NCBI GenBank assembly: GCA_045863295.1
Contig: BTWA01000009.1
Coordinates: 127,106-191,105, forward strand
Direction: 5' to 3'
Origin: Candidatus Hydrogenedentota bacterium
Lineage (GTDB): Bacteria; Hydrogenedentota; Hydrogenedentia; Hydrogenedentales; SLHB01
DNA: 64,000 nucleotides
In this document: in pieces, positions 1-64,000 of the stretch
Numbering within the stretch: position 1 is the first letter of the stretch
Layout: every line of letters starts with the position of its first letter
Program-made: the position numbers and the translations under genes
Notes under the pieces: model-generated
Seen by the model: the letters and a program-made list of their open reading frames with translations, nothing else
Told to the model about the DNA's origin: nothing
Databases searched by the model: none

Positions 1-1607
1 TCAATGGGAGCGCCGCCCGCATGCCACAGGGCGGGATGTTCGTACCATGTGTCGGCGATGTGGCCGTGCGGCTTTTCGATCATGTAGCCGTCGGCAAACG
101 TGGCGATAAAGGGCATGTGCAAACCGGCATAAATGGGCCGGTCTGGACCCAGAGCCTCGCGCGCGAGGGTCAATACGCGGCGAATTGCTTCTACACGGGT
201 GAACGCCTTGTTACTGAACCTCTCGACGCACCAGAGCGCGTGCAGGTCGGCGATGGGAGTGGCCGCATCCAAGTGCCACTCGTTTACCGCCCGGGCGATG
301 GAATCGCGCATGTGTTGTTCCACCTCGGGTAGACCGATATCGAGCACGCGCCTATCCTTTCCGACCCAAATCTGGCCGTTTGTTGTGGCGGGCGCGATCC
401 AGTCCGGATGTTCGCGTACGATGGAGGAGTCCGCAGGTACGGTGACGAGGTTGAGTGGCAGGCCGATATGAATGTTCTGCTTGCGCGCGGATTCGACAAC
501 GGATCCGAAGTTTTCCGGGGCGATATTGGCTGCTGCTTCCAGAGGGGCGTTGTTTAGCGGCCATGCGTGGCCTAGCATGGCGTAGTTCCATCCGAGCGCT
601 GTGTAACGTTCCGAGAGGTTTTCGGCCTCGTACATCAGAGCGTCGTTGCTTTCAATTTCGTCCGACAGCACGATGCCTTGGGGCGAGGATGTCTTGCGAT
701 GGGTTGTCTTCTGTACGACCGCGACTGCCTGGCCGAATCGTTCGAGGCCCTTGACGGCAGACTCGTCGGTTACTCCCAGGTATACCGTCTCGGACTCAAG
801 GCGTCCGCCGGGCGGGACCTCAACGGGCGGGTCGTATACATTGGCGATTTGAAAGCGTTGAAAGCGGGGTCCGATATTGCGTGCGTCGGACCAGATCTTC
901 TTGTCCGGCGCGGCGGTAGTGGGGAGCGCAAGTTCAATGTAGGTCACCGCGCGATCGTGTGTGAGTGTGCCTGCAATCAGGCTGCGGCCGTTCGCGGGAT
1001 TCCATAGGGCCACGTTCCACCAACTCTTCGCGTCCGCGCCGCGAACAAGGCGCGGCCCTGGGGCGTCCCAGGGTAGGCCGAGGCGGCGAACGGACGCGAT
1101 GGATTTCTGTGTGGCTTCTCCCAGCGTGACGCCGCCGGTCTTCTCATCCGTGGTTACCGGCATCAGCATCTTGATCTTGACTGGTTTTGCCGTGTCGTTC
1201 ACATAGACAGCCTGAAACACGAGAAACGGCTGCGCGGTATAGGTTCGTATACCCCACTCGCAGTTTCCTTTGCGCAATATGATTCCCTGACCCTCGCCGA
1301 GGCGATCGTTCACCGCCTGGCGCTCGCTGAAACGGCCTTCAAGTTCGAGGGGTTCTGGGTATTCTTCGCCATCAAACCAGACCATCGGCAATACGTTTGC
1401 CACGATGGGTGTGCTTGGGCCGCTTAGCAAGTTGATATCAAGCCGTCCGTTCTTCTGTACGGACACTTCATAGGAACCGCCCGAGACCGTGCGCAGTTCC
1501 TGTCCAGGCCGGTAGAGCGGAGCAGCCATCGCACAAAGGGATTCCGCGAATGCAAGGAGGCAGCCGCACGCCAGACGGACGATTTGTGTTTTTCTACTAC
1601 AAGGCAT
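1..1607 (-). CDS. Secreted GH36/alpha-galactosidase-like protein with degenerate catalytic motifs (3' end runs off the window; not in ORF track)
   Basis: Manual translation from ATG at 1607 (MPCSRKTQIVRLACGCLLAFAESLCAMAAP..., signal-peptide-like) stays open to base 1. Contains ...EHPDWI...VLDIGLPEVEQHMRDSIARAVNEWHLD, resembling the GH36 barrel. Confidence 0.6.
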   Translation of the reverse strand, partial: MPCSRKTQIVRLACGCLLAFAESLCAMAAPLYRPGQELRTVSGGSYEVSVQKNGRLDINLLSGPSTPIVANVLPMVWFDGEEYPEPLELEGRFSERQAVNDRLGEGQGIILRKGNCEWGIRTYTAQPFLVFQAVYVNDTAKPVKIKMLMPVTTDEKTGGVTLGEATQKSIASVRRLGLPWDAPGPRLVRGADAKSWWNVALWNPANGRSLIAGTLTHDRAVTYIELALPTTAAPDKKIWSDARNIGPRFQRFQIANVYDPPVEVPPGGRLESETVYLGVTDESAVKGLERFGQAVAVVQKTTHRKTSSPQGIVLSDEIESNDALMYEAENLSERYTALGWNYAMLGHAWPLNNAPLEAAANIAPENFGSVVESARKQNIHIGLPLNLVTVPADSSIVREHPDWIAPATTNGQIWVGKDRRVLDIGLPEVEQHMRDSIARAVNEWHLDAATPIADLHALWCVERFSNKAFTRVEAIRRVLTLAREALGPDRPIYAGLHMPFIATFADGYMIEKPHGHIADTWYEHPALWHAGGAPI

Positions 1608-1635
1608 GATTCCATCCAGGTGTAAAAGGCCGGGG

Positions 1636-2664
1636 CTATCCTCTGACGGATACCTTTCGACCGGTGCTGTTTGATTTGTAGGCCGCCAATGCAACGGCAA
1701 GCGCATCCTTTCCCGCTTGGCCGTCCATGGAGAATGGCACTTTTTCTTCAACGACATCGAGCCAATATGCTATCTCGACGGGCCAGCCTCCGGTGGCGGG
1801 TTTCTTGTCGAGGACCTTCCACGTCGCTACGCTGTCCGAGCCTGCTGAGGCTTTTCCAGTGCACAGTTGCAGCCCCTTAGCGTAGTCGCAAATGATGGAG
1901 CCCTTGACGCCGTAAATCTCTATGCCGTTAAAACCCGGCTGGCTGGTCCAGCCGGCCTCGACATATCCCAATGCGCCGCTTTCAAATTCCAGCATAAGCA
2001 CGGCATTGTCGTCCACGTTGATCTTTTTCACCAGTGTCGCTGCCGTCGCACTGACTGATGCGACGGGTCCCATTAGCCATAGGCATTGATCGATCGCGTG
2101 AATGCCCATATCAAACATGGCTCCGCCAAATGCTTGTTTCTTGTCATAGAACCAATCATCCTTCGCCCAGCCGGGTATGGGGCCGCCATGAGCGAACCGG
2201 ACGCGAATCATGAAGGGCTTGCCAATGGCGTTGCCCATTAGCAATTTTTTGCACGTTTCCGGGCCGCGATACAGGCGGTGCGTGAAGCCAACCATCAGTT
2301 TGCGTTTCGCCTTTTTGGCGGCGGCAATCATCCGGTCCGCCTCGCGCAGCGTGACGGCCATTGGTTTTTCGCACAACACGTGGCACCCGGCTTCCAGCGC
2401 GGCAATCGTAGCTTCCGCGTGGAGATAGTTGGGTGTGCACACACTGACCACATCGAGTTGCTCCTTCTTGAGCATTTCCCGATAGTCGGTATATCCCTTG
2501 GCGCGAGGATATCGTTTCAATACTTCGGTGTGCCTTGCCTTGGCGGGGTCCGCAAACGCCGCAAAATTCGATCTGGAATCCTTTGCATAGCCGGGAATAT
2601 GACAGGCCTGCGCTATAGCCCCGGCGGCAATGACACCGGCCTTGTACGTGGCATTCTTTGCCAT
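1636..2664 (-). CDS. Gfo/Idh/MocA family oxidoreductase
   Basis: GVIAAGAIA Rossmann start, HVLCEKP, GGAMFDMGIH; GAGGAG RBS before ATG 2664. Confidence 0.92.
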   Translation of the reverse strand: MAKNATYKAGVIAAGAIAQACHIPGYAKDSRSNFAAFADPAKARHTEVLKRYPRAKGYTDYREMLKKEQLDVVSVCTPNYLHAEATIAALEAGCHVLCEKPMAVTLREADRMIAAAKKAKRKLMVGFTHRLYRGPETCKKLLMGNAIGKPFMIRVRFAHGGPIPGWAKDDWFYDKKQAFGGAMFDMGIHAIDQCLWLMGPVASVSATAATLVKKINVDDNAVLMLEFESGALGYVEAGWTSQPGFNGIEIYGVKGSIICDYAKGLQLCTGKASAGSDSVATWKVLDKKPATGGWPVEIAYWLDVVEEKVPFSMDGQAGKDALAVALAAYKSNSTGRKVSVRG

Positions 2665-2841
2665 GCGAAACGCTCCTCGGTTTCGCGAAAGTGTACGGGC
2701 CGATGGCGGGGGATGCAAGAAGGTAACAGGCGCAGGCGTGGAACCGCCCCGGTCAAGCTCATTTGCCGCTGGACAGGATTCTCACGCCATGTGAATTCCG
2801 GCCGTTCGTGGCGGCGGCGTTGCACCACCGCCACGCGCGCA

Positions 2842-3381
2842 TCAGTCGTGGTACCGGTTGCTCAGCACCGCCGCCATTTGTTCCGGACTCTGGTTGCTTG
2901 CGAGCCGTTGCAGGTCATCGATCGTGTAGGGTCGTTTGACCAGTTTTAACTGAAGCTCGTCGCGCAACTTTTCGCGCTCGACGTCGCGCTCGAACCGGCT
3001 GATGGCCCGGAGCATGTCCTGACGGCTGATACGGCCAATGGGTTTTCCGTCGGCCATCACGGGCAATACGGCGAAGTTGGTCGACAGAAACTTCTGTGCG
3101 ACACTGAACAGGTCTTCATCCGGTTCGATCGCCACTTTCATTTCGGACATGAAATCCGCGACCACGCCTTGTGCCAGTTGTTCATAGGATGCATTGGTGA
3201 GCACGCGAAGACAGTCTTTCTCCGTGAGAATGCCCAACAAGCGTCCTTCGCTGTCGAGTACGGGAGCCCCGGAAGCCTTTTTGCTTTGCAGGATGTGAAT
3301 GGCGTCATACACATCCATGTTCGGCGACAAGGACACGTACCATTTGGCGAAGAATTCGCGTGCGGTAGGAACTTTGACCAT
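2842..3381 (-). CDS. CBS-domain pair protein
   Basis: APVLDSEGRLLGILTEKD and LPVMADGKPIGRISRQD; AAGGAGGT RBS before ATG 3381. Confidence 0.9.
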   Translation of the reverse strand: MVKVPTAREFFAKWYVSLSPNMDVYDAIHILQSKKASGAPVLDSEGRLLGILTEKDCLRVLTNASYEQLAQGVVADFMSEMKVAIEPDEDLFSVAQKFLSTNFAVLPVMADGKPIGRISRQDMLRAISRFERDVEREKLRDELQLKLVKRPYTIDDLQRLASNQSPEQMAAVLSNRYHD

Positions 3382-3675
3382 GTGCCACCTCCTTTGTTCA
3401 AGGACGGCGCTGCCCTGCGCCACCCATGGCGTTGGTCACAACCCTCAGCTTCGTTATACCAGACAAATCGCCATTTTTGGGGATTATTTTTTGATGCAAT
3501 CTAAAGGTGTTGATGGCAGATAACTTAGTGCGGATTCGTGAACGAAAGTGCAATTACAGGGGGCGCTGTGCAACGCACTTTTAATTGAGTTTTTCTGCAC
3601 GATTCAGTCTCGCCAATGCAACAAGCGGTGCCCATAGATAGAACCTGTTTTCATGCTGACCAGGGAGATTGTTTC

Positions 3676-4383
3676 ATGGGCTACCCATCCGCAAAGCCAC
3701 TGCGTACCGCCGCCGTTCATCAAGGTTTCTATACGCCAATTCACGATCGACTGTTGTACTCGAGCGCCTTTCAGTCCCTGACAAACGCGCAACAAATCGT
3801 GCTGATCGAGATGTATCGCGATTGGTGGAAGACCTCACAATGCGGTGCGAACCCGGCCATCGTCTTCGCCTTTGCCTACAACACGGGCCGGCTCGTGCGC
3901 GAACGGGCGTTTTACGAAGCGCTCAAGCGCATCGTTGCATTGGGATTCTTCGAATCGGTTGAGTCCGGTCGCATGGGCTTGGCCAACCGCTTCCGCATTT
4001 CGCGCCTCTGGCAGGAAGGCCAACGCGTTGCACACACCGCGCCCCTCGCGGAACCCCCACCGCACGCTATGCCGGATGCGCCCGCGTCTGCCGCAGCCGC
4101 GTCTGATGTGAAACCACAAGTTTCGTCCGCACGAAAGGCAGGCCTATTAAGAAAGAAAATGGATCAAGAAAAAATTCTAGAACCGAACTGGGTTGAATTA
4201 TTTGATTTGCTGAAAAAGAAATGCATTCCCGATGCGGATGCGCGGGAGATACTCAACCTTGTGCGGGAGTCGCCTCAGGCCGAACCCTATCTCCGGATGG
4301 CGCTCCGCATGACTCACGGCCAACCCGCCGCCATGAAGGACAAACTTTCGCATTGGCTCCAGTGGGAGGGAGGCGACGCCTAA
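3676..4383 (+). CDS. Hypothetical winged-helix protein resembling phage/plasmid replication-initiator-like HTH proteins
   Basis: IHDRLLYSSAFQSLTNAQQIVLIEM...ALKRIVALGFFESVESG...ANRFRIS pattern, Pro/Ala linker, helical C-terminus; GGGAG RBS. Confidence 0.45.
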   Translation: MGYPSAKPLRTAAVHQGFYTPIHDRLLYSSAFQSLTNAQQIVLIEMYRDWWKTSQCGANPAIVFAFAYNTGRLVRERAFYEALKRIVALGFFESVESGRMGLANRFRISRLWQEGQRVAHTAPLAEPPPHAMPDAPASAAAASDVKPQVSSARKAGLLRKKMDQEKILEPNWVELFDLLKKKCIPDADAREILNLVRESPQAEPYLRMALRMTHGQPAAMKDKLSHWLQWEGGDA

Positions 4384-4405
4384 TGTGGCAAAGTCGAGTT
4401 CTATC

Positions 4406-4484
4406 GTCCCGCCGGGACTTTGCGGATTGCGCCTGTATACCCGCCCTTGAAAGGGCGGGCTATCGTCTGGTGTCCCTCCGGGAC
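4406..4484. repeat. REP-like palindromic element
   Basis: GTCCCGCCGGGAC (4406-4418), CCCGCCCTT-GA-AAGGGCGGG hairpin (4440-4459), GTCCCTCCGGGAC (4472-4484). Confidence 0.7.
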
Positions 4485-4655
4485 TGTCAAGGAGGATTGC
4501 TGGTTGCTGTTCGTAAGGCGTGATTGTGTTCAGCAATCTTGCCTTTGGCCGGTACGCGCAATACACTATCGCCCTTGTATGGGGGAGCGCTTTGGGTTCC
4601 CCTGATTGTATAGAGGTTATTCTTCGCTACGGCGAGGTGTGGAAAGGGGTCGGGC

Positions 4656-5936
4656 ATGGCCGGCAAGGGTGTGGCGGAACGGTGTGAAGGGTATTTGAAT
4701 GAGGTGCAGAATCACCTTCGGGATGAGCTGCTGCCATTCTGGCTGACGCATGGGGTGGATAAGGAATACGGCGGCTACCTCACGTACCTCGACAAGGACG
4801 GCAACCCCACTGGCGAGACGTTGAAGACGCATCTGTGCCAAACGCGGATGATCTACACCTATTCATCGGTGCACCGTGCGGGGTTTGGTTCCGGGGAGTT
4901 TCTGGAAAATGCGCGACAGGGCGTGAATTTCATGATCGAGCATTTTTGGGACGACGATCACGGCGGATGGTTTTGGACGGCCCAGCAAGACGGGACGCCT
5001 GTAAACCAAAGCAAATTGACCTACGGCCAATCGTTCGCCATTTATGCCCTGAGTGAATTTCAGATGGCCTCAGGTGACTACCGGGGCCTTGAGTGGGCGG
5101 TAAAAACCTACGAGACCATCGAGGCGCTGGCGTCGGACAACAACTACGGTGGCTTCTACGAATTTCTGGAGCGGGACTGGCAGCTCAAGCGGCCCGGCAA
5201 GTACGGCGGCGACCGCAAATCCTTCGACGTGCACATGCACCTTATGGAGGCCTTCACGAATTTGTACGAGGCCACCGGCAAGGAAATTTACAAGCGCCGA
5301 ACGGTGGAGATCATCTCGCTCATCTTTAATCGGATACTCCATCCACATTCGCGATTGGGTGTGGCCCAGTTCATGCTCGACTGGACGCCGACGCGGCAGA
5401 TTCTGTTTAACGACGTGTGGGGATCCGACCGCGATGCGGGCGAGGATCAGGGCCGTCCGCTGGACAACACCAGCTTCGGTCACAACGTCGAATTCGGCTG
5501 GCTATTGCTTCATGCCATCCGCATCCTGGAATTGGATGTGGAAGAGTACAAGCCCGTATTGAAGAAGATTTTCGACCATGCCGCGCAATACGGCGTGGAC
5601 TACAAGAACGGCGGTATCTTTTGCGAAGGATCACACGGCGGCGAGGTGACGGAAACCAACAAGGAATTCTGGCAACAGGCAGAATGCCTGGTGGGATTTC
5701 TAGATGCCTATCTGCTGTTCGGCGATGAGAAATACCTGGATGCCTACGAGGCGGTGCACCGATTCACGATGGACCACGTCATCAACCACAAAGTGGGCGA
5801 GTGGTACCCGTTGTTCGACAAGGACAATAACCGGCTCTGGGATTACATGGCCCATGCGTGGAAGATCAACTACCACACCGTGCGCAGCATGGTGCAATCC
5901 GAAGCGCGGCTGTTGAAGATTCTGGCGGCAAAATAA
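4656..5936 (+). CDS. AGE-family epimerase/isomerase (cellobiose/N-acylglucosamine 2-epimerase-like)
   Basis: QTRMIY, HMHLMEA, FGHNVEFGW, WQQAE, WKINYH motifs. Confidence 0.9.
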   Translation: MAGKGVAERCEGYLNEVQNHLRDELLPFWLTHGVDKEYGGYLTYLDKDGNPTGETLKTHLCQTRMIYTYSSVHRAGFGSGEFLENARQGVNFMIEHFWDDDHGGWFWTAQQDGTPVNQSKLTYGQSFAIYALSEFQMASGDYRGLEWAVKTYETIEALASDNNYGGFYEFLERDWQLKRPGKYGGDRKSFDVHMHLMEAFTNLYEATGKEIYKRRTVEIISLIFNRILHPHSRLGVAQFMLDWTPTRQILFNDVWGSDRDAGEDQGRPLDNTSFGHNVEFGWLLLHAIRILELDVEEYKPVLKKIFDHAAQYGVDYKNGGIFCEGSHGGEVTETNKEFWQQAECLVGFLDAYLLFGDEKYLDAYEAVHRFTMDHVINHKVGEWYPLFDKDNNRLWDYMAHAWKINYHTVRSMVQSEARLLKILAAK

Positions 5937-6178
5937 AGCGGCACGCCGCGGGCCAAGTTCCGTTGGGTGCCACCATCCAATCCGCGTGAGCGGCATTGGG
6001 AGGTGTGTATCGAAGCGGTTGCCTTAGTTTGCCGCATGCAACGTTGTTGTGAACGATGGCCTGCGGGTGGCTGAACCTCCTAACGCTCTGTCGTGCGTTA
6101 GAAGGTGGCGCCCTGAGGATGGCGTGTTGAGAGGGGTGTTACCTTCCAGTTTCCGTTAGCGGCATTGGGATGTGCGGA

Positions 6179-6193
6179 TCGTAACTTACCCAA
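6179..6193 (-). pseudogene. Possible 5' remnant of hicA toxin (MGKLR only)
   Basis: TTG GGT AAG TTA CGA overlaps the hicB stop; the frame then shows no HicA GSH motif and stops after about 30 codons. Confidence 0.45.
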
Positions 6194-6407
6194 CGGCGAT
6201 GTCGACGCGGGTCACGTACACTTCGTCGCTCAGGCGTGCGGCAACTTCGGATGGGGACGCGGATTCAAGGAAGAGTTCTATGGCTTCTTTGAGATTCTGG
6301 CAGGCCTCTTCGATGGTTGCACCCTGGCTGGCAATATCAAGCTCAGGACACAGGCTCACGTAGCCGTCCGATTCCCGTTCGATGATTGCGGTATATTGCT
6401 TCGTCAT
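6186..6407 (-). CDS. hicB: HicB-family antitoxin (short form)
   Basis: YTAIIERESDGYVSLCPELDIASQGATIEEACQNLKEAIELFLE. Confidence 0.9.
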   Translation of the reverse strand: MTKQYTAIIERESDGYVSLCPELDIASQGATIEEACQNLKEAIELFLESASPSEVAARLSDEVYVTRVDIAVG

Positions 6408-6485
6408 GGTTGAATCCCGCCAAAAGGTACTGCTTCCATCCCTTAGTTTACGCTATCCGGGAGGATTTGGGAAGTGCGAACACTT

Positions 6486-6671
6486 TGGCCTGCGGAAGCT
6501 TGCATCCGCCTTGCCCGAGGGTGCTTGTTCCCGCGCGATCGATCGAGTCCTTTACGATATGCAAGCTGGCCAGTGCGAAATCTTCCAGTCTTCCGCGTAA
6601 GCGCTAGCTTATTCCTTCGAAACCGCAAGCGAGCTTGCTTCACTAAGGCGGAAGCGAGCTTCCGCGGTCCA
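6486..6671. repeat. REPIN/MITE-like element with imperfect terminal inverted repeats
   Basis: Left TGGCCTGCGGAAGCTTGCATCCGCCTT vs reverse complement of right end TGGACCGCGGAAGCTCGCTTCCGCCTT; internal AAGC-GA-GCTT mini-hairpins. Confidence 0.65.
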
Positions 6672-6678
6672 TAGAAGC

Positions 6679-7836
6679 CTACGACAACCGGTCTTTGTAA
6701 TCTTCGTAGCCGAAGTTGCGTATGACTTTTACCAGTTTGGTTTCAGAGTTGTAGATGGCGATGGAGGGCAGGCGCACGCCGTTGAAGGTGGTGTTTTTTA
6801 CCATGGTGTAGTGGGCCATGTCGCCGAAGATGAGCTTGTCGCCGATGTGGAGCGGCTCTTCGAAGGACCAATCGCCGATGACGTCGCCCGCAAGGCAGGT
6901 GAGGCCGCCGAGGCGGTAGGTGTGGGGGAATTCGCCTACGTTGCCGCCGCCGGTGATGATAGGGCGGTAGGGCATCTCCAACACGTCGGGCATGTGGGCC
7001 GTGGCCGAGGTGTCGAGGATGGCAAGCTGCATATCGTTCTCAAAGATGTCGAGCACGGTGGCCACGAGGATGCCCGTGTTGAGAGCGATGGCCTCGCCGG
7101 GTTCGAGGTAGACTTGCACGCCGTACTTGTCCATGAATCCACTGACGAGCCGGCAGAGCAAATCGACATCGTAGTCGGGGCGGGTGATGTGGTGGCCGCC
7201 GCCGAAGTTGATCCACTTCATTTGCCGGATGTGGTCGCCGAATTTTTCTTCCACGGCCTTCAACGTGCGTTCCAGGGCATCGGAATTCAGTTCGCACAGG
7301 GTGTGGAAGTGCAGGCCTTCCAGGCCGTCTAGCGATTCGCCGGCGATTTGCTCCACGCGTACGCCCAGGCGCGACTTCTTCGCGCAGGGGTCGTAGAGCG
7401 CGACCTTCACTTCCGAGTGTTCGGGGTTGATGCGTAGAGCACAGGAGACTTTTTTGCCGCTCGCTTCCACCACGGGCCTAAAGCGCTTCCACTGATTCAG
7501 CGAATTGAAGCTGATGTGGTCCACGAAGTCGAGATATTTTGGGAAGTCCTCGTCGCTGTACGCCGGGGCGTACGCATGCGTCTCGCCGCCGAATTCCACT
7601 TTTCCGAGTTGCGCCTCATGGGGCGAACTGGCGGTAACGCCCTTCAAATATTGGCGAATCAGCGGAAAGGTGCTCCACATGGCGAAGCCCTTCAGCGCCA
7701 GCAAAATGGTGCAGCCGGTGCGGGACTGCACACCGGCCAGCACTTCGAGATTTTTTTTCAGCAGCGCTTCGTCCACGACGTAGCACGGCGACGGCACTGA
7801 GTCCGGGTCAAATCCTACAAATCCTTGATGTGCCAT
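6679..7836 (-). CDS. nspC: Carboxynorspermidine decarboxylase
   Basis: LLALKGF PLP lysine, YDPCAKKSRLG, HFHTLCE, GGGHHIT, LEPGEA, HMPDVLEMPY, CLAGD. Confidence 0.95.
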   Translation of the reverse strand: MAHQGFVGFDPDSVPSPCYVVDEALLKKNLEVLAGVQSRTGCTILLALKGFAMWSTFPLIRQYLKGVTASSPHEAQLGKVEFGGETHAYAPAYSDEDFPKYLDFVDHISFNSLNQWKRFRPVVEASGKKVSCALRINPEHSEVKVALYDPCAKKSRLGVRVEQIAGESLDGLEGLHFHTLCELNSDALERTLKAVEEKFGDHIRQMKWINFGGGHHITRPDYDVDLLCRLVSGFMDKYGVQVYLEPGEAIALNTGILVATVLDIFENDMQLAILDTSATAHMPDVLEMPYRPIITGGGNVGEFPHTYRLGGLTCLAGDVIGDWSFEEPLHIGDKLIFGDMAHYTMVKNTTFNGVRLPSIAIYNSETKLVKVIRNFGYEDYKDRLS

Positions 7837-8990
7837 GGGAGTCCGTATTTGTTGAGGTCATCCATAAAGGGATCGGGGTTAAATTCTTCCACGTTGAAGA
7901 CGCCATTGCCGGTCCAAGTCTTTTCCATCACCATCTTCGCGCCAATCATGGCCGGCACGCCGGTGGTGTAGGACACGGCCTGTGCCTTCACTTCCTTGTA
8001 GCACTCGGCGTGGTCGCAGACGTTGTAGATGAAGACCTTCTTCGGCTTGCCATCCTTTACGCCTTCGATGATGCAGCCAATGCTGGTCTTGCCCGTGTAA
8101 TTCTCCGCGAGGGAGGCGGGGTCCGGCAGCAGCGCCTTGAGGAATTGCAGTGGCACAATCTGTTGTCCCTGAAATTCGACCGGGTCGATGCGCGTCATGC
8201 CTACGTTTTGCAGCACGCGCAGGTGGGTGAGGTATTCCTGACCGAAGGTCATCCAGAAGCGGATGCGTTTCAGGCCCTTGATGTTCTTGACCAGCGATTC
8301 CTCTTCTTCGTGGTAGATAAGGTAGGCCTTGCGCGGACCCACGCCTGGGAAGTCGAAATCCTGCGAAATGGACATGGGATCGATTTCGATCCACTCGCCG
8401 TTTTCCCAGTACTTGCCGCGTTGCGTCACTTCGCGGATGTTAATTTCGGGATTGAAATTCGTGGCGAAGGGGTGTCCGTGATCGCCCGCGTTACAATCTA
8501 CGATGTCCACGTAATGAATCTCGTCGAACAGGTGCTTCTGCGCATAGGCGCAGAAGATGTTGGTCACACCGGGGTCGAAGCCGCAGCCCAGCACAGCCAG
8601 CACGCCCTTGTCCTTGTAGCGATCCTGGTAGGCCCACTGCCAGCTATACTCGAACTTCGCCGTGTCATGGGGCTCGTAGTTGGCCGTGTCGAGATAGGCC
8701 GTGCCCGTCTCCAGGCACGCGTCCATGATGGGCAGGTCCTGGTAGGGCAGGGCCACGTTCACCACCAGGTCTGGCTTGTAGCTCTGAATCAGCTTCACCA
8801 TCTCCGGCACGTTATCCGCGTCGACTTGGGCGATGTCAATTTTCCGGGTGAGTTGGCTCTGGATTTTCTCGCAACGCGCAAGCGTGCGGCTCGCGAGGCA
8901 GATGTCAGTGAACACGTGCGGCAACTGCGCACACTTGTGCGTCACCACGCCGCCTACGCCGCCCGCGCCAATGATGAGAACGCGTCCCAT
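7815..8990 (-). CDS. Carboxynorspermidine dehydrogenase (saccharopine dehydrogenase family)
   Basis: IIGAGGVG, YLDTANYEP, GCGFDPG, FATNFNPEINIRE; overlaps nspC. Confidence 0.93.
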   Translation of the reverse strand: MGRVLIIGAGGVGGVVTHKCAQLPHVFTDICLASRTLARCEKIQSQLTRKIDIAQVDADNVPEMVKLIQSYKPDLVVNVALPYQDLPIMDACLETGTAYLDTANYEPHDTAKFEYSWQWAYQDRYKDKGVLAVLGCGFDPGVTNIFCAYAQKHLFDEIHYVDIVDCNAGDHGHPFATNFNPEINIREVTQRGKYWENGEWIEIDPMSISQDFDFPGVGPRKAYLIYHEEEESLVKNIKGLKRIRFWMTFGQEYLTHLRVLQNVGMTRIDPVEFQGQQIVPLQFLKALLPDPASLAENYTGKTSIGCIIEGVKDGKPKKVFIYNVCDHAECYKEVKAQAVSYTTGVPAMIGAKMVMEKTWTGNGVFNVEEFNPDPFMDDLNKYGLPWHIKDL

Positions 8991-9002
8991 GGATTTCCTT
9001 CC

Positions 9003-9518
9003 TTACTGGTTCAGTTTCTGCCCGGCATAATAGCCGGTATCCACAGCCTTCATGGCCTTGACCATGTGCGTAATCTGGCCTGTGTGATACGAGACATGCT
9101 CAATCACATGGACCAGGATACTCAGACCTGATTCGTCGTATATTTGAACCCGCCGCTTTTGCAGGAGCGTGTCCGGATCGATGCGCTCCAGGGTCTCCCG
9201 CAGAAAGGTCTCAGTTTCGTCCAGATGAGCCAACAATTCCGATGCGGGCATTGGACCGCTGGCCGCGAACTCCGATGCCCGGTTCCGGTTGTCGTTTGCG
9301 CCGCCAAGGCCGCTGCCGATCCACTGGCGGGCGTTGCCGCAGATATGCAGCATCAAATTGCCGACGCTATTGCACTCGCCATTAACCCGATGCCAAACAT
9401 CCTCCGGGCCGATCAACCCAAGACAGGTGCGCAGCCTTGGAAACGATTCCTCGAACAGGCGGCGCTTGGTTTCCTCAATCAGGGCTATGCCAAAGGCTGA
9501 ATTCACGACTACCTCCAC
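9003..9518 (-). CDS. DinB/DUF1572-like protein
   Basis: NSVGNLMLHICGN...RNRASEF...HVIEHVSYHTGQI. Confidence 0.85.
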   Translation of the reverse strand: MEVVVNSAFGIALIEETKRRLFEESFPRLRTCLGLIGPEDVWHRVNGECNSVGNLMLHICGNARQWIGSGLGGANDNRNRASEFAASGPMPASELLAHLDETETFLRETLERIDPDTLLQKRRVQIYDESGLSILVHVIEHVSYHTGQITHMVKAMKAVDTGYYAGQKLNQ

Positions 9519-9582
9519 AGCCCGAACGGGCCTCCGATGATACCGGACGGCCTATGCATACTCAATGAATCTCCGCGCATCG

Positions 9583-10209
9583 TCAGAACTTGTTTTCCTT
9601 GCCCTGTGCGAGGCGCACGATGTTGGCGCGGTGTTTGACAATGACCAGAAAGGCCAATACGGCCACGACAATTCTCAACGTCCAATCGTTGGGCAAGAGG
9701 TGCGAAGGGGCAGTGGCGATTTCGTGGGGCAGTGCAAACGCGGCAATGACCAAGGCCACGGCCGCCAGAATCGAGCCGAGGCTCACTGTCCGGGATATCT
9801 TGACCACCACGGCGAAAACGGCCACCGCAATCAGGGTAGGGAGGGGACTGATCGCCAGGAACACACCGGCGCTGGTGGCGACTCCCTTGCCGCCTTTAAA
9901 CTTGAGAAACACGGATGCCAGGTGCCCCAGGATGGCCGCAACGCCACAGGCCAGCGCCGCGTAGGGCCATGGACTCAATTTTGATAGTACGAGCGCCGCC
10001 ACAAGGCCCTTCATCATGTCACCGGCGAGGGCCGCAGCGCCAAGCCCCTTTCCAAGCACGCGGAGCGTATTTGTGGCGCCGATGTTCTTGCTGCCGTGTT
10101 CGCGGATATCAATGCCGCGCAGCCACCGGCCCAGCCACAGGCCTGTGGGGACGGAACCCAAGACGTACGACAGCAGCAGTGCTGCGGCCGTCCACGCGTA
10201 GCCTGTCAT
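9583..10209 (-). CDS. plsY: Glycerol-3-phosphate acyltransferase PlsY
   Basis: GSVPTG, DIREHGSKNIGATN, FKGGKGVA, KHRANI. Confidence 0.96.
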   Translation of the reverse strand: MTGYAWTAAALLLSYVLGSVPTGLWLGRWLRGIDIREHGSKNIGATNTLRVLGKGLGAAALAGDMMKGLVAALVLSKLSPWPYAALACGVAAILGHLASVFLKFKGGKGVATSAGVFLAISPLPTLIAVAVFAVVVKISRTVSLGSILAAVALVIAAFALPHEIATAPSHLLPNDWTLRIVVAVLAFLVIVKHRANIVRLAQGKENKF

Positions 10210-11567
10210 TCCTTGCTTGATCCTTTTGCATCGCGCTGCTCTTCGCGCAGTTCAAATTTCAGCGGCACGCCTTCGAAGCCGAATCGCTCGCGAAACCGGT
10301 TTTCCAGAAAGCGCATGTAGCTGAAGTGAAACAATTTCTTGCTGTTGACAAACAATACGATTACGGTTGGCTTAACGCCCGCTTGTGTAGCGTACTTAAC
10401 GCGTGCCTGCTTGCCTTTGTGTATCGCCGCCGCCACGTTGTCCCGGATGCTCGCAAGGAACTTGTTCATTTCCGGCGTAGATACGCGCTTCGAGGTTTCG
10501 GCGGCCACACGGTCGATAAATTCGAACGTACTGAACAAGCGTTGGCGAGTGAGGTTTGAGATTGTTACCGACGGCACGTAGGACAAAAATGGCGCCTTGA
10601 GGCCGATTTCGTCCTCGATTTCCTTGATGCGGCGTTCTTTTTCCTCAACCAGATCCCACTTGGTCCAGACAAGGACCATGCCGCGCCCCTGTTCTTCCAC
10701 ATATTGGATGATCTTCTTGTCTTGATCGGTTATGCCTTCGGTGGCATCCATCATGACCAGGGCGACGTCGCACCGCCGAATCGCGCGTAGCGAACGCGCC
10801 ACGGTGAAGTACTCCACGTCTTCGCTTATCTTGCCGCGTTTACGCATGCCGGCGGTATCGATGAGGACGTAATCGCTGCCTTTCCAGTGGAAGCGAATGT
10901 CGATGGCGTCGCGCGTGGTGCCGGGCGTATTATCGACAATGGTGCGTTCTTCATTCAGCACGGCGTTTACAAACGACGATTTTCCCACGTTCGGTTTGCC
11001 GACAATGGCTACGCGGATAACCGTGTCGTCCAGCGGTTCCGGCTCTTCGTCCTCTGTTTCCGGCAGGTGGGCTATTACGGCCTCCAGGAGATCGCCGATG
11101 CCGACGCCGTGTCCTGAGGAAATGCCGTAGGGTTCTCCCAGTCCAAGGCTGAAGAACTCCATTTTGTTCAATTCGAGCTTTGCATTGTCGAGTTTGTTCA
11201 CCGCGAGCACGACCGGTTTGCCGAGTCTGAACAGTTCGTCGCGTACTTCCTCATCGACGCGCGTTATTTCCTGCTGGCCGTCCACCACGAAGATGACGGC
11301 GGCAGCCTCTTGCAGCGCGGCGCGTACCTGTTCCTGCATCTTCCGGGTGATGGGATCGGTCGGGTTTTCCACCACGCCGCCGGTGTCGACGATACGGAAT
11401 CGACGCCCTTCGAATTCCGCCTCGCCGTAGGTGCGGTCGCGGGTGATGCCTTCCTCATAGTGGACAATGGCATGCTGTCGCCCGATGATGCGGTTGTATA
11501 GCGTGGATTTCCCCACGTTTGGCCTGCCACAGATGGCCACCAGCGGCAGCGTTTTTCGGGGAATCAT
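10206..11567 (-). CDS. der: Ribosome biogenesis GTPase Der (EngA)
   Basis: Two G domains (GRPNVGKS; GKPNVGKS, DTAG) and KH-like C-terminus. Confidence 0.97.
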   Translation of the reverse strand: MIPRKTLPLVAICGRPNVGKSTLYNRIIGRQHAIVHYEEGITRDRTYGEAEFEGRRFRIVDTGGVVENPTDPITRKMQEQVRAALQEAAAVIFVVDGQQEITRVDEEVRDELFRLGKPVVLAVNKLDNAKLELNKMEFFSLGLGEPYGISSGHGVGIGDLLEAVIAHLPETEDEEPEPLDDTVIRVAIVGKPNVGKSSFVNAVLNEERTIVDNTPGTTRDAIDIRFHWKGSDYVLIDTAGMRKRGKISEDVEYFTVARSLRAIRRCDVALVMMDATEGITDQDKKIIQYVEEQGRGMVLVWTKWDLVEEKERRIKEIEDEIGLKAPFLSYVPSVTISNLTRQRLFSTFEFIDRVAAETSKRVSTPEMNKFLASIRDNVAAAIHKGKQARVKYATQAGVKPTVIVLFVNSKKLFHFSYMRFLENRFRERFGFEGVPLKFELREEQRDAKGSSKE

Positions 11568-12124
11568 AGTGCGTTGTCCTTACTTCTCACTTGGCCTATT
11601 CCATCGACGATATAGTCGAGCAGCGACAAAAGGGTCACCGCCACCATGGTATAAAGGATTCCGGTCACCCACGCGCCCGGCAATTCCAGCAAAACCGCGA
11701 CGATCGCAGTCATTTGCGCCGCCGTGGTCAGTTTGCCCAATACGTGTGGAGCTGCTTTCACCGGACCGTAGTGCTCGTTGATAAGATATGCCCCCAACAC
11801 GACAACCACGTCGCGTCCGAGCACGATGACCGGCACCCATTTGGGTACTGGAGTCAAAAACGCGTCATTTACCGCCAGAAACACGAATGTCAGATTCAGC
11901 AGCAGCTTATCCGCGAGGGGGTCGAGCGCCATGCCCAGCTTTGTGCGCTGATTCCATTTTCGGGCAACCAGCCCGTCCACACCATCACTCGCGGCTGCGG
12001 TCAGGAACACGCCCAACGCGGCATACCGCAGCCATTGCTGTTCACGCGTGTACAAAACAACCAGTGCGGCAAACACAGGAATAAGGGCGACTCGCCCCAA
12101 CGTGATGTAGTTCGCGAGGGTCAC
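11564..12124 (-). CDS. CDP-alcohol phosphatidyltransferase (PgsA-like)
   Basis: ANYITLGR, SDGVDGLVAR...GMALDPLADK. Confidence 0.9.
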   Translation of the reverse strand: MTLANYITLGRVALIPVFAALVVLYTREQQWLRYAALGVFLTAAASDGVDGLVARKWNQRTKLGMALDPLADKLLLNLTFVFLAVNDAFLTPVPKWVPVIVLGRDVVVVLGAYLINEHYGPVKAAPHVLGKLTTAAQMTAIVAVLLELPGAWVTGILYTMVAVTLLSLLDYIVDGIGQVRSKDNAL

Positions 12125-12345
12125 GGGATTGCCTTTGACTGCATGCGGAGTCCGCTCTGGCCAACTTCACACATTGAGCGGAATGTTGGCGCGTTACGGC
12201 CCGTTTTGCTCCTCAACCGCCAAACAATTCCCCGGCGCGCAGGCGTTCAATATACGCAAACTATAGCAAATCAGGGAGTTACGGGTCAATTTTGCGTTAT
12301 GGTATCGACGTGCTTCGGATTGAGCGGGTATCAAACGGCTAATGC

Positions 12346-12732
12346 CTACACCCTCTCTTTGGCGTCCGGCAGGTAGAATTTGAGTTGTGCAAGCAACTCA
12401 GCGGGAGAGAACGGTTTGACGAGGAGGGTGACGGCGCCGACGGCCTGGGTTTTGGTCCAAGCGTCCTGTGCGTGGGCAGAGGAAATGCACACTACAGGGA
12501 TACCCTGGGTTTGCGGATTGATCTTCAATTGTTCGCAGACTTCGTAACCGCTCATCATAGGCATCATGATGTCGAGCAGAATCAAATCGGGCTGTTCCAT
12601 CTCGGCGAGATCCAGCGCGCTGATGCCGTCGTATGCCGACACCACCTCGTAGCCTTCGGTTTCAAGCGTGCGCTTGATGAAGGTTACGACATCGGGTTCA
12701 TCGTCCACCACCATGATCTTGCGATGTACCAC
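12346..12732 (-). CDS. Single-domain response regulator
   Basis: VVDDE, LLDIMMPMMSG, S/T site, KPF; GGAGG RBS. Confidence 0.93.
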   Translation of the reverse strand: MVHRKIMVVDDEPDVVTFIKRTLETEGYEVVSAYDGISALDLAEMEQPDLILLDIMMPMMSGYEVCEQLKINPQTQGIPVVCISSAHAQDAWTKTQAVGAVTLLVKPFSPAELLAQLKFYLPDAKERV

Positions 12733-12876
12733 GATCTACCTCCCTGCGCGGCCAGTTGTCCGCGATTCCGCTTTTCGCGACTGAAACGGCCTGCATTCGG
12801 TGCGCTGATGTCCAGTTCCATAGCGCTGTACGATGGTCAGTACTCACGTCTAGTCATTCGAGTCCGATCCGAGTAC

Positions 12877-13332
12877 CTAACGCCGGGGTCCTCGGCCTCC
12901 CACATGTAAGTCTATGGTGTACATACGGGAGGTTTCATGGATTGGCTGTACGGGCTTCTTACGTTCAATACGGATGGCTTTCGCGTTTCGCCTGCCAAAC
13001 TCTTCGCGCATCAATTGGACGCCGTGGTCAAGAAATCCCGCTTCCTCTTCAAACGCACGCACGATCGTGCCGATCACAGGTCCGGACATCGGTTCCTGAA
13101 AGTCGTCGTCCCGCATCATCTGCACGTGAATTTCCGTGCCTACGGGCAGGCAATCCAACATGCGTACGCGCATTCCGTAGGGAGACACATCGACGATGAC
13201 CCCGCGAAACAAGACTTCCGGCTCGCCACCGGCCCACAAGACACACGGACGGCACGTTTCGGTTCGAGGCGCAACACGCTTGCCACGGCGCAACGAACGC
13301 CGATCGGGGGAGAAGAACATGTCGTCAGGCAT
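12877..13332 (-). CDS. PilZ-domain protein (start uncertain)
   Basis: RVAPR (RxxxR) and DVSPYG (DxSxxG) c-di-GMP-binding motifs. Confidence 0.75.
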   Translation of the reverse strand: MPDDMFFSPDRRSLRRGKRVAPRTETCRPCVLWAGGEPEVLFRGVIVDVSPYGMRVRMLDCLPVGTEIHVQMMRDDDFQEPMSGPVIGTIVRAFEEEAGFLDHGVQLMREEFGRRNAKAIRIERKKPVQPIHETSRMYTIDLHVGGRGPRR

Positions 13333-13577
13333 AAAAAGCCAGCTCCTGCAACTACCCCTCGTCAGCCCAGTAAACCAATTCCCCATGATCTACCTGCACA
13401 GACTACCGGATGTGGCGGGTGAAGTCCAGCACCGGCCGCACCCGAAATCTTGGGGACTTATTGTGTTGGTTGTTCAGGTTCTGCAACTGGCTCGATGGTT
13501 AGTTGTTCCTGCGCACCCCGGTGGACACGCCCCTTGCCATAACGTAAACTCTGGCGGAGTCTTGTGGCGTATGCGCG

Positions 13578-16500
13578 TTGACAATCCACAACAGGGAGTG
13601 CGTTGTGCGAATTGGATTTGTAGGACTGGTCCTGACGTTAGCGAGTGCCTCTGCGTGGCCGGCGGCCAAGGACTCGTTGTGGGCCACCCTTGACGCATTT
13701 GCCCCCCCGGCGAGCCCGGGTGCGATTCCATGGGCCAAGCCGCTCCGTGGCGGCCCCATTCGTGTATTGGCGATTGCTCCCCGGTTTACTCGCATGGATT
13801 TCCACAATCTCGCAAACCGGCTTGACGCCGAAGTCGAGTTTGTTCCGCTCTGGAGTTCGATACAGGTGGTTCGACCGGACAGTGGCGACGATCCGGAGGA
13901 GATTTGGGACCGCGTGCGCAAAAGTTTTTCAGCGGCTCCGTCCACGCCAGAAGGGGAGGAAACGAAGGGGACGGGCCCTGCACTGAACGCACCGATTCAA
14001 GCGATCAAGAATCTTGTGGGGTCGAAAGGCTTTGACCTGTTCATTGCCGGGAATTTTGATTTCAATCTCATGCCCGGGGATGTGCTGCAGGGCATGTTCG
14101 ATCAGGTGCGCCAAGGCAAGGGCCTGATCGTGGCTCACCATCGCCACGCCGGATGTAAGGCCTTGCAGGACTTGCTCGCCGAAGTGGCCCCCATGGAAAC
14201 AACGGACGTGCTGACGCGCGGCGTCCTTTGGCAGGAAACGCCGGAGTGGGAGGGCGGAACCGGCTTTCTCGGCGCGGGGAGCCTTGGAAAAGGGAGGGTG
14301 GTCGAGTTCGATTATCCGAGTCCACCTCCGGCGACACATTGCCTTTTACCGGGCATCACCAATGGCATGGCCGCGGCGATGGAACACGAAGATACGTATT
14401 ACGCGCTGACCGTTCGCGCCGCCATTTGGGCGTCCGGCCGTGAAATGCCGGCCCATATCCGAGGGATTGACGTGCGTGAGTTGCCCAAACCCGATGAGGA
14501 GGAAATACCGGTCGATCTGGTAGGCGGCATGTTCGCGCAGGAGTACCAGCTCCCGTTTCAGGAGTACATCGTCCGATTCGGCGAACCGATACCCAAGGGG
14601 TGCCGGGTCAAGGTGCAGTTGCGTCGTCCGGGCATGCCTGAAGCGACGTTGGCCGGCACCCCCAAGGATTCGCCGGGCGAGGGCAGCGAGTCCTTTAGTT
14701 TTTCCCTGCCGAACGGCCCGGGGCAGCATTACCTTGACGTGTGGCTGATGCGCGACGATGCGGTCGTCGACTGGTTCAGCCAGCCTTTCTTCTACGACAG
14801 CTGGCCCAGCATCGAACGGCTGGAATTAGACAAGCCGATATTGTTGCCACACGATACGATTGGAGTGACTATCGATACCGGCGTGAATGCATTGCGCGCG
14901 ATGCCGACGCGCGCGTTGATTCGCGCCACGGATTCTCTGGGCCGGGTCGTGGCTGAAGTGATGGACGTGCTTCCACCCGATGGATCGGCTCGTCGCGTGC
15001 CTATGCCGGTGGCGGACCTGATGACCGATCGAGTGCGATTAGACGTGTTTGTGATGCCTCGCACTGAAGGCCGGGTCACATTTTGGGACATGTTTCACAG
15101 TGCGCATCGCCAAGAGTTTATGCCGGTCCGCCTGACGCAGCCTCCGCGCACAGTTGATGTCATTGCGAAGGTGGACGCCTCCACGGAGTACAACCAGCGC
15201 CGGCAATTCGTGGGACTGGCGAATGCGGGTATACGCAGAGTCTACGCCGAGGGCACGGAGGAAGGACTCTTCTACCTTGCTGAGGCCGGGCTTCGGTCAA
15301 TCGCGGAAGTGGCAGATTACCGTCCGATAGAAATCCTTGCGGACGGGCCCATACGCGTTCCCTGTCTGGAAGCTCCAACATTCCGGGCTGCCGAGGCCGA
15401 ACGACTGACGGCCGTAGGCAAGGCGCTTTCAGGTTATGGATCGTCTGTGTACAGCTTGGGCGACGGAAACGCGCTTACGACCGGTACTGAAAACGTTTGC
15501 CAGTCACCGGCAACATTGGAACAGTTCGCGGAGTACTTGAGGCGGCAATACGGTACGGTGAGTACGTTGAACAGTGCCTGGCACACCACGTATGCCGCCT
15601 GGACCGAGGCCAAACCTGCTCCGGAAGAGGGCGCCCGGCATTTTGGCGTGTACGCACCGTGGGTGGACTTCCGGCGATTCATGGATCAATCGTTTCTTGG
15701 AGCCCATGTGTTTGCCAAGGAGCAGCTTGTCAAAAGCGATCCGAATGCGCTGGCGGGGTTTGTCGCATTCTCCGAGTCGTCGATATATCAGGGATATGAC
15801 TGGCAAGCCATGGCATCGACGCTGGACTTTTTGGGGGTCGTTCCCGAATCGCCGGAAGTGGACTATGTACGATCGTTCCGCAAGAAGGATTCTCTAGCGG
15901 TGATAGATGTGACGGGCGAGTCGTTTCCGTTGCAGGGCGCGCGCGGCGCGTGGTTGCCGTGGTATGCCGCGGTCAACGGATTCAACGGAATTCTGTGGCC
16001 TGGCGCACTGGGCAGCGCGCTCGATGTGAGTGCTTCCACCGCCATCGCGCCGGATGGAAGCGTACTGGCCCAATCGCCGGAGTTCTTTGCCGAAGTGGCT
16101 GCGCTTAACGGCGGCATGTCCGCTCTTATCGCAGGAGCGGTGCGTTTTAATTCCGGCGTGGCGGTTTATGTCAGCCGGGAGTCAACGTTGGTGAATACGG
16201 TGAGGGATGGCACGCCGAACGCTTATGCTTCCGATGCGGCCGTGAGGCACATACTCTCGGCAATGGGCTATGCCTTTGATTGTGTTTCGCCCGACATGGC
16301 GATAGACGATGGCCTACTGGCGTATCAGTGCGTGATTCTGCCTGGCACACGATCCCTGAGCCTTTCTGAATGCGCCGCGCTGACAGAGTTTGTTGATAAC
16401 GGTGGCACGATCGTGGCCGATGTATTGCCGGGGATGTACGACGAGCACGGGCAAGCGAGGTTGAGTTCGCCGTTGAGTGAGTTGTTTGGCGTTGCGGTCG

Positions 16501-17351
16501 CGGATGAAGAATCCGGGTTGCCTGCGGCAAAAGCCCTGGTCGATGTATCCATCGGCGGCCAACGAATGATGCAACCCATCGATACCGTGTTGCCGTCGCA
16601 ATCGTTGAATGCCGGCACCGCGACGATTGGTGGCGTTGCCGGCGTTGTGCCGGTATGGTTGGTGCGCGAAACAGAGAGGGGCCGGGCCGTCTTGTTAAAT
16701 CACGGCTTTGCCCAACCTCAACCGGAAGCCGTTGAAGCCGTATCGAAGCTAACCGGATTTGTGCTGTCCGAAAGCGGCGCATTGCCGTCCTTGCTGATTC
16801 GAATGCGCAAGGGCGAACGGTTTGATGGTCAGACCGCTCTCTTTCAATTTGGACCGGCCCGGCTTGCGGTAGTACTGGCCCATCCGAATGCCGACGGCAA
16901 GGAACAGAAGATCACCCTGAACCTGGAGGGGTCGAAATCCGCATACGACCTGCGCACAGCGCTTCCCGTCGTGAATCCGAAGCGGATAAGCATCGATCTC
17001 GCACCCGGTGCAGCCGCGGTATACGCGGGTCTTCCGTATGACGTGACGGGGTTTGTAATAGAGACGGCGCCGAAGGTGATCGCTGGTGAACGAATTCCGA
17101 TCGTGGTCAAGGTTACCGCGCGCAATGCCGTGCCGGAACGGCACCTGGTACACGTGGATCTGGTGCCGATATTGACAGAGACGCCGGTTCCGCTGGCGCA
17201 CTACGCCCGTGACTTCATCTGCGAAAATGGGGAAGGCGAAACCTATATTCCGCTTGCGCACAACGAGAAGCCCGGATCGTACAAGGTCGTGGCGCGTGAC
17301 GTCATCACCGGTCAGACCGCGGAATGTCTGTTGCAGGTGCTGCAGAATTGA
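13578..17351 (+). CDS. Large secreted GH42/beta-galactosidase-like protein with trimerisation-type domain
   Basis: Signal peptide; FAEYLRRQYGTVSTLNSAWHTTY...WVDFRRFM; class I glutamine amidotransferase-like segment (FVDNGGTIVAD). Confidence 0.7.
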   Translation: MTIHNRECVVRIGFVGLVLTLASASAWPAAKDSLWATLDAFAPPASPGAIPWAKPLRGGPIRVLAIAPRFTRMDFHNLANRLDAEVEFVPLWSSIQVVRPDSGDDPEEIWDRVRKSFSAAPSTPEGEETKGTGPALNAPIQAIKNLVGSKGFDLFIAGNFDFNLMPGDVLQGMFDQVRQGKGLIVAHHRHAGCKALQDLLAEVAPMETTDVLTRGVLWQETPEWEGGTGFLGAGSLGKGRVVEFDYPSPPPATHCLLPGITNGMAAAMEHEDTYYALTVRAAIWASGREMPAHIRGIDVRELPKPDEEEIPVDLVGGMFAQEYQLPFQEYIVRFGEPIPKGCRVKVQLRRPGMPEATLAGTPKDSPGEGSESFSFSLPNGPGQHYLDVWLMRDDAVVDWFSQPFFYDSWPSIERLELDKPILLPHDTIGVTIDTGVNALRAMPTRALIRATDSLGRVVAEVMDVLPPDGSARRVPMPVADLMTDRVRLDVFVMPRTEGRVTFWDMFHSAHRQEFMPVRLTQPPRTVDVIAKVDASTEYNQRRQFVGLANAGIRRVYAEGTEEGLFYLAEAGLRSIAEVADYRPIEILADGPIRVPCLEAPTFRAAEAERLTAVGKALSGYGSSVYSLGDGNALTTGTENVCQSPATLEQFAEYLRRQYGTVSTLNSAWHTTYAAWTEAKPAPEEGARHFGVYAPWVDFRRFMDQSFLGAHVFAKEQLVKSDPNALAGFVAFSESSIYQGYDWQAMASTLDFLGVVPESPEVDYVRSFRKKDSLAVIDVTGESFPLQGARGAWLPWYAAVNGFNGILWPGALGSALDVSASTAIAPDGSVLAQSPEFFAEVAALNGGMSALIAGAVRFNSGVAVYVSRESTLVNTVRDGTPNAYASDAAVRHILSAMGYAFDCVSPDMAIDDGLLAYQCVILPGTRSLSLSECAALTEFVDNGGTIVADVLPGMYDEHGQARLSSPLSELFGVAVADEESGLPAAKALVDVSIGGQRMMQPIDTVLPSQSLNAGTATIGGVAGVVPVWLVRETERGRAVLLNHGFAQPQPEAVEAVSKLTGFVLSESGALPSLLIRMRKGERFDGQTALFQFGPARLAVVLAHPNADGKEQKITLNLEGSKSAYDLRTALPVVNPKRISIDLAPGAAAVYAGLPYDVTGFVIETAPKVIAGERIPIVVKVTARNAVPERHLVHVDLVPILTETPVPLAHYARDFICENGEGETYIPLAHNEKPGSYKVVARDVITGQTAECLLQVLQN

Positions 17352-17358
17352 CTCAGCT

Positions 17359-18045
17359 ATGATTGCCGGCATACATCAATTGCATTATCTGCCCTGGCTG
17401 CGCTACATCGAAAAGATGGCGCGGTGCGACGTGTTCATCGTGCTCGACAATATCCAATACAACAAGAACGGTTGGCAGAACCGAAACAGGATAAAGACCG
17501 CGAACGGGCCGTTGCTGCTGACAGTTCCCGTGCATGCGCGGCTTGGCGATACTTTAGATCAGGTCGCCATCAACAATGCCGTGCCTTGGCGCAAGAAGCA
17601 CCGTGCTTCGATCGAACAGGCGTACCGGCACGCACCGTTTTTCGACGCCTACTGGCCGCCCCTGGCTGCCGTGTATGAACACGAGTGGGCCATGCTGAAC
17701 GACCTTAACCGGGCCATGATCGACTGGTATGTCCGCGCGCTGGGTATTGGCTCGCGCATCGTCTATGCGTCGGAGTTGAATGCGCTTGGCACGGCCACGG
17801 AACGGTTGATCAATCTGATGAAAGCAGTGGACGGGACCCGGTACTACAGCGGCGCCTACGCGCTGGAGCAATATCTGGACGCGGAGGCGCTGGCCGCCGC
17901 GGGCATCGGCCTCGTCATTCAAGAATGGCGGGCTCCGGAGTATCCTCAGTTACACGGACCGTTTGTCCGCGATCTTTCGATACTCGACATGATGTTTCAC
18001 TGCGGACCGGATACGCTGTCCATTATTTTGGAGAAAAGATCGTGA
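17359..18045 (+). CDS. WbqC-family protein
   Basis: HQLHYLPWL, DNIQYNKNGWQNRNRIKT, WRKKH, YPQLHGPF..DLSILD. Confidence 0.92.
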   Translation: MIAGIHQLHYLPWLRYIEKMARCDVFIVLDNIQYNKNGWQNRNRIKTANGPLLLTVPVHARLGDTLDQVAINNAVPWRKKHRASIEQAYRHAPFFDAYWPPLAAVYEHEWAMLNDLNRAMIDWYVRALGIGSRIVYASELNALGTATERLINLMKAVDGTRYYSGAYALEQYLDAEALAAAGIGLVIQEWRAPEYPQLHGPFVRDLSILDMMFHCGPDTLSIILEKRS

Positions 18046-19025
18046 TACCGCACAGCGCGCCTACCGTCGGCGAAGCAGAGGCCGCGGCCGCCGCTCGTGT
18101 CATACATTCCGGGCATCTGTCGCAGGGGCGGGAGGTGGCGGCCTTCGAATCAGAATGCGCCGCTTTCGTTGGACGCCGGTTTGCGGTTGCGGTGAGCAGC
18201 GGCACAAGCGCGTTGCACCTTGCCCTCGCCGCCCTGGAATTGCCCGCGCATTCGCGCGTGGCCGTTCCCGCATATGCCTGCGCCTCGTTGTCTACGGCCG
18301 TGCATCTCTGCGGGTTGGTACCGTCCTTCATGGATATTGCTGACGGGTACAATGCCGACATTGCCCATTGCCCTCCCGATGCGGGGGCCGTGGTCGTTCC
18401 TCATCTGTTTGGGTTGCCCGCCCGCACGCCAACGGCCCGGCTTTGGATCGAGGACATTGCACAGTCCATCGGCGGTCCCACCGGGCAGGGCGGCCTGTTG
18501 ACAGTTGCATCTTTTTATGCGACTAAACTGATGACCACGGGCGAAGGCGGCATGGTGTTGACGGACGACCTTTCGTTAGCGGAACACGTTCGGGATCGGC
18601 GCGACTATGACAATCGGGATGATTTTAAGACACGATACAACTACAAGATGACCGACGTGCAGGCCGCGATCGGGCGTGAGCAGTTGCGCCGGTTGCCCGG
18701 GTTCGTCGATCGGCGCCGCGACGTTGCAAGCCGCTATCACGAAGCATTTGCCGGATTGCCGGTGGTATGTCCGGGAGGAGAGGGGCACGTGTACTTCCGG
18801 TATGTCATTGCGACGGATCGCCGCGCCGCGCTTCAGCGGCACTTGACTGAAGCCGGCGTGGAATCCAAGCGGCCTGTGCATTGCCCGTCTCATCACTATT
18901 TTGGCGGTCAATTCCCCGAAAGTGATCGTGCGCATGAACGATGCCTGTCATTGCCGATCTATCCAACACTCACGGCTGAATCGAGGCAACGAGTCGTCGA
19001 AGCCGTGCGCCGGTTTTTCGAGTGA
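18042..19025 (+). CDS. DegT/DnrJ/EryC1/StrS aminotransferase
   Basis: SSGTSALH, IEDIAQS, SFYATKLMTTGEGG, YNYKMTD; GTG start overlaps wbqC stop. Confidence 0.92.
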   Translation: MIPHSAPTVGEAEAAAAARVIHSGHLSQGREVAAFESECAAFVGRRFAVAVSSGTSALHLALAALELPAHSRVAVPAYACASLSTAVHLCGLVPSFMDIADGYNADIAHCPPDAGAVVVPHLFGLPARTPTARLWIEDIAQSIGGPTGQGGLLTVASFYATKLMTTGEGGMVLTDDLSLAEHVRDRRDYDNRDDFKTRYNYKMTDVQAAIGREQLRRLPGFVDRRRDVASRYHEAFAGLPVVCPGGEGHVYFRYVIATDRRAALQRHLTEAGVESKRPVHCPSHHYFGGQFPESDRAHERCLSLPIYPTLTAESRQRVVEAVRRFFE

Positions 19026-19038
19026 CTGGCAAAAGCGC

Positions 19039-20418
19039 TTAGAGATCCACAGGCACGCCTTCTTTCTGAATGTGGACATTCCGGCATCCCGCGTCTTCCA
19101 GTCCGGACTTCAGTGCTTGGAGTGCTTCTTCTTCTCCATGGACCAGGAGAATCTTGCCGGCTGTATCCTTAAATCGCGATCCAAAGGCAATGAGTTCCGA
19201 CCGGCCCGCGTGTGCGCTTAGCGAGTTTAAGACAACAACTTCCGCACGGAGGGGTTGTTTCACTCCGAATATCTTGATGTCCTTTTCCCGCTCCACGATT
19301 CGGCGGCCCAGCGTGTGTTTGGCTTGGAAACCGATGATGAGAATCGTATTCCGTTCATCTGCGCAATTGTTCCGCAGATGGTGGAGGATGCGTCCATACT
19401 CGCACATGCCCGAAGCCGAGATGATGATGATCGGTTCATCAATCTCGTTGATTTCCATCGACTCCTCGACACTGTGCACGTAGCGAATCCGTTTTAATAG
19501 GAATGGGTCGCCCGCGTCCGACATCAGGTTGGTCGTGCCGTCGTCGAATAAATCGGTGTGCAGGCGGAATACTTCCGTGATGTTGACGGTCATGGGACTG
19601 TCGACGAATACGCGCATCGTGGGAATCTTGTTCTTGGACTCGAGCAGCTTCAGCGTGTAAATGAATTCTTGGGCGCGCTCAAACGCGAATGAGGGAACAA
19701 TGACCTTGCCGCCGCGATTGTACGTGCGATTGATGGTTTCCGCCAATTTATGTTCCAGGGTCTCGATGGGATCGTGGTCGCGGTTGCCATAGGTGCTCTC
19801 CATCATGACCACGTCGGCTTGGGCCGGTTCCCACGGGTCGCGCAGGATCGGCATGTTTTTGCGTCCGATGTCGCCGCTGAAGAGGAATATCTTACGGCTG
19901 CCGTTTTCCTCGATTTCCGTGTGCACCATGGCGGAGCCCAGCACGTGGCCGGCGTCCCGGTAGGTGATGCGCACACCGGGCGCGACCTCAAACGGCATGT
20001 CGTAGGGAATGCACACAAAGTGCCGCATAACTTCCTGCACGTCTTCTTCCGAGTAGATGGGGGGCACGAAGGTTTGCTTTTTCTTGGACAGCCAGCGGGC
20101 ATCGCGCTCCTGAATGTGGGCGCTGTCCAGCAACATGACAGAACATAGATCGCGCGTGGCTGGGGTGGCGAAGATGCGCCCTTGAAAGTTGTGGCGCGCG
20201 AGAATGGGGAGCGTGCCGCAATGGTCGATATGTGCGTGGCTCAGTACCACGCACGACAGTGTCCGCCCGTCAAAGGGCAGTTGCTTGTTCTTCTGAAAGG
20301 TAATGTCGCGCCGGCCTTGAAACATTCCGCAGTCGAACAAAACGCGATGGCCGTTTACTTCAAGCAGATGCTTGCTGCCGGTAACATCTTCCGCGGCCCC
20401 GTACGACGTAATACGCAT
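19039..20418 (-). CDS. MBL-fold/beta-CASP metallo-hydrolase (RNA-processing type)
   Basis: GAAEDVTGS, SHAHIDH, AGHVLGS, SGDIG, ESTYG, SASGM, SAHA. Confidence 0.92.
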   Translation of the reverse strand: MRITSYGAAEDVTGSKHLLEVNGHRVLFDCGMFQGRRDITFQKNKQLPFDGRTLSCVVLSHAHIDHCGTLPILARHNFQGRIFATPATRDLCSVMLLDSAHIQERDARWLSKKKQTFVPPIYSEEDVQEVMRHFVCIPYDMPFEVAPGVRITYRDAGHVLGSAMVHTEIEENGSRKIFLFSGDIGRKNMPILRDPWEPAQADVVMMESTYGNRDHDPIETLEHKLAETINRTYNRGGKVIVPSFAFERAQEFIYTLKLLESKNKIPTMRVFVDSPMTVNITEVFRLHTDLFDDGTTNLMSDAGDPFLLKRIRYVHSVEESMEINEIDEPIIIISASGMCEYGRILHHLRNNCADERNTILIIGFQAKHTLGRRIVEREKDIKIFGVKQPLRAEVVVLNSLSAHAGRSELIAFGSRFKDTAGKILLVHGEEEALQALKSGLEDAGCRNVHIQKEGVPVDL

Positions 20419-20534
20419 TCCCGAATCTCCCCCGCTTCGATTGAACATCAACGTTGGAAGATATCACACCGGTTGGGGATATCTCGACGCAGGCGAACAA
20501 GCGCGACGGTGTGGAGCTGATGAGAGGTGATCGC

Positions 20535-20569
20535 AAAAGAAGGGGACCGGACCCGTGGGTCCGGTCCCT
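20535..20569 (-). terminator. Intrinsic terminator
   Basis: AGGGACCGGACCC-AC-GGGTCCGGTCCCCT hairpin followed by TCTTTT on the minus strand. Confidence 0.8.
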
Positions 20570-20684
20570 AATATCTGAACTCGCGCCGGGGAACACGGTC
20601 ACCCGACCGCAAGTTGTTTTAGAGACCCCGGAATTGCTTCCGAGGCCTCCGCGGAAGGAGAAACGCCACATGTGGCGCTGACCA
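20535..20684 (-). ncRNA. Putative structured sRNA or cis-regulatory leader (unassigned family)
   Basis: Sigma70-like promoter upstream, three hairpins (one GCAA-capped), then an intrinsic terminator. Confidence 0.55.
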
Positions 20685-20689
20685 ACTAG

Positions 20690-20718
20690 ATTGTAACACG
20701 CTTGTCAATAGAACGCAA
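20690..20718 (-). promoter_or_regulatory. Sigma70-type promoter with extended -10
   Basis: TTGCGT-17 bp-TACAAT with TG at the extended -10 position and an A-rich upstream tract. Confidence 0.6.
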
Positions 20719-20747
20719 ACATCCTATTTGTGTTTATTTACAACTCC

Positions 20748-22229
20748 TTATGTAGCTTCGAGAAGTGTTTTTTTAACGGCATTTTGCCAACCGTTTACCG
20801 CCTTTTCGCGTTGTTCATTGTTCCATATTGGCTCAAAAACGCGATCCGGTTTCCATACGGATCGGAGCACGTCCTGGCTTTGCCAGACCCCCACGGCAAG
20901 GCCCGCAAGGAAGGCGGCCCCCTGTGCGGTGCTTTCAATGGTTACGCCACGGTGGACGGGACACCCAAGTATATCGGCCTGATGCTGCATCAGTAGGTTA
21001 TTAGTGCATGCGCCGCCGTCTACCTTCAGTTTAGGTATGGTGTGCCCCAAGTCTTTCTCCATGCAACGTGCCACGTCGGCGGATTGAAACGAGATGGATT
21101 CCAGAGCGGCCCGCACCATATGGGCTCGGCTTGAGCCTCGCGTGAGGCCAGCAATTACACCTCGCGCGTTCATGTTCCAGTGGGGCGCGCCAAGTCCGAC
21201 AAATGCGGGCACGACGTAGACGCCGCCGGTGTTTTCAACTTGTGACGCAACGGCTTCGCTTTCCGCGGCTGTAGCAATGAGGCCGAGTTCGTCGCGAAGC
21301 CACTGAATGACGGCTCCGCCGATGAACACGCTGCCTTCGAGGGCGTAGGTCGTATTTCCGCCGATTCCCCAGGCAATCGTCGTCAGTAGTCCGTGTTTGG
21401 AAGAAACGGCTATCTTGCCGGTATTCATCAGGAGAAAGCACCCTGTCCCATAGGTGTTTTTGCACTCGCCTTCGTCGAATCCGGCTTGCCCGAACAAGGC
21501 ACTCTGCTGATCGCCGCAAAGGGCGGCCACCGGAATTCCTCCACCCAACGCGTGGGTGACGCCGTATACGGTGCTCGATTCACCCACTTCGGGCAGGATT
21601 TCGTGGGGTACTTGCAGTGCTTTCAGGAGTACATCGTCCCATTGAAGTGTGTGGATATTATACAGCAGGGTCCGCGATGCGTTTGAGCAATCGGTGGCGT
21701 GTTTGCCAGTGAGATTGAAAAGAAGCCACGAGTCGATCGTGCCGAAGCAGAGTTCGCCGCGCTGTGCCCGTTTGCGCGCACCGGGTACGTGATCGAGAAT
21801 CCACTTCACCTTAGTACCGGAGAAGTAGGCATCCATGACGAGTCCGGTCCGATCGGAAAACTCGGCGGTAAGCCCCTCCGCGGAAATCTGCTCGCAGATA
21901 GGCGCGGTGCGCCGGCATTGCCACACGATGGCATTGTATATGGGCTTGCCCGTGGTTCGATCCCAGATCACGGTAGTTTCGCGTTGGTTCGTAATGCCAA
22001 TCGCGGCTACATCGGATGCCGTCGCGCCCGCTTTTTTCAGGGCTGCCTTTGCTGTTTCCAGTTGCGAAGACCAGATTTCCTCCGGGTCATGCTCCACCCA
22101 GCCGGGCAACGGATAGATTTGCGCGAATTCCTTGTTGACCGAGGCTCGTATTTTGCCTTCGTCGTCGAACACGATGGATCTCGAACTGGCCGTGCCCTGA
22201 TCCAACGCCAGTATCAGACGCTTACTCAC
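20748..22229 (-). CDS. glpK: Glycerol kinase
   Basis: LDQGT, GITNQRET, WQCRRT, YFSGTK, GDQQSALFG, KNTYGTG, ALEGS. Confidence 0.97.
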   Translation of the reverse strand: MSKRLILALDQGTASSRSIVFDDEGKIRASVNKEFAQIYPLPGWVEHDPEEIWSSQLETAKAALKKAGATASDVAAIGITNQRETTVIWDRTTGKPIYNAIVWQCRRTAPICEQISAEGLTAEFSDRTGLVMDAYFSGTKVKWILDHVPGARKRAQRGELCFGTIDSWLLFNLTGKHATDCSNASRTLLYNIHTLQWDDVLLKALQVPHEILPEVGESSTVYGVTHALGGGIPVAALCGDQQSALFGQAGFDEGECKNTYGTGCFLLMNTGKIAVSSKHGLLTTIAWGIGGNTTYALEGSVFIGGAVIQWLRDELGLIATAAESEAVASQVENTGGVYVVPAFVGLGAPHWNMNARGVIAGLTRGSSRAHMVRAALESISFQSADVARCMEKDLGHTIPKLKVDGGACTNNLLMQHQADILGCPVHRGVTIESTAQGAAFLAGLAVGVWQSQDVLRSVWKPDRVFEPIWNNEQREKAVNGWQNAVKKTLLEAT

Positions 22230-22328
22230 CCGATCGCTCCTCCCTCAGTGGATGCCGGCAATTGTAACGGATGAGAAGTCACAGGCAAAGGCAATGTGCC
22301 CGTACCACTCCCTCGCGAATTGCAGATG

Positions 22329-25300
22329 TCACGGTAAGTCGAGGTTTTTGGTTTTTCGCAATTGCATGCCGCCAAACACCAACGAAACGGCGGCTAACAC
22401 GAGAACGATCACACCACCGATTGCGGCGGGCATGCGTGCACCGGAAAGGTCGGGGGCAGGAATCGTGTCGTCCTGCCGCCTGCCCCACTGCAGAGTGGCG
22501 CTGTGAAAGAGGGCGATGGCGGGTTCGCTTGGCGAGTGACTGGCCGTCAAGGCAGTGCCCACGGGGTCGAGCAAACCCACAACCTGTTCCACCGGGTGCC
22601 ATCCGGCATGCGGACCGTCAGCAATGTACGCGTAGAGGCACAGCGTGCTCATGTCTTCTTCATTAGGCTGGTGGAGATTGGCAAGTATTGATACTGTAGC
22701 GGGTCCGCGAATCTCCGCAACGAAAGGTTCGCCGATCGCGCCGACAAGTACCGGTACATTCATTGCCTCCGAAACGTCGATTACTTCGAATGTAACCGCG
22801 ATCGACCTCACGAGTTCACCGTCGATTGTCCGTGCCGTTGCCCAAAGACGGATCGACTCGCCTTCCGCCCAATTCGACTTAGGAGTCACTGTAACCCATG
22901 CGTCGTTGCCCGCGGATAGCGGGACTTCCATCCACTTCACCTCGTATGGTGAATTCATGCTGACGTCAACGGACATTTGGACACTCTGCGTATCTAACGG
23001 CGTATCTGCGCGCAGGCGCACGGCCAGAGCGTCATCGGGCAATGCAGCGCGCACACCCGGAGCAATGGACCCTATTGGAAGCGCGACTTCGAATGCACGC
23101 GCGTCCAGACCCTTGGTTCCCGTGCCGCGGTGGCCGCTGTCGGGGTTGCTCCAATCGCTAACGGTGCTGCCCGCACCCAGTGCTTGAACCCAGTACACGT
23201 GCGAGTTGACCTCGAATTCGGTGGAGGGCGATCCGCCACATCCGCTCGCGGGGATGGTGATCTCGGTTGGCGCGGCAGCGGAAAAGTCATCGTGCTGCGT
23301 ACTCGCGACATCGGCCAACATCTGTGCCGCACCAGGATTGGCTAGGTTGGCGCGGTACACGCGGTATGCCGTTGCATTCGCTACGGCACTCCAGGTTACG
23401 CGCACCTTATCGGTAAAAGTGCCATCGCTGGCTTGCAGGTTTTGCGGTTTGTCCAAGGTCGCGCGGATGTAATCCCCTGCGGTGTTGGCTTTGTTTCCGC
23501 CCCCCACGGTTACGCGTTGCGGCAACGGGGTCACCCAGCCGGGAACTTGCGAGAATGACACAATGTAATCTTGAGGCTTTAGACCAGTGACTTCCACGCC
23601 GCTGTTGTTCCAAGCGCCGTCTTCAATGCGCCATTGCGCGCCCGCGGTCACGGCATCAGCCGGAGTGAGGGCGCATTGGATTGACCCCGGCCGCTGATAC
23701 AGCCCGCTGCGTTCGAGAACCTGCTCAGGCGCAAGGGTGATATTAATCGTATCCGGTGTGAACCATCCGGCTACGGTTTTAAACTGAATCTGGTGGGCTC
23801 CTTGCGGCACGTTCTCCAGTGTCACGCCCGAGCTTTGCCACAGCCCGCTGTCCAAGCGCCATTGCGCGCCCGCGTTGACGCAGTCCTGCGGGCCCAACGT
23901 TACTTTCACCTTGCCTACGTTGGATACCAGGGGAACTGTCTCTTGCTTGCTCTGGCCGGCCGCGAGGATCACGGGACCAGAATACGTTTGGAAATGCGGG
24001 GCCTGCACGGTGAGGGTGTAGCTTTGCCCTTCGAGACTAACCTCCCATGGTCCTCCGGGCGGCACGGCAATGTTGTTGTACGTGCTGTTGACATCGCCAT
24101 TGCCGGGAACCAGGTTGAGCGTCGCGCCGGGAACATATGCACCGTTGTACTGCACGTGCACTTTGAGATTGGAGTTCAACGTGGGCGCGGCTTCCCGCCA
24201 TACGCGTAACGAGTATCCCGTGTCGTCTCCGTATCCATCGCCCGCGCCTTTGGTGGAATAATAGACCTGCACGAGGTACCGGCCGTCCGCAGGCACAACG
24301 AAAGAGACGTAGGAAGAAAAGTCACCCAGACCCGCGTCGTCGTTGGAGGCGATGGGAGACTTCACGCTGACGGGTCCGAACACATCGATCTGGGTGTCGC
24401 ATCCCAGCCCGAGGTTTGACGTTTCAACCGTCACGATGGCCCCTGCGACCTCCTCAAACACGACGCAATCCACATCACCCTGGACGTGAAATGTGTGCCG
24501 TTGATCGGGGAAGCCGTTCACGGTGATCGGCTTGGCCAGTTCAAGGGTATCGTCCGCTTCGTACTCGTCGGGCGGCGTGCCTTCCGGAAAGGGCTTGTGC
24601 ACAACGGTCTTCGCGGGTGCCGAGGTGTTGTCGCGCAAGTCAACCGCCGTCACTGTAACGGCGTAGGTACCAAATGCGTCGAAGATATCAATGGCTGCTT
24701 CGTAGCGGCCCTGGGCAACCGAGAGCAACTCGATTTCCACCTGCGTCAGACCGTCGGGCTTGGTTATGAGACATACCACTTCCTTCAATGAAAGCAGTGC
24801 GCTAATCTCCACCCAGATGGTGGCTTGGATCTCTTCGGGAGTTAATGTCTGAGCGCTTGATATGGCGCCGATAAGCGGTTCATCTCCCGACAATTCAATG
24901 CCGGTGCCGATGCTGTATTGCTGCGCGAGCGCTCCATCGATCTTCGTGCTGAATACGCCGTCGCCGTTGTCGTCGAGTTCAGCCCGTTGTTGGGCAGCCG
25001 AGTTCATGGCCTTGGCGGCCGTGGAAAACGCTTCTCCTACCGTCGCGCCGAGTGCCGTTTCCACCCAGAAGTAGCGGCTGAACGAGACGACGCCGTTGTT
25101 TGCAAAGGTGGCCGGTTGGCCGGAACCCGCCGAACCGACCAGGATTCGTTTCTGGCCCGCGGTGGGCCGAAGTCCCGAGATAACGCTACCCGATCCCGAT
25201 GCATCGCACGCAACCGTGACAATGCCGGGTATGTCCTGGTGGAGCGCGTCGAGCCACCCGTCCAACACAGGCCAGGCGAGGAACTCGGCATCGCCGAGGT

Positions 25301-28300
25301 GAAACCCGTTGGTGGATCCTTGACCAACGAGACACAGCGTGAAATCGCGGGTGCTGGCCGAGGCCCACGTGTCGAGGGCGTCTTCCACACTCGCCAGCGT
25401 GGCGATACCGTCCACATCCGCCGTGATGGTCTGGCTCAGATAGCGAATGTCTTCCGGCGCATACCCCTGTATCTTCAACGAACGGTACACCCACGCCGCA
25501 AGCCATTCGTACGCGGGCCATTCGGGCGATGCATCGCTGCCCCCGGCCACGATGAGCACCTTGCGCGTCGGCGGCGCGCCGACGGTAACGGTGGTTTGGT
25601 AGGGCCCGGCGATCTGCCCTGCGCGGTTCGAAGCATATATATCCACTGTGTAGTCGCCCGGCGTGACAAAGTCTAGATAGGTGCCTTCCCATCGTCCGGT
25701 ACCATCGGGCAGCAATTCCACAGTAGCCAGTTCCGTCACCGCAATGGTCGACGATTGCTGCTCATAAGTTGGCGGCGTGATGACCGCCCATACACGGTTG
25801 ATGCCGGAATCGTCGGTGAAGTCGGCCCAGATAACGCCGTCATTCACACCGCTGATCGTTCCGTCGCCGCCCACCGTATCGATCACGGGATCCGTAATGC
25901 CCTGCGGTACGCCGCTGCCTAGAAATGCGCTCTGCAATGCTGTCAAATCGCCGGGTTCGTTCGGCGTGCCGTTGCCGTCCGCGTCGAGTTGCGCTTTCTG
26001 AAATGATATCTCGACGGCATCCCGCGCGCGGGAAAACGCGGGTCCCAACGGATCACCGTTTAGAATCTGCATCCAAAAATGATTCGAAAAGGATAGGGCG
26101 CCGCCACTTACAAAATAGGCCTGTTCGCCTGGAGTGGTGCTGGTCATAATCACACGGCCCGAATTGGCCAAATTCTGCAGCAAAGAACCTGACTCGCACG
26201 CGTCGTAGACCAGGTAAATCTTTCCGCTTATCTGCGATTGGAGTGCCGAGAGCCACGCCACGAGGTCTGTGTCAAAAAGGAGTTCATTCTCGTTAATACG
26301 GAACTTGTCCACACCACCATGATCGACCATGTACACGACCACATCATCTATCGGATCCGAAGTAGGGGACTGTCCCGCCCAAACCGTGAGCGCTTCCTGA
26401 ATATTGGCCCGCGTAGCTTCGGCGTCAACGTTGACCCCGTTGGCATCGGGCGAAAGTAGCCGTATGCTGTCGTGCGTGAATCCCCGATATAGCAACGCTT
26501 CGTGAGCGATGCGGGCGGTAGCAACGGTTGCATCCCATAGCCGGTTGCCTGCATAGGGTCCGCCGCCGGCGACAATTACCGCCTTGTTGTTAGCCACGGC
26601 CGCGACCGGTGAAAACTCTTGAACGCGTGCGGCTTCGGTATCCAGTACATACACGTGGCCAATGGCATCCACAATAACATCGCGTGGAAAGGAGAATTGT
26701 CCTGGATCAGTGCCGGTTTCTCCGATAGTCGTTATCAAAGTTCCGTCGGGAGCGTATTTGTAAAGTTTGTCCTCTCCGGTTCCCGTAATATAGAGATTCC
26801 CTGCGGCGTCCACGTCCATTCCCCGATAGCTGGCTCCGGTGTGAGGCGTAAACACGACACCTGAATCCACCCAGGCTGTACCGTCCCAGAGAAACTCTGC
26901 AATCGTGTCTGTGGAACCTATGTAGGCGATAGAGCCTGTGGGAGAGAGACCTATTGTCCTTGCAGTACCCGATGGTAAGGTCATTACCGGCGTCCCACTG
27001 ATGCTGCCGGATGAACCGTTGATGATATATACGCCGCCCGAGCCAACAAAATATACATCCCCGTTTGGATGCATCGCCCAGTCACGAGCGTCAACGGTGG
27101 GAATTGCTTCGAACTGTTCAACACCAGCCATATTGTACTTGGTCACGACTCCGCCACTCAGTCGGGGCAGAATCTCGGCGACGAAGACATTGCCCGCCGC
27201 GTCTACAAGGCACGCATCAGGTTCGCGATCTTCGAACGGATCTTCAGCGAACTCAGGGTATTGCTTCCATACCGAGAGGAACTGACCGGTGGGTGAGTAT
27301 TTGTTTATTCGCCGGTTGAGGTAGTCGGCAACAAAAAAATTCCCCGATGCATCTCTGGAGAATCCCCACGGAGCGGTAAGGTAACCGGGTGCAGAAGAAG
27401 CACTGCCGATGCTGCCTGTCAACAGCCCGTTCCGCGTAAACTTGCGAATGGAACTTGCCCCTTGGTCGACCAAGTAAACGTAGCCTCTCTTGTCGGCGGC
27501 TAATCCGAATATTTCGCCCGTGCCACCGGGGAGCGGGTAGTTCATGATCACTAATACATCATCTGCTGGCTGCGTCCACCGTACAATGTCACCATAATCG
27601 TTGCCCGCGTAAACTGTACCGCCTGGCCCCACGGCCATATATCCGGTAGGATTGCCATACGAAACTCCTCCCGGTCCAGTCCAATCAAAATGAAATGGAA
27701 GTGCTTCACCCGAGGGCGAGTATTTGCTAGTGCCGTCGATGAAGAGATAGCCGTCCTCGTCGATAACCATATCCTTGTGTGCAATCACATTGGGAAGATG
27801 TCCCAGGTATCCACTCTCCAGATCAAACAAGTATGTTCCGGTGGCTGACCCCACATAGATCAATCCAGATTTGGCCACAGAGATGCACGTCGGCAAGAAT
27901 GCTGGAGTGGTGCTGTCGGAGCCGTCGGTGAGTATGGCGCCAAGCTGTTCGCCCTTTTGATTGCACGCCCCCACGGCTGGAAACGGCGTTGTGGGGTTTG
28001 TTCCGTAGATCATAAAAAAGTTGCCGCGCGTGTCGAGCGCAAGATCTATTACTTTAAATCCCGCCGAACCAGGGACACCCGGCTGTCCCAACGCATCATC
28101 GAAAGGTGCGGTGACATACGTCGAACCAAGATACCGGCCATTTTCGTTAAACTTTACAATCCAATAATTGTCGGAGACGTAAAGATTGCCCAAGTCATCC
28201 ACTTGCACCGAAACCGGACTGGAGAAGCCGTACGACACATTACTGGAGGGCCACAGACGTTCGAACCGGTAATCGTCAGCATTGGCCCGACCGCTGCTCG

Positions 28301-28364
28301 ATAGCAAAACAAACGCCGTCCCCAGTAAGCACAAGCGCACATCCAGCCTGCAACCGCACCCCAT
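22329..28364 (-). CDS. ~2000-aa surface protein: signal peptide, NHL propellers, two C13/caspase-fold domains, PPC/PEGA/FN3-like domains, C-terminal TM anchor
   Basis: NHL repeats (GQFSFPRDVIVDAIGHVYVLD); VYMVDHGG...YDACESG dyad; GAQWR repeats; PQNLQASDGTFTDKVRVTW; hydrophobic C-terminus then RKTK. Start placed at MGCGCRL by signal-peptide character. Confidence 0.8.
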   Translation of the reverse strand: MGCGCRLDVRLCLLGTAFVLLSSSGRANADDYRFERLWPSSNVSYGFSSPVSVQVDDLGNLYVSDNYWIVKFNENGRYLGSTYVTAPFDDALGQPGVPGSAGFKVIDLALDTRGNFFMIYGTNPTTPFPAVGACNQKGEQLGAILTDGSDSTTPAFLPTCISVAKSGLIYVGSATGTYLFDLESGYLGHLPNVIAHKDMVIDEDGYLFIDGTSKYSPSGEALPFHFDWTGPGGVSYGNPTGYMAVGPGGTVYAGNDYGDIVRWTQPADDVLVIMNYPLPGGTGEIFGLAADKRGYVYLVDQGASSIRKFTRNGLLTGSIGSASSAPGYLTAPWGFSRDASGNFFVADYLNRRINKYSPTGQFLSVWKQYPEFAEDPFEDREPDACLVDAAGNVFVAEILPRLSGGVVTKYNMAGVEQFEAIPTVDARDWAMHPNGDVYFVGSGGVYIINGSSGSISGTPVMTLPSGTARTIGLSPTGSIAYIGSTDTIAEFLWDGTAWVDSGVVFTPHTGASYRGMDVDAAGNLYITGTGEDKLYKYAPDGTLITTIGETGTDPGQFSFPRDVIVDAIGHVYVLDTEAARVQEFSPVAAVANNKAVIVAGGGPYAGNRLWDATVATARIAHEALLYRGFTHDSIRLLSPDANGVNVDAEATRANIQEALTVWAGQSPTSDPIDDVVVYMVDHGGVDKFRINENELLFDTDLVAWLSALQSQISGKIYLVYDACESGSLLQNLANSGRVIMTSTTPGEQAYFVSGGALSFSNHFWMQILNGDPLGPAFSRARDAVEISFQKAQLDADGNGTPNEPGDLTALQSAFLGSGVPQGITDPVIDTVGGDGTISGVNDGVIWADFTDDSGINRVWAVITPPTYEQQSSTIAVTELATVELLPDGTGRWEGTYLDFVTPGDYTVDIYASNRAGQIAGPYQTTVTVGAPPTRKVLIVAGGSDASPEWPAYEWLAAWVYRSLKIQGYAPEDIRYLSQTITADVDGIATLASVEDALDTWASASTRDFTLCLVGQGSTNGFHLGDAEFLAWPVLDGWLDALHQDIPGIVTVACDASGSGSVISGLRPTAGQKRILVGSAGSGQPATFANNGVVSFSRYFWVETALGATVGEAFSTAAKAMNSAAQQRAELDDNGDGVFSTKIDGALAQQYSIGTGIELSGDEPLIGAISSAQTLTPEEIQATIWVEISALLSLKEVVCLITKPDGLTQVEIELLSVAQGRYEAAIDIFDAFGTYAVTVTAVDLRDNTSAPAKTVVHKPFPEGTPPDEYEADDTLELAKPITVNGFPDQRHTFHVQGDVDCVVFEEVAGAIVTVETSNLGLGCDTQIDVFGPVSVKSPIASNDDAGLGDFSSYVSFVVPADGRYLVQVYYSTKGAGDGYGDDTGYSLRVWREAAPTLNSNLKVHVQYNGAYVPGATLNLVPGNGDVNSTYNNIAVPPGGPWEVSLEGQSYTLTVQAPHFQTYSGPVILAAGQSKQETVPLVSNVGKVKVTLGPQDCVNAGAQWRLDSGLWQSSGVTLENVPQGAHQIQFKTVAGWFTPDTINITLAPEQVLERSGLYQRPGSIQCALTPADAVTAGAQWRIEDGAWNNSGVEVTGLKPQDYIVSFSQVPGWVTPLPQRVTVGGGNKANTAGDYIRATLDKPQNLQASDGTFTDKVRVTWSAVANATAYRVYRANLANPGAAQMLADVASTQHDDFSAAAPTEITIPASGCGGSPSTEFEVNSHVYWVQALGAGSTVSDWSNPDSGHRGTGTKGLDARAFEVALPIGSIAPGVRAALPDDALAVRLRADTPLDTQSVQMSVDVSMNSPYEVKWMEVPLSAGNDAWVTVTPKSNWAEGESIRLWATARTIDGELVRSIAVTFEVIDVSEAMNVPVLVGAIGEPFVAEIRGPATVSILANLHQPNEEDMSTLCLYAYIADGPHAGWHPVEQVVGLLDPVGTALTASHSPSEPAIALFHSATLQWGRRQDDTIPAPDLSGARMPAAIGGVIVLVLAAVSLVFGGMQLRKTKNLDLP

Positions 28365-28674
28365 AACCCAAACCCTTCCACCCACGACGCGCCGCTGAAA
28401 CCCCGGTTTGAAATACATGCCCCGTCCCGGAAGAAACGGAGCCGATTCAGATAGTATTACGCCATATTGGGATAGTTGCTTCCAACCTCTATAGTATACA
28501 CCATGTGGGTCGGCATGTAAGCGTAAGTCACTTCCTTTTGCGGCATGAGCTTTTGATACGCTTTTTTTCGCGGGGCTCGTGTCGACAAGTGTGAATCTTC
28601 CATGCATTTGAATAGGACCGGGGAAGATCGGGAAACCGTGATGTGCAGGGTGTTGGCAGTCGCAACGCTTATTT

Positions 28675-28706
28675 AAAAAACAAGCGCCTCCACGGCGGAG
28701 GCGCTT
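28675..28706 (-). terminator. Intrinsic terminator
   Basis: AAGCGCCTCC-GCCGT-GGAGGCGCTT then GTTTTTT on the minus strand. Confidence 0.85.
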
Positions 28707-28835
28707 TGTATGCAAATTAATGGGGAAAGCAGCGTAGCAATCTCTACCTCTGTCGACACAGCCCGATAAAATGTCATCGGGGAGGAGTCCATGCGGGACT
28801 ATCGCTTAGGCAGCCCTCGCTGCGCTGCTTCCTCT
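28675..28835 (-). ncRNA. Putative structured ncRNA or leader (unassigned family)
   Basis: Promoter upstream; 5' GGAAGCAGCGCAGCGA pairs with TTGCTACGCTGCTTTC enclosing small hairpins; terminator follows. Confidence 0.55.
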
Positions 28836-28841
28836 GTCTGT

Positions 28842-28869
28842 ATTATACCGCAGATCGGCATTTTTGCAA
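28842..28869 (-). promoter_or_regulatory. Sigma70-type promoter
   Basis: TTGCAA-16 bp-TATAAT. Confidence 0.65.
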
Positions 28870-28961
28870 CTGTTTTTTGAAGACCTGCGGCATGGCGCGG
28901 AGCGTTCCAAATGGGGTACGATGGGCGCTTCGTATGATAACCCACAATAGGACGTTCAGGC

Positions 28962-29465
28962 ATGGGTGACCGGTTTCTAGAGCAATACGGTGGACAGTCG
29001 ACGGACCAGCTCATCGCCATGGAAAATGAGTACCGGATCGACTCCTTGGTGCTGGCGTTCGAGCAGGCAATCGATCAGAAGGCGTATGACCACGGCATGG
29101 ATGCGCTTTCCGATGAGGAGGCAGTCGTGCTGGCGATCGAAGCGCTGGAGCGCGAAGTGAACAACGGGGGCTACATGCTGTTTTTTACCAATAGTTCAGT
29201 TGAATACGCCCCGATGATTCTGCACGCGCTGGGCCGAATCGACTGTCCGTACACGCAGTCGGTGACCGAACGCGCTATTGAGGCGTTGGCAATCGACGGC
29301 CCCTTAACGGTTGAAAACATCGAGGAAGTAATTGCTGAAAGCGATCCTGATGTAAGGGACGAGTTGGCGAAATGCGATGATTTGTATTTTCAGGGGCAAG
29401 AGGATATCGCGGGCCGCCTGTTTGAGTTCATTCGCAACAACCGCTCCGGCATACGGATTCCGTGA
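28962..29465 (+). CDS. DMP19/DUF4375-family acidic protein
   Basis: LEREVNNGGYMLFFTNSS...ALGRI...DDLYF. Confidence 0.8.
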   Translation: MGDRFLEQYGGQSTDQLIAMENEYRIDSLVLAFEQAIDQKAYDHGMDALSDEEAVVLAIEALEREVNNGGYMLFFTNSSVEYAPMILHALGRIDCPYTQSVTERAIEALAIDGPLTVENIEEVIAESDPDVRDELAKCDDLYFQGQEDIAGRLFEFIRNNRSGIRIP

Positions 29466-29490
29466 CCGGGCGCACCGAGGGAGACGCACC

Positions 29491-30273
29491 GTGAAATTGG
29501 GTATGGTCACATACAACATGGGCAAGGACATGGACCTGCCCACGCTGCTTGAATTCTGCGAGAAGACCCGGCTGGAAGGCGTGGAACTCCGGACAACGCA
29601 TGCGCACGGAGTGGAAGTCGAGATGAATGCGCAGCAACGCATGGAAGTGCGTCAGCGGTTTGAGCATTCGCCCGTGCGTCTGGTGCAGTTGGGATCGACC
29701 TACGACTTCCATACGCCCGATCAAGCCGAATTGCGCAAGAGCGTCGAAGGCGCCAAGGTCTATGCGCAACTCGCGCACGACGTCGGCGCATCCGGCATCA
29801 AGGTGCGGCCGAACGGATTGCCCGAGGGGGTGCCCGTGGAAAAGACCCTGGAGCAAATCGGCAAGAGCATCGGCGAGGTCGCGCGTTCGGCCGAAGGCAT
29901 TGGTGTCGAGGTTCGGCTTGAGGTCCACGGCAAAGGCACCTCCGAATTGCCTCATATCAAGACCATTATGGACCATGCCAGCCATCCGATGGCGGTTGTG
30001 AACTGGAATTCCAATCCCGTCGATATGGACGCCAACGGCAGCATCGACGCGAGTTTTAATCTTGTGAAAGATAAGATCCGCCACGTCCACATGCGCGACC
30101 TCGGTGTGCAGGACTATCCCTGGCAAGACTTGTTCAACAAGCTGAAGTCGATCAATTACGACGGGTATTGTTGCGCCGAAATTGCGTTTAATCCCGAGCC
30201 GGAACGTTTCATGCACGCCTACCGGACCCTGTTCGATCTGTATACCGGCGACTACCATTGGCCCCGAAAGTAG
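29491..30273 (+). CDS. Sugar phosphate isomerase/epimerase (xylose-isomerase-like TIM barrel)
   Basis: GVELRTTHAHGVE, LEVHG, VHMRD, CAEI; GAGGGAG RBS before GTG. Confidence 0.85.
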   Translation: MKLGMVTYNMGKDMDLPTLLEFCEKTRLEGVELRTTHAHGVEVEMNAQQRMEVRQRFEHSPVRLVQLGSTYDFHTPDQAELRKSVEGAKVYAQLAHDVGASGIKVRPNGLPEGVPVEKTLEQIGKSIGEVARSAEGIGVEVRLEVHGKGTSELPHIKTIMDHASHPMAVVNWNSNPVDMDANGSIDASFNLVKDKIRHVHMRDLGVQDYPWQDLFNKLKSINYDGYCCAEIAFNPEPERFMHAYRTLFDLYTGDYHWPRK

Positions 30274-32324
30274 CTCCGTCGGAAAATCCGTTCGAGGCCC
30301 AAGCCGCCGGTTCGTCGCCTTTGGTTGCCAGCTTGATGCGGCATCCCTATTTTTGCCGCGCGTTGACGGAACTCGATGGCATCGGCGACAAGCGCGCCGA
30401 GTTATTCGCCAATCTGGGCATCGCCACCGTGGCCGATTTGGTTATGCACTTTCCTCGCACGTACCAGGATCGTTCCCGGTTTACCTCCATTAGCGATGTC
30501 CAGGAAGGACAGACGGTAACCCTTCAAGCCGAGGTGGTCAAAGCAAAGGCCGTGCGTTTGAAGCGGCGGCTCACGCTCGCGGAAGTTACTTTGCGCGACG
30601 CTACCGGAACCCTGAAGGCGATCTGGTTCGGCCAGGACTACCTTGTGCGTGTAATGACTCCGGGCGTGACCTGCATTTTTCACGGTCCAGTCAGCAAATG
30701 GAACGGCCTTGCGTTGCGCAATCCGGATTATGAACTGCTTGTCAAAGACGAGGACGAGCGGATCCATACGGGCCGCGTGGTGCCTATCTACCGCCTGACG
30801 GACGGTCTATCGCAACGCATAGTCCGGCGCACGGTGTGGGCTGTGCTCGAGTTGCTGCCCGACGACGTGCCCGATGGCTTGCCTCCGGTCTTGAAGGAAC
30901 GGTACGGCTGGCAGGATACGCGTGCAGCGCTTCGATGTGTTCATTTCCCCGACGACTTGGAAAGCGTCGCGCATTCTCGGAATCGCTTTGCGTACGAAGA
31001 GCTGCTGTATTTACAGATTGGCATCCAGCGATCGCGTTTGCAGCGCCTTCACGAGGAAACCGGTTTTCGGCATGTGGTCAACGGCCGGCACCTCGAAAGT
31101 TTTCGAAGGGCGCTTCCATTTGCGCTGACCGCGTCGCAGCAACGCGTTGTCGGAGAGATTCTCAACGACATGGCATCCCCACGCTCCATGATCCGGTTGG
31201 TACAGGGCGACGTTGGATGCGGGAAGACGATTGTTGCATTGCATGCGGTGGCGGCGGCCGTGGACGGTGGATATCAAGCCGCGCTGATGGCGCCGACGGA
31301 AATCCTCGCAGAGCAACACGCGTATGTGCTGCGATCTCACCTGGAGCCACTGGGTCTGGATTTGGCCCTGCTGACCGGTTCGACTCAGGGGGCTGCGCCC
31401 CTGCGCAAGCAGATTGCCTCCGGCGCATGTTCCGTGGTGGTGGGTACGCACGCGCTGTTTCAAGAGGCCACCGGGTTCAAACGCCTGGGGCTTGTCATCA
31501 TTGACGAGCAACACAGGTTTGGCGTGCTGCAACGAAGCGCCTTGGTGGAGAAAGGACTCAACCCGGATATCCTTCACATGACGGCGACACCCATCCCGCG
31601 CACGTTGGCCATTACGGTGTATGGCGGAATGGATTTGAGCATCATCGACGAACTTCCGCCGGGCCGAAAGCCGGTGACAACACGGCGCATTCCCGATGGA
31701 AAGGTCAACGAGTGTTACGACTATATATGCCGTCAAGCCGGACGGGGTTTGCAGACGTACATTGTTTGCCCGCTGGTCGATGAATCCGACAAGAAAGCGT
31801 TGACGTCTGTAACTAAACATTACGATGTATTGTCAAATGGTCCACTGGCTTCCGTGCGCACGGGCTTACTGCACGGTCGCTTGTCCTACGACGAGAAAGA
31901 CGCGGTCATGCGGCAGTTCAAAGACGGAGCGATCGATGTACTCTTCAGCACAACCGTGATCGAGGTTGGCGTCGATTGTCCCAACGCCACGACCATGGTA
32001 ATTGAAGATGCGGCGCAGTTCGGGCTGACTCAGTTGCACCAATTGCGTGGACGCGTAGGACGCGGAGAGGAACAGGCGTATTGTTTTCTGTTGGGCAAGC
32101 CCAGGACGCCGGAGGGCAAACAGCGGTTGGATTTGCTGGTCGAACACGCCAGCGGCTTCGACATTGCCGAAGCCGATCTTCTCATGCGAGGTCCCGGAGA
32201 GTTTCTGGGCGTCCGCCAGGCGGGACTCAGCGATTTGCGCGTGGCCGACCTGATTCGCGACGTTCACCTGATCGACGCGGCCCGTCGCGATGCCGGCGAA
32301 TGGATTGCCATGGGCCAGGGGTGA
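30258..32324 (+). CDS. recG: ATP-dependent DNA helicase RecG (start uncertain)
   Basis: Wedge OB fold, QGDVGCGKT, DEQHRFG, TATPIPR, QLRGRVGRG, RGPGE. Confidence 0.97.
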   Translation: MAPKVAPSENPFEAQAAGSSPLVASLMRHPYFCRALTELDGIGDKRAELFANLGIATVADLVMHFPRTYQDRSRFTSISDVQEGQTVTLQAEVVKAKAVRLKRRLTLAEVTLRDATGTLKAIWFGQDYLVRVMTPGVTCIFHGPVSKWNGLALRNPDYELLVKDEDERIHTGRVVPIYRLTDGLSQRIVRRTVWAVLELLPDDVPDGLPPVLKERYGWQDTRAALRCVHFPDDLESVAHSRNRFAYEELLYLQIGIQRSRLQRLHEETGFRHVVNGRHLESFRRALPFALTASQQRVVGEILNDMASPRSMIRLVQGDVGCGKTIVALHAVAAAVDGGYQAALMAPTEILAEQHAYVLRSHLEPLGLDLALLTGSTQGAAPLRKQIASGACSVVVGTHALFQEATGFKRLGLVIIDEQHRFGVLQRSALVEKGLNPDILHMTATPIPRTLAITVYGGMDLSIIDELPPGRKPVTTRRIPDGKVNECYDYICRQAGRGLQTYIVCPLVDESDKKALTSVTKHYDVLSNGPLASVRTGLLHGRLSYDEKDAVMRQFKDGAIDVLFSTTVIEVGVDCPNATTMVIEDAAQFGLTQLHQLRGRVGRGEEQAYCFLLGKPRTPEGKQRLDLLVEHASGFDIAEADLLMRGPGEFLGVRQAGLSDLRVADLIRDVHLIDAARRDAGEWIAMGQG

Positions 32325-32337
32325 TGCGCCGGCTGTG

Positions 32338-33018
32338 TTACGCTTTCGGTTTCAAATGCGGGCGTACGGCGTCATTCCAGCGTTTATACCCTTCTTCGTT
32401 CAAGTGCAGGCCATCTTCCAATAGCAAATCCGCCTTGGGTTTTCCGTCTTCCCCGATCATGGCGGGAGCAATATCAACAAACTCAAGAAGATCGCTTGTC
32501 TCCGTTTCTTCTTTGATCAAGCCGTTGGCCTGCTCCATCGCGCTGTAGAGCGCCCAACGGGCCACACTTGGCTTGATGGAGATATAGACGATCTTTGTTT
32601 GCGGGAGCGCTCCATGCACTTTGGCCACAAATGCCTTGTAATCCTCCAGGATTTGTTGTGGCGATTTCCCCTTGGCCATGTCATTGTCGCCGGCATAAAA
32701 CACGATGACGTCAGGCTCGTACGGAAGGATGATGCGATCGGCGAAATGCGTGGAGTCGGCAATTTCCGATCCCCCAAAGCCCCGGTTGATCACCTCGTAT
32801 TCCGGAAACGCCTCCTCCACCTTCCACAAGCGTATACTCGAACTGCCCACAAACAGATTGGCGTGTTTCGGTGGAGGACTGGTCTTGTCCTTTTCCTCAA
32901 ACGCTGCGATGGCCTTTTCCCAAACGGCGTGCGGTGATTCATCCGCGGCCCGAAGTGCGGCCGGTATCGCCAGGAGCAGAGCCAGGGGCAGGTAACGAGA
33001 CACTATTCGCACGTTCAT
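32338..33018 (-). CDS. Secreted SGNH/GDSL hydrolase
   Basis: Signal peptide, FVGSSSI, NRGFGG, YAGDND, DGLH. Confidence 0.9.
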   Translation of the reverse strand: MNVRIVSRYLPLALLLAIPAALRAADESPHAVWEKAIAAFEEKDKTSPPPKHANLFVGSSSIRLWKVEEAFPEYEVINRGFGGSEIADSTHFADRIILPYEPDVIVFYAGDNDMAKGKSPQQILEDYKAFVAKVHGALPQTKIVYISIKPSVARWALYSAMEQANGLIKEETETSDLLEFVDIAPAMIGEDGKPKADLLLEDGLHLNEEGYKRWNDAVRPHLKPKA

Positions 33019-33167
33019 GGGACCGGTCCTTTTTATGACGCCTCTCTAGACGGGTGACGCTTGATTCGAATCGTTGCATACTGGAGCGTGTGCTTTGGAA
33101 ACCCGCCGAAGGTCCAACAAAAGCGCGGCGCGGACACACCGGGCATCCGCGCCGCGCACATTCATCG

Positions 33168-34214
33168 TCAGGAGACCTTACGCAACTTGGTGACGCGGCC
33201 GTCGGGGATCCATTCCGCAACGAAGATGTTGCCGGCCTTGTCGAAGCATGCGCCGTGCGGCGATATAAATTTGCCCGGCATGCGCTGTTCATGAGGCAGA
33301 TTGGGATAACCCTGAACCTTGTTTACGCCTGGGTTCTCACCGAGTTGCACGATGACCTTGTTGTCCTTGTCGATGAGCGTGACCCGGCCGTGCAGATCGG
33401 GCACCAGCAAATCCGTGCCGCGTTGATCGAAGTGGCAGGGATGCAGGAAGCCGTCATTGACAAAGCGCAGGTGCTTGCCGTCTAGCGAGAAATACTGCAG
33501 CCGGATATTCGACCGATCCGCGACAACGATTTCTGGTTCCGCGCCGCGCGTGTCGATCCAGATGCCGTGGGGACAGGACATCTGACCCGGTTCGGATCCT
33601 TTTCCGCCCCACGAGCGAATGTATTCGCCCTTCGCGTTGTAGTGATGAATATAGCTCTGCCCATAGCCGTCCGCCACGTAGAAGTCGCCGTTCGGCGCAA
33701 TGGCAATGTTTGTGGGCGAGTACTTCTCTTCCGTTTCATACACGCCGGATTCCTTGGGATAGCGCAGTTCAAAAACCTTTTCGCCGGTGAGCGTGGTCTT
33801 GACCACGGTGCGCAATCCGGTCGTGGCGAGGTAGAGGAACTCTTCGTTGCCTTCCTTACTCAGTTGCATGCCGTGCGCGCCGCCCGCGTATTCCGGGCCC
33901 CACGACGACATAAAGTTGCCGTCCGGATCAAAAATGGCGACCGAGTCTTCGCTCTGGTTGTGCACGAAGATACGTCCGTCCGCTACTTCGCAGACCGCGT
34001 GGGTGTTGCCGAACTTCTTCGTTTCCGGCAGCTTTGCCCAATTGTCGATCCATTCGTAGGTGTATTCGCCGGATCCCAGCATGCCGCCGCGCTCCCCCTG
34101 GTTTTCTTGCGCGCGCACGATCACTTGCGGCCCCAGCGCCGCCGCCGTCACGCCCGCCGCCGCGTGTTTCAGGAAACCCCGCCGGGATGAACCCTTCGTG
34201 TGTTCCGTCTTCAT
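33168..34214 (-). CDS. Tat-exported NHL-repeat beta-propeller protein
   Basis: SRRGFLK twin-arginine signal; YVADGYG, PHGIWID, VADRSN, SPHG repeats. Confidence 0.85.
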   Translation of the reverse strand: MKTEHTKGSSRRGFLKHAAAGVTAAALGPQVIVRAQENQGERGGMLGSGEYTYEWIDNWAKLPETKKFGNTHAVCEVADGRIFVHNQSEDSVAIFDPDGNFMSSWGPEYAGGAHGMQLSKEGNEEFLYLATTGLRTVVKTTLTGEKVFELRYPKESGVYETEEKYSPTNIAIAPNGDFYVADGYGQSYIHHYNAKGEYIRSWGGKGSEPGQMSCPHGIWIDTRGAEPEIVVADRSNIRLQYFSLDGKHLRFVNDGFLHPCHFDQRGTDLLVPDLHGRVTLIDKDNKVIVQLGENPGVNKVQGYPNLPHEQRMPGKFISPHGACFDKAGNIFVAEWIPDGRVTKLRKVS

Positions 34215-34350
34215 TGCCCGTCTCCTCTGTGCCTTGCCGCCAACGCGCACGGATTGCGCGCGGCGTGAAGAATGATGCGGTCCACCCGACCGAAGGGTGG
34301 ACACGAAAGGTCTAGCATACACCACGGCGCGGGCAGAATGTCCACCGTAG

Positions 34351-35898
34351 TTACGTCTTGGCGCGCTGGCGGGGTTTTCGGGGCAACCGGGATGGCACGG
34401 GTTTGGAGATGGGTTTCGCGGCGCCGTTACCGTTTGCGGAATGCAACGAAGAGTATACTTCTTGCTCCACTTCGGATCGAAGTCGCAATTCCTCGAAGGC
34501 TGCCTGAAAATGCCGGGTCAATGCCTCTGCGTCGGGCAGCGTGGCTTCGTCGCCGATGATGCTTGCGAACACCCGTTGGTCGTAGGTCGTGATACCGCAG
34601 GTGATTCCCATTTCAAGCGTAATCGGCACGAATACGTAGTTCTCAATCAATCGACGCCCCACGCCATATAGCGGGACTTGCGGACCGGGCACGTTCGTGC
34701 ATATCAAGTGAAGCGGCGGAACCTTCGAGAACAGACCCAGCATGGAACGGCCCAAGGGGGAAGCCGCACCGGCGACAACAGTCGCCTGGATTGGCGCATA
34801 GGCGGACTGAAGTATCTCAAACATGAGATTGATGGCCTCGGCGACACGTTTCTGCTTCAACGTCGTCATCGTCTCGCTGACCACTTCAAGCCTTTCGACC
34901 GGATTGTGAATGCGCAGTGGGACCTCCACTGGCAGAAACGTGATTCGGTTTCCCAATTTGCCCCGCTCGTTTTCGCGCCGTAGATTTACGGGCACCAGAA
35001 CGCGCAACGTTTCATGCCGCGTCGAATGACCCATCTCCAGCAAGTAACTGCGAATCGCCCCGGCAAGCACAGACAACATGATGTCGTTGAATGTGCCGCC
35101 GCACGCCTTGCGAATTTCCCTGGCTTCCGCAAACGATATCGAGCACCACGCGATGGTGCGTTTGCCGGAGAAAGGCTTGTTGAATGGCAGCCGCCGAATG
35201 GGGGACAGGAACCCCGCCATGGTCGTGCTGAATTCCTTGAATGCGCTGGAGATTTCTTTCGGACCCAAGTCGCCGCTGTATTCGGCAAGATCCCGTTGCA
35301 GGCGGGTCCAATGCTCCAACGCGCCGATGGCATTGTCCCACAGTGCGTCATAGATTTGTTGGCCTTTGTCCGGCAGCGGAGGCGGGGCATAGTATTGCTT
35401 TTTTACTTTGCAGGGATTGGGCACCGTATCCAGTACGAGAGTCATGAGTTCCACGCCTGCGATGCCGTCAATCATGCAATGGTGCACTTTGGTGACAATG
35501 GCCGAGCGCCCCTTCTCGAGCCCGTAGACAACGTGGATCTCCCACAACGGCTTGTCGCGATCGAGCGGCACTTCATACATTCGCGCGGCGTAGGCTCTCA
35601 GTTCCTCAGCGGAACCGGGTTTTGGCAACGTGGTTTGCGTGATGTGGTTTTCAATGTGAAAACCGGGATCGAATTCCCACGTCGGGTGTCCAATGCTGAA
35701 GGGAGGGGGCACGACTCGTTGTTGGTACCGGGGAATGAGGTGAATTCTCTCTTCCAGATGCTTTACAAATTTGCGGAAGGGAAGTTTGCCCTCGAAGAGT
35801 GACACGCATCCCACGTGCATCGGTGCTTCGGGGCGTTCCACATACAAGAAGAACGCATCCATTGGCGTCAAGCGCCGGTCTAGTTGTCCATCCCCCAT
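34351..35898 (-). CDS. Wax ester synthase/diacylglycerol acyltransferase (WS/DGAT)
   Basis: DAFFLYVE..PMHVG, LDRDKPLWE, KVHHCMIDG, TNVPGP. Confidence 0.93.
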   Translation of the reverse strand: MGDGQLDRRLTPMDAFFLYVERPEAPMHVGCVSLFEGKLPFRKFVKHLEERIHLIPRYQQRVVPPPFSIGHPTWEFDPGFHIENHITQTTLPKPGSAEELRAYAARMYEVPLDRDKPLWEIHVVYGLEKGRSAIVTKVHHCMIDGIAGVELMTLVLDTVPNPCKVKKQYYAPPPLPDKGQQIYDALWDNAIGALEHWTRLQRDLAEYSGDLGPKEISSAFKEFSTTMAGFLSPIRRLPFNKPFSGKRTIAWCSISFAEAREIRKACGGTFNDIMLSVLAGAIRSYLLEMGHSTRHETLRVLVPVNLRRENERGKLGNRITFLPVEVPLRIHNPVERLEVVSETMTTLKQKRVAEAINLMFEILQSAYAPIQATVVAGAASPLGRSMLGLFSKVPPLHLICTNVPGPQVPLYGVGRRLIENYVFVPITLEMGITCGITTYDQRVFASIIGDEATLPDAEALTRHFQAAFEELRLRSEVEQEVYSSLHSANGNGAAKPISKPVPSRLPRKPRQRAKT

Positions 35899-36051
35899 GG
35901 ACCCGCCCCCCCCGGTGCGGTTTCCATAGTATACATCCCATCGACGGAATTTGGGGGATATTTTTGCTTGACGGCAAAGGTTGCTTTGCTTTTGCTTGGG
36001 TCAGTAGAGTGCCCGGGCGGATTGGGATCTAACCTACTTGGAGTACACGAC

Positions 36052-36882
36052 ATGGGCAGTCTGTTAGCGGGGCAGGTGGCGATCATAACAGGGGCTGGGA
36101 GAGGCATTGGGGAAGCGGCGGCACGGCAGATGGGGAAGGAAGGGGCCTCCGTAATCGTCAGCGATTTGGATGAAAAGGTGGCCGATGCCGTGGCAGCGTC
36201 CATCCAGAACGACGGAGGCAAAGCCATAGCCGTCAGCGGCGACGTGACGGACCCCGCGTTTCCTGACCGCGTTTTTGAAGCCGCGACGGCGGCTTTTGGA
36301 CAAGTGACTGTGCTGGTGAACAACGCCGGCTACACGTGGGATGGCGTTATTCACAAAATGACCGACGAGCAGTGGCAGGCCATGATTGACGTTCACGCAA
36401 CGGCGCCCTTCCGGCTCGTACGCGCGGCCGCGAAATACATGCGCGACGTGGCCAAGGAGGAATTGATGGCGGGGCAGACGCCGCGTTACCGAACCATCAT
36501 CAACATCTCGTCTACGTCCGGGCTGCACGGCAATGGCGGCCAGGCCAACTATGCGACGGCGAAGATGGGCATTATCGGCCTGACGAAAACCGTGGCGAAG
36601 GAGTGGGGGAGTTTTGGCATCACGTGCAACGCGGTTGCATTTGGGTTTATCGACACGCGGCTGACGCGGCCCAAAGAGGAAGGCGCGGCCATCACCGTGC
36701 AGGGCAAGGAAATTCCGCTCGGCATACCCTCCGGCATGCGCGATATGATACCCATGCTAATTCCATTGAATCGGCCCGGAACCGCCGAGGAGGCGGCGGG
36801 CGGCATCGTCATGATGGCGTCGCCGTATGCGCGTTACATAACCGGACACGTGCTCGAAGTAACCGGCGGGTTCGGCATGTGA
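36052..36882 (+). CDS. Short-chain dehydrogenase (3-oxoacyl reductase-like)
   Basis: TGAGRGIG, NNAG, YATAK. Confidence 0.92.
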   Translation: MGSLLAGQVAIITGAGRGIGEAAARQMGKEGASVIVSDLDEKVADAVAASIQNDGGKAIAVSGDVTDPAFPDRVFEAATAAFGQVTVLVNNAGYTWDGVIHKMTDEQWQAMIDVHATAPFRLVRAAAKYMRDVAKEELMAGQTPRYRTIINISSTSGLHGNGGQANYATAKMGIIGLTKTVAKEWGSFGITCNAVAFGFIDTRLTRPKEEGAAITVQGKEIPLGIPSGMRDMIPMLIPLNRPGTAEEAAGGIVMMASPYARYITGHVLEVTGGFGM

Positions 36883-37003
36883 CAGCGTCCGATCGCCGGT
36901 ATGCCGTGCAAACTGGGATAGGCTTGACCTGAATCCCGACTGCAATGAATACAAGACGTATACAATTTGTGGGCAAAACCATCCAAAAGGGGAGAACGAG
37001 ACC

Positions 37004-37441
37004 ATGGCTTCGCAACCCACACAGAATTTCGCCACTCACGTGCGCCGGGACAACGGCATCATTGGGCTGGCATTGCTGGCGGCCATTGCGGTCGTGCTCG
37101 CCATAGCCGGGATGTTCATGGGGCAGGAACTGGTGGCCGTTGCTGTGGCGATGCTGGGAGTATGCGTATTGGGTGGGTTTCTGAAAATGCGCCGTTACTC
37201 GCTGGTCGTCCAAGATCGCGTCATTCGGCTGGAGATGGGGCTGCGCTTGGCCGAAGTGTTGCCGGCCGATCTGGCCGCACGAGCCAAAGGGCTCAGCCTA
37301 CGCCAACTGATAGCGCTGCGCTTCGCTTCCGATGCCGAATTGCCCGAACTGGTTCGAACGGTGTTTGACCAGAACATCCAAGACGGAAAGACCATCAAGC
37401 AAAAGGTGAAAGACTGGCAGGCCGACCACATGCGGGTATGA
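37004..37441 (+). CDS. Membrane protein, DUF6526-like
   Basis: QNFATH, two TM helices, QDRVIRLE...QLIALRFASDAEL...IKQKVKDWQADHMRV. Confidence 0.75.
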   Translation: MASQPTQNFATHVRRDNGIIGLALLAAIAVVLAIAGMFMGQELVAVAVAMLGVCVLGGFLKMRRYSLVVQDRVIRLEMGLRLAEVLPADLAARAKGLSLRQLIALRFASDAELPELVRTVFDQNIQDGKTIKQKVKDWQADHMRV

Positions 37442-37512
37442 AGGAAAGACCGTGAGACGCGCCGCCTCGCGCGAGACTCCCCCGATATGGTCGTTGGCGG
37501 CTTTCACCTGCT

Positions 37513-37542
37513 ATTGACAGTGAGCGCATTCACTGTTAATGT
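37513..37542 (+). promoter_or_regulatory. Putative sigma70 promoter embedded in an 11-bp inverted repeat
   Basis: TTGACA-17 bp-TAATGT; arms ATTGACAGTGA and TCACTGTTAAT. Confidence 0.45.
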
Positions 37543-37807
37543 CAATGCTTTCCCGCCGTGTGTGTTTGTGGGTGGCCCGTAACGCTTCAAGCAAATTCGA
37601 ATTCCGGCATCGTCCATCATGGGCAACTGGACTGCACGGAAGCGCGATGTTGAAGGTGCAGGCCCGTGGCGATGTCGTAACCAAGTACTGTCCGGCATTG
37701 TGGCATGTGTCGGCCTGTGGGGATTGCCGTGCTTTCGTGCGACGCTCTCCCAGGTCAGGATGCGCGGTTCGGCATTCCCACCGGACCCGCATGGAACAGG
37801 AGAAGAC

Positions 37808-38416
37808 ATGGCTTCCATCATTCCCGCGCTGTTGAACGTATGCCAGAACGAATGGGAATTTTTCGGCTGCTCCATTATGAATCTCGACGGATCGGTTCAG
37901 ATCGGGAAGCGGGAGTACGACGAAGGCGCTTGGCAACGCGTGGGGGACTATTGGGATTTTCTCGGCGGCCGTTACGCAGGATTAAACGGAAAAGATCGGG
38001 GCGTCGCCTGGTCCGCCGCTTTCATTTCCTGGTGCATGCATGAAGCTGGCGCCGGCGACCGCTTTCCCTACTCGCCCAGCCACAACAAATACATTAACAA
38101 GGCCATCAAGAATTCCGACAACAACGTGCAAGACGCTCCTTTCTCAGGCAAACGTCTCCCCGGATATGCGTTCAAGCCCGGCGACCTGATTGGTTATTGG
38201 CGCGGCGATACGGAAGTGACCTACGACACCGCGCGGCAAATCGGATGGTACGAGAGCCATACAGACGTCATAGTTTCCGTGGAACCCGGCGTTGCCTATT
38301 GCATCGGCGGCAACGTGGAACATTCCGTCACCCGCCGCGCTGTCCAACTCGGCCCCAACGGCGATCTGACAGATACATCCAAGAGTTGGTTTGTGGCAAT
38401 ACAAAACAATATGTGA
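37808..38416 (+). CDS. DUF2272-like (CHAP/NlpC-P60-like) protein
   Basis: RVGDYW, AWSAAFISWCMHEAG, PSHNKYI, GDLI, SHTDVI, IGGNVEHSV; AGGAG RBS. Confidence 0.8.
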   Translation: MASIIPALLNVCQNEWEFFGCSIMNLDGSVQIGKREYDEGAWQRVGDYWDFLGGRYAGLNGKDRGVAWSAAFISWCMHEAGAGDRFPYSPSHNKYINKAIKNSDNNVQDAPFSGKRLPGYAFKPGDLIGYWRGDTEVTYDTARQIGWYESHTDVIVSVEPGVAYCIGGNVEHSVTRRAVQLGPNGDLTDTSKSWFVAIQNNM

Positions 38417-38461
38417 ATTCGAACGTCCCGATTTGCAGGCGTTGCATGGGCACAAGGCTGG

Positions 38462-40210
38462 ATGAATATGAAGCGAAGCGCGGTCATTATCGGAGTGGAT
38501 AAAGTACACGGCATGGCGCTTCTGCATGATGCGGCAGCGGGAGCCATGGCGTTTGCAGACTGGGCAAGCAGCCAGGCTATTGACGTGGACCTGTTGACCG
38601 ACTCGGGTGGGTCAAATGTTACGGTCGCTCAAGTAAAGTCGACGGTAAAAAGAATCGTCGATTCGCAAACCTATGACCAACTCATCATCTATTTTGCGGG
38701 TCACGGAATCTGTAAGCAGCCCGGAACGGAATTGTGGTTGCTTTCGGGAGCCACCGAAGACTCGAATGAAGCCATAAATTTGTCGGGCTCTTCCTGGCAG
38801 GCTCGAAATGCGCGTATCAATCACATTGTATTCATTTCGGACGCGTGCCGGACTCCGGCCAGCAATCCACTTCTTAGCCAAATATTTGGATCCATCATCT
38901 TTCCGAATGCTGTTGCACTTCCCCAACGTCCCGCGCTGGACTTTTTCTACGCGACACTGCCTTGGCAGCCAGCGATTGAAGTGCCTGAGCCGGAAGCTGC
39001 ACAACAATACCGGGCTGTATTTACAAGTGATTTACTCAAAGGGTTGCGAGGCGAAATTGTGTATGTAGTATTGAAAGAGGACAATGGCCCGACAGGCAAC
39101 GCCGTTTGGAAAGTGACAAGCGACTCGGTGAAACCGTTTCTTATAGAGCACGTGCCACTTACGGCCTCGGGCTACGACATCAGGCTGCAACAATTTCCCG
39201 AAATCATCGTTGAATCACGTCCACCAACATATCTTTCGTTATTCGATGCCGCTCCCGCCGCCGATCCTGCATTTGATGTGCCCGAAGCCGGGAGCCCATG
39301 TCCTTCTGACATCATGTGCAGCCTGCAGGCCGAGACATTCTTTCATCAATCGATGCAGCCTTCTCTCTACAGCCCAGAGATCCGGGATGTGGCCATGCGC
39401 TCCAAAATGGCCGCGCGAATTTCTGAAATTGAACGTGCCAAGGGACGGGAGTCCTTTGAGACGCGCACCGGGTTTTCCGTGGTGGGATCCCGTATTGCGC
39501 GGGCCGTCGTTTCCCGGTCGTCATGGGATATGTTTGAGGAAAACGGCGCTCAACACATTCGCGTGCATAATGAGAATCTCGAGGACCAACCTCGCTCAGC
39601 GCTCATTCAGATTGAATTTGGCAAGGTTGTTCCCCTTGCCGTATTGCCGGGTTTCATTGGTACCATTGTAGCCGATGGCCCTCGCGTTCTCTCGATCAGT
39701 TATTTACCCAGCCGCGGATCTTCCCGTTATCCACAGCACAATCCGGATCTATTGGATGACGTACGCCGGCGAAATGCATCTGCGTCCGTGGCTGCCGAAT
39801 CGGGCCATTTCCGGTTTGAAACGGAGGTACTTGCCATACAGGCGGCAGACATGCTGCGAGAATCCAAAGGTATTGATCCCATGTTGGGTTTGTACTCCGC
39901 GTATGCCTATGCGCAGGCGGGCAAATTTGAAGAAGTACATTCCGTCTTCGAGATTATGCATCGTGAACCGGAGCCGGTTTTGTATGACGTTGCCATGCTC
40001 GCGGGTAAGTTGTTGCCTGGATTGGGAGAAAGCCCCAGGGCCGCGCCTTTCTGCCCGATGCTGGCGCAAGGCTGGTGGTTGATAGAAGCGACCGGAACAG
40101 AATTGAACGATTGGGCGCAGCATGCACGCAGCCTGCTATTGCCTGGACTGTGGACCACATTGGACGCGGAACGAGTGGCAGATTTGTGGACTTCCGTTGA
40201 AAGGGATTAA
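38462..40210 (+). CDS. Caspase-like (C14) peptidase with uncharacterised C-terminal region
   Basis: SAVIIGVD, IYFAGHG (His), FISDACR (Cys), VFTSDLLKGLRG, QQFPE. Confidence 0.88.
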   Translation: MNMKRSAVIIGVDKVHGMALLHDAAAGAMAFADWASSQAIDVDLLTDSGGSNVTVAQVKSTVKRIVDSQTYDQLIIYFAGHGICKQPGTELWLLSGATEDSNEAINLSGSSWQARNARINHIVFISDACRTPASNPLLSQIFGSIIFPNAVALPQRPALDFFYATLPWQPAIEVPEPEAAQQYRAVFTSDLLKGLRGEIVYVVLKEDNGPTGNAVWKVTSDSVKPFLIEHVPLTASGYDIRLQQFPEIIVESRPPTYLSLFDAAPAADPAFDVPEAGSPCPSDIMCSLQAETFFHQSMQPSLYSPEIRDVAMRSKMAARISEIERAKGRESFETRTGFSVVGSRIARAVVSRSSWDMFEENGAQHIRVHNENLEDQPRSALIQIEFGKVVPLAVLPGFIGTIVADGPRVLSISYLPSRGSSRYPQHNPDLLDDVRRRNASASVAAESGHFRFETEVLAIQAADMLRESKGIDPMLGLYSAYAYAQAGKFEEVHSVFEIMHREPEPVLYDVAMLAGKLLPGLGESPRAAPFCPMLAQGWWLIEATGTELNDWAQHARSLLLPGLWTTLDAERVADLWTSVERD

Positions 40211-40213
40211 TTC

Positions 40214-41083
40214 ATGCGACTGGTGTTGATACATGGGCGCGCACAAGAGGGTAAGAGCAGCGACGAACTGAAGGAAGAGTGGTTGGTCGCCCTCCGGCGA
40301 GGACTCTTAGACAATCAACTTCAGCTACCGGCCGATACGGACGTTCAGGTACCGTTCTACGGGAATAGACTTGATGAACTTATTCGTCAGCTGGATGCGC
40401 CTCTGGTTGAGGATGCGGTGATACGTGGCGACGCCAAGGACAGTATTGCTCCAGAGTTTCGAGGCGAATTGCTGGAAGAGCTTGCCAAGAATGCACAATT
40501 GTCGGACGAGGAAATAAAGGCGGAGTTTACCGGAGAAATTCAGGAGCGCGGGCCGGCAAATTGGGAATGGGTTCATGCGATTCTCAAAGCGCTCGATAAA
40601 AAGACAGATTTCGGCGACAATGTTATCGAGACGTTTACTCGAGATGTTTACGTTTATCTGACCAACGCCGTAGTGCGACGTGAAATTGACGGTATCGTGG
40701 CAGCTGCGCTGCCGGAACAAGGGCCGTGTGTTGTTGTGGGCCATTCGTTGGGAAGCGTTGTCGGATACAATGTGTTGCGCAGGGCGGCAAATTCAATTCA
40801 GGTCAAAAAATACGTGACTGTAGGTTCACCGCTTGGATTGAAGTCTATCAGAAAAAGAGTTGAGTCTCCCATAAAAATGCCGGAATGCGTATCGGAATGG
40901 TTTAATGCCTATGACGATGGCGACATTGTGGCATTGCTTCCACTGGACGAAAACCACTTCAATGTAGATCCCCCCATTGTGAACAAAGGCGACGTCAACA
41001 ACCATACCGATAACCAACACAGCATTGCCGGGTACTTGGACGACCCGGAGGTTGCAAAGCAAATCCAAACCGCACTCACGTAA
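40214..41083 (+). CDS. Alpha/beta-hydrolase (lipase-like)
   Basis: LIHGR, VGHSLGS nucleophile elbow, TVGSPLG, NAYDDGDIV, HSIAGYL; starts 3 bp after the caspase stop. Confidence 0.88.
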   Translation: MRLVLIHGRAQEGKSSDELKEEWLVALRRGLLDNQLQLPADTDVQVPFYGNRLDELIRQLDAPLVEDAVIRGDAKDSIAPEFRGELLEELAKNAQLSDEEIKAEFTGEIQERGPANWEWVHAILKALDKKTDFGDNVIETFTRDVYVYLTNAVVRREIDGIVAAALPEQGPCVVVGHSLGSVVGYNVLRRAANSIQVKKYVTVGSPLGLKSIRKRVESPIKMPECVSEWFNAYDDGDIVALLPLDENHFNVDPPIVNKGDVNNHTDNQHSIAGYLDDPEVAKQIQTALT

Positions 41084-41194
41084 CAACTGCAATCATCGTT
41101 GCCGCAATCGTTCGGTTGTTGAAGATGAACTCCCATCGCCAAATCGCTTACACTTTTTCTTTGGTGTACATCGCAATTAATCGGAGTGGGGTTC

Positions 41195-42271
41195 ATGACT
41201 CTCAAGGCATATCCTTCTCGGCGCAACTTTCTTAAAACGGCCCTGGCCGGGTCTGTAGCGGCTTGTGCACTCCCTGCGATTGCGCAGGAAGACCAGGAGC
41301 CGCCGTTGCCGGGCACGGCCATTTCTCCGACCTATCCGGAGACCTCCGCCGAGTTGAAAGTAGGGGATGCGTCCCGAATCCGCATTCTTCAGTTTACGGA
41401 CGCGCACTTTTTTCAGAAGCGCAAGGAAATCCCCGATGGCAACGAGCGAACCGTCGGCGATTGGAAGACCATGGTCGATTTGTACAGGCCCGACCTCGTG
41501 GCCATGACCGGCGACCTGTGGCATGACAACCCGGATCATCGCGGTGCGGAGTTTCAGCATCACGCCGTGCAATGGTTGGGCGAGTTGGGGGTGCCTTGGG
41601 TCTACACGTGGGGTAACCACGACCAACTTGACGATCTGCCCAAGGGGCACGATACGTTTCATGATGCCAAGAATTCGTTGTACCGTGGGGGGACCCAATC
41701 CGGCAACTATACCGTTACGCTAACCGACGCCGCCGGAGCGCCGGTATGGCAGCTCTTCTGCTTGAACACACACCGGTTCGGCATAACCCGCGGTACCTAC
41801 GAGTGGTTAAAGGTGCAGGCGGCTGGCCGCAAGGGAATGTCGAACCTCGCACCCGCATTCGCCCTCTTTCACATTCCCGTCCAGCAATACGAGCAATTGC
41901 GAACGGGCGGCGGCATGTCGGGTTTCGCATTCGAACAGGTGTGCAACGAGGGCGAACAAGGCGATGCACTCAAGGAGTTGGTGGCCCTGAACGGGGTCAG
42001 GGCCACTTTCTGTGGACACGACCACGTCAACGATTATTCCGGCGTGGTGGACGGCATCGAGTTGGTGTACGGCCGGTCCTCGGGTTGGAATGCCTACGGG
42101 TGGGACACCGTGCGCAAGGGCGGCAAGCTCATCACCATGAACGCTCAAACCGGAAACTACGCATGGGAGTCGGTATTTCCTGACGGTCTGCGTTGGCATC
42201 CCAAAGACGGCGAGCATATCGAAACCCAGGTTGATGAGCCTTGGATGAAACCGCCGAAGTTGGCCGGTTGA
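41195..42271 (+). CDS. Tat-exported metallophosphoesterase
   Basis: SRRNFLK; FTDAH, TGD, WGNHD, FHIP, GHDH. Confidence 0.9.
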   Translation: MTLKAYPSRRNFLKTALAGSVAACALPAIAQEDQEPPLPGTAISPTYPETSAELKVGDASRIRILQFTDAHFFQKRKEIPDGNERTVGDWKTMVDLYRPDLVAMTGDLWHDNPDHRGAEFQHHAVQWLGELGVPWVYTWGNHDQLDDLPKGHDTFHDAKNSLYRGGTQSGNYTVTLTDAAGAPVWQLFCLNTHRFGITRGTYEWLKVQAAGRKGMSNLAPAFALFHIPVQQYEQLRTGGGMSGFAFEQVCNEGEQGDALKELVALNGVRATFCGHDHVNDYSGVVDGIELVYGRSSGWNAYGWDTVRKGGKLITMNAQTGNYAWESVFPDGLRWHPKDGEHIETQVDEPWMKPPKLAG

Positions 42272-42352
42272 ATTCTTCGTGGGTAGTCGATGGCGGCAGG
42301 CGGTTCCAATGGATGACGAAGCCGGTTCAACCTTGGTAAGCTATAGACCCAA

Positions 42353-42387
42353 GCCGGGAGCGCCACTGGGCGTTATCCCGGCCTTTT
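42353..42387 (+). terminator. Putative intrinsic terminator upstream of dapL
   Basis: GCCGGGA...TCCCGGC stem followed by CTTTT. Confidence 0.5.
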
Positions 42388-42417
42388 CATTCAGCGCAAA
42401 GGAGAGATGGTCGCGAC

Positions 42418-43641
42418 ATGGCGAGAATAAACGCAAACTTCGACAAATTGGCGGCGGGATACCTCTTCCCGGAGATCGGACGGCGGACGCGCGAGTTTTT
42501 GGCGGCCAACCCGGGTGTGGAAGTCATGCGGCTGGGTATTGGCGACACCACCGTGCCGCTTACCCCCACCATCATCGAAGGACTACATCACGGGGTTGAG
42601 AAGCTGTCCAAACCCGAGACGTACACCGGGTACGGGCTGGAACAAGGCAATTTGCCCATACGCGAAGCGTTGGTGCGCCGCTATGCCCGGTTGAGCGCCG
42701 AATTGACGCCGGACGAGGTATTTATCAGCGACGGCGCCAAGCCGGATTCCGCCAATATTCAGCAGATTTTCGGTTTGGACAACATTATTGCTGTTCAAGA
42801 CCCGGCGTATCCCGTCTATGTTGACAGCAACGTCATCGCGGGCCGTACCGGCTTGGTGCAAGGTGTTCAATATCAGGGCATAGTTTACATGCCCTGCAAT
42901 GCCGAGAACGGTTTCTTCCCGGATCTGCCCAAGCAAAAGGTCGACATCATTTATATCTGTAGCCCCAACAACCCCACCGGCGCGGTAGCCACGAAGGAAC
43001 AATTGAAGACCTTTGTGGATTATGCGCTTGAACACAAGGCGGTCATCATTTTCGATTCCGCCTACGCCGCTTTCATTGCCGATCCTACGCTGCCTCGGAG
43101 CATTTACGAAATTGACGGCGCGAAGGAATGCGCCATCGAATTGAGTAGTTTCTCCAAAGAGGCCGGTTTTACCGGCGTGCGCCTCGGCTGGACCATCGTG
43201 CCCCAGTCGCTGGTGTGCGAGGATGGCGAGCCCGGCAAGTTGAACCGGCTCTGGAACCGCCGTCAGTCAACCATGTTCAACGGCGCTTCCAACATTGTGC
43301 AGGAAGGCGGTTTGGCGGCCTTGACCGAACAGGGTCAGGAAGAGTGCCGCAGCGTTATCCGGTATTACATGAACAATGCGCGCGTCATTCGCGGGGGCCT
43401 TGAAAACATGGGATTAACGGTATTTGGCGGTGTGAACGCGCCGTACGTATGGCTGAAGACGCCTAACAATCTCAGTTCCTGGGACTTCTTCAGCAAGCTG
43501 CTGCACGAGGCCCATGTTGTCGGCACGCCCGGATCGGGATTCGGTCCCAGCGGCGAGGGGTACTTCCGGTTGAGTGCGTTTGGTCAGGCGGAGGCGGTTC
43601 GCAAGGCGGTGGACAGCATCAAATCGAATTTAAAACTGTAG
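42418..43641 (+). CDS. dapL: LL-diaminopimelate aminotransferase
   Basis: YLFPEI, LGIGD, SDGAK, PNNPTG, SFSKEAGFTGVRLG, GFGPSGEGYFRLSAF. Confidence 0.96.
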   Translation: MARINANFDKLAAGYLFPEIGRRTREFLAANPGVEVMRLGIGDTTVPLTPTIIEGLHHGVEKLSKPETYTGYGLEQGNLPIREALVRRYARLSAELTPDEVFISDGAKPDSANIQQIFGLDNIIAVQDPAYPVYVDSNVIAGRTGLVQGVQYQGIVYMPCNAENGFFPDLPKQKVDIIYICSPNNPTGAVATKEQLKTFVDYALEHKAVIIFDSAYAAFIADPTLPRSIYEIDGAKECAIELSSFSKEAGFTGVRLGWTIVPQSLVCEDGEPGKLNRLWNRRQSTMFNGASNIVQEGGLAALTEQGQEECRSVIRYYMNNARVIRGGLENMGLTVFGGVNAPYVWLKTPNNLSSWDFFSKLLHEAHVVGTPGSGFGPSGEGYFRLSAFGQAEAVRKAVDSIKSNLKL

Positions 43642-43869
43642 TCGGACAATATCAGGGTAAACGGCTGCGAAAAATGCAACTTTTTCGCAAAGGGCGAGAT
43701 CATACGTTTGTCGGGCAAATCGGGCAAAATGCCACCGGATATGGCGTATAGACCGAAGGTTACCCCGAAATACTGTATGAAAAGTTGAATGGCGGGCGTA
43801 CTTCTGGTACACTCCTTATGCATCAGTTTACCCCGTCCTTGTCGACCATCTCGCGGAGGAAAAAAGAAC

Positions 43870-44415
43870 ATGAAGGTCGCGCATTCTAAATTGCTGATTC
43901 TGGGATTGTGTGTGGTCATGACCATGTCCGTCGGTACCGGTTGTAAAAAGAAGCCGAAGCCCATCGATCCCAATCTCACCACCGATACTGGAATGAACAA
44001 CAATTCCGGCTTCGAAGAAACCACAGGATCCGGCCTGCCTGAAATTGACACGGGCACGCTCTTTGAAAAGGCCACCGAAATGGAAGTCGTTTACTTCGAC
44101 TACAACAGCTCGGCGTTGCGGCCCGATGCGCTGAATTCGTTGAAGCGCAATGCGGAGATCATGAAGCAAAACCCGACCACGCTATATCAGATCGAAGGTC
44201 ACTGCGACGAACGCGGCACGCAGGAATACAACTTGGCACTGGGCGAACGGCGCGCGCTGTCGGTACGTGAGTATCTGACGCGTCTGGGCGTCTCCGGTGA
44301 CCGTGTCATTACGATCAGCTACGGCGAGGAAATGCCCGCGGTGATGGGCAGTGGCGAATCGGCTTGGTCGAAGAACCGGCGCTGCGAGTTCAATAAGTCA
44401 ACGCGGCCCCAATAA
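43870..44415 (+). CDS. pal: Peptidoglycan-associated lipoprotein
   Basis: Lipobox-like GTGC; IEGHCDERGTQEYNLALGERRA, SYGEE, NRR. Confidence 0.93.
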   Translation: MKVAHSKLLILGLCVVMTMSVGTGCKKKPKPIDPNLTTDTGMNNNSGFEETTGSGLPEIDTGTLFEKATEMEVVYFDYNSSALRPDALNSLKRNAEIMKQNPTTLYQIEGHCDERGTQEYNLALGERRALSVREYLTRLGVSGDRVITISYGEEMPAVMGSGESAWSKNRRCEFNKSTRPQ

Positions 44416-44457
44416 CGCCGGTTGGACGGTTCAATTACGGTGAGGAGGCGAGGAACG

Positions 44458-45291
44458 ATGAAGTTTCCAGTGCGCGGATTGCTTCTGGCCGGCGTGGCGG
44501 TGTTGCCGCTGGGCTGTGCGACCACAGGCGGTGGCGACCAGGTGTCGAATTCAGTGTACGCCACTCATCGGATTGTTAAGGGCTTGGAGCAGGACCTGGG
44601 TCCGCGTATCAATCAGTTGAATGAAACGGCCGCTGATTTGACCTCAAAGGTCGAACAAAGCGACATGCAGACGCGCCAATTGCAGTCCATGCTTGAGGAA
44701 AACCAGATCAAGCTGGCCGCGCTGGAAAAGCAACTGCAAGACCTGACCCGCGTCTTGTATCAGCGTATGGGACTAACCGGTCCCAATACGTCGAGCCAGA
44801 CGTTCACGGCGCCGCCTCCTTCCATTTCCGATCCCGGTACTGGCACTGCTGTGCCGGCCCCGGAGGCAACCGCATCCACGGAAGTGACGCCTCCGGTTGA
44901 GGGCTCCGGCAACGCCGTGGCCGATTATGCGGCCGCGACGAAGGCCTACCTTGGCGAAGATTACGCAGGGGCCCTGGATCAGTATGACGCATACCTGCAG
45001 AAGTATCCGGTTTCTGACAACAGGGACAGCGTTGTTTACTGGCGCGCGGAATGCCTGCGCAAACTCAACCGGGAGCAGGAAGCTATCTCCGCGTACCAAC
45101 AGTTCCGGCAGGAGTACCCGAGCAGCGCAAAGGTGCCGATGTCTCTTTTCAGCGAAGCCATGGCCTATCAACGGCTCGGACAGACCGCCAAGGCCATTGA
45201 ACTGCTCAAGCAACACATCCGCGACTATCCCGTCGACGGGTCCACTGATCGGGCCAAGGCATTGCTGAAAACGCTTGAAGCCGGAGGATGA
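44458..45291 (+). CDS. cpoB: CpoB/YbgF-like TPR lipoprotein
   Basis: LPLGC lipobox, coiled coil, TPR repeats (YPxS), directly after pal. Confidence 0.8.
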   Translation: MKFPVRGLLLAGVAVLPLGCATTGGGDQVSNSVYATHRIVKGLEQDLGPRINQLNETAADLTSKVEQSDMQTRQLQSMLEENQIKLAALEKQLQDLTRVLYQRMGLTGPNTSSQTFTAPPPSISDPGTGTAVPAPEATASTEVTPPVEGSGNAVADYAAATKAYLGEDYAGALDQYDAYLQKYPVSDNRDSVVYWRAECLRKLNREQEAISAYQQFRQEYPSSAKVPMSLFSEAMAYQRLGQTAKAIELLKQHIRDYPVDGSTDRAKALLKTLEAGG

Positions 45292-45310
45292 TTTAAGCAG
45301 GTCCGGTAGT

Positions 45311-46972
45311 ATGGATTTCGAATTCAAGACGCGCGAACACTCCCTGTTCGCGCGTCTTTCCTTTTGGAATCAATGCCGGGGGTGGATCCGGCATGCTGTG
45401 GTGGGCGGACGACCACTGGCCGTTCTGACTCTTCTGATCCTCCTGACGACGGCTTGCCCGCTGCTCCCAGGCGGGCCGTGGCGGAGCTTGTTGTATCCGG
45501 CGGAATGGACTCCAGCCTTTTCAACCCCTTCCGGCCAGTTTCTGCACGACTTTTCCTATTCCGGATATCGATTGGGGGACGACCCCTTACCTGTCGACTT
45601 GGGGCGACCCGTATTTGAGGCGGTGCAAACCTTCGGCGCCGACCCTACTGGTGCAACAGACTCGACCGCTGCCATACAGGCGGCGATTGACGCTGCAGGG
45701 TCAAGCGGAGGCGGCATTGTTCATCTGGCAAAAGGGCTATACCGGTGCGATGGGCTGCTGACCGTTAGCGCGCCCTTCGTAACCATTCGCGGTGCTGGGC
45801 CGGCAGACACCAGGGTCTTTTTCACGCGTACCTACGACATGAGCTACAAGTCACACCTTACATTTAGGGGTGCTGTACAGCGCGGACCGGACATTCCCCT
45901 GGTGGTCGACGGTTTGAATCGATCGATGCGGGTCGAGTTGACGGATGCCTCCAGTTTGCGGCCGGGCGACGAAATTGCCGTGGGCTGGGTCATCACGGAC
46001 CCTTTTGTGAAAGAGCACGGCATGACCGGCACTTGGCAGGCCTTCAATGGGCAGTGGCGCCCATTCTTCCGGCGGACCATAACCGCAATCGACGGAAACC
46101 AAGTTGCTATTGACGTGCCCTTACGGTATGACGCAAAGATCCGCGACGCCGCCAGTGTCCGGGTGGAAACCGGCTATGTACGCGAATGCAGCTTGGAAGA
46201 TTTGGGAATCGCGAACGCGGTCGACTACGCCACCGCATGGAATTTGAATCAGGTTTGTGCCGTCTCGTTCGACGGCGTGGCCGATTCTTGGGCCAGAAAT
46301 GTTCACAGCGTTGCTTCACCTCATCCAGATGGCAGCGGCTTTCACCTGCAGAGTGTCGGGATTCGCGTATCCGGTTCCAAGCGAGTCACGATTGCGGGTT
46401 GTTCCATGGATCGGCCACAGAATCGTGGAGGCGGGGGCAATGGCTATCTTTTTGAACTGGGTACAAGCAACGAGGTTTTAATCCGGGACTGCGTGGCCAC
46501 GAATGGCCGGCACAACTTCATTCAGAATTGGGATTTCGGGGCCTCGGGTCTGGTATTCCTTCGCTGTCACAGCGCCGGTGGACGAAATCTGAACGGTGTG
46601 TGGGACCCTATTGGTTTTCCGGCATACTCCGAATACCATCATTCGTTGGCCATGGCCAACCTCGTCGATTCCTGCACATTGGATGACGGCTGGTATGGCG
46701 GAAACCGGCAGGACTGGAGTTCCGGCGCGGGCCACAGCGTCACCCAGAGCGTCTTCTGGAATACGGAAGGGGCTGGACGAATCCGGTCCTTTCAATACGG
46801 CATGGGCTACGTGATCGGCACCCAAGGCGTATCTGTGGATACGCTGCTCTTCGGACAATCCGCCGAAGGCACTGCCCCCGCCGATTTTGTCGAAGGCCTG
46901 GGACGTGGGGCGGACTTGGAACCTCAGTCCTTGTATGAAGACCAACGGATAAAACGTCTTGGCGCGAAGTAA
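45311..46972 (+). CDS. Pectate-lyase-fold (beta-helix) glycan-active protein (start uncertain)
   Basis: DFSYSGY, FGADPTGATDSTAAIQAAIDAA..GGGIVHLAKGLY, GRHNF. Confidence 0.75.
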   Translation: MDFEFKTREHSLFARLSFWNQCRGWIRHAVVGGRPLAVLTLLILLTTACPLLPGGPWRSLLYPAEWTPAFSTPSGQFLHDFSYSGYRLGDDPLPVDLGRPVFEAVQTFGADPTGATDSTAAIQAAIDAAGSSGGGIVHLAKGLYRCDGLLTVSAPFVTIRGAGPADTRVFFTRTYDMSYKSHLTFRGAVQRGPDIPLVVDGLNRSMRVELTDASSLRPGDEIAVGWVITDPFVKEHGMTGTWQAFNGQWRPFFRRTITAIDGNQVAIDVPLRYDAKIRDAASVRVETGYVRECSLEDLGIANAVDYATAWNLNQVCAVSFDGVADSWARNVHSVASPHPDGSGFHLQSVGIRVSGSKRVTIAGCSMDRPQNRGGGGNGYLFELGTSNEVLIRDCVATNGRHNFIQNWDFGASGLVFLRCHSAGGRNLNGVWDPIGFPAYSEYHHSLAMANLVDSCTLDDGWYGGNRQDWSSGAGHSVTQSVFWNTEGAGRIRSFQYGMGYVIGTQGVSVDTLLFGQSAEGTAPADFVEGLGRGADLEPQSLYEDQRIKRLGAK

Positions 46973-47146
46973 CGACCGCCGACCGGGGCAAGAATCTCAT
47001 CGTTCGAAGCTGAGCACGTGCCCCCTGTTTTGAAGGTACGAAATCCTGTAAACTCCAATTCCTTGTAGGTTTCGCGCCGTGCCGGGTGTCCTGCCCCAAG
47101 GTGAGAAACAACAAATTTTCCCTACAGCAGAGAATGAGGCAATGCA

Positions 47147-48157
47147 ATGAAGTATTTTCTCGGACTGGACGCAGGCGGTACGAAGACGTTCTGCCTGATT
47201 GCGGATGAGACAGGACGTGTACTGGGGTTTGGCAAGGCGGGTTGCGGCAATTACGAGGGCCTTGGCATTCCTCCGGCCCGGGTCGAGAACCAAAAAGCCG
47301 TGACAAATGCTCTGAAGTCGGCCGGCTTGGAAATAACGGCCATTACGGCGGTGGGCATGGGCATAGCCGGCGCAGACCTGCCCGAAGACTACGAAATGCT
47401 GGATCGGGAAATTTTTAAAGGTATTTTTGGCGACATTCCACGGGATTTTCAGAACGATTCCATGGCCGGCCTTCGTGGCGGTATCCGGCACCCCTACGGG
47501 ATAGTGATTGCTTGCGGTACCGGTTGCGTGTGTGCCGGCATGAATCAACAGCACCAACACGCACGAACCGGGGGGTTGGGGGGTGAGTTCGGAGATTTCT
47601 GCTCGGGAACCGATTTAGGCCGGCGGGGTCTAATCCGTGTGTGGCAATCGCGCGACGGGGTATTTCCCCCTACGAGGATGACACCCAAATTTGTTGCCCG
47701 GGGCGAATGCAAGGATGTGGACGAGTTGTTCTACAAGGTGTACCGTAAACAGATAACGGAGTCCGACTTGCAGCCCATGGCCAAACTAGTATTTGAGGCG
47801 GCGGCGGAAGGGGATGAAGCGGCGTGTGCCATTTTGGAGGAGGGAGGCCGTTACCTGGGCGAGATGGTGAACGCCACGGCCCGCAAGTTGTCTATGCAAG
47901 GCGATTCATTTGAAGTAGTTATGGCAGGCAGCGTGTTTAAGGGCAGCAGCCCGGTCCTGAAAGACTCCATGGTTACGGTCATTCACCGGGAATGCCCACA
48001 CGCACGAACGGTCATGCCGGTGTTTGAGCCGGTGGTTGGCGCGCTGTTGATGGGTATGGAAGTGGACGGACCCGTGAGCGATGCGGTATATACCCGTTTG
48101 GCTCAGGCATTGGAACAGGCGGAGTCCCAGTATTCCGTAAAACTGAAGGTGAGTTAG
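47147..48157 (+). CDS. BadF/BadG-type (GlcNAc/MurNAc-like) sugar kinase
   Basis: GLDAGGTKT, GIAGAD, ND, IACGTG. Confidence 0.88.
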   Translation: MKYFLGLDAGGTKTFCLIADETGRVLGFGKAGCGNYEGLGIPPARVENQKAVTNALKSAGLEITAITAVGMGIAGADLPEDYEMLDREIFKGIFGDIPRDFQNDSMAGLRGGIRHPYGIVIACGTGCVCAGMNQQHQHARTGGLGGEFGDFCSGTDLGRRGLIRVWQSRDGVFPPTRMTPKFVARGECKDVDELFYKVYRKQITESDLQPMAKLVFEAAAEGDEAACAILEEGGRYLGEMVNATARKLSMQGDSFEVVMAGSVFKGSSPVLKDSMVTVIHRECPHARTVMPVFEPVVGALLMGMEVDGPVSDAVYTRLAQALEQAESQYSVKLKVS

Positions 48158-48160
48158 GTC

Positions 48161-49060
48161 ATGCGATTTTCCGGTCGCTTCGCGATCTTTGCGGTCATTG
48201 GATTGGTGGCGCTGGCAATCGGCGTCAGTGCCTTTCGAAAGGCCCCGGAGGATGAGAAAACCGAGTCGGACTTTCTAAGTGACATTCGCGAGGGCAAGAT
48301 CCAGGGGGCACCGGGATCAACGTCAGAAGGCGCCCTTTCCGGCGGGGAGTATTCCGGACCCATCATCGATCCAACGGTGCTGGACATGGGCACAATCAGC
48401 CATCTCGAACCTACAACCAAAACCCTCATGGTAACCAATCGTGGCAAACGCGATATGGAAGTGGAATTTGTACAACCCATGTGTCCGTGCACGTATGCGG
48501 AAATCAAAGTCAAACGGACGAATCAAGCCGGCCTCGAGGTGGGAGTGTTCAAAGCAGGCAGTTCGACCCCCATGGATGTGACCGTCTATCCGGATCGGGT
48601 GTCTTCATTCGAATCCGATGTGGAGTTAATCCTGCACTCGCCGGACGTGGATGGCCGCCAGATGTCGATGCGGGTAAAATCGAAAATCGATCCCGAGTTC
48701 GAGTTTGAACCGGCGGAATTCAATTTCGGACCCGTTCGGCTGACCGAGCCAAAGGAAATCAAATTGACCATTCGCCAGACCGGTGAGCATTTGTATGACG
48801 TCCTGAGCATGAAGCCGGGCAAGCTTGGTAGCCTCGCCGGCGACGCGGCCGTCATGTCTGGCGACACGTGGTACACGGCATCATTCGAACCGGCTCCGAA
48901 GGAATCGTGGCGCGACCCGAATTATGCGGAATGGATTGCGACCGTAACGCTGCTTCCGGGCGCGCATTCGGGGCCGTTGACTGACAATTTGGAACTGGAT
49001 ACGACAGCGCCGCGCTTTAAGCCGTTGTTGATGCCGATTCAAGCCACCATTCTTCCGTAA
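48161..49060 (+). CDS. DUF1573-like Ig-fold membrane-anchored protein
   Basis: N-terminal TM, DMGTI...NRG...PMCPCT. Confidence 0.7.
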   Translation: MRFSGRFAIFAVIGLVALAIGVSAFRKAPEDEKTESDFLSDIREGKIQGAPGSTSEGALSGGEYSGPIIDPTVLDMGTISHLEPTTKTLMVTNRGKRDMEVEFVQPMCPCTYAEIKVKRTNQAGLEVGVFKAGSSTPMDVTVYPDRVSSFESDVELILHSPDVDGRQMSMRVKSKIDPEFEFEPAEFNFGPVRLTEPKEIKLTIRQTGEHLYDVLSMKPGKLGSLAGDAAVMSGDTWYTASFEPAPKESWRDPNYAEWIATVTLLPGAHSGPLTDNLELDTTAPRFKPLLMPIQATILP

Positions 49061-49120
49061 GACGAGTGTTTAGATTGCCGTCGGCGTAGGGCGGCGAACG
49101 ATTCGTGAGGAGATGCCCCC

Positions 49121-50359
49121 GTGAGACGAGGAAAAGGCCCGCTTGTGGCCGCCGCTTTGACTGTAGTTGTGGTTTTGGGTGCAATCGCCTATTTTCGGTC
49201 CGAGCCCGTGCAATCCGGATCGAGCACCGATGATTTTCTTGAGGAGGCGCGCCTTGCGCGTGAAGCGGGACAGGGATCAACCTCGACCGAGGGGTTGCTG
49301 GCGGCGAAGGAGGGCGGATCGACAGAGCCACGGATTGAGGTGCCGACCAACGAATTTGATGTCGGCGTGATTTCGCATAAAGAGGCCACGGTCAAGGAAT
49401 TGTTGGTGAAGAATTCCGGCGGAAGGCCGCTCATCATATCCGACATACGCACTACCTGCGGGTGCACGACGGGCCACTTCGCCAGCGCGAAGAAAGGCGA
49501 AGGCGGCAAACCTGTAACGACGATCCTGCCGGGTCACGAAGAAACCCTGTTGATTACGATTGATCCTTTCCGGATACCCAGCTTCACCTCCAGCAAGACC
49601 CTGACACTGCAAACCAACGATCCGGCGCGGCCTGCAATGGACATTATCGTGAAGGCGACGGTCGATCCGGAGTTTGTTGTACCGGAAGACGAACTCCGTT
49701 TCGGGGAAGTGGAGCAGGGCAAGCCCGCGGAAAAGACCATGGTCATGAAGCAAACCGGCGAAGATTTCTACGAAATTACTTCGATTGAACCGGGGGCGCG
49801 CGTGACCGGCACGGCGACAATTTCGGCCGCCGTCAAGCCGATGTCGGATGAGGGGGGGCAGCTTTACACGCTAAGCATGTCCGAACGCCCCAAGGACCAG
49901 TGGTCCGATCCCAAATACAAGGAATGGAACATACACGCCAGTATCTCGGGAGATCTGCCACCGGGGTTGTTCACCGATCATATCTGGTTGGCGACCACCG
50001 CGCCGAGGTATAAAAAGCTGCGCATAACGCTGTCCGCAATGGTCACATCGTTCTATAAAGTCGATCCGTCTATTATGTCGCTTCGCAGCGGCGTCCTTCC
50101 GGGCGACGAGGACGTGACATCGGTAACGGTATCCGCCGATCAGCCCTTGGAAATCAGCGAACTTTCGATTACCGGCGATGACCTGATTGTCCGCAGTTCG
50201 CCCGGCGATACGGCCAATAGCGTGAAACTGAATTTGAGTATTGCGCCGAGTTCCGATCTTGGCCTCAAGAATGAAGTCCTGACGTTTGACGTGAAGGTGG
50301 GTGGCCGGACGGCGAAGCACACCATGCGGACTTTTGTTTCCGTGAAAAAACCGTCATAA
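49121..50359 (+). CDS. DUF1573-like Ig-fold membrane-anchored protein (paralogue of the upstream gene)
   Basis: FDVGVI...KNSGGRPLII...TTCGCT...TNDP. Confidence 0.75.
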   Translation: MRRGKGPLVAAALTVVVVLGAIAYFRSEPVQSGSSTDDFLEEARLAREAGQGSTSTEGLLAAKEGGSTEPRIEVPTNEFDVGVISHKEATVKELLVKNSGGRPLIISDIRTTCGCTTGHFASAKKGEGGKPVTTILPGHEETLLITIDPFRIPSFTSSKTLTLQTNDPARPAMDIIVKATVDPEFVVPEDELRFGEVEQGKPAEKTMVMKQTGEDFYEITSIEPGARVTGTATISAAVKPMSDEGGQLYTLSMSERPKDQWSDPKYKEWNIHASISGDLPPGLFTDHIWLATTAPRYKKLRITLSAMVTSFYKVDPSIMSLRSGVLPGDEDVTSVTVSADQPLEISELSITGDDLIVRSSPGDTANSVKLNLSIAPSSDLGLKNEVLTFDVKVGGRTAKHTMRTFVSVKKPS

Positions 50360-50407
50360 TCTCCAAGCTTGCACAACGCTGCACCGCAACCTGCATGGAG
50401 ATCGGGG

Positions 50408-50791
50408 ATGGGTCTGTTCGGAAAACGTGAAGACAAGTCCGCATCCGCGGAGGCCATCAGCGCTACGGCGCCAATTCCCGGCCGCACGATCTGGTGCGGC
50501 GAATGCAAGACTTCGCGTGCGTTCAGCAAATGTTGGAAGCGCATGGGGTTTATCATCCAATGTCCAGGGTGCGGCGTGCCGTTCGACAATCTGGACGCGA
50601 TTTACGGCAAGCATCAGCCGATTTGTCCGCGTTGCGGCGAGTATTTGGAGCATCCTGGCTTCGAATACGGAGAATGCGACGCGTGTCATTCCAAATATGA
50701 ACTGGTTGAGGGGGCCAAGCCAGGGCTCCTGCCGAATAAACAACAACGGGCGCGTATGGAGAAGTATGGAAAAGTATGGACTCGAGAATGA
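50408..50791 (+). CDS. Small multi-zinc-ribbon protein
   Basis: CGEC, CPGC, CPRC, CDAC; GGAG RBS; stop overlaps next gene. Confidence 0.7.
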   Translation: MGLFGKREDKSASAEAISATAPIPGRTIWCGECKTSRAFSKCWKRMGFIIQCPGCGVPFDNLDAIYGKHQPICPRCGEYLEHPGFEYGECDACHSKYELVEGAKPGLLPNKQQRARMEKYGKVWTRE

Positions 50792-52236
50792 AGCCCTTGA
50801 ACATCGACGCGGTCCGGAGCGCCCTTGCGGACCATGGACAGGATCACGTTCTTCAGTTTTGGGAACAGCTCAAGCCGAAAGATCAGGAAACGCTTTTTGA
50901 TCAGGTTTCCTCTATCGACTTTGCGCTCATGGATCGACTTGTGCGCGAATGGGTGTTGAGTGAACCTCCCGCCGAACACTTCGACCACATTACTCCGGTA
51001 CCCACAATTCCCATCGTTGAACCCAGTCGGGCCGATTGCCGGCAGGCTCTGGCAGCCGGCGAAGAAGCATTGCGCGCGGGTAAGGTAGGCCTCTTGCTTG
51101 TGGCCGGCGGACAAGGCACGAGACTGGGGTTTCCCGGACCGAAGGGCGCGTATCCGATTGGGCCTATTACGAAGCGATCCATCTTTGCGTACCACGCGGA
51201 CAAGATTCGTTATGCCCAAAGGCGGTACGGATGCACGCTCCCCTGGTACATCATGGTCAGCGATGCCAATCAACACGAAACCCGGTTGTTCTTCAAAGCG
51301 AACAACTACTTCGGGCTGCGCGAGAAAGACATAACCTTCTTTACCCAACGCATGGTTCCCTGCGTGGATTCGTCGGGCAAGTTCCTTCTGGAATCGCCCG
51401 GTTCCCTCGCCATGAATCCGAACGGGCACGGTGGGACTATTCCTGCCTTGGTGGAAAATGGGATCATAGAAGACGCGCGGTCGCGCGGCGTTGAGATGCT
51501 CAGCTACTTTCAAGTGGACAATTGGGCCGTGAAAGTGGCGGACCCTTATTTTATCGGCTATCACGCGTTACGTGGGGCCGAAGTGTCCTCCAAGATTCAC
51601 CGCAAGGTGGCGGCGCGCGAGTCGGTTGGCGTGCACTGCGTGTGCGACGGCGTCTATCGGACCATAGAGTATTCTGAACTCGATATCTATCCGCAATTGC
51701 TTGAATTGGACAGTCAGGAGAATCTGATTCATTTCGCGGGCAACCCGGCCATTCACATTTACGGCGTGGACTTTCTTCAGCGCGTGTTCGACACGTTTGA
51801 TACGTTTCCCTGGCATCGTGCCTTTAAAAAGATTCCCTACGTCGACACTTCTGGCAGAACAGTGCAACCTTCGGAGCCGAACGGTTACAAGTTCGAGACG
51901 TTCATTTTCGATTCGCTACAGTTTTGCGGGAAGGAACCGGTCTACCTGGAAATTGCGGCAGCGGGCGAATACACGCCTATCAAATCCTACGAAGGCGACA
52001 ATAGCGTCGTTTCGGCATGGCAATCGATGTCCAATTACTGGGGCGCTTGGTTCGATGCGGCGGGTGTGCCGCTTCCGCGCGATGGAAAAGGCAATGTCAC
52101 CGTTCCGCTGGAGATTAATCCAGAATACGCCTACTACAAAGAGGAATTTGTATCCAAAGTAAATGGCAGCCAGATTCCGTCGGGATGCGGGATCGCTATT
52201 GCCGCAAACGGATCCATTCAGGCTCAGACGGCGTAG
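50788..52236 (+). CDS. UDPGP-family (UAP1-type) UDP-sugar pyrophosphorylase
   Basis: AGGQGTRLG..GPKG, PNGHGG, QVDN, EYSE, KFETFIFD. Confidence 0.92.
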   Translation: MKPLNIDAVRSALADHGQDHVLQFWEQLKPKDQETLFDQVSSIDFALMDRLVREWVLSEPPAEHFDHITPVPTIPIVEPSRADCRQALAAGEEALRAGKVGLLLVAGGQGTRLGFPGPKGAYPIGPITKRSIFAYHADKIRYAQRRYGCTLPWYIMVSDANQHETRLFFKANNYFGLREKDITFFTQRMVPCVDSSGKFLLESPGSLAMNPNGHGGTIPALVENGIIEDARSRGVEMLSYFQVDNWAVKVADPYFIGYHALRGAEVSSKIHRKVAARESVGVHCVCDGVYRTIEYSELDIYPQLLELDSQENLIHFAGNPAIHIYGVDFLQRVFDTFDTFPWHRAFKKIPYVDTSGRTVQPSEPNGYKFETFIFDSLQFCGKEPVYLEIAAAGEYTPIKSYEGDNSVVSAWQSMSNYWGAWFDAAGVPLPRDGKGNVTVPLEINPEYAYYKEEFVSKVNGSQIPSGCGIAIAANGSIQAQTA

Positions 52237-52260
52237 GCATTGCACCTAGCAAAGATAGAC

Positions 52261-52292
52261 GGGGCACACGCGGCGTATCACGCGTGTGCCCC
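52261..52292. terminator. Hairpin between convergent genes
   Basis: Perfect 12-bp stem GGGGCACACGCG/CGCGTGTGCCCC. Confidence 0.7.
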
Positions 52293-52336
52293 ATTTCATT
52301 AATGGTCAGCTAATCGGCCGCGAATCAGAAACGGGG

Positions 52337-53197
52337 TTACTCTTCGCCGCCCTCGTCTCCGCCCTCGTCAGCCTCACCTTCGTCGCCGCCTTCGTCGTCG
52401 GCGTCTTCGTCCTCATCGCCTCCGTCATCGGCGTTATCCGATTCCTCTTCGGATTCGTCGACATCGCTTTCTTCCATTACTTCTTCTTCTTCTTCTTCCA
52501 TTTCTTCAGATTCAAATTCTTCCTCGTACGATTCGTATTCCTCAATCGCCTCAAAGCTTTCGTATGAAGACTCTTCTTCAGCGACAATGGTCTGTTCCTC
52601 GACCGACCACTCTTCGCTCATTTCCTCTACGACGGACACACTGACCTCTTCGTAATAGCTGTAGTCATACGATTCAGCGGTTTCCCATTCTATGGTCTCG
52701 GTGTCCACTGCGACGATCTTCTTGCTTTCCGGTTCCCATTCCGCGATGCGAAGATTCGGCGCATCCTCCGCCGATTCGACATCCGCGACCCAGCCGATGC
52801 CACCGGCTTTCGTAATCGAGTCATCTTTTACGACCATTACCTGCTTTTTGTTCAGGTAGGCGGTCGCCAGATCGCCGGTATAACGGATTTCGAGCAGGTT
52901 CTGGCCCTTCTGCAGCTTCGCCACTTCCGCACGCAACAGTTCTTCCTCGCCACCCTTCACGGCAAATATGGCGAGTAAATCCTCGTCCCCGAGATAAACG
53001 GCAAGATAGTAATTCTCGGAATCCTGAACACGCCAGGCAAGTCCCGCTGCCGCGTTGGCAGCGGTATTTGCAGGTAGTTCCATCCATACTACCCCGTCTT
53101 CGATTTGGGACTGTTCGTCCCATTCGAATAGGGTATCGGCCCCCGCCAATCCGGTTGATGCACACAACAGAACAAAGCAAAACAGTAACGTTCTCAT
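52337..53197 (-). CDS. Secreted protein with beta-sandwich-like domain and long Asp/Glu-rich tail
   Basis: Signal peptide; AGLAWRVQDSENYY; acidic low-complexity C-terminus. Confidence 0.7.
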   Translation of the reverse strand: MRTLLFCFVLLCASTGLAGADTLFEWDEQSQIEDGVVWMELPANTAANAAAGLAWRVQDSENYYLAVYLGDEDLLAIFAVKGGEEELLRAEVAKLQKGQNLLEIRYTGDLATAYLNKKQVMVVKDDSITKAGGIGWVADVESAEDAPNLRIAEWEPESKKIVAVDTETIEWETAESYDYSYYEEVSVSVVEEMSEEWSVEEQTIVAEEESSYESFEAIEEYESYEEEFESEEMEEEEEEVMEESDVDESEEESDNADDGGDEDEDADDEGGDEGEADEGGDEGGEE

Positions 53198-53412
53198 TGA
53201 TCCCCCTTTGACAGCAATGGTGGCGTTGGCACGCCGGACAGTCTTGTTTTTCCCAGCACAAAATCTGGCGAAAAGATGCGAGAGTATAGGAGCAGCCTAC
53301 CGGACTTTCAAGCTTCGAAACTTCGCCGTGCTAATGCCCTTTTCGGCTTTGCGCCAAGTTCGGTATTTACGGACGACGAGAATCGATGAAACGCCGAGGG
53401 AAAGGGTGTGCC

Positions 53413-54375
53413 CTACTCTTGCGCGGTTGGAGGCGAAACAACGAGAGAGAGCGCTGCAGGAAGAATCTCAATAGCGGCAGGCAACTTACCCGGTTGTTCC
53501 CCATCCAGATTAAGAAGCACTTCCTCGTCGGATTGTGCGACCACGCGTGAGGCGGTGTAAGTGGATACGATGTCGTGCAATTCCAGATAGGTTCCATTAT
53601 ACAAGCGGGGCAGGCATCGCAACGCGCGCAAGAACTTTACGGGATGGATGAGCACAACACGGAAATGGCCTCCGTCCATCTTCGAATCTGGGGCAATATG
53701 AATGCCGCCGCCGTAGTAGCGACCCTTGGCAACAACAACATTGAGAATATCCAGTTCCTGCACGGTGCCGTCGATTTGTAATGTCACATGCCTTGACTTG
53801 AAGGTCATCAGCGTACGCACAAGAGCGCCCAGAAAAGTAAGAAACGGGCCAAAACGTTTGCTGCCTTTGTTCACACGCGCCGTGACAGCTCCGCCAATTC
53901 CAAAGTCCGCGATGTTGATGAAGTAGCGCACGTCAGTTCCGCCATCGGGCGATGTAAATGTGACGCGGCCGACGTCCACGAGCATTCGGTGGCCGCCGTT
54001 GAGCAGCGGCAGGGCATCGCGGTGATTCAACACTCCCAAGGTACGGGCTAAATCCGAACCCGTTCCGTGTGGGTAGATCGCCATGGCCGCGCTTGGGTTT
54101 ACGGGCAGGTAGCCATCAAAAAACCCGTTCAACACTTCGTGATGCGTGCCATCGCCGCCCACGCTAACGATCCGATCATGACCGTCCTGCAATGCGCGGC
54201 GCGTTAGCTCCGAAGCGTGCCCGGGCCGCTGCGTGGTGAGGAGCGTGAAATCGTCGAGAACCTCCCGGAAACTGCGCTCAATGTGCGGCCATTGTTTTGC
54301 GGTCCGCCCGTTTTGTGAGGCGGGATTGACGACAACCGCGATCTTTTTCGGGTGGTCCGCGCCGGACATGGTCAC
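53413..54375 (-). CDS. Diacylglycerol/lipid kinase family (YegS/DAGK)
   Basis: NPAS, GGDGT, GTGSDLAR, YYGGG, LDGE. Confidence 0.92.
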   Translation of the reverse strand: MTMSGADHPKKIAVVVNPASQNGRTAKQWPHIERSFREVLDDFTLLTTQRPGHASELTRRALQDGHDRIVSVGGDGTHHEVLNGFFDGYLPVNPSAAMAIYPHGTGSDLARTLGVLNHRDALPLLNGGHRMLVDVGRVTFTSPDGGTDVRYFINIADFGIGGAVTARVNKGSKRFGPFLTFLGALVRTLMTFKSRHVTLQIDGTVQELDILNVVVAKGRYYGGGIHIAPDSKMDGGHFRVVLIHPVKFLRALRCLPRLYNGTYLELHDIVSTYTASRVVAQSDEEVLLNLDGEQPGKLPAAIEILPAALSLVVSPPTAQE

Positions 54376-55805
54376 ACGCGCACGTCCGACTTGACGCCCA
54401 ACGCGGTTTTATTGCGATTCAAGACGGGATCGATAAACTGCGTGACGAAATCCACCGTTTGTTCCGGCGCGCGGCCTACAAACTTCCTCAAGTCCAACGT
54501 TTCGCGAATCTCGGCCGCGTCAAGCGTGATCGCGGGGTCCTTTACAAGGCGTTCCAGTAGGTCATTTTCCTTGCCTTCCTGCTTCACCTGCGCGGAGGCC
54601 GCCTGCGAGTGCGTGCGAATGACTTCGTGCAACTCCTGTCGATCGCCTCCCCGCTTCACACACTCCATAAGGATGTTTTCCGTGGCCATGAACGGCAACT
54701 CTGCCATGAGGTGTTTCTCGATAACTTTCGGGTACACAGCGGGTGCTTCCATTACACTGAGGTACAGATTGAGCACCGCGTCGGCGGCAAGAAAGGCTTC
54801 CGGCAGACTGATGCGACGAATTGCGGAATCATCGAGAGTCCGTTCGAACCACTGTGTGGCCGTGGTGAATGCACCGTGCAATGGAACCGTCATGAGAAAG
54901 CGGCCAAGGGCGCACGCACGCTCGCATTGCATGGGATTACGTTTGTAGGCCATGGCCGAACTGCCGATTTGCTTTTCACCGAAGGGTTCTTCGATTTCTT
55001 TCATGTGAGCCAGGAGCCGCATGTCCGTGGCGAATTTGTGCACGCTTTCGCCAATGCCCGCGAGCACCTGCAACACCAGCGTATCTACTTTGCGCGGATA
55101 CGTCTGACCGGTGACGGGATAGGAAGACGAGAAACCCAACTTCTCCGCCACCAATTGATCGAGTTTGCGTACCTTGTCGTGATCGCCGTTGAACAATTCG
55201 AGGAACGAGGCTTGCGTGCCCGTGGTGCCCTTTACGCCGCGGCATTTTAAACGCGCAATGGCCTGCTCCAGATTCTCAATGTCGAAGAGCAGGTCCTGCG
55301 CCCAGAGGCAGGCCCGTTTGCCGACCGTGACTACCTGCGCGGGCTGGTAGTGCGTATAGCCGAGCGTGGGAAGGTCCCTCCACTTCAATGCGAAGTCCTT
55401 TAGCCGCGCCATCACGTTGACCGCCTTGGCGAGCAACAGTCCGAGACCCTCGCGCAAGAGAATCAGATCCGTGTTGTCACCCACGTAGCAGCTTGTTGCG
55501 CCAAGGTGAATGATGGGCTTCGCCTTCGGTGCAACCAGCCCATATGCATGTACATGCGCCATTACGTCGTGCCGAAGGTCGCGCTCGAACTTGGCGGCCG
55601 CGTCGAAATCGATGGAATCGACGTGCGCGCGCATCTCTGCGAGTTGCTCGTCGGTGATGGGTAGTCCCAACTCCTGTTCTGCCTCGGCCAATGCGATCCA
55701 ACAGCGCCTCCATGTGGAAAATTTTCGCTGTGCGCCCCATAACTCTGCCATCGGCCGGGTGGCAAAGCGTTCGACAAGGGGGGTGATATACAATTCGTTA
55801 CTCAA
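54372..55805 (-). CDS. purB: Adenylosuccinate lyase
   Basis: RHDVMAH, HLGATS, TLGYTHYQPAQ, GSSAMAYKRNP; TTG start overlapping the TPR gene. Confidence 0.95.
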   Translation of the reverse strand: MSNELYITPLVERFATRPMAELWGAQRKFSTWRRCWIALAEAEQELGLPITDEQLAEMRAHVDSIDFDAAAKFERDLRHDVMAHVHAYGLVAPKAKPIIHLGATSCYVGDNTDLILLREGLGLLLAKAVNVMARLKDFALKWRDLPTLGYTHYQPAQVVTVGKRACLWAQDLLFDIENLEQAIARLKCRGVKGTTGTQASFLELFNGDHDKVRKLDQLVAEKLGFSSSYPVTGQTYPRKVDTLVLQVLAGIGESVHKFATDMRLLAHMKEIEEPFGEKQIGSSAMAYKRNPMQCERACALGRFLMTVPLHGAFTTATQWFERTLDDSAIRRISLPEAFLAADAVLNLYLSVMEAPAVYPKVIEKHLMAELPFMATENILMECVKRGGDRQELHEVIRTHSQAASAQVKQEGKENDLLERLVKDPAITLDAAEIRETLDLRKFVGRAPEQTVDFVTQFIDPVLNRNKTALGVKSDVRV

Positions 55806-56646
55806 TCCACGAACTCCGATCCGGGGTGCCCAGGCGCTTCTCCGCCCGCTGCCACCGCTTTTGCAGGTTTTCCGGTATGAAAGCATTGAACAGGCCAAAG
55901 AACCGGGATTTGACCCTCGACAGCCGTTCCTTGGCTGGTTCGTTGCCCGGATCCAATTCCAAGGCGCGATTGTAATAGAAAGCCGCTGGCTCATATAAGC
56001 GCAAGGAGGCAAACGTATCACCCAGATACAGCCAGCTAATGGGAACCCTGGCATTCAAATGGGCGGACTCGGCAAAGTAGGCCGCCGCCCATGTACTCAA
56101 ACCGGCGTTCAGCAGCGCCCAACCGGCCAAGAGCGCCGGTTCCCATCGATCGTTGGACACGCGCAACGCCTCATCAAACCACTGAACCGCCTCAAACCGG
56201 CGGTCGACATCTTCAAGCAAGTGCAGCTCTCCCCGAACACACCGGGCATACCACAGATTCTCGGGCGGTTCGATGCTTATCTGACTGAGGTTCTGCGCCT
56301 CTTCAAAATGCCCCATATGTCCCAATACCAACGCGCGGGATGCATACAAGGCACGGACTTTGCGATATGCGCTAAGTGCCTGCTCCGATACGACGTTAGC
56401 CTCCGCCAAAGCGTTGGCGCGCACAAGACTGTCGATACGCTCGACCCAAGCCGCATGATTGTGCTCATCATACCCAATGGATTTCTGGAAATAGGCGGCC
56501 GCGTCTTTAAAGTATCCTGCATTTCGCATCTGCCGTCCAATTTTGTAGCATCCCGGACCGTCCGTGGGTAGGGCCGTGGCAACCGATATGTTGGGAATTC
56601 TCTTGCTTCCCTTTTCGTCGAATTCAAGCCAGTCAAACCGGTCCAT
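55798..56646 (-). CDS. TPR-repeat protein
   Basis: Helical repeats, e.g. WLYLGDTFASLRLYEPAAFYYNRALELDP. Confidence 0.8.
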   Translation of the reverse strand: MDRFDWLEFDEKGSKRIPNISVATALPTDGPGCYKIGRQMRNAGYFKDAAAYFQKSIGYDEHNHAAWVERIDSLVRANALAEANVVSEQALSAYRKVRALYASRALVLGHMGHFEEAQNLSQISIEPPENLWYARCVRGELHLLEDVDRRFEAVQWFDEALRVSNDRWEPALLAGWALLNAGLSTWAAAYFAESAHLNARVPISWLYLGDTFASLRLYEPAAFYYNRALELDPGNEPAKERLSRVKSRFFGLFNAFIPENLQKRWQRAEKRLGTPDRSSWIE

Positions 56647-56650
56647 GGCG

Positions 56651-58174
56651 CTACTTCTTAGCCGAGTTGCGTTGGTTGGACGAAACCGGCCGTGCTCGAT
56701 CGGCGGACCACGTCCGCAGTTCCGCGATGCGTTCGCGCATGGTGACGGAAAGCGGGACCGTCTCCCCGATGCTCCTCGCGATGTCCCGAGTATCCAGTTC
56801 GCGATGGTCGAAGAAACTGTCGTGCATGGCGGAGACAATGGCCTGTTCCAGTTCCGCTCCGCTGAAGCCATCGCTTAACTCTGCCAGTTCGTCGAGGCCA
56901 AAGTTAGCTGAATTCCGGTTCTTCTTCGCGAGGTGTATCGCGAGGATTTCTTTTCGTTCTTCGGCCATGGGCAGATCGACGAAGAAGATTTCGTCGAGGC
57001 GGCCTTTACGCAAGAGTTCGGGCGGCAATCCCTGAACGTTGTTTGCTGTGGCAACCACGAATACAGGAGCGGTCTTTTCCTGTATCCACGTGAGAAAGGT
57101 GCCCACCACGCGCGCCGTGGTACCGGCATCCGTGCTGCTTGAACCTTCCACGCCGGAGAACGCCTTTTCGATTTCGTCGATCCACAACACAATCGGCGCA
57201 AGGGATTCCGCGAGCGTCACCGCTTTGCGCATGTTCAATTCGCTGCTGCCGATATAGCCCTGGAATATCCGGCTCATGTCCATCCGCAATAGGGGCAACC
57301 TCCAGGACGAGGCGATGGTCTTTGCGATCAGACTCTTGCCGCAACCCTGCACACCCATCAGTAGAATGCCCTTGGGCTGAGGGAGGCCGTATTTGCGTGC
57401 TTCCGGGCTGAACGCGCGTATGCGTTTTCCCAGCCAGTCCTTCAGCAAGTCCATACCGCCTACGGCCGACAGATCCTCAGAAACGTCGTAGTATTCCAGC
57501 ACGCCGGACTTGCGGATGACTTGGCGCTTCTCACGCGCCACGGCATCGACATCGTCCGCATCCAGCGACTGATCGCTCACAATCGCCATGGCGAAGGCGT
57601 TTTCCGCTTCAGTGAGGGTGAGACCTTGCGCCGCCTTGATAATGGCGTCGCGGTCCGCGTCGGTCAGGCGCACCTGAAACTTTCGCTGGCTGCCGCCGAT
57701 GGATTTGTTCAGCAATTCATTGAGTTCATCGTAGCCGGGCAACGGCAAATCGAGTATGGACAGCGACTTCTCCAACTCCGACGGCACGGTCAGGTTGGGG
57801 GAGACGAGAATAATCGTTTTACGGGTGCGACGGAGTGCCTGACCGAGATCGCGCAATTGGCGCACGATCTCCGGAGATTCGAGATAGGTGTGAAAGTCCT
57901 TGAGAATGTATATGGCCGGAATATTGGTTTGCAGGACCTCATTCAACACGGCAAGCGGTTCACGCGATCGTTTGCCTGCTTGCGGCGGTTCCTGCGACGC
58001 AGTCATGCATCGCAGACCGTCGGTAATGCTCCACTCGAACAAAGACTTCTGCTGCGTCTGGGCGACTTCCATAATCATCCTGCGGGCACGATCTTCTTCC
58101 CATGTCACGATATAGATCAGGGAATGGCGCGCTCGGATGAGCAGATCCAGCTCTCTGAGAAAGTCGGTCTTCAT
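56651..58174 (-). CDS. Ycf46-like AAA+ ATPase
   Basis: Degenerate N-terminal AAA (ILKDFH); GVQGCGKS, WIDEIEK, LPPELLRKGRLDE. Confidence 0.9.
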   Translation of the reverse strand: MKTDFLRELDLLIRARHSLIYIVTWEEDRARRMIMEVAQTQQKSLFEWSITDGLRCMTASQEPPQAGKRSREPLAVLNEVLQTNIPAIYILKDFHTYLESPEIVRQLRDLGQALRRTRKTIILVSPNLTVPSELEKSLSILDLPLPGYDELNELLNKSIGGSQRKFQVRLTDADRDAIIKAAQGLTLTEAENAFAMAIVSDQSLDADDVDAVAREKRQVIRKSGVLEYYDVSEDLSAVGGMDLLKDWLGKRIRAFSPEARKYGLPQPKGILLMGVQGCGKSLIAKTIASSWRLPLLRMDMSRIFQGYIGSSELNMRKAVTLAESLAPIVLWIDEIEKAFSGVEGSSSTDAGTTARVVGTFLTWIQEKTAPVFVVATANNVQGLPPELLRKGRLDEIFFVDLPMAEERKEILAIHLAKKNRNSANFGLDELAELSDGFSGAELEQAIVSAMHDSFFDHRELDTRDIARSIGETVPLSVTMRERIAELRTWSADRARPVSSNQRNSAKK

Positions 58175-58175
58175 G

Positions 58176-58820
58176 CTACACAGCGTCTTGAACCGTCAGT
58201 TCAAACGAATCACCGGTTGCCATCGCGGCAACCGCGGTTACCGGGTTGGATCGTTCAGCAAAGACTCCTCCGCCCAGCAAGAAGTCACACGCTTCCGCCG
58301 AGGTCATGGCGGTGAATGCGCCCGTCTGTGAGTCGCGGACGTCGTTCTCCTCATACGTGGCAACGTAGAAGAACGTGCCTGGCTCCAGAGGCATCTTGCG
58401 CGCGGACAGTCCGTCCTTGCGCACGATCGCCAGCCAACCGGATCCATCTACACGATCCACAACGGCCGATACGCGAGGAGTGTCGTACTGGTCTTTCTCG
58501 TAATCGAGTGCAAGACTGGATAGCACCAGTGCATCGCGCACTGGCATGCCCGCGTCGATTTTTTCCGCGATAGGATCGGTCTGACTGCCGTTGGTGGCCA
58601 CGGCGACTTCGCCTTCGCTTACAACACGCACGCAGTTGTATGCGATGTACGGATTTCTTTGAACATCGCTCTCATGGCCCGCTTTGGGAATGATACTTAT
58701 GCGGTTTGGCGCCAGCACCGCGGTACGATTGGGAAACGACCGGCTTGACACGCGATACCCCGCACAGAGACGGCTGTCCTTTGTCATGCCTACACACACA
58801 ATGCGTCCAATATACAACAT
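58176..58820 (-). CDS. purO: IMP cyclohydrolase, archaeal PurO type
   Basis: YIGR, YRVSSRSFPNR, NPYIAYNC, TNGSQTD, DYEKDQYDTPR. Confidence 0.88.
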   Translation of the reverse strand: MLYIGRIVCVGMTKDSRLCAGYRVSSRSFPNRTAVLAPNRISIIPKAGHESDVQRNPYIAYNCVRVVSEGEVAVATNGSQTDPIAEKIDAGMPVRDALVLSSLALDYEKDQYDTPRVSAVVDRVDGSGWLAIVRKDGLSARKMPLEPGTFFYVATYEENDVRDSQTGAFTAMTSAEACDFLLGGGVFAERSNPVTAVAAMATGDSFELTVQDAV

Positions 58821-59021
58821 TCGTGAAATCTCCTAATTCCCAATTCTGGACTGCGAAAGCTTGCTACCCATAATGCGAGGGACGCTTGATCCACTGTAAA
58901 AACAAGAAACGAACCCAACACCCCCATTGAAGTCGACGAAGCACGGGGTCGCCTTCTGACGCTCAGAAAACGCAAAGACGTTTGCGTGTCCAAGTGGGAA
59001 GCGCGCCATTGAGCACCCTAC

Positions 59022-60002
59022 TTACAGCACTTCCGGGTTCACGCAGTTGGGCGGTGTCTTGCCTTGCAACCGCGCCACAATGTTGGATGCGGCGATGCTC
59101 GCCATCTTGCTGCGTGTCTCCAACGTCGCACTGCCCAAGTGCGGGATGATGACCGCATTTTCCTGTTTAAACAAGCCGGGATGCACCACGGGTTCTTCCT
59201 CGAACACATCCAGAGCAGCGCCCTGTATCTCGCCTGACTTCAGGGCATCCACGAGCGCCGCCTCGTCCACGACCGGGCCGCGAGAAGTGTTGATAAGATA
59301 GGCCGTCTTCTTCATGGCCTTGAATTCTGCGGCGCTAAACGCGTGCTTTGTGTCCGGCGTGAAGGGACACAGGACGCAGACATAGTCCGACTCCGACAAC
59401 AGCACTGCCTTGTCCACGAAACGTGCCTTCAAGGAAATCTCCGTGGCCGCGTCTACCGGTTTCCGATTCGTGTAGAGAATGTTCATGTCAAACCCGGTCA
59501 TGCGCTTGGCGACCGTTTGACCAATGCGTCCCATCCCAAAGATGCCAAGCGTCTTACCGTGAATGTCGCTGCCCAGGAACTGCATCGGACCCCATCCATC
59601 CCACTTACCGGCGCGCAGGTACCGCTCCGATTCCGAGAGGCGCCGAGCCGCCGCCAGCAATAGTGCCACGGTCAGATCGGCCGTCGTGTCGGTCAACACG
59701 CCAGGCGTGTTCGTCACGGGAATCTTACGTTCGGTGGCGGCAGGTACGTCGATGTTGTTGTATCCCACGGCGTAGTTCGCGACTATCTTGAGCTGAGGAC
59801 CCGCGGCATCCAACACCTCGCCGTCAATACGGTCCGTGAGAATGGGGAGGATCGCATCGACCCCCTTGACGCCCGCCAACAGATCCGCCCGCGAAATGGC
59901 CGCATCCTGTGGCGCCACCACCACGTTGTCTTTTCCAAATGCATCGAACAACAGGTCCAATCCGGCGTCTGGAATCCTCCTCGCCACAAACACTCTCGGC
60001 AT
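59022..60002 (-). CDS. D-glycerate dehydrogenase/glyoxylate reductase
   Basis: AVGYNNID, NTPGVL, GMGRIG, NTSRG, LDVFEEEP, PHLGSA; AGGAGG RBS. Confidence 0.93.
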   Translation of the reverse strand: MPRVFVARRIPDAGLDLLFDAFGKDNVVVAPQDAAISRADLLAGVKGVDAILPILTDRIDGEVLDAAGPQLKIVANYAVGYNNIDVPAATERKIPVTNTPGVLTDTTADLTVALLLAAARRLSESERYLRAGKWDGWGPMQFLGSDIHGKTLGIFGMGRIGQTVAKRMTGFDMNILYTNRKPVDAATEISLKARFVDKAVLLSESDYVCVLCPFTPDTKHAFSAAEFKAMKKTAYLINTSRGPVVDEAALVDALKSGEIQGAALDVFEEEPVVHPGLFKQENAVIIPHLGSATLETRSKMASIAASNIVARLQGKTPPNCVNPEVL

Positions 60003-60073
60003 CCTGATCCTCCTTCCTGTGCAGACCGGGGATGATAGCATATTGAAGGTGGGCGATGCCGAGGGGAGAAAGG

Positions 60074-60589
60074 TCAGAATTTTGGCGGATTTAACATAAT
60101 ATTGGCAAATGCCACTGCCACGCTCACAGCATTCGCTGCACCAAGCCAAAGGGCATACCGTTTGCCAAACGGCTGCTTAAACAGATAGTGGATCGCGGCG
60201 CCTTCAAGAAATGTATTGATCAAGACAGCGAGAATGAATGTGGCTGTCCAAGTGATTGGATTGAAGGTGCCGATGCCGAACACAAAGTAAAAGACGAGCC
60301 CGGGAAACACTTCCCACGCGACGCCAGCCAGAGGAATAAGAATCATACCCAACAGTGTGGACAGTAAATTTGCGCAGAGCGTGATGAGAGCGGCCTTTCC
60401 CGGAGGCAGCTTCCAAACCCACAAGATGGCAACGAATTCCACAAGCAGGCCAACTGCAATAATCCACCAAGTCGTCAATCCGGTTTCCAGCACAAGGGCT
60501 GGCCAAACCAAGTCCGCAGAGCAAGTGGCCGGCAGCGCCAAGGCAGCGGCGCAGAAGCCCAAGGCCCATCGATGCGCCGTGGATTTCAT
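60074..60589 (-). CDS. Hypothetical multi-pass membrane protein
   Basis: Several hydrophobic segments. Confidence 0.65.
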   Translation of the reverse strand: MKSTAHRWALGFCAAALALPATCSADLVWPALVLETGLTTWWIIAVGLLVEFVAILWVWKLPPGKAALITLCANLLSTLLGMILIPLAGVAWEVFPGLVFYFVFGIGTFNPITWTATFILAVLINTFLEGAAIHYLFKQPFGKRYALWLGAANAVSVAVAFANIMLNPPKF

Positions 60590-60799
60590 CTGCCGTTGTG
60601 CCTTTCCGCCCGCATGGAATACCGCTTTTTCAGTGAAGCCGCCTTACTCTAGCAACCAAGAGCTCCGATTGGCTGTCCTGTCTTGGGCAGCATAGTCCCG
60701 CGGCGCAAGCAATTACGACTAGAATCCTCATTCACAATTTGCTATACTTTTATACCCTTGGAACGGCAAACCCCCACGTTTGTTGCTGTTCATCCGAGT

Positions 60800-60877
60800 C
60801 GGGGCGTAGCGCAGCCCGGTTAGCGCGCTTGACTGGGGGTCAAGAGGTCGGAAGTTCAAATCTTCTCGCCCCGACCA
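60800..60877 (+). tRNA. tRNA-Pro (GGG)
   Basis: CGGGGCG/CGCCCCG acceptor stem, CTTGA-CTGGGGG-TCAAG anticodon arm, GTTCAAAT T loop, encoded CCA. Confidence 0.97.
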
Positions 60878-60892
60878 TTTTTGAGCGGTTAG

Positions 60893-60929
60893 AAGGCCCG
60901 AGAGTGTGCATCACTCTCGGGCCTTTTTT
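60893..60929 (+). terminator. Intrinsic terminator after tRNA
   Basis: AAGGCCCGAGAGTG-TGCAT-CACTCTCGGGCCTT followed by a T run. Confidence 0.88.
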
Positions 60930-60977
60930 GTGTTACGCTGTCGATTAGATCCGGGCTCCATTTGAGGAACATGTGTC

Positions 60978-61886
60978 ATGTTGCGCTTTCAATTGGCTCC
61001 AAACGGTCCCAGTGTTTCGACCATAGCCTACGGTCTCTGGCGCCTTACGGATGATCCGGCAGGACCTGTCACGTCGCAGGTGCGGGCCAAAATCGATGCC
61101 TGTCTCGAGTGCGGAATCACCACGTTTGACAATGCAGACGTCTATGGCGGCTACACGTGCGAAGGGCTGTTTGGCCGTGCCCTCGCCGAGGCGCCCGAGT
61201 TGCGCGATCGCATGGAATTAGTCACCAAATGTGGGGTGCGGTCTCCCAAGGCCGCGATGCCCGAGATTGGTGTTGCCCATTATGACGCAACGGCGGCTCG
61301 CATCAAACAATGCGTCGACCGTTCGCTTTCAGAATTGAGGGTGGACCATATTGACCTTTTGTTGATCCACCGGCCCGACTGGCTCACGAGCGCGGAAGAT
61401 ACCGCCGAAGGGTTGTTGGATGTCATGGCTTGCGGCAAGGTCCGCTCCGTGGGTGTTTCCAACTATACGGTGCATCAATTTGCGCTGCTGCAAAAGTTTC
61501 TCGGTTTTGCGCCATCCACGAACCAGGTGGAATTGAGTCTGGTGCACATGGACCCAATCTACGAGGGCACGCTGGATCAATGTCAGGCCGCAGGCGTGCA
61601 TCCCATGGCATGGTCGCCTCTTGGCCGAGGCAGATTGTTTACCGACGAGAGTCCGGACGGCGTCCGGTTGCGAGCCAAGCTGCGCGAGTTGGCGCTCGAA
61701 TATGGGTGTGACGCGGATCAGCTGGCATTGGCATGGGTGAAGGATTTGCCAAGCCGCCCACAAGTGGTAATTGGCACATTGAAGCTGGATCGAATTCGCC
61801 GCGCAGCGACATCCGCGGACATCCACCTCGCGCGCGAGCATTGGTATGCCCTGTGGGAGGCCGCCAAAGGTAAACAGGTGCCGTAG
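60978..61886 (+). CDS. Aldo/keto reductase (YdhF-like)
   Basis: FDNADVYG, VTKCG, LLIHRPD, GVSN, NQVE, WSPLG. Confidence 0.92.
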   Translation: MLRFQLAPNGPSVSTIAYGLWRLTDDPAGPVTSQVRAKIDACLECGITTFDNADVYGGYTCEGLFGRALAEAPELRDRMELVTKCGVRSPKAAMPEIGVAHYDATAARIKQCVDRSLSELRVDHIDLLLIHRPDWLTSAEDTAEGLLDVMACGKVRSVGVSNYTVHQFALLQKFLGFAPSTNQVELSLVHMDPIYEGTLDQCQAAGVHPMAWSPLGRGRLFTDESPDGVRLRAKLRELALEYGCDADQLALAWVKDLPSRPQVVIGTLKLDRIRRAATSADIHLAREHWYALWEAAKGKQVP

Positions 61887-61933
61887 ACGATGTCGAGCCC
61901 TGGCGGGCAGTCTTTCCGGCGAATGCATGGAGT

Positions 61934-63976
61934 ATGGGAATTGTGAACGACACGGTGATTCGATTCGTAGTCGGTGTACTTATGGGCGCACTCAGCTCGG
62001 CCTCAGCACAGACGCCTTTGCGGTTGGAAGGGATAACGACTACCCCGCACGTCGTGGCGGAATCCATGCGGTACCGGCAGCAGACACAACCCGCCCGTGG
62101 TGCGCGGGTTCAGTTGTTTCTCGTACACAGCGGCGACAGCAGCGCCACACCGTTACTGCTTGATCCGAAAACTCCATTTTTGTTTGGTGGCCGTGAACCA
62201 TCGGAGTTGATCCATACCGCGGATTGGGCATGGCACGACACGCCATCGGCCGAGAGATCCGTCCCTCTTTCCCTACCGGCGGGCATGATGACCGTTTGGA
62301 CCTTCAATAGCCGCACCGATGCATACGGTCCGGGAACTTCCATTTCGCTCAAGGGTGGGGGGGAGGATTCGCCACTTGTCGATACAACGCTTGCTGTGTC
62401 CGAACCCGATGAATGGATTTCCGCCATTACGTTTACCGGCGCAGGCGACTCCATACAACCGGACACGATGGTGATTCACATTGCCAACGAAGGGCAAACC
62501 CGGATTCATATACGGTCATGTCGCTTCTGGTTGCCGCCTGATCCGAAATCGCCCAAGATACTTGCCCCACAAGAGGAATTGACAGACCTGGAATTTTTCA
62601 ACGGTCACGACACCATTCCCTCGAGGGATCAAGGCGGTTTTGCCGTCCGAACCGGTGCGCTTCCGCTCACGTACGCCGTGTTGGAAGTGCACGTGGATCG
62701 AGAAGGCGGGGAGGCCATTCGTCTGTGGTCTTATTTGCGCATCAAGCCCGAACGATTCGACATATCCGGTGGATGGGTGAACGATGGTCAAAATACCGTT
62801 GGCCAGGAACAGTTTCTCAAGACGCTTATGCGACTCCACATCAACACGGCGCACTTGGCGCATACCCCGGGGTATAGCGACACGGCGTTGTATGCGCGCT
62901 ACCCCTTGAAGTACTTCAATAAACTGACCCCCTTCGAACAGTACGACACAGACGAAATGTTGCCACGTATCCATGCCGTGGAATTTCTGGGCGAACCTCA
63001 ATACGGTGGAGGCACGCCAGTCCCGCCGCAAGAAGTATGGCGACAATTGAAGCCCTATACGTCAACACGCCTCCCCACCACGGTGACGCACAGCGAAGAG
63101 CGTATCTGGCGGGACTATGCGGGCCTGAGTGATTTCCCGCACTACGACGCCTATCGCGTCACCGCGCCCGCGGCGGATCTTTGGAGCAAGTACGAACGCT
63201 GGGGCGATGTGCGCATTCGCTGGGGTGCGCCGCTTGAGACCATTGGTGACATGTGCCGATCATTGCGAGAGCTAAACCGTCCCATGCCTTGCGCAATCTG
63301 GTCGCAGGGACCGCACGAGTGGGATGTATACGGAGGCAGAAAACGCACCACTCCCACGCCTGACGAAATACGGATGCAGGCCTACCACGCGTTATCGACA
63401 CGAATTACGTCTCTATACTGGTTTAACCTGAGTCTGAAGTCGTTGACAGACTGGCGTGATACCTTGGACGAACTCGGCCGCATCGGGAGGGAAATGCGCC
63501 TGATCGATGACTTCCTTATTGGCGGCAATGCTTACCGGTTTGAGCGCGTCAAAACACGGCGGGGACGGCTTGATTGGGATCTCGCGTCGGTATGCGGACC
63601 CACGGCAGCCCTGCTGTTTGCACTGGACTTGAACTATTCTCCGAGTGAACAGGACAAAGTCTTTGTTTTCGAAGAGCCTCGCCGTGCGGAGTGGCAGTTT
63701 GCATTGCCCGCCTACCTGCCCGCCATCGCCGATGTGTTTCGTCTTGATGCGGACGGAATCCACGACGTGAAATGGCAATTCGAACACGGCATGCTCACCA
63801 TCCGCGATACGGCCCACAAGGCCGTAATGTGCGTGGCCACGCCAGATCCTGGTTTGCGACAGAGAATCGAGTCGGAACGGCAGGCACTGATTAAGCAGGA
63901 AGAGCAGATAGGCATTGACCCCGCCCGGAATGATTCGGATTTTGAGGCCTTGAGGGCATTGCTGAATGGTCGGTAG
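61934..63976 (+). CDS. Hypothetical secreted protein
   Basis: 680-aa ORF with signal peptide; FLGEPQ and HYDAY segments are weakly glycosidase-barrel-like. Confidence 0.65.
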   Translation: MGIVNDTVIRFVVGVLMGALSSASAQTPLRLEGITTTPHVVAESMRYRQQTQPARGARVQLFLVHSGDSSATPLLLDPKTPFLFGGREPSELIHTADWAWHDTPSAERSVPLSLPAGMMTVWTFNSRTDAYGPGTSISLKGGGEDSPLVDTTLAVSEPDEWISAITFTGAGDSIQPDTMVIHIANEGQTRIHIRSCRFWLPPDPKSPKILAPQEELTDLEFFNGHDTIPSRDQGGFAVRTGALPLTYAVLEVHVDREGGEAIRLWSYLRIKPERFDISGGWVNDGQNTVGQEQFLKTLMRLHINTAHLAHTPGYSDTALYARYPLKYFNKLTPFEQYDTDEMLPRIHAVEFLGEPQYGGGTPVPPQEVWRQLKPYTSTRLPTTVTHSEERIWRDYAGLSDFPHYDAYRVTAPAADLWSKYERWGDVRIRWGAPLETIGDMCRSLRELNRPMPCAIWSQGPHEWDVYGGRKRTTPTPDEIRMQAYHALSTRITSLYWFNLSLKSLTDWRDTLDELGRIGREMRLIDDFLIGGNAYRFERVKTRRGRLDWDLASVCGPTAALLFALDLNYSPSEQDKVFVFEEPRRAEWQFALPAYLPAIADVFRLDADGIHDVKWQFEHGMLTIRDTAHKAVMCVATPDPGLRQRIESERQALIKQEEQIGIDPARNDSDFEALRALLNGR

Positions 63977-64000
63977 CCGTTAGGTCGCGCTTGAATTGCC

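Follow-up and report, generated by a model that had tools for sequence, protein, structure and literature searches.

The caspase-family protease and the alpha/beta-hydrolase encoded side by side in the window (the whole stretch of 64,000 nucleotides analysed here) very probably form, judging from their sequences, a two-gene protease-effector module in which the hydrolase is activated by cleavage and whose likeliest role is defence by abortive infection. The module itself is no discovery. Since the available texts show the pairing described in 2020 (Kaur et al. 2020, eLife, PMC7159879) and the mechanism in 2025 (Evans et al. 2025, bioRxiv, PMC12642450), the novelty that the earlier note had hoped for is removed, although PADLOC-DB v2.0.0 has no name for the pair. 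Nonetheless, the raw sequence alone had led that note independently to a protease-gated death module characterised only in late 2025, and the rediscovery supports its logic. What our analysis adds is the strict conservation of the two-gene form across at least seven phyla, the frequent use of Lys in place of Arg before the cut, the higher conservation of the hydrolase than of the caspase, and a confidently modelled caspase C-terminal domain without known relatives.

The locus at 37808-41083 holds three genes on the same strand, for a DUF2272 protein, a C14 caspase and an alpha/beta-hydrolase, with the following features:

37808..38416, + strand: DUF2272 gene (PF10030), CHAP-related, 202 aa, a neighbour outside the caspase/hydrolase module
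38462..40210, + strand: gene of the caspase-family (C14) protease, 582 aa, putative sensor/protease half of the pair (from the ORF, Pfam and homologues)
38462..39250, + strand: caspase domain, residues ~1-263 (from His81/Cys129 invariance; pLDDT mostly 80-96)
38702-38704, + strand: codon of catalytic His81, in the FAGHG motif
38846-38848, + strand: codon of catalytic Cys129, in the SDACR motif
39251..39433, + strand: variable linker, residues ~264-324 (poor alignment, variable length; pLDDT 47-67)
39434..40207, + strand: conserved C-terminal domain, residues 325-582, candidate regulatory/sensor domain (model pLDDT 91.9, pTM 0.91)
40214..41083, + strand: gene of the putative alpha/beta-hydrolase zymogen, 289 aa, presumed latent effector (from pairing and homology)
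40424..40429, + strand: predicted cleavage site 1, Arg71/Gly72, equivalent of LcHydrolase Arg73/Gly
40547..40552, + strand: predicted cleavage site 2, Arg112/Gly113, equivalent of LcHydrolase Arg117/Gly
40745-40747, 40922-40924 and 41018-41020, + strand: codons of the hydrolase triad, Ser178, Asp237 and His269, each invariant in 74/74 aligned hydrolases

The ORF calls confirm the co-oriented arrangement described in the earlier note, with 45 bp between the DUF2272 and caspase genes and 3 bp between the caspase and hydrolase genes. Its claim of an insertion among unrelated genes also holds, as the genes on either side have metabolic or envelope functions (DUF6526, SDR, WS/DGAT and RecG upstream; Tat-metallophosphoesterase, aminotransferase, OmpA and TPR downstream). 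The lower GC content of the pair, until now a visual impression, could be quantified: 0.534 for the caspase and 0.507 for the hydrolase gene versus 0.59 in both flanking genes, with a GC3 of 0.55 and 0.54, respectively, versus 0.63-0.73 in 12 neighbouring genes. No caspase match was found among 60 relatives, and seven full-length family matches lie on plasmids, including large rhizobial ones. Taken together, the absence from relatives, the low GC3 and the plasmid matches indicate an accessory, mobile character of the pair, which was probably acquired horizontally and shows a patchy, HGT-like distribution; a search of 50,697 phage records gave no match. Borders of the insertion could not be defined by synteny from the nearest relative sharing the flanking metallophosphoesterase (59% identity), which within 18 kb has no other gene, of 15 tested, in common with the window. 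A promoter scan upstream yielded no promoter-like site, and the two terminator-like sites, fewer than in shuffled sequences, both lie within genes. Flanking repeats are limited to short, chance-like ones, Rfam gave no matches, and inspection by eye revealed no evident signal peptide in any of the three proteins.

The hydrolase gene directly follows that of the caspase at 76 of the 80 related genome loci; homologues of these two proteins thus co-occur, as the earlier note had expected. The paired loci belong to at least seven phyla, including Pseudomonadota, Acidobacteriota, Bacteroidota, Planctomycetota, Actinomycetota and Gemmatimonadota. Three of the four exceptions (L028, L047 and L052) end inside or just after the caspase gene, and the fourth (L068) is a truncated caspase remnant. 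The stop and start codons of the two genes mostly overlap, the median gap being -4 nt over 74 loci with start codons picked by a heuristic made for this analysis. When 878 greedy ORFs from the 80 loci and the window were clustered all against all, no third recurring gene emerged. ORF clusters 2 and 3 are antisense artefacts within the hydrolase gene.

Residues 5-180 of the caspase match Peptidase_C14 in Pfam (PF00656, E 1.3e-5, 25.4 bits with a cut-off of 21.4), and at E<=1e-3 there are 344 full-length homologues of about 560-650 aa, alignable end to end. The His/Cys dyad reported from the FAGHG and DACR motifs is indeed present, His81 and Cys129 being invariant in 20/20 and 48/48 aligned homologues in two alignments. 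In Foldseek, the top-ranking structures were MALT1 paracaspase, caspases and metacaspase 9 (E 5e-7 to 1e-5). With MALT1 and metacaspases the window caspase shares an Asp two residues N-terminal of the catalytic Cys (Asp127), a feature tied to Arg specificity, and a predicted cut after a basic residue. However, identity is 11-15%, query-normalised TM-scores are only about 0.3 and long MALT1 alignments have an rmsd >22 A. The likeness to MALT1 is therefore restricted to the caspase fold and, as far as the model goes, gives no indication of an Ig3-like arrangement in the window caspase.

For the hydrolase, Pfam returned only sub-threshold matches (Hydrolase_4, Lipase_3, Abhydrolase_6 and PGAP1; E 0.003-0.08), and 1511 homologues were collected at E<=1e-3. 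The Ser/Asp/His-type motifs described in the earlier note are intact: Ser178, within GHSLG, as well as Asp237 and His269 do not vary in the 74 aligned hydrolases. By inference from this alignment, the triad Asp would be Asp237 (74/74) rather than Asp234 (73/74). Both basic/Gly sites fall in a surface insert. Site 1 has R or K in 72/74 and Gly in 67/74 of the aligned hydrolases, and site 2 has R or K in 72/74 and Gly in all 74. The available text of Evans et al. describes R/G sites, whereas in our alignment of 74 homologues Lys instead of Arg precedes the predicted cut 16 times at site 1 and 30 times at site 2. The only PDB match of the hydrolase profile was Group XV phospholipase A2 in the region of the nucleophile elbow (E 0.009), and a match this weak does not allow a substrate to be named.

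A pair that is probably homologous has been studied in Lysobacter capsici AZ78. According to the available part of the preprint (Evans et al. 2025, PMC12642450), LcCaspase (594 aa, Cys129) cuts LcHydrolase (296 aa) at Arg73 and Arg117, both R/G, into fragments of 8.1, 4.7 and 19.8 kDa, the cleaved fragments are toxic, and LcCaspase cuts its substrate in vitro with no trigger other than 1 mM ATP. That part gives no substrate for LcHydrolase, which did not degrade nucleic acids, and a literature search brought up no other mechanism paper on the caspase/alpha-beta-hydrolase module. As far as this text goes, the window pair is similar in many respects. It consists of two genes with the caspase first, the products have comparable lengths (582/289 aa), the catalytic Cys is residue 129 in both caspases, and the basic/Gly sites are at 71 and 112 compared with 73 and 117. 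The predicted fragments of the window hydrolase have 8.1, 4.6 and 19.5 kDa, and both hydrolases have the GHSLG nucleophile elbow and a C-terminal NQH...GYLDD motif. The 400 residues of LcCaspase printed in the preprint run into the same beta-sandwich region. This likeness combines a by-eye comparison (many motifs, same site positions) with a computed bridge through L077, a pair encoded by a Lysobacteraceae MAG and itself judged by eye to be close to the Lc pair. The window hydrolase is 44% identical to that of L077 (E 3e-81), and the caspase is 39% identical in the caspase domain (E 1e-34) and 25% in the C-terminal domain (E 2e-12). The sub-branch of the window pair is thus not that of the Lc pair. 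Of the two proteins, the hydrolase is the better conserved.

The strict gene pairing and the probable homology to the Lc pair, including both cleavage sites, support the proposal of the earlier note that the caspase cleaves and activates a latent hydrolase, and by analogy the window copy would behave like the studied Lc pair. The hydrolase would be produced as an inactive zymogen, which the active caspase may cut after the basic residues preceding Gly, that is, between Arg71 and Gly72 and between Arg112 and Gly113. The double cut would free an inhibitory middle piece of about 4.6 kDa, and the N-terminal and C-terminal pieces (8.1 and 19.5 kDa) would then assemble into an active Ser178/Asp237/His269 hydrolase. 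Such an enzyme would kill the cell or arrest it, the likeliest purpose being defence by abortive infection with phage as the presumed trigger. The lipase-like activity and phage sensing that had been part of the original proposal fare less well, as the preprint, in its available part, neither names a substrate nor gives a phage trigger for this module. Prediction of the caspase/hydrolase complex gave a score of 0.53 compared with 0.00 for the best control, which is weak support: the mark applied was reached by 116/157 solved complexes and 2/215 mismatches, and at scores <=0.60 there were only 18/157 solved complexes plus both mismatches that passed. Between the runs at least 68% of contacts agreed, and the partner had a pLDDT of at least 79.

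Other systems share either the pairing or the logic of activation. In the available text of Kaur et al. (2020, PMC7159879), caspase-superfamily peptidases are always accompanied by a neighbouring alpha/beta-hydrolase, the two are predicted to act jointly, and the pairing is placed in vWA-MoxR (VMAP) and GTPase-centric conflict systems. The comparison with these is by gene pairing and not by hydrolase sequence family. Their caspase is fused to or located beside VMAP/STAND-type NTPase components, whereas the window pair stands alone, with no recurring NTPase gene and with a caspase that has its own C-terminal domain. In gasdermin, MBL nuclease, Pepco, EACC1 and Craspase-Csx30 systems, as described in the texts available, an adjacent protease likewise frees a latent toxic protein by site-specific cleavage; the window effector, an alpha/beta-hydrolase, differs from the pore formers, nucleases and sigma-factor regulators used there. 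Searches of the neighbours with Pfam, NCBIfam and PADLOC found no gasdermin, EACC1 or CRISPR components. The EACC1-associated type of caspase was considered and rejected (NCBIfam caspase_w_EACC1, NF047832, 30.7 bits versus a cut-off of 140). In PADLOC-DB v2.0.0, no named system was matched; the caspase hits only the generic PDLC02987 (E 9e-7, 26 bits, N-terminal 140 residues), and the hydrolase and DUF2272 have no matches.

A genuine caspase-activated hydrolase module might also serve a purpose other than phage defence, either as a switch for stress-related or developmental death or remodelling, or as a weapon or addiction module of a mobile element. We consider this rather unlikely. It would agree with the setting of the window pair, which lies in no recognisable defence island (0 of the 44 other ORFs match PADLOC at E<=1e-30), and with the occurrence of the family on large rhizobial plasmids. 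It would also agree with the preprint, whose available text raises stress responses as a role for protease-effector modules and reports neither phage protection nor a phage trigger for the alpha/beta-hydrolase module (Evans et al. 2025, PMC12642450). However, the same text describes the sister modules MBL, Pepco and EACC1 as phage-triggered, the placement of the pairing by Kaur et al. is within conflict systems, and the patchy distribution resembles that of a horizontally transferred trait. Defence genes are, moreover, frequent beside the pair in other genomes, where 14/197 nearest-neighbour proteins at 11/56 loci match PADLOC models at E<=1e-30, including IetA/IetS, BrxL, type I REase, PDC-S41, PDC-M60 and Dsr2-like proteins. 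Several of the IetAS-adjacent loci come from related Burkholderiales and some of the PADLOC models are generic. The scan covered 197 of 243 ORFs, the remaining 46 belonging to L067-L081, and one ORF (L053:8024-8659) was dropped because it overlaps the hydrolase. With the window as a small control from one genome, the enrichment is not significant (one-sided Fisher p = 0.054). The enrichment near defence islands that the earlier note had suggested looking for is only suggestive for the family elsewhere.

The reading of the locus as a caspase-hydrolase module leaves out the third gene, which the earlier note had cast as another effector or as a caspase substrate. DUF2272 is an unrelated neighbour present by chance: it is found in 0/80 caspase-carrying loci, no third gene recurs around the pair, and its codon composition is host-like (GC3 0.66 versus 0.54-0.55 in the pair). 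The conserved trio expected earlier is accordingly reduced to the caspase and hydrolase clusters. The protein matches PF10030 (E 8e-32), and its start is taken as the ATG behind GGAG, giving 202 aa, within a longer ORF that begins at 37619. Some members of the DUF2272 family also match the CHAP family PF05257. A three-gene system in which this CHAP-like, cell-wall-hydrolase-type protein would be a second effector or a caspase substrate could draw on that match and on the sporadic occurrence of DUF2272, which, like that of the pair, is low among relatives (1/60). The gene also precedes that of the caspase on the same strand, and the 45 bp between them hold no terminator-like site, so co-transcription is possible in this genome. 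Yet its absence from every related locus, its host-like composition and the lack of a PADLOC match, along with the two-protein make-up of the Lc system in the available text of the preprint, leave such a system very improbable. Even less credible, and already contradicted, is the functional independence of the two genes as a housekeeping metacaspase-like protease and an ordinary esterase, which the generic weak matches obtained from Pfam alone would allow but which is at odds with same-orientation adjacency in many phyla, with the retention of both basic/Gly sites in the surface insert and with the experimental cleavage reported in the available text for the Lc pair.

The preferred module of caspase and hydrolase has one further element, the C-terminal part of the caspase. 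The earlier note had seen about 300 aa of unrecognised sequence there, and about 260 aa indeed have no Pfam family, with no consistent family among 41 members. Foldseek returned no match at E<=1e-3. A profile search of the PDB found no sequence relative, only marginal IpaH rows (E 0.0014-0.015) of which no stretch passed alone, and the best Z of the wide VIA-align search was 5.1, below the level the tool treats as meaningful, with TPR-type rows at about 4. In the model, a beta-sandwich of eight strands (~337-416) leads into a helical TPR-like bundle (~428-580). The domain probably serves to gate the protease or to oligomerise it. It is tempting to go further and see in it a previously undescribed sensor that recognises the trigger (a phage protein, an envelope or a stress cue) and gates protease assembly, a possibility that we hold only tentatively. 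If this is the case, the two-gene form, widespread as it is, would unite sensor, protease and effector in one self-contained system with no need for a STAND/NTPase partner. A much less likely extension is that co-transcription with the cytoplasmic CHAP-like DUF2272 would link the pair to muropeptide turnover in this particular genome.

The three genes that the earlier note had proposed as a candidate protease-activated effector system are co-oriented, and their ORF coordinates agree with the gaps it had reported, 45 bp between the DUF2272 and caspase genes and 3 bp between the caspase and hydrolase genes:

37808-38416, + strand: DUF2272 gene, 202 aa, with an ATG start after GGAG
38462-40210, + strand: caspase gene, 582 aa
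40214-41083, + strand: hydrolase gene, 289 aa

A longer alternative DUF2272 ORF, starting at 37619, is also present. In Pfam, the DUF2272 protein corresponds to PF10030 (E 8e-32) and caspase residues 5-180 to PF00656 Peptidase_C14 (E 1.3e-5, above the gathering score); the hydrolase has only weak alpha/beta-hydrolase and lipase matches. The catalytic residues of both enzymes are intact, as had been read from the sequence: the caspase dyad is His81 (FAGHG) and Cys129 (SDACR), and the hydrolase nucleophile Ser178, from GHSLG, is invariant together with Asp237 and His269 in 74/74 aligned homologues. The flanking genes are indeed unrelated to the trio, both upstream (DUF6526, SDR, WS/DGAT, an NHL-repeat protein, GDSL lipase and RecG) and downstream (a Tat-signal metallophosphoesterase, an aminotransferase, OmpA and a TPR protein). 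Also upstream, a single 2128-aa ORF (22332-28715, - strand) has no PADLOC match at E<=1e-10. The AT-richness noticed earlier can now be expressed in numbers. The GC content is 0.534 for the caspase and 0.507 for the hydrolase versus 0.59 in the genes on both sides, and GC3 is 0.55 and 0.54, respectively, versus 0.63-0.73 in 12 neighbouring genes. GC3 of the DUF2272 gene (0.66) is host-like.

At E<=1e-3, 344 homologues match the full-length caspase; their lengths lie at about 560-650 aa, and they can be aligned end to end. Scanning one genome per prokaryotic species, we confirmed 109 places and kept 80 of these loci for comparison. In 76 of the 80, a homologue of the window hydrolase lies directly downstream of the caspase on the same strand. 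As for the four exceptions, L028, L047 and L052 stop inside or right after the caspase, and L068 carries a truncated caspase remnant. In L068 (6001-6393, a Methylococcales MAG) the caspase is recognisable for the first ~133 residues only, similarity is lost from the frame past SDACR, and there is no hydrolase downstream; here the module has decayed to a remnant. The median distance from the caspase stop to the hydrolase start, with start codons picked heuristically, is -4 nt (74 loci), that is, stop and start overlap. The hydrolase is more conserved than the caspase, with 59% versus 46% identity to the best genome match. Of the proposed trio, the caspase and hydrolase do co-occur, whereas DUF2272 is found in none of the 80 caspase loci, and clustering of all 878 ORFs in these loci revealed no third recurring gene. 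It is worth adding that in a subset of loci (L014:2834-5941, L026:1981-5766, L039:2468-6007 and L048:2597-6001) a 1036-1261-aa protein with C-terminal TPR repeats directly precedes the caspase. The one in L014 also matches CHAT/SAVED-CHAT protease models (E 7e-14), and these large proteins may represent either another protease system or an additional sensor with an accessory role.

The suggestion that DUF2272 serves as a second effector or substrate is therefore not borne out, given its absence from 80/80 caspase loci. It is a CHAP-related protein located upstream of the pair by happenstance here. Most of its 341 homologues (E<=1e-5) stand alone and are about 200 aa long. Some homologues co-match CHAP (PF05257) or bear peptidoglycan-binding domains; a few have signal peptides, and the ~200-aa subgroup to which the window protein belongs lacks the signal peptide present in some more distant members. 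Two residues are invariant in 15/15 aligned members:

38012-38014, + strand: codon of DUF2272 Ser69 (WSAAF)
38258-38260, + strand: codon of DUF2272 His151

Ser69 may occupy the position of the catalytic Cys in CHAP/NlpC enzymes; if the two are equivalent, DUF2272 would be a Ser/His variant.

The caspase-hydrolase system itself is not novel, and the window pair adds another member to it. That an alpha/beta-hydrolase gene always adjoins such caspases was already stated by Kaur et al. 2020 (PMC7159879). In Evans et al. (bioRxiv November 2025, PMC12642450), the alpha/beta-hydrolase module is placed among the most abundant protease-effector modules, and the pair of Lysobacter capsici AZ78 is studied. 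There, LcCaspase (594 aa, catalytic Cys129) is described as cutting LcHydrolase (296 aa) at Arg73 and Arg117, each followed by Gly, into fragments of 8.1, 4.7 and 19.8 kDa; nucleic acids were not degraded by the cleaved LcHydrolase, and no substrate for it was found in that study. Our literature search located no other paper on the mechanism of the module. PADLOC v2.0.0, which we ran as had been proposed, does not name it: the caspase matches a generic caspase model only and the hydrolase has no matches. The window caspase also scores far under the cut-off of the NCBIfam EACC1-type caspase model.

The window and Lysobacter proteins are alike in size, have Cys129 at the same position, and share site positions and many motifs, as judged by eye on printed sequences. 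The pair of L077 (a Lysobacteraceae MAG) is visibly close to the Lysobacter capsici pair, and the window hydrolase is 44% identical to that of L077 (E 3e-81); for the caspases, identity is 39% in the caspase domain (E 1e-34) and 25% in the C-terminal domain (E 2e-12). The predicted sites in the window hydrolase are Arg71/Gly72 and Arg112/Gly113, and cleavage there would yield fragments of 8.1, 4.6 and 19.5 kDa. Among 74 aligned homologues, site 1 has Arg in 56 and Lys in 16, with Gly next in 67, and site 2 has Arg in 42 and Lys in 30, with Gly next in all 74. The family motif is therefore a basic residue followed by Gly, not strictly Arg-Gly. An additional Arg-Gly at residues 83-84 of the window hydrolase is not conserved. 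Taken together, the pairing, the cleavage-site residues and the Lysobacter precedent support the caspase-hydrolase half of the mechanism proposed earlier, but not the half that involved DUF2272.

The caspase model (pLDDT 80.9, pTM 0.81) has an N-terminal domain matching MALT1, caspases and metacaspase 9. In MALT1 and metacaspases, an Asp two residues before the catalytic Cys is tied to Arg specificity. Asp127, in the same position relative to Cys129, is invariant, which fits cleavage after a basic residue. Residues 325-582, modelled separately with 41 homologues (pLDDT 91.9, pTM 0.91), form a beta-sandwich of eight strands with a helical bundle after it. This C-terminal region, already flagged as unrecognised, has no Pfam family, no PDB sequence relative and nothing at E<=1e-3 in Foldseek; VIA-align gave weak TPR-like rows only (best Z 5.1). 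We infer a regulatory or sensor function for it. Complex prediction, another proposed check, was run on alignments of the hydrolase and of the caspase domain (residues 1-265), the latter in two copies. The score of 0.53 versus 0.00 for the best control weakly supports caspase-hydrolase binding, the mark used being reached by 116/157 solved complexes and 2/215 mismatches, and at 0.60 or under by 18/157 solved complexes and both passing mismatches. Contact agreement between runs was at least 68%, and partner pLDDT at least 79.

The pair is accessory: among 60 genomes from its own family and order there is no caspase match, and DUF2272 is found in 1/60. The borders of the insertion are undefinable because the nearest relative shares no synteny. 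Full-length relatives are also plasmid-borne, in 7 records (Sinorhizobium, Ensifer, Bradyrhizobium, Hymenobacter), where the annotation reads simply 'caspase family protein' and, for the next gene, 'hypothetical protein'. Among 50,697 phage records there is no relative.

Enrichment near defence genes, also among the checks proposed earlier, is suggestive only, and it concerns other genomes; in the window itself there is no defence island around the pair. For each locus, at most four of the closest ORFs were compared with PADLOC (110 proteins in 31 loci and 87 in 25 loci), covering the first 197 of the 243 neighbour ORFs listed. At E<=1e-30, 14/197 proteins in 11/56 loci matched, versus 0/44 other window ORFs (one-sided Fisher p = 0.054, with some loci mutually related). 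The matches were PDC-S41, IetS, IetA (three loci), BrxL, NERD-helicase, a UvrD-type helicase, PDC-M60B/C, a type I REase, a type II methylase and a Dsr2-like protein. In a Hymenobacter sp. IS2118 contig (L019:598-3633, - strand), the pair adjoins a 1011-aa caspase-helicase fusion, in which the caspase model of PADLOC covers the N-terminal ~190 residues (E 4e-19), while the remainder matches Hachiman HamB-type DEAD-box helicase models (E 1.1e-30). In the window, the C-terminal half of a 507-aa ORF (56654-58174, - strand) matches PADLOC IetA (AAA+ ATPase) models (E 4e-25); with no IetS-like subtilase next to it, this ORF may encode a generic AAA+ ATPase. In four other genomes (L017, L030, L036 and L046), the caspase-hydrolase pair directly adjoins an IetA/IetS pair.
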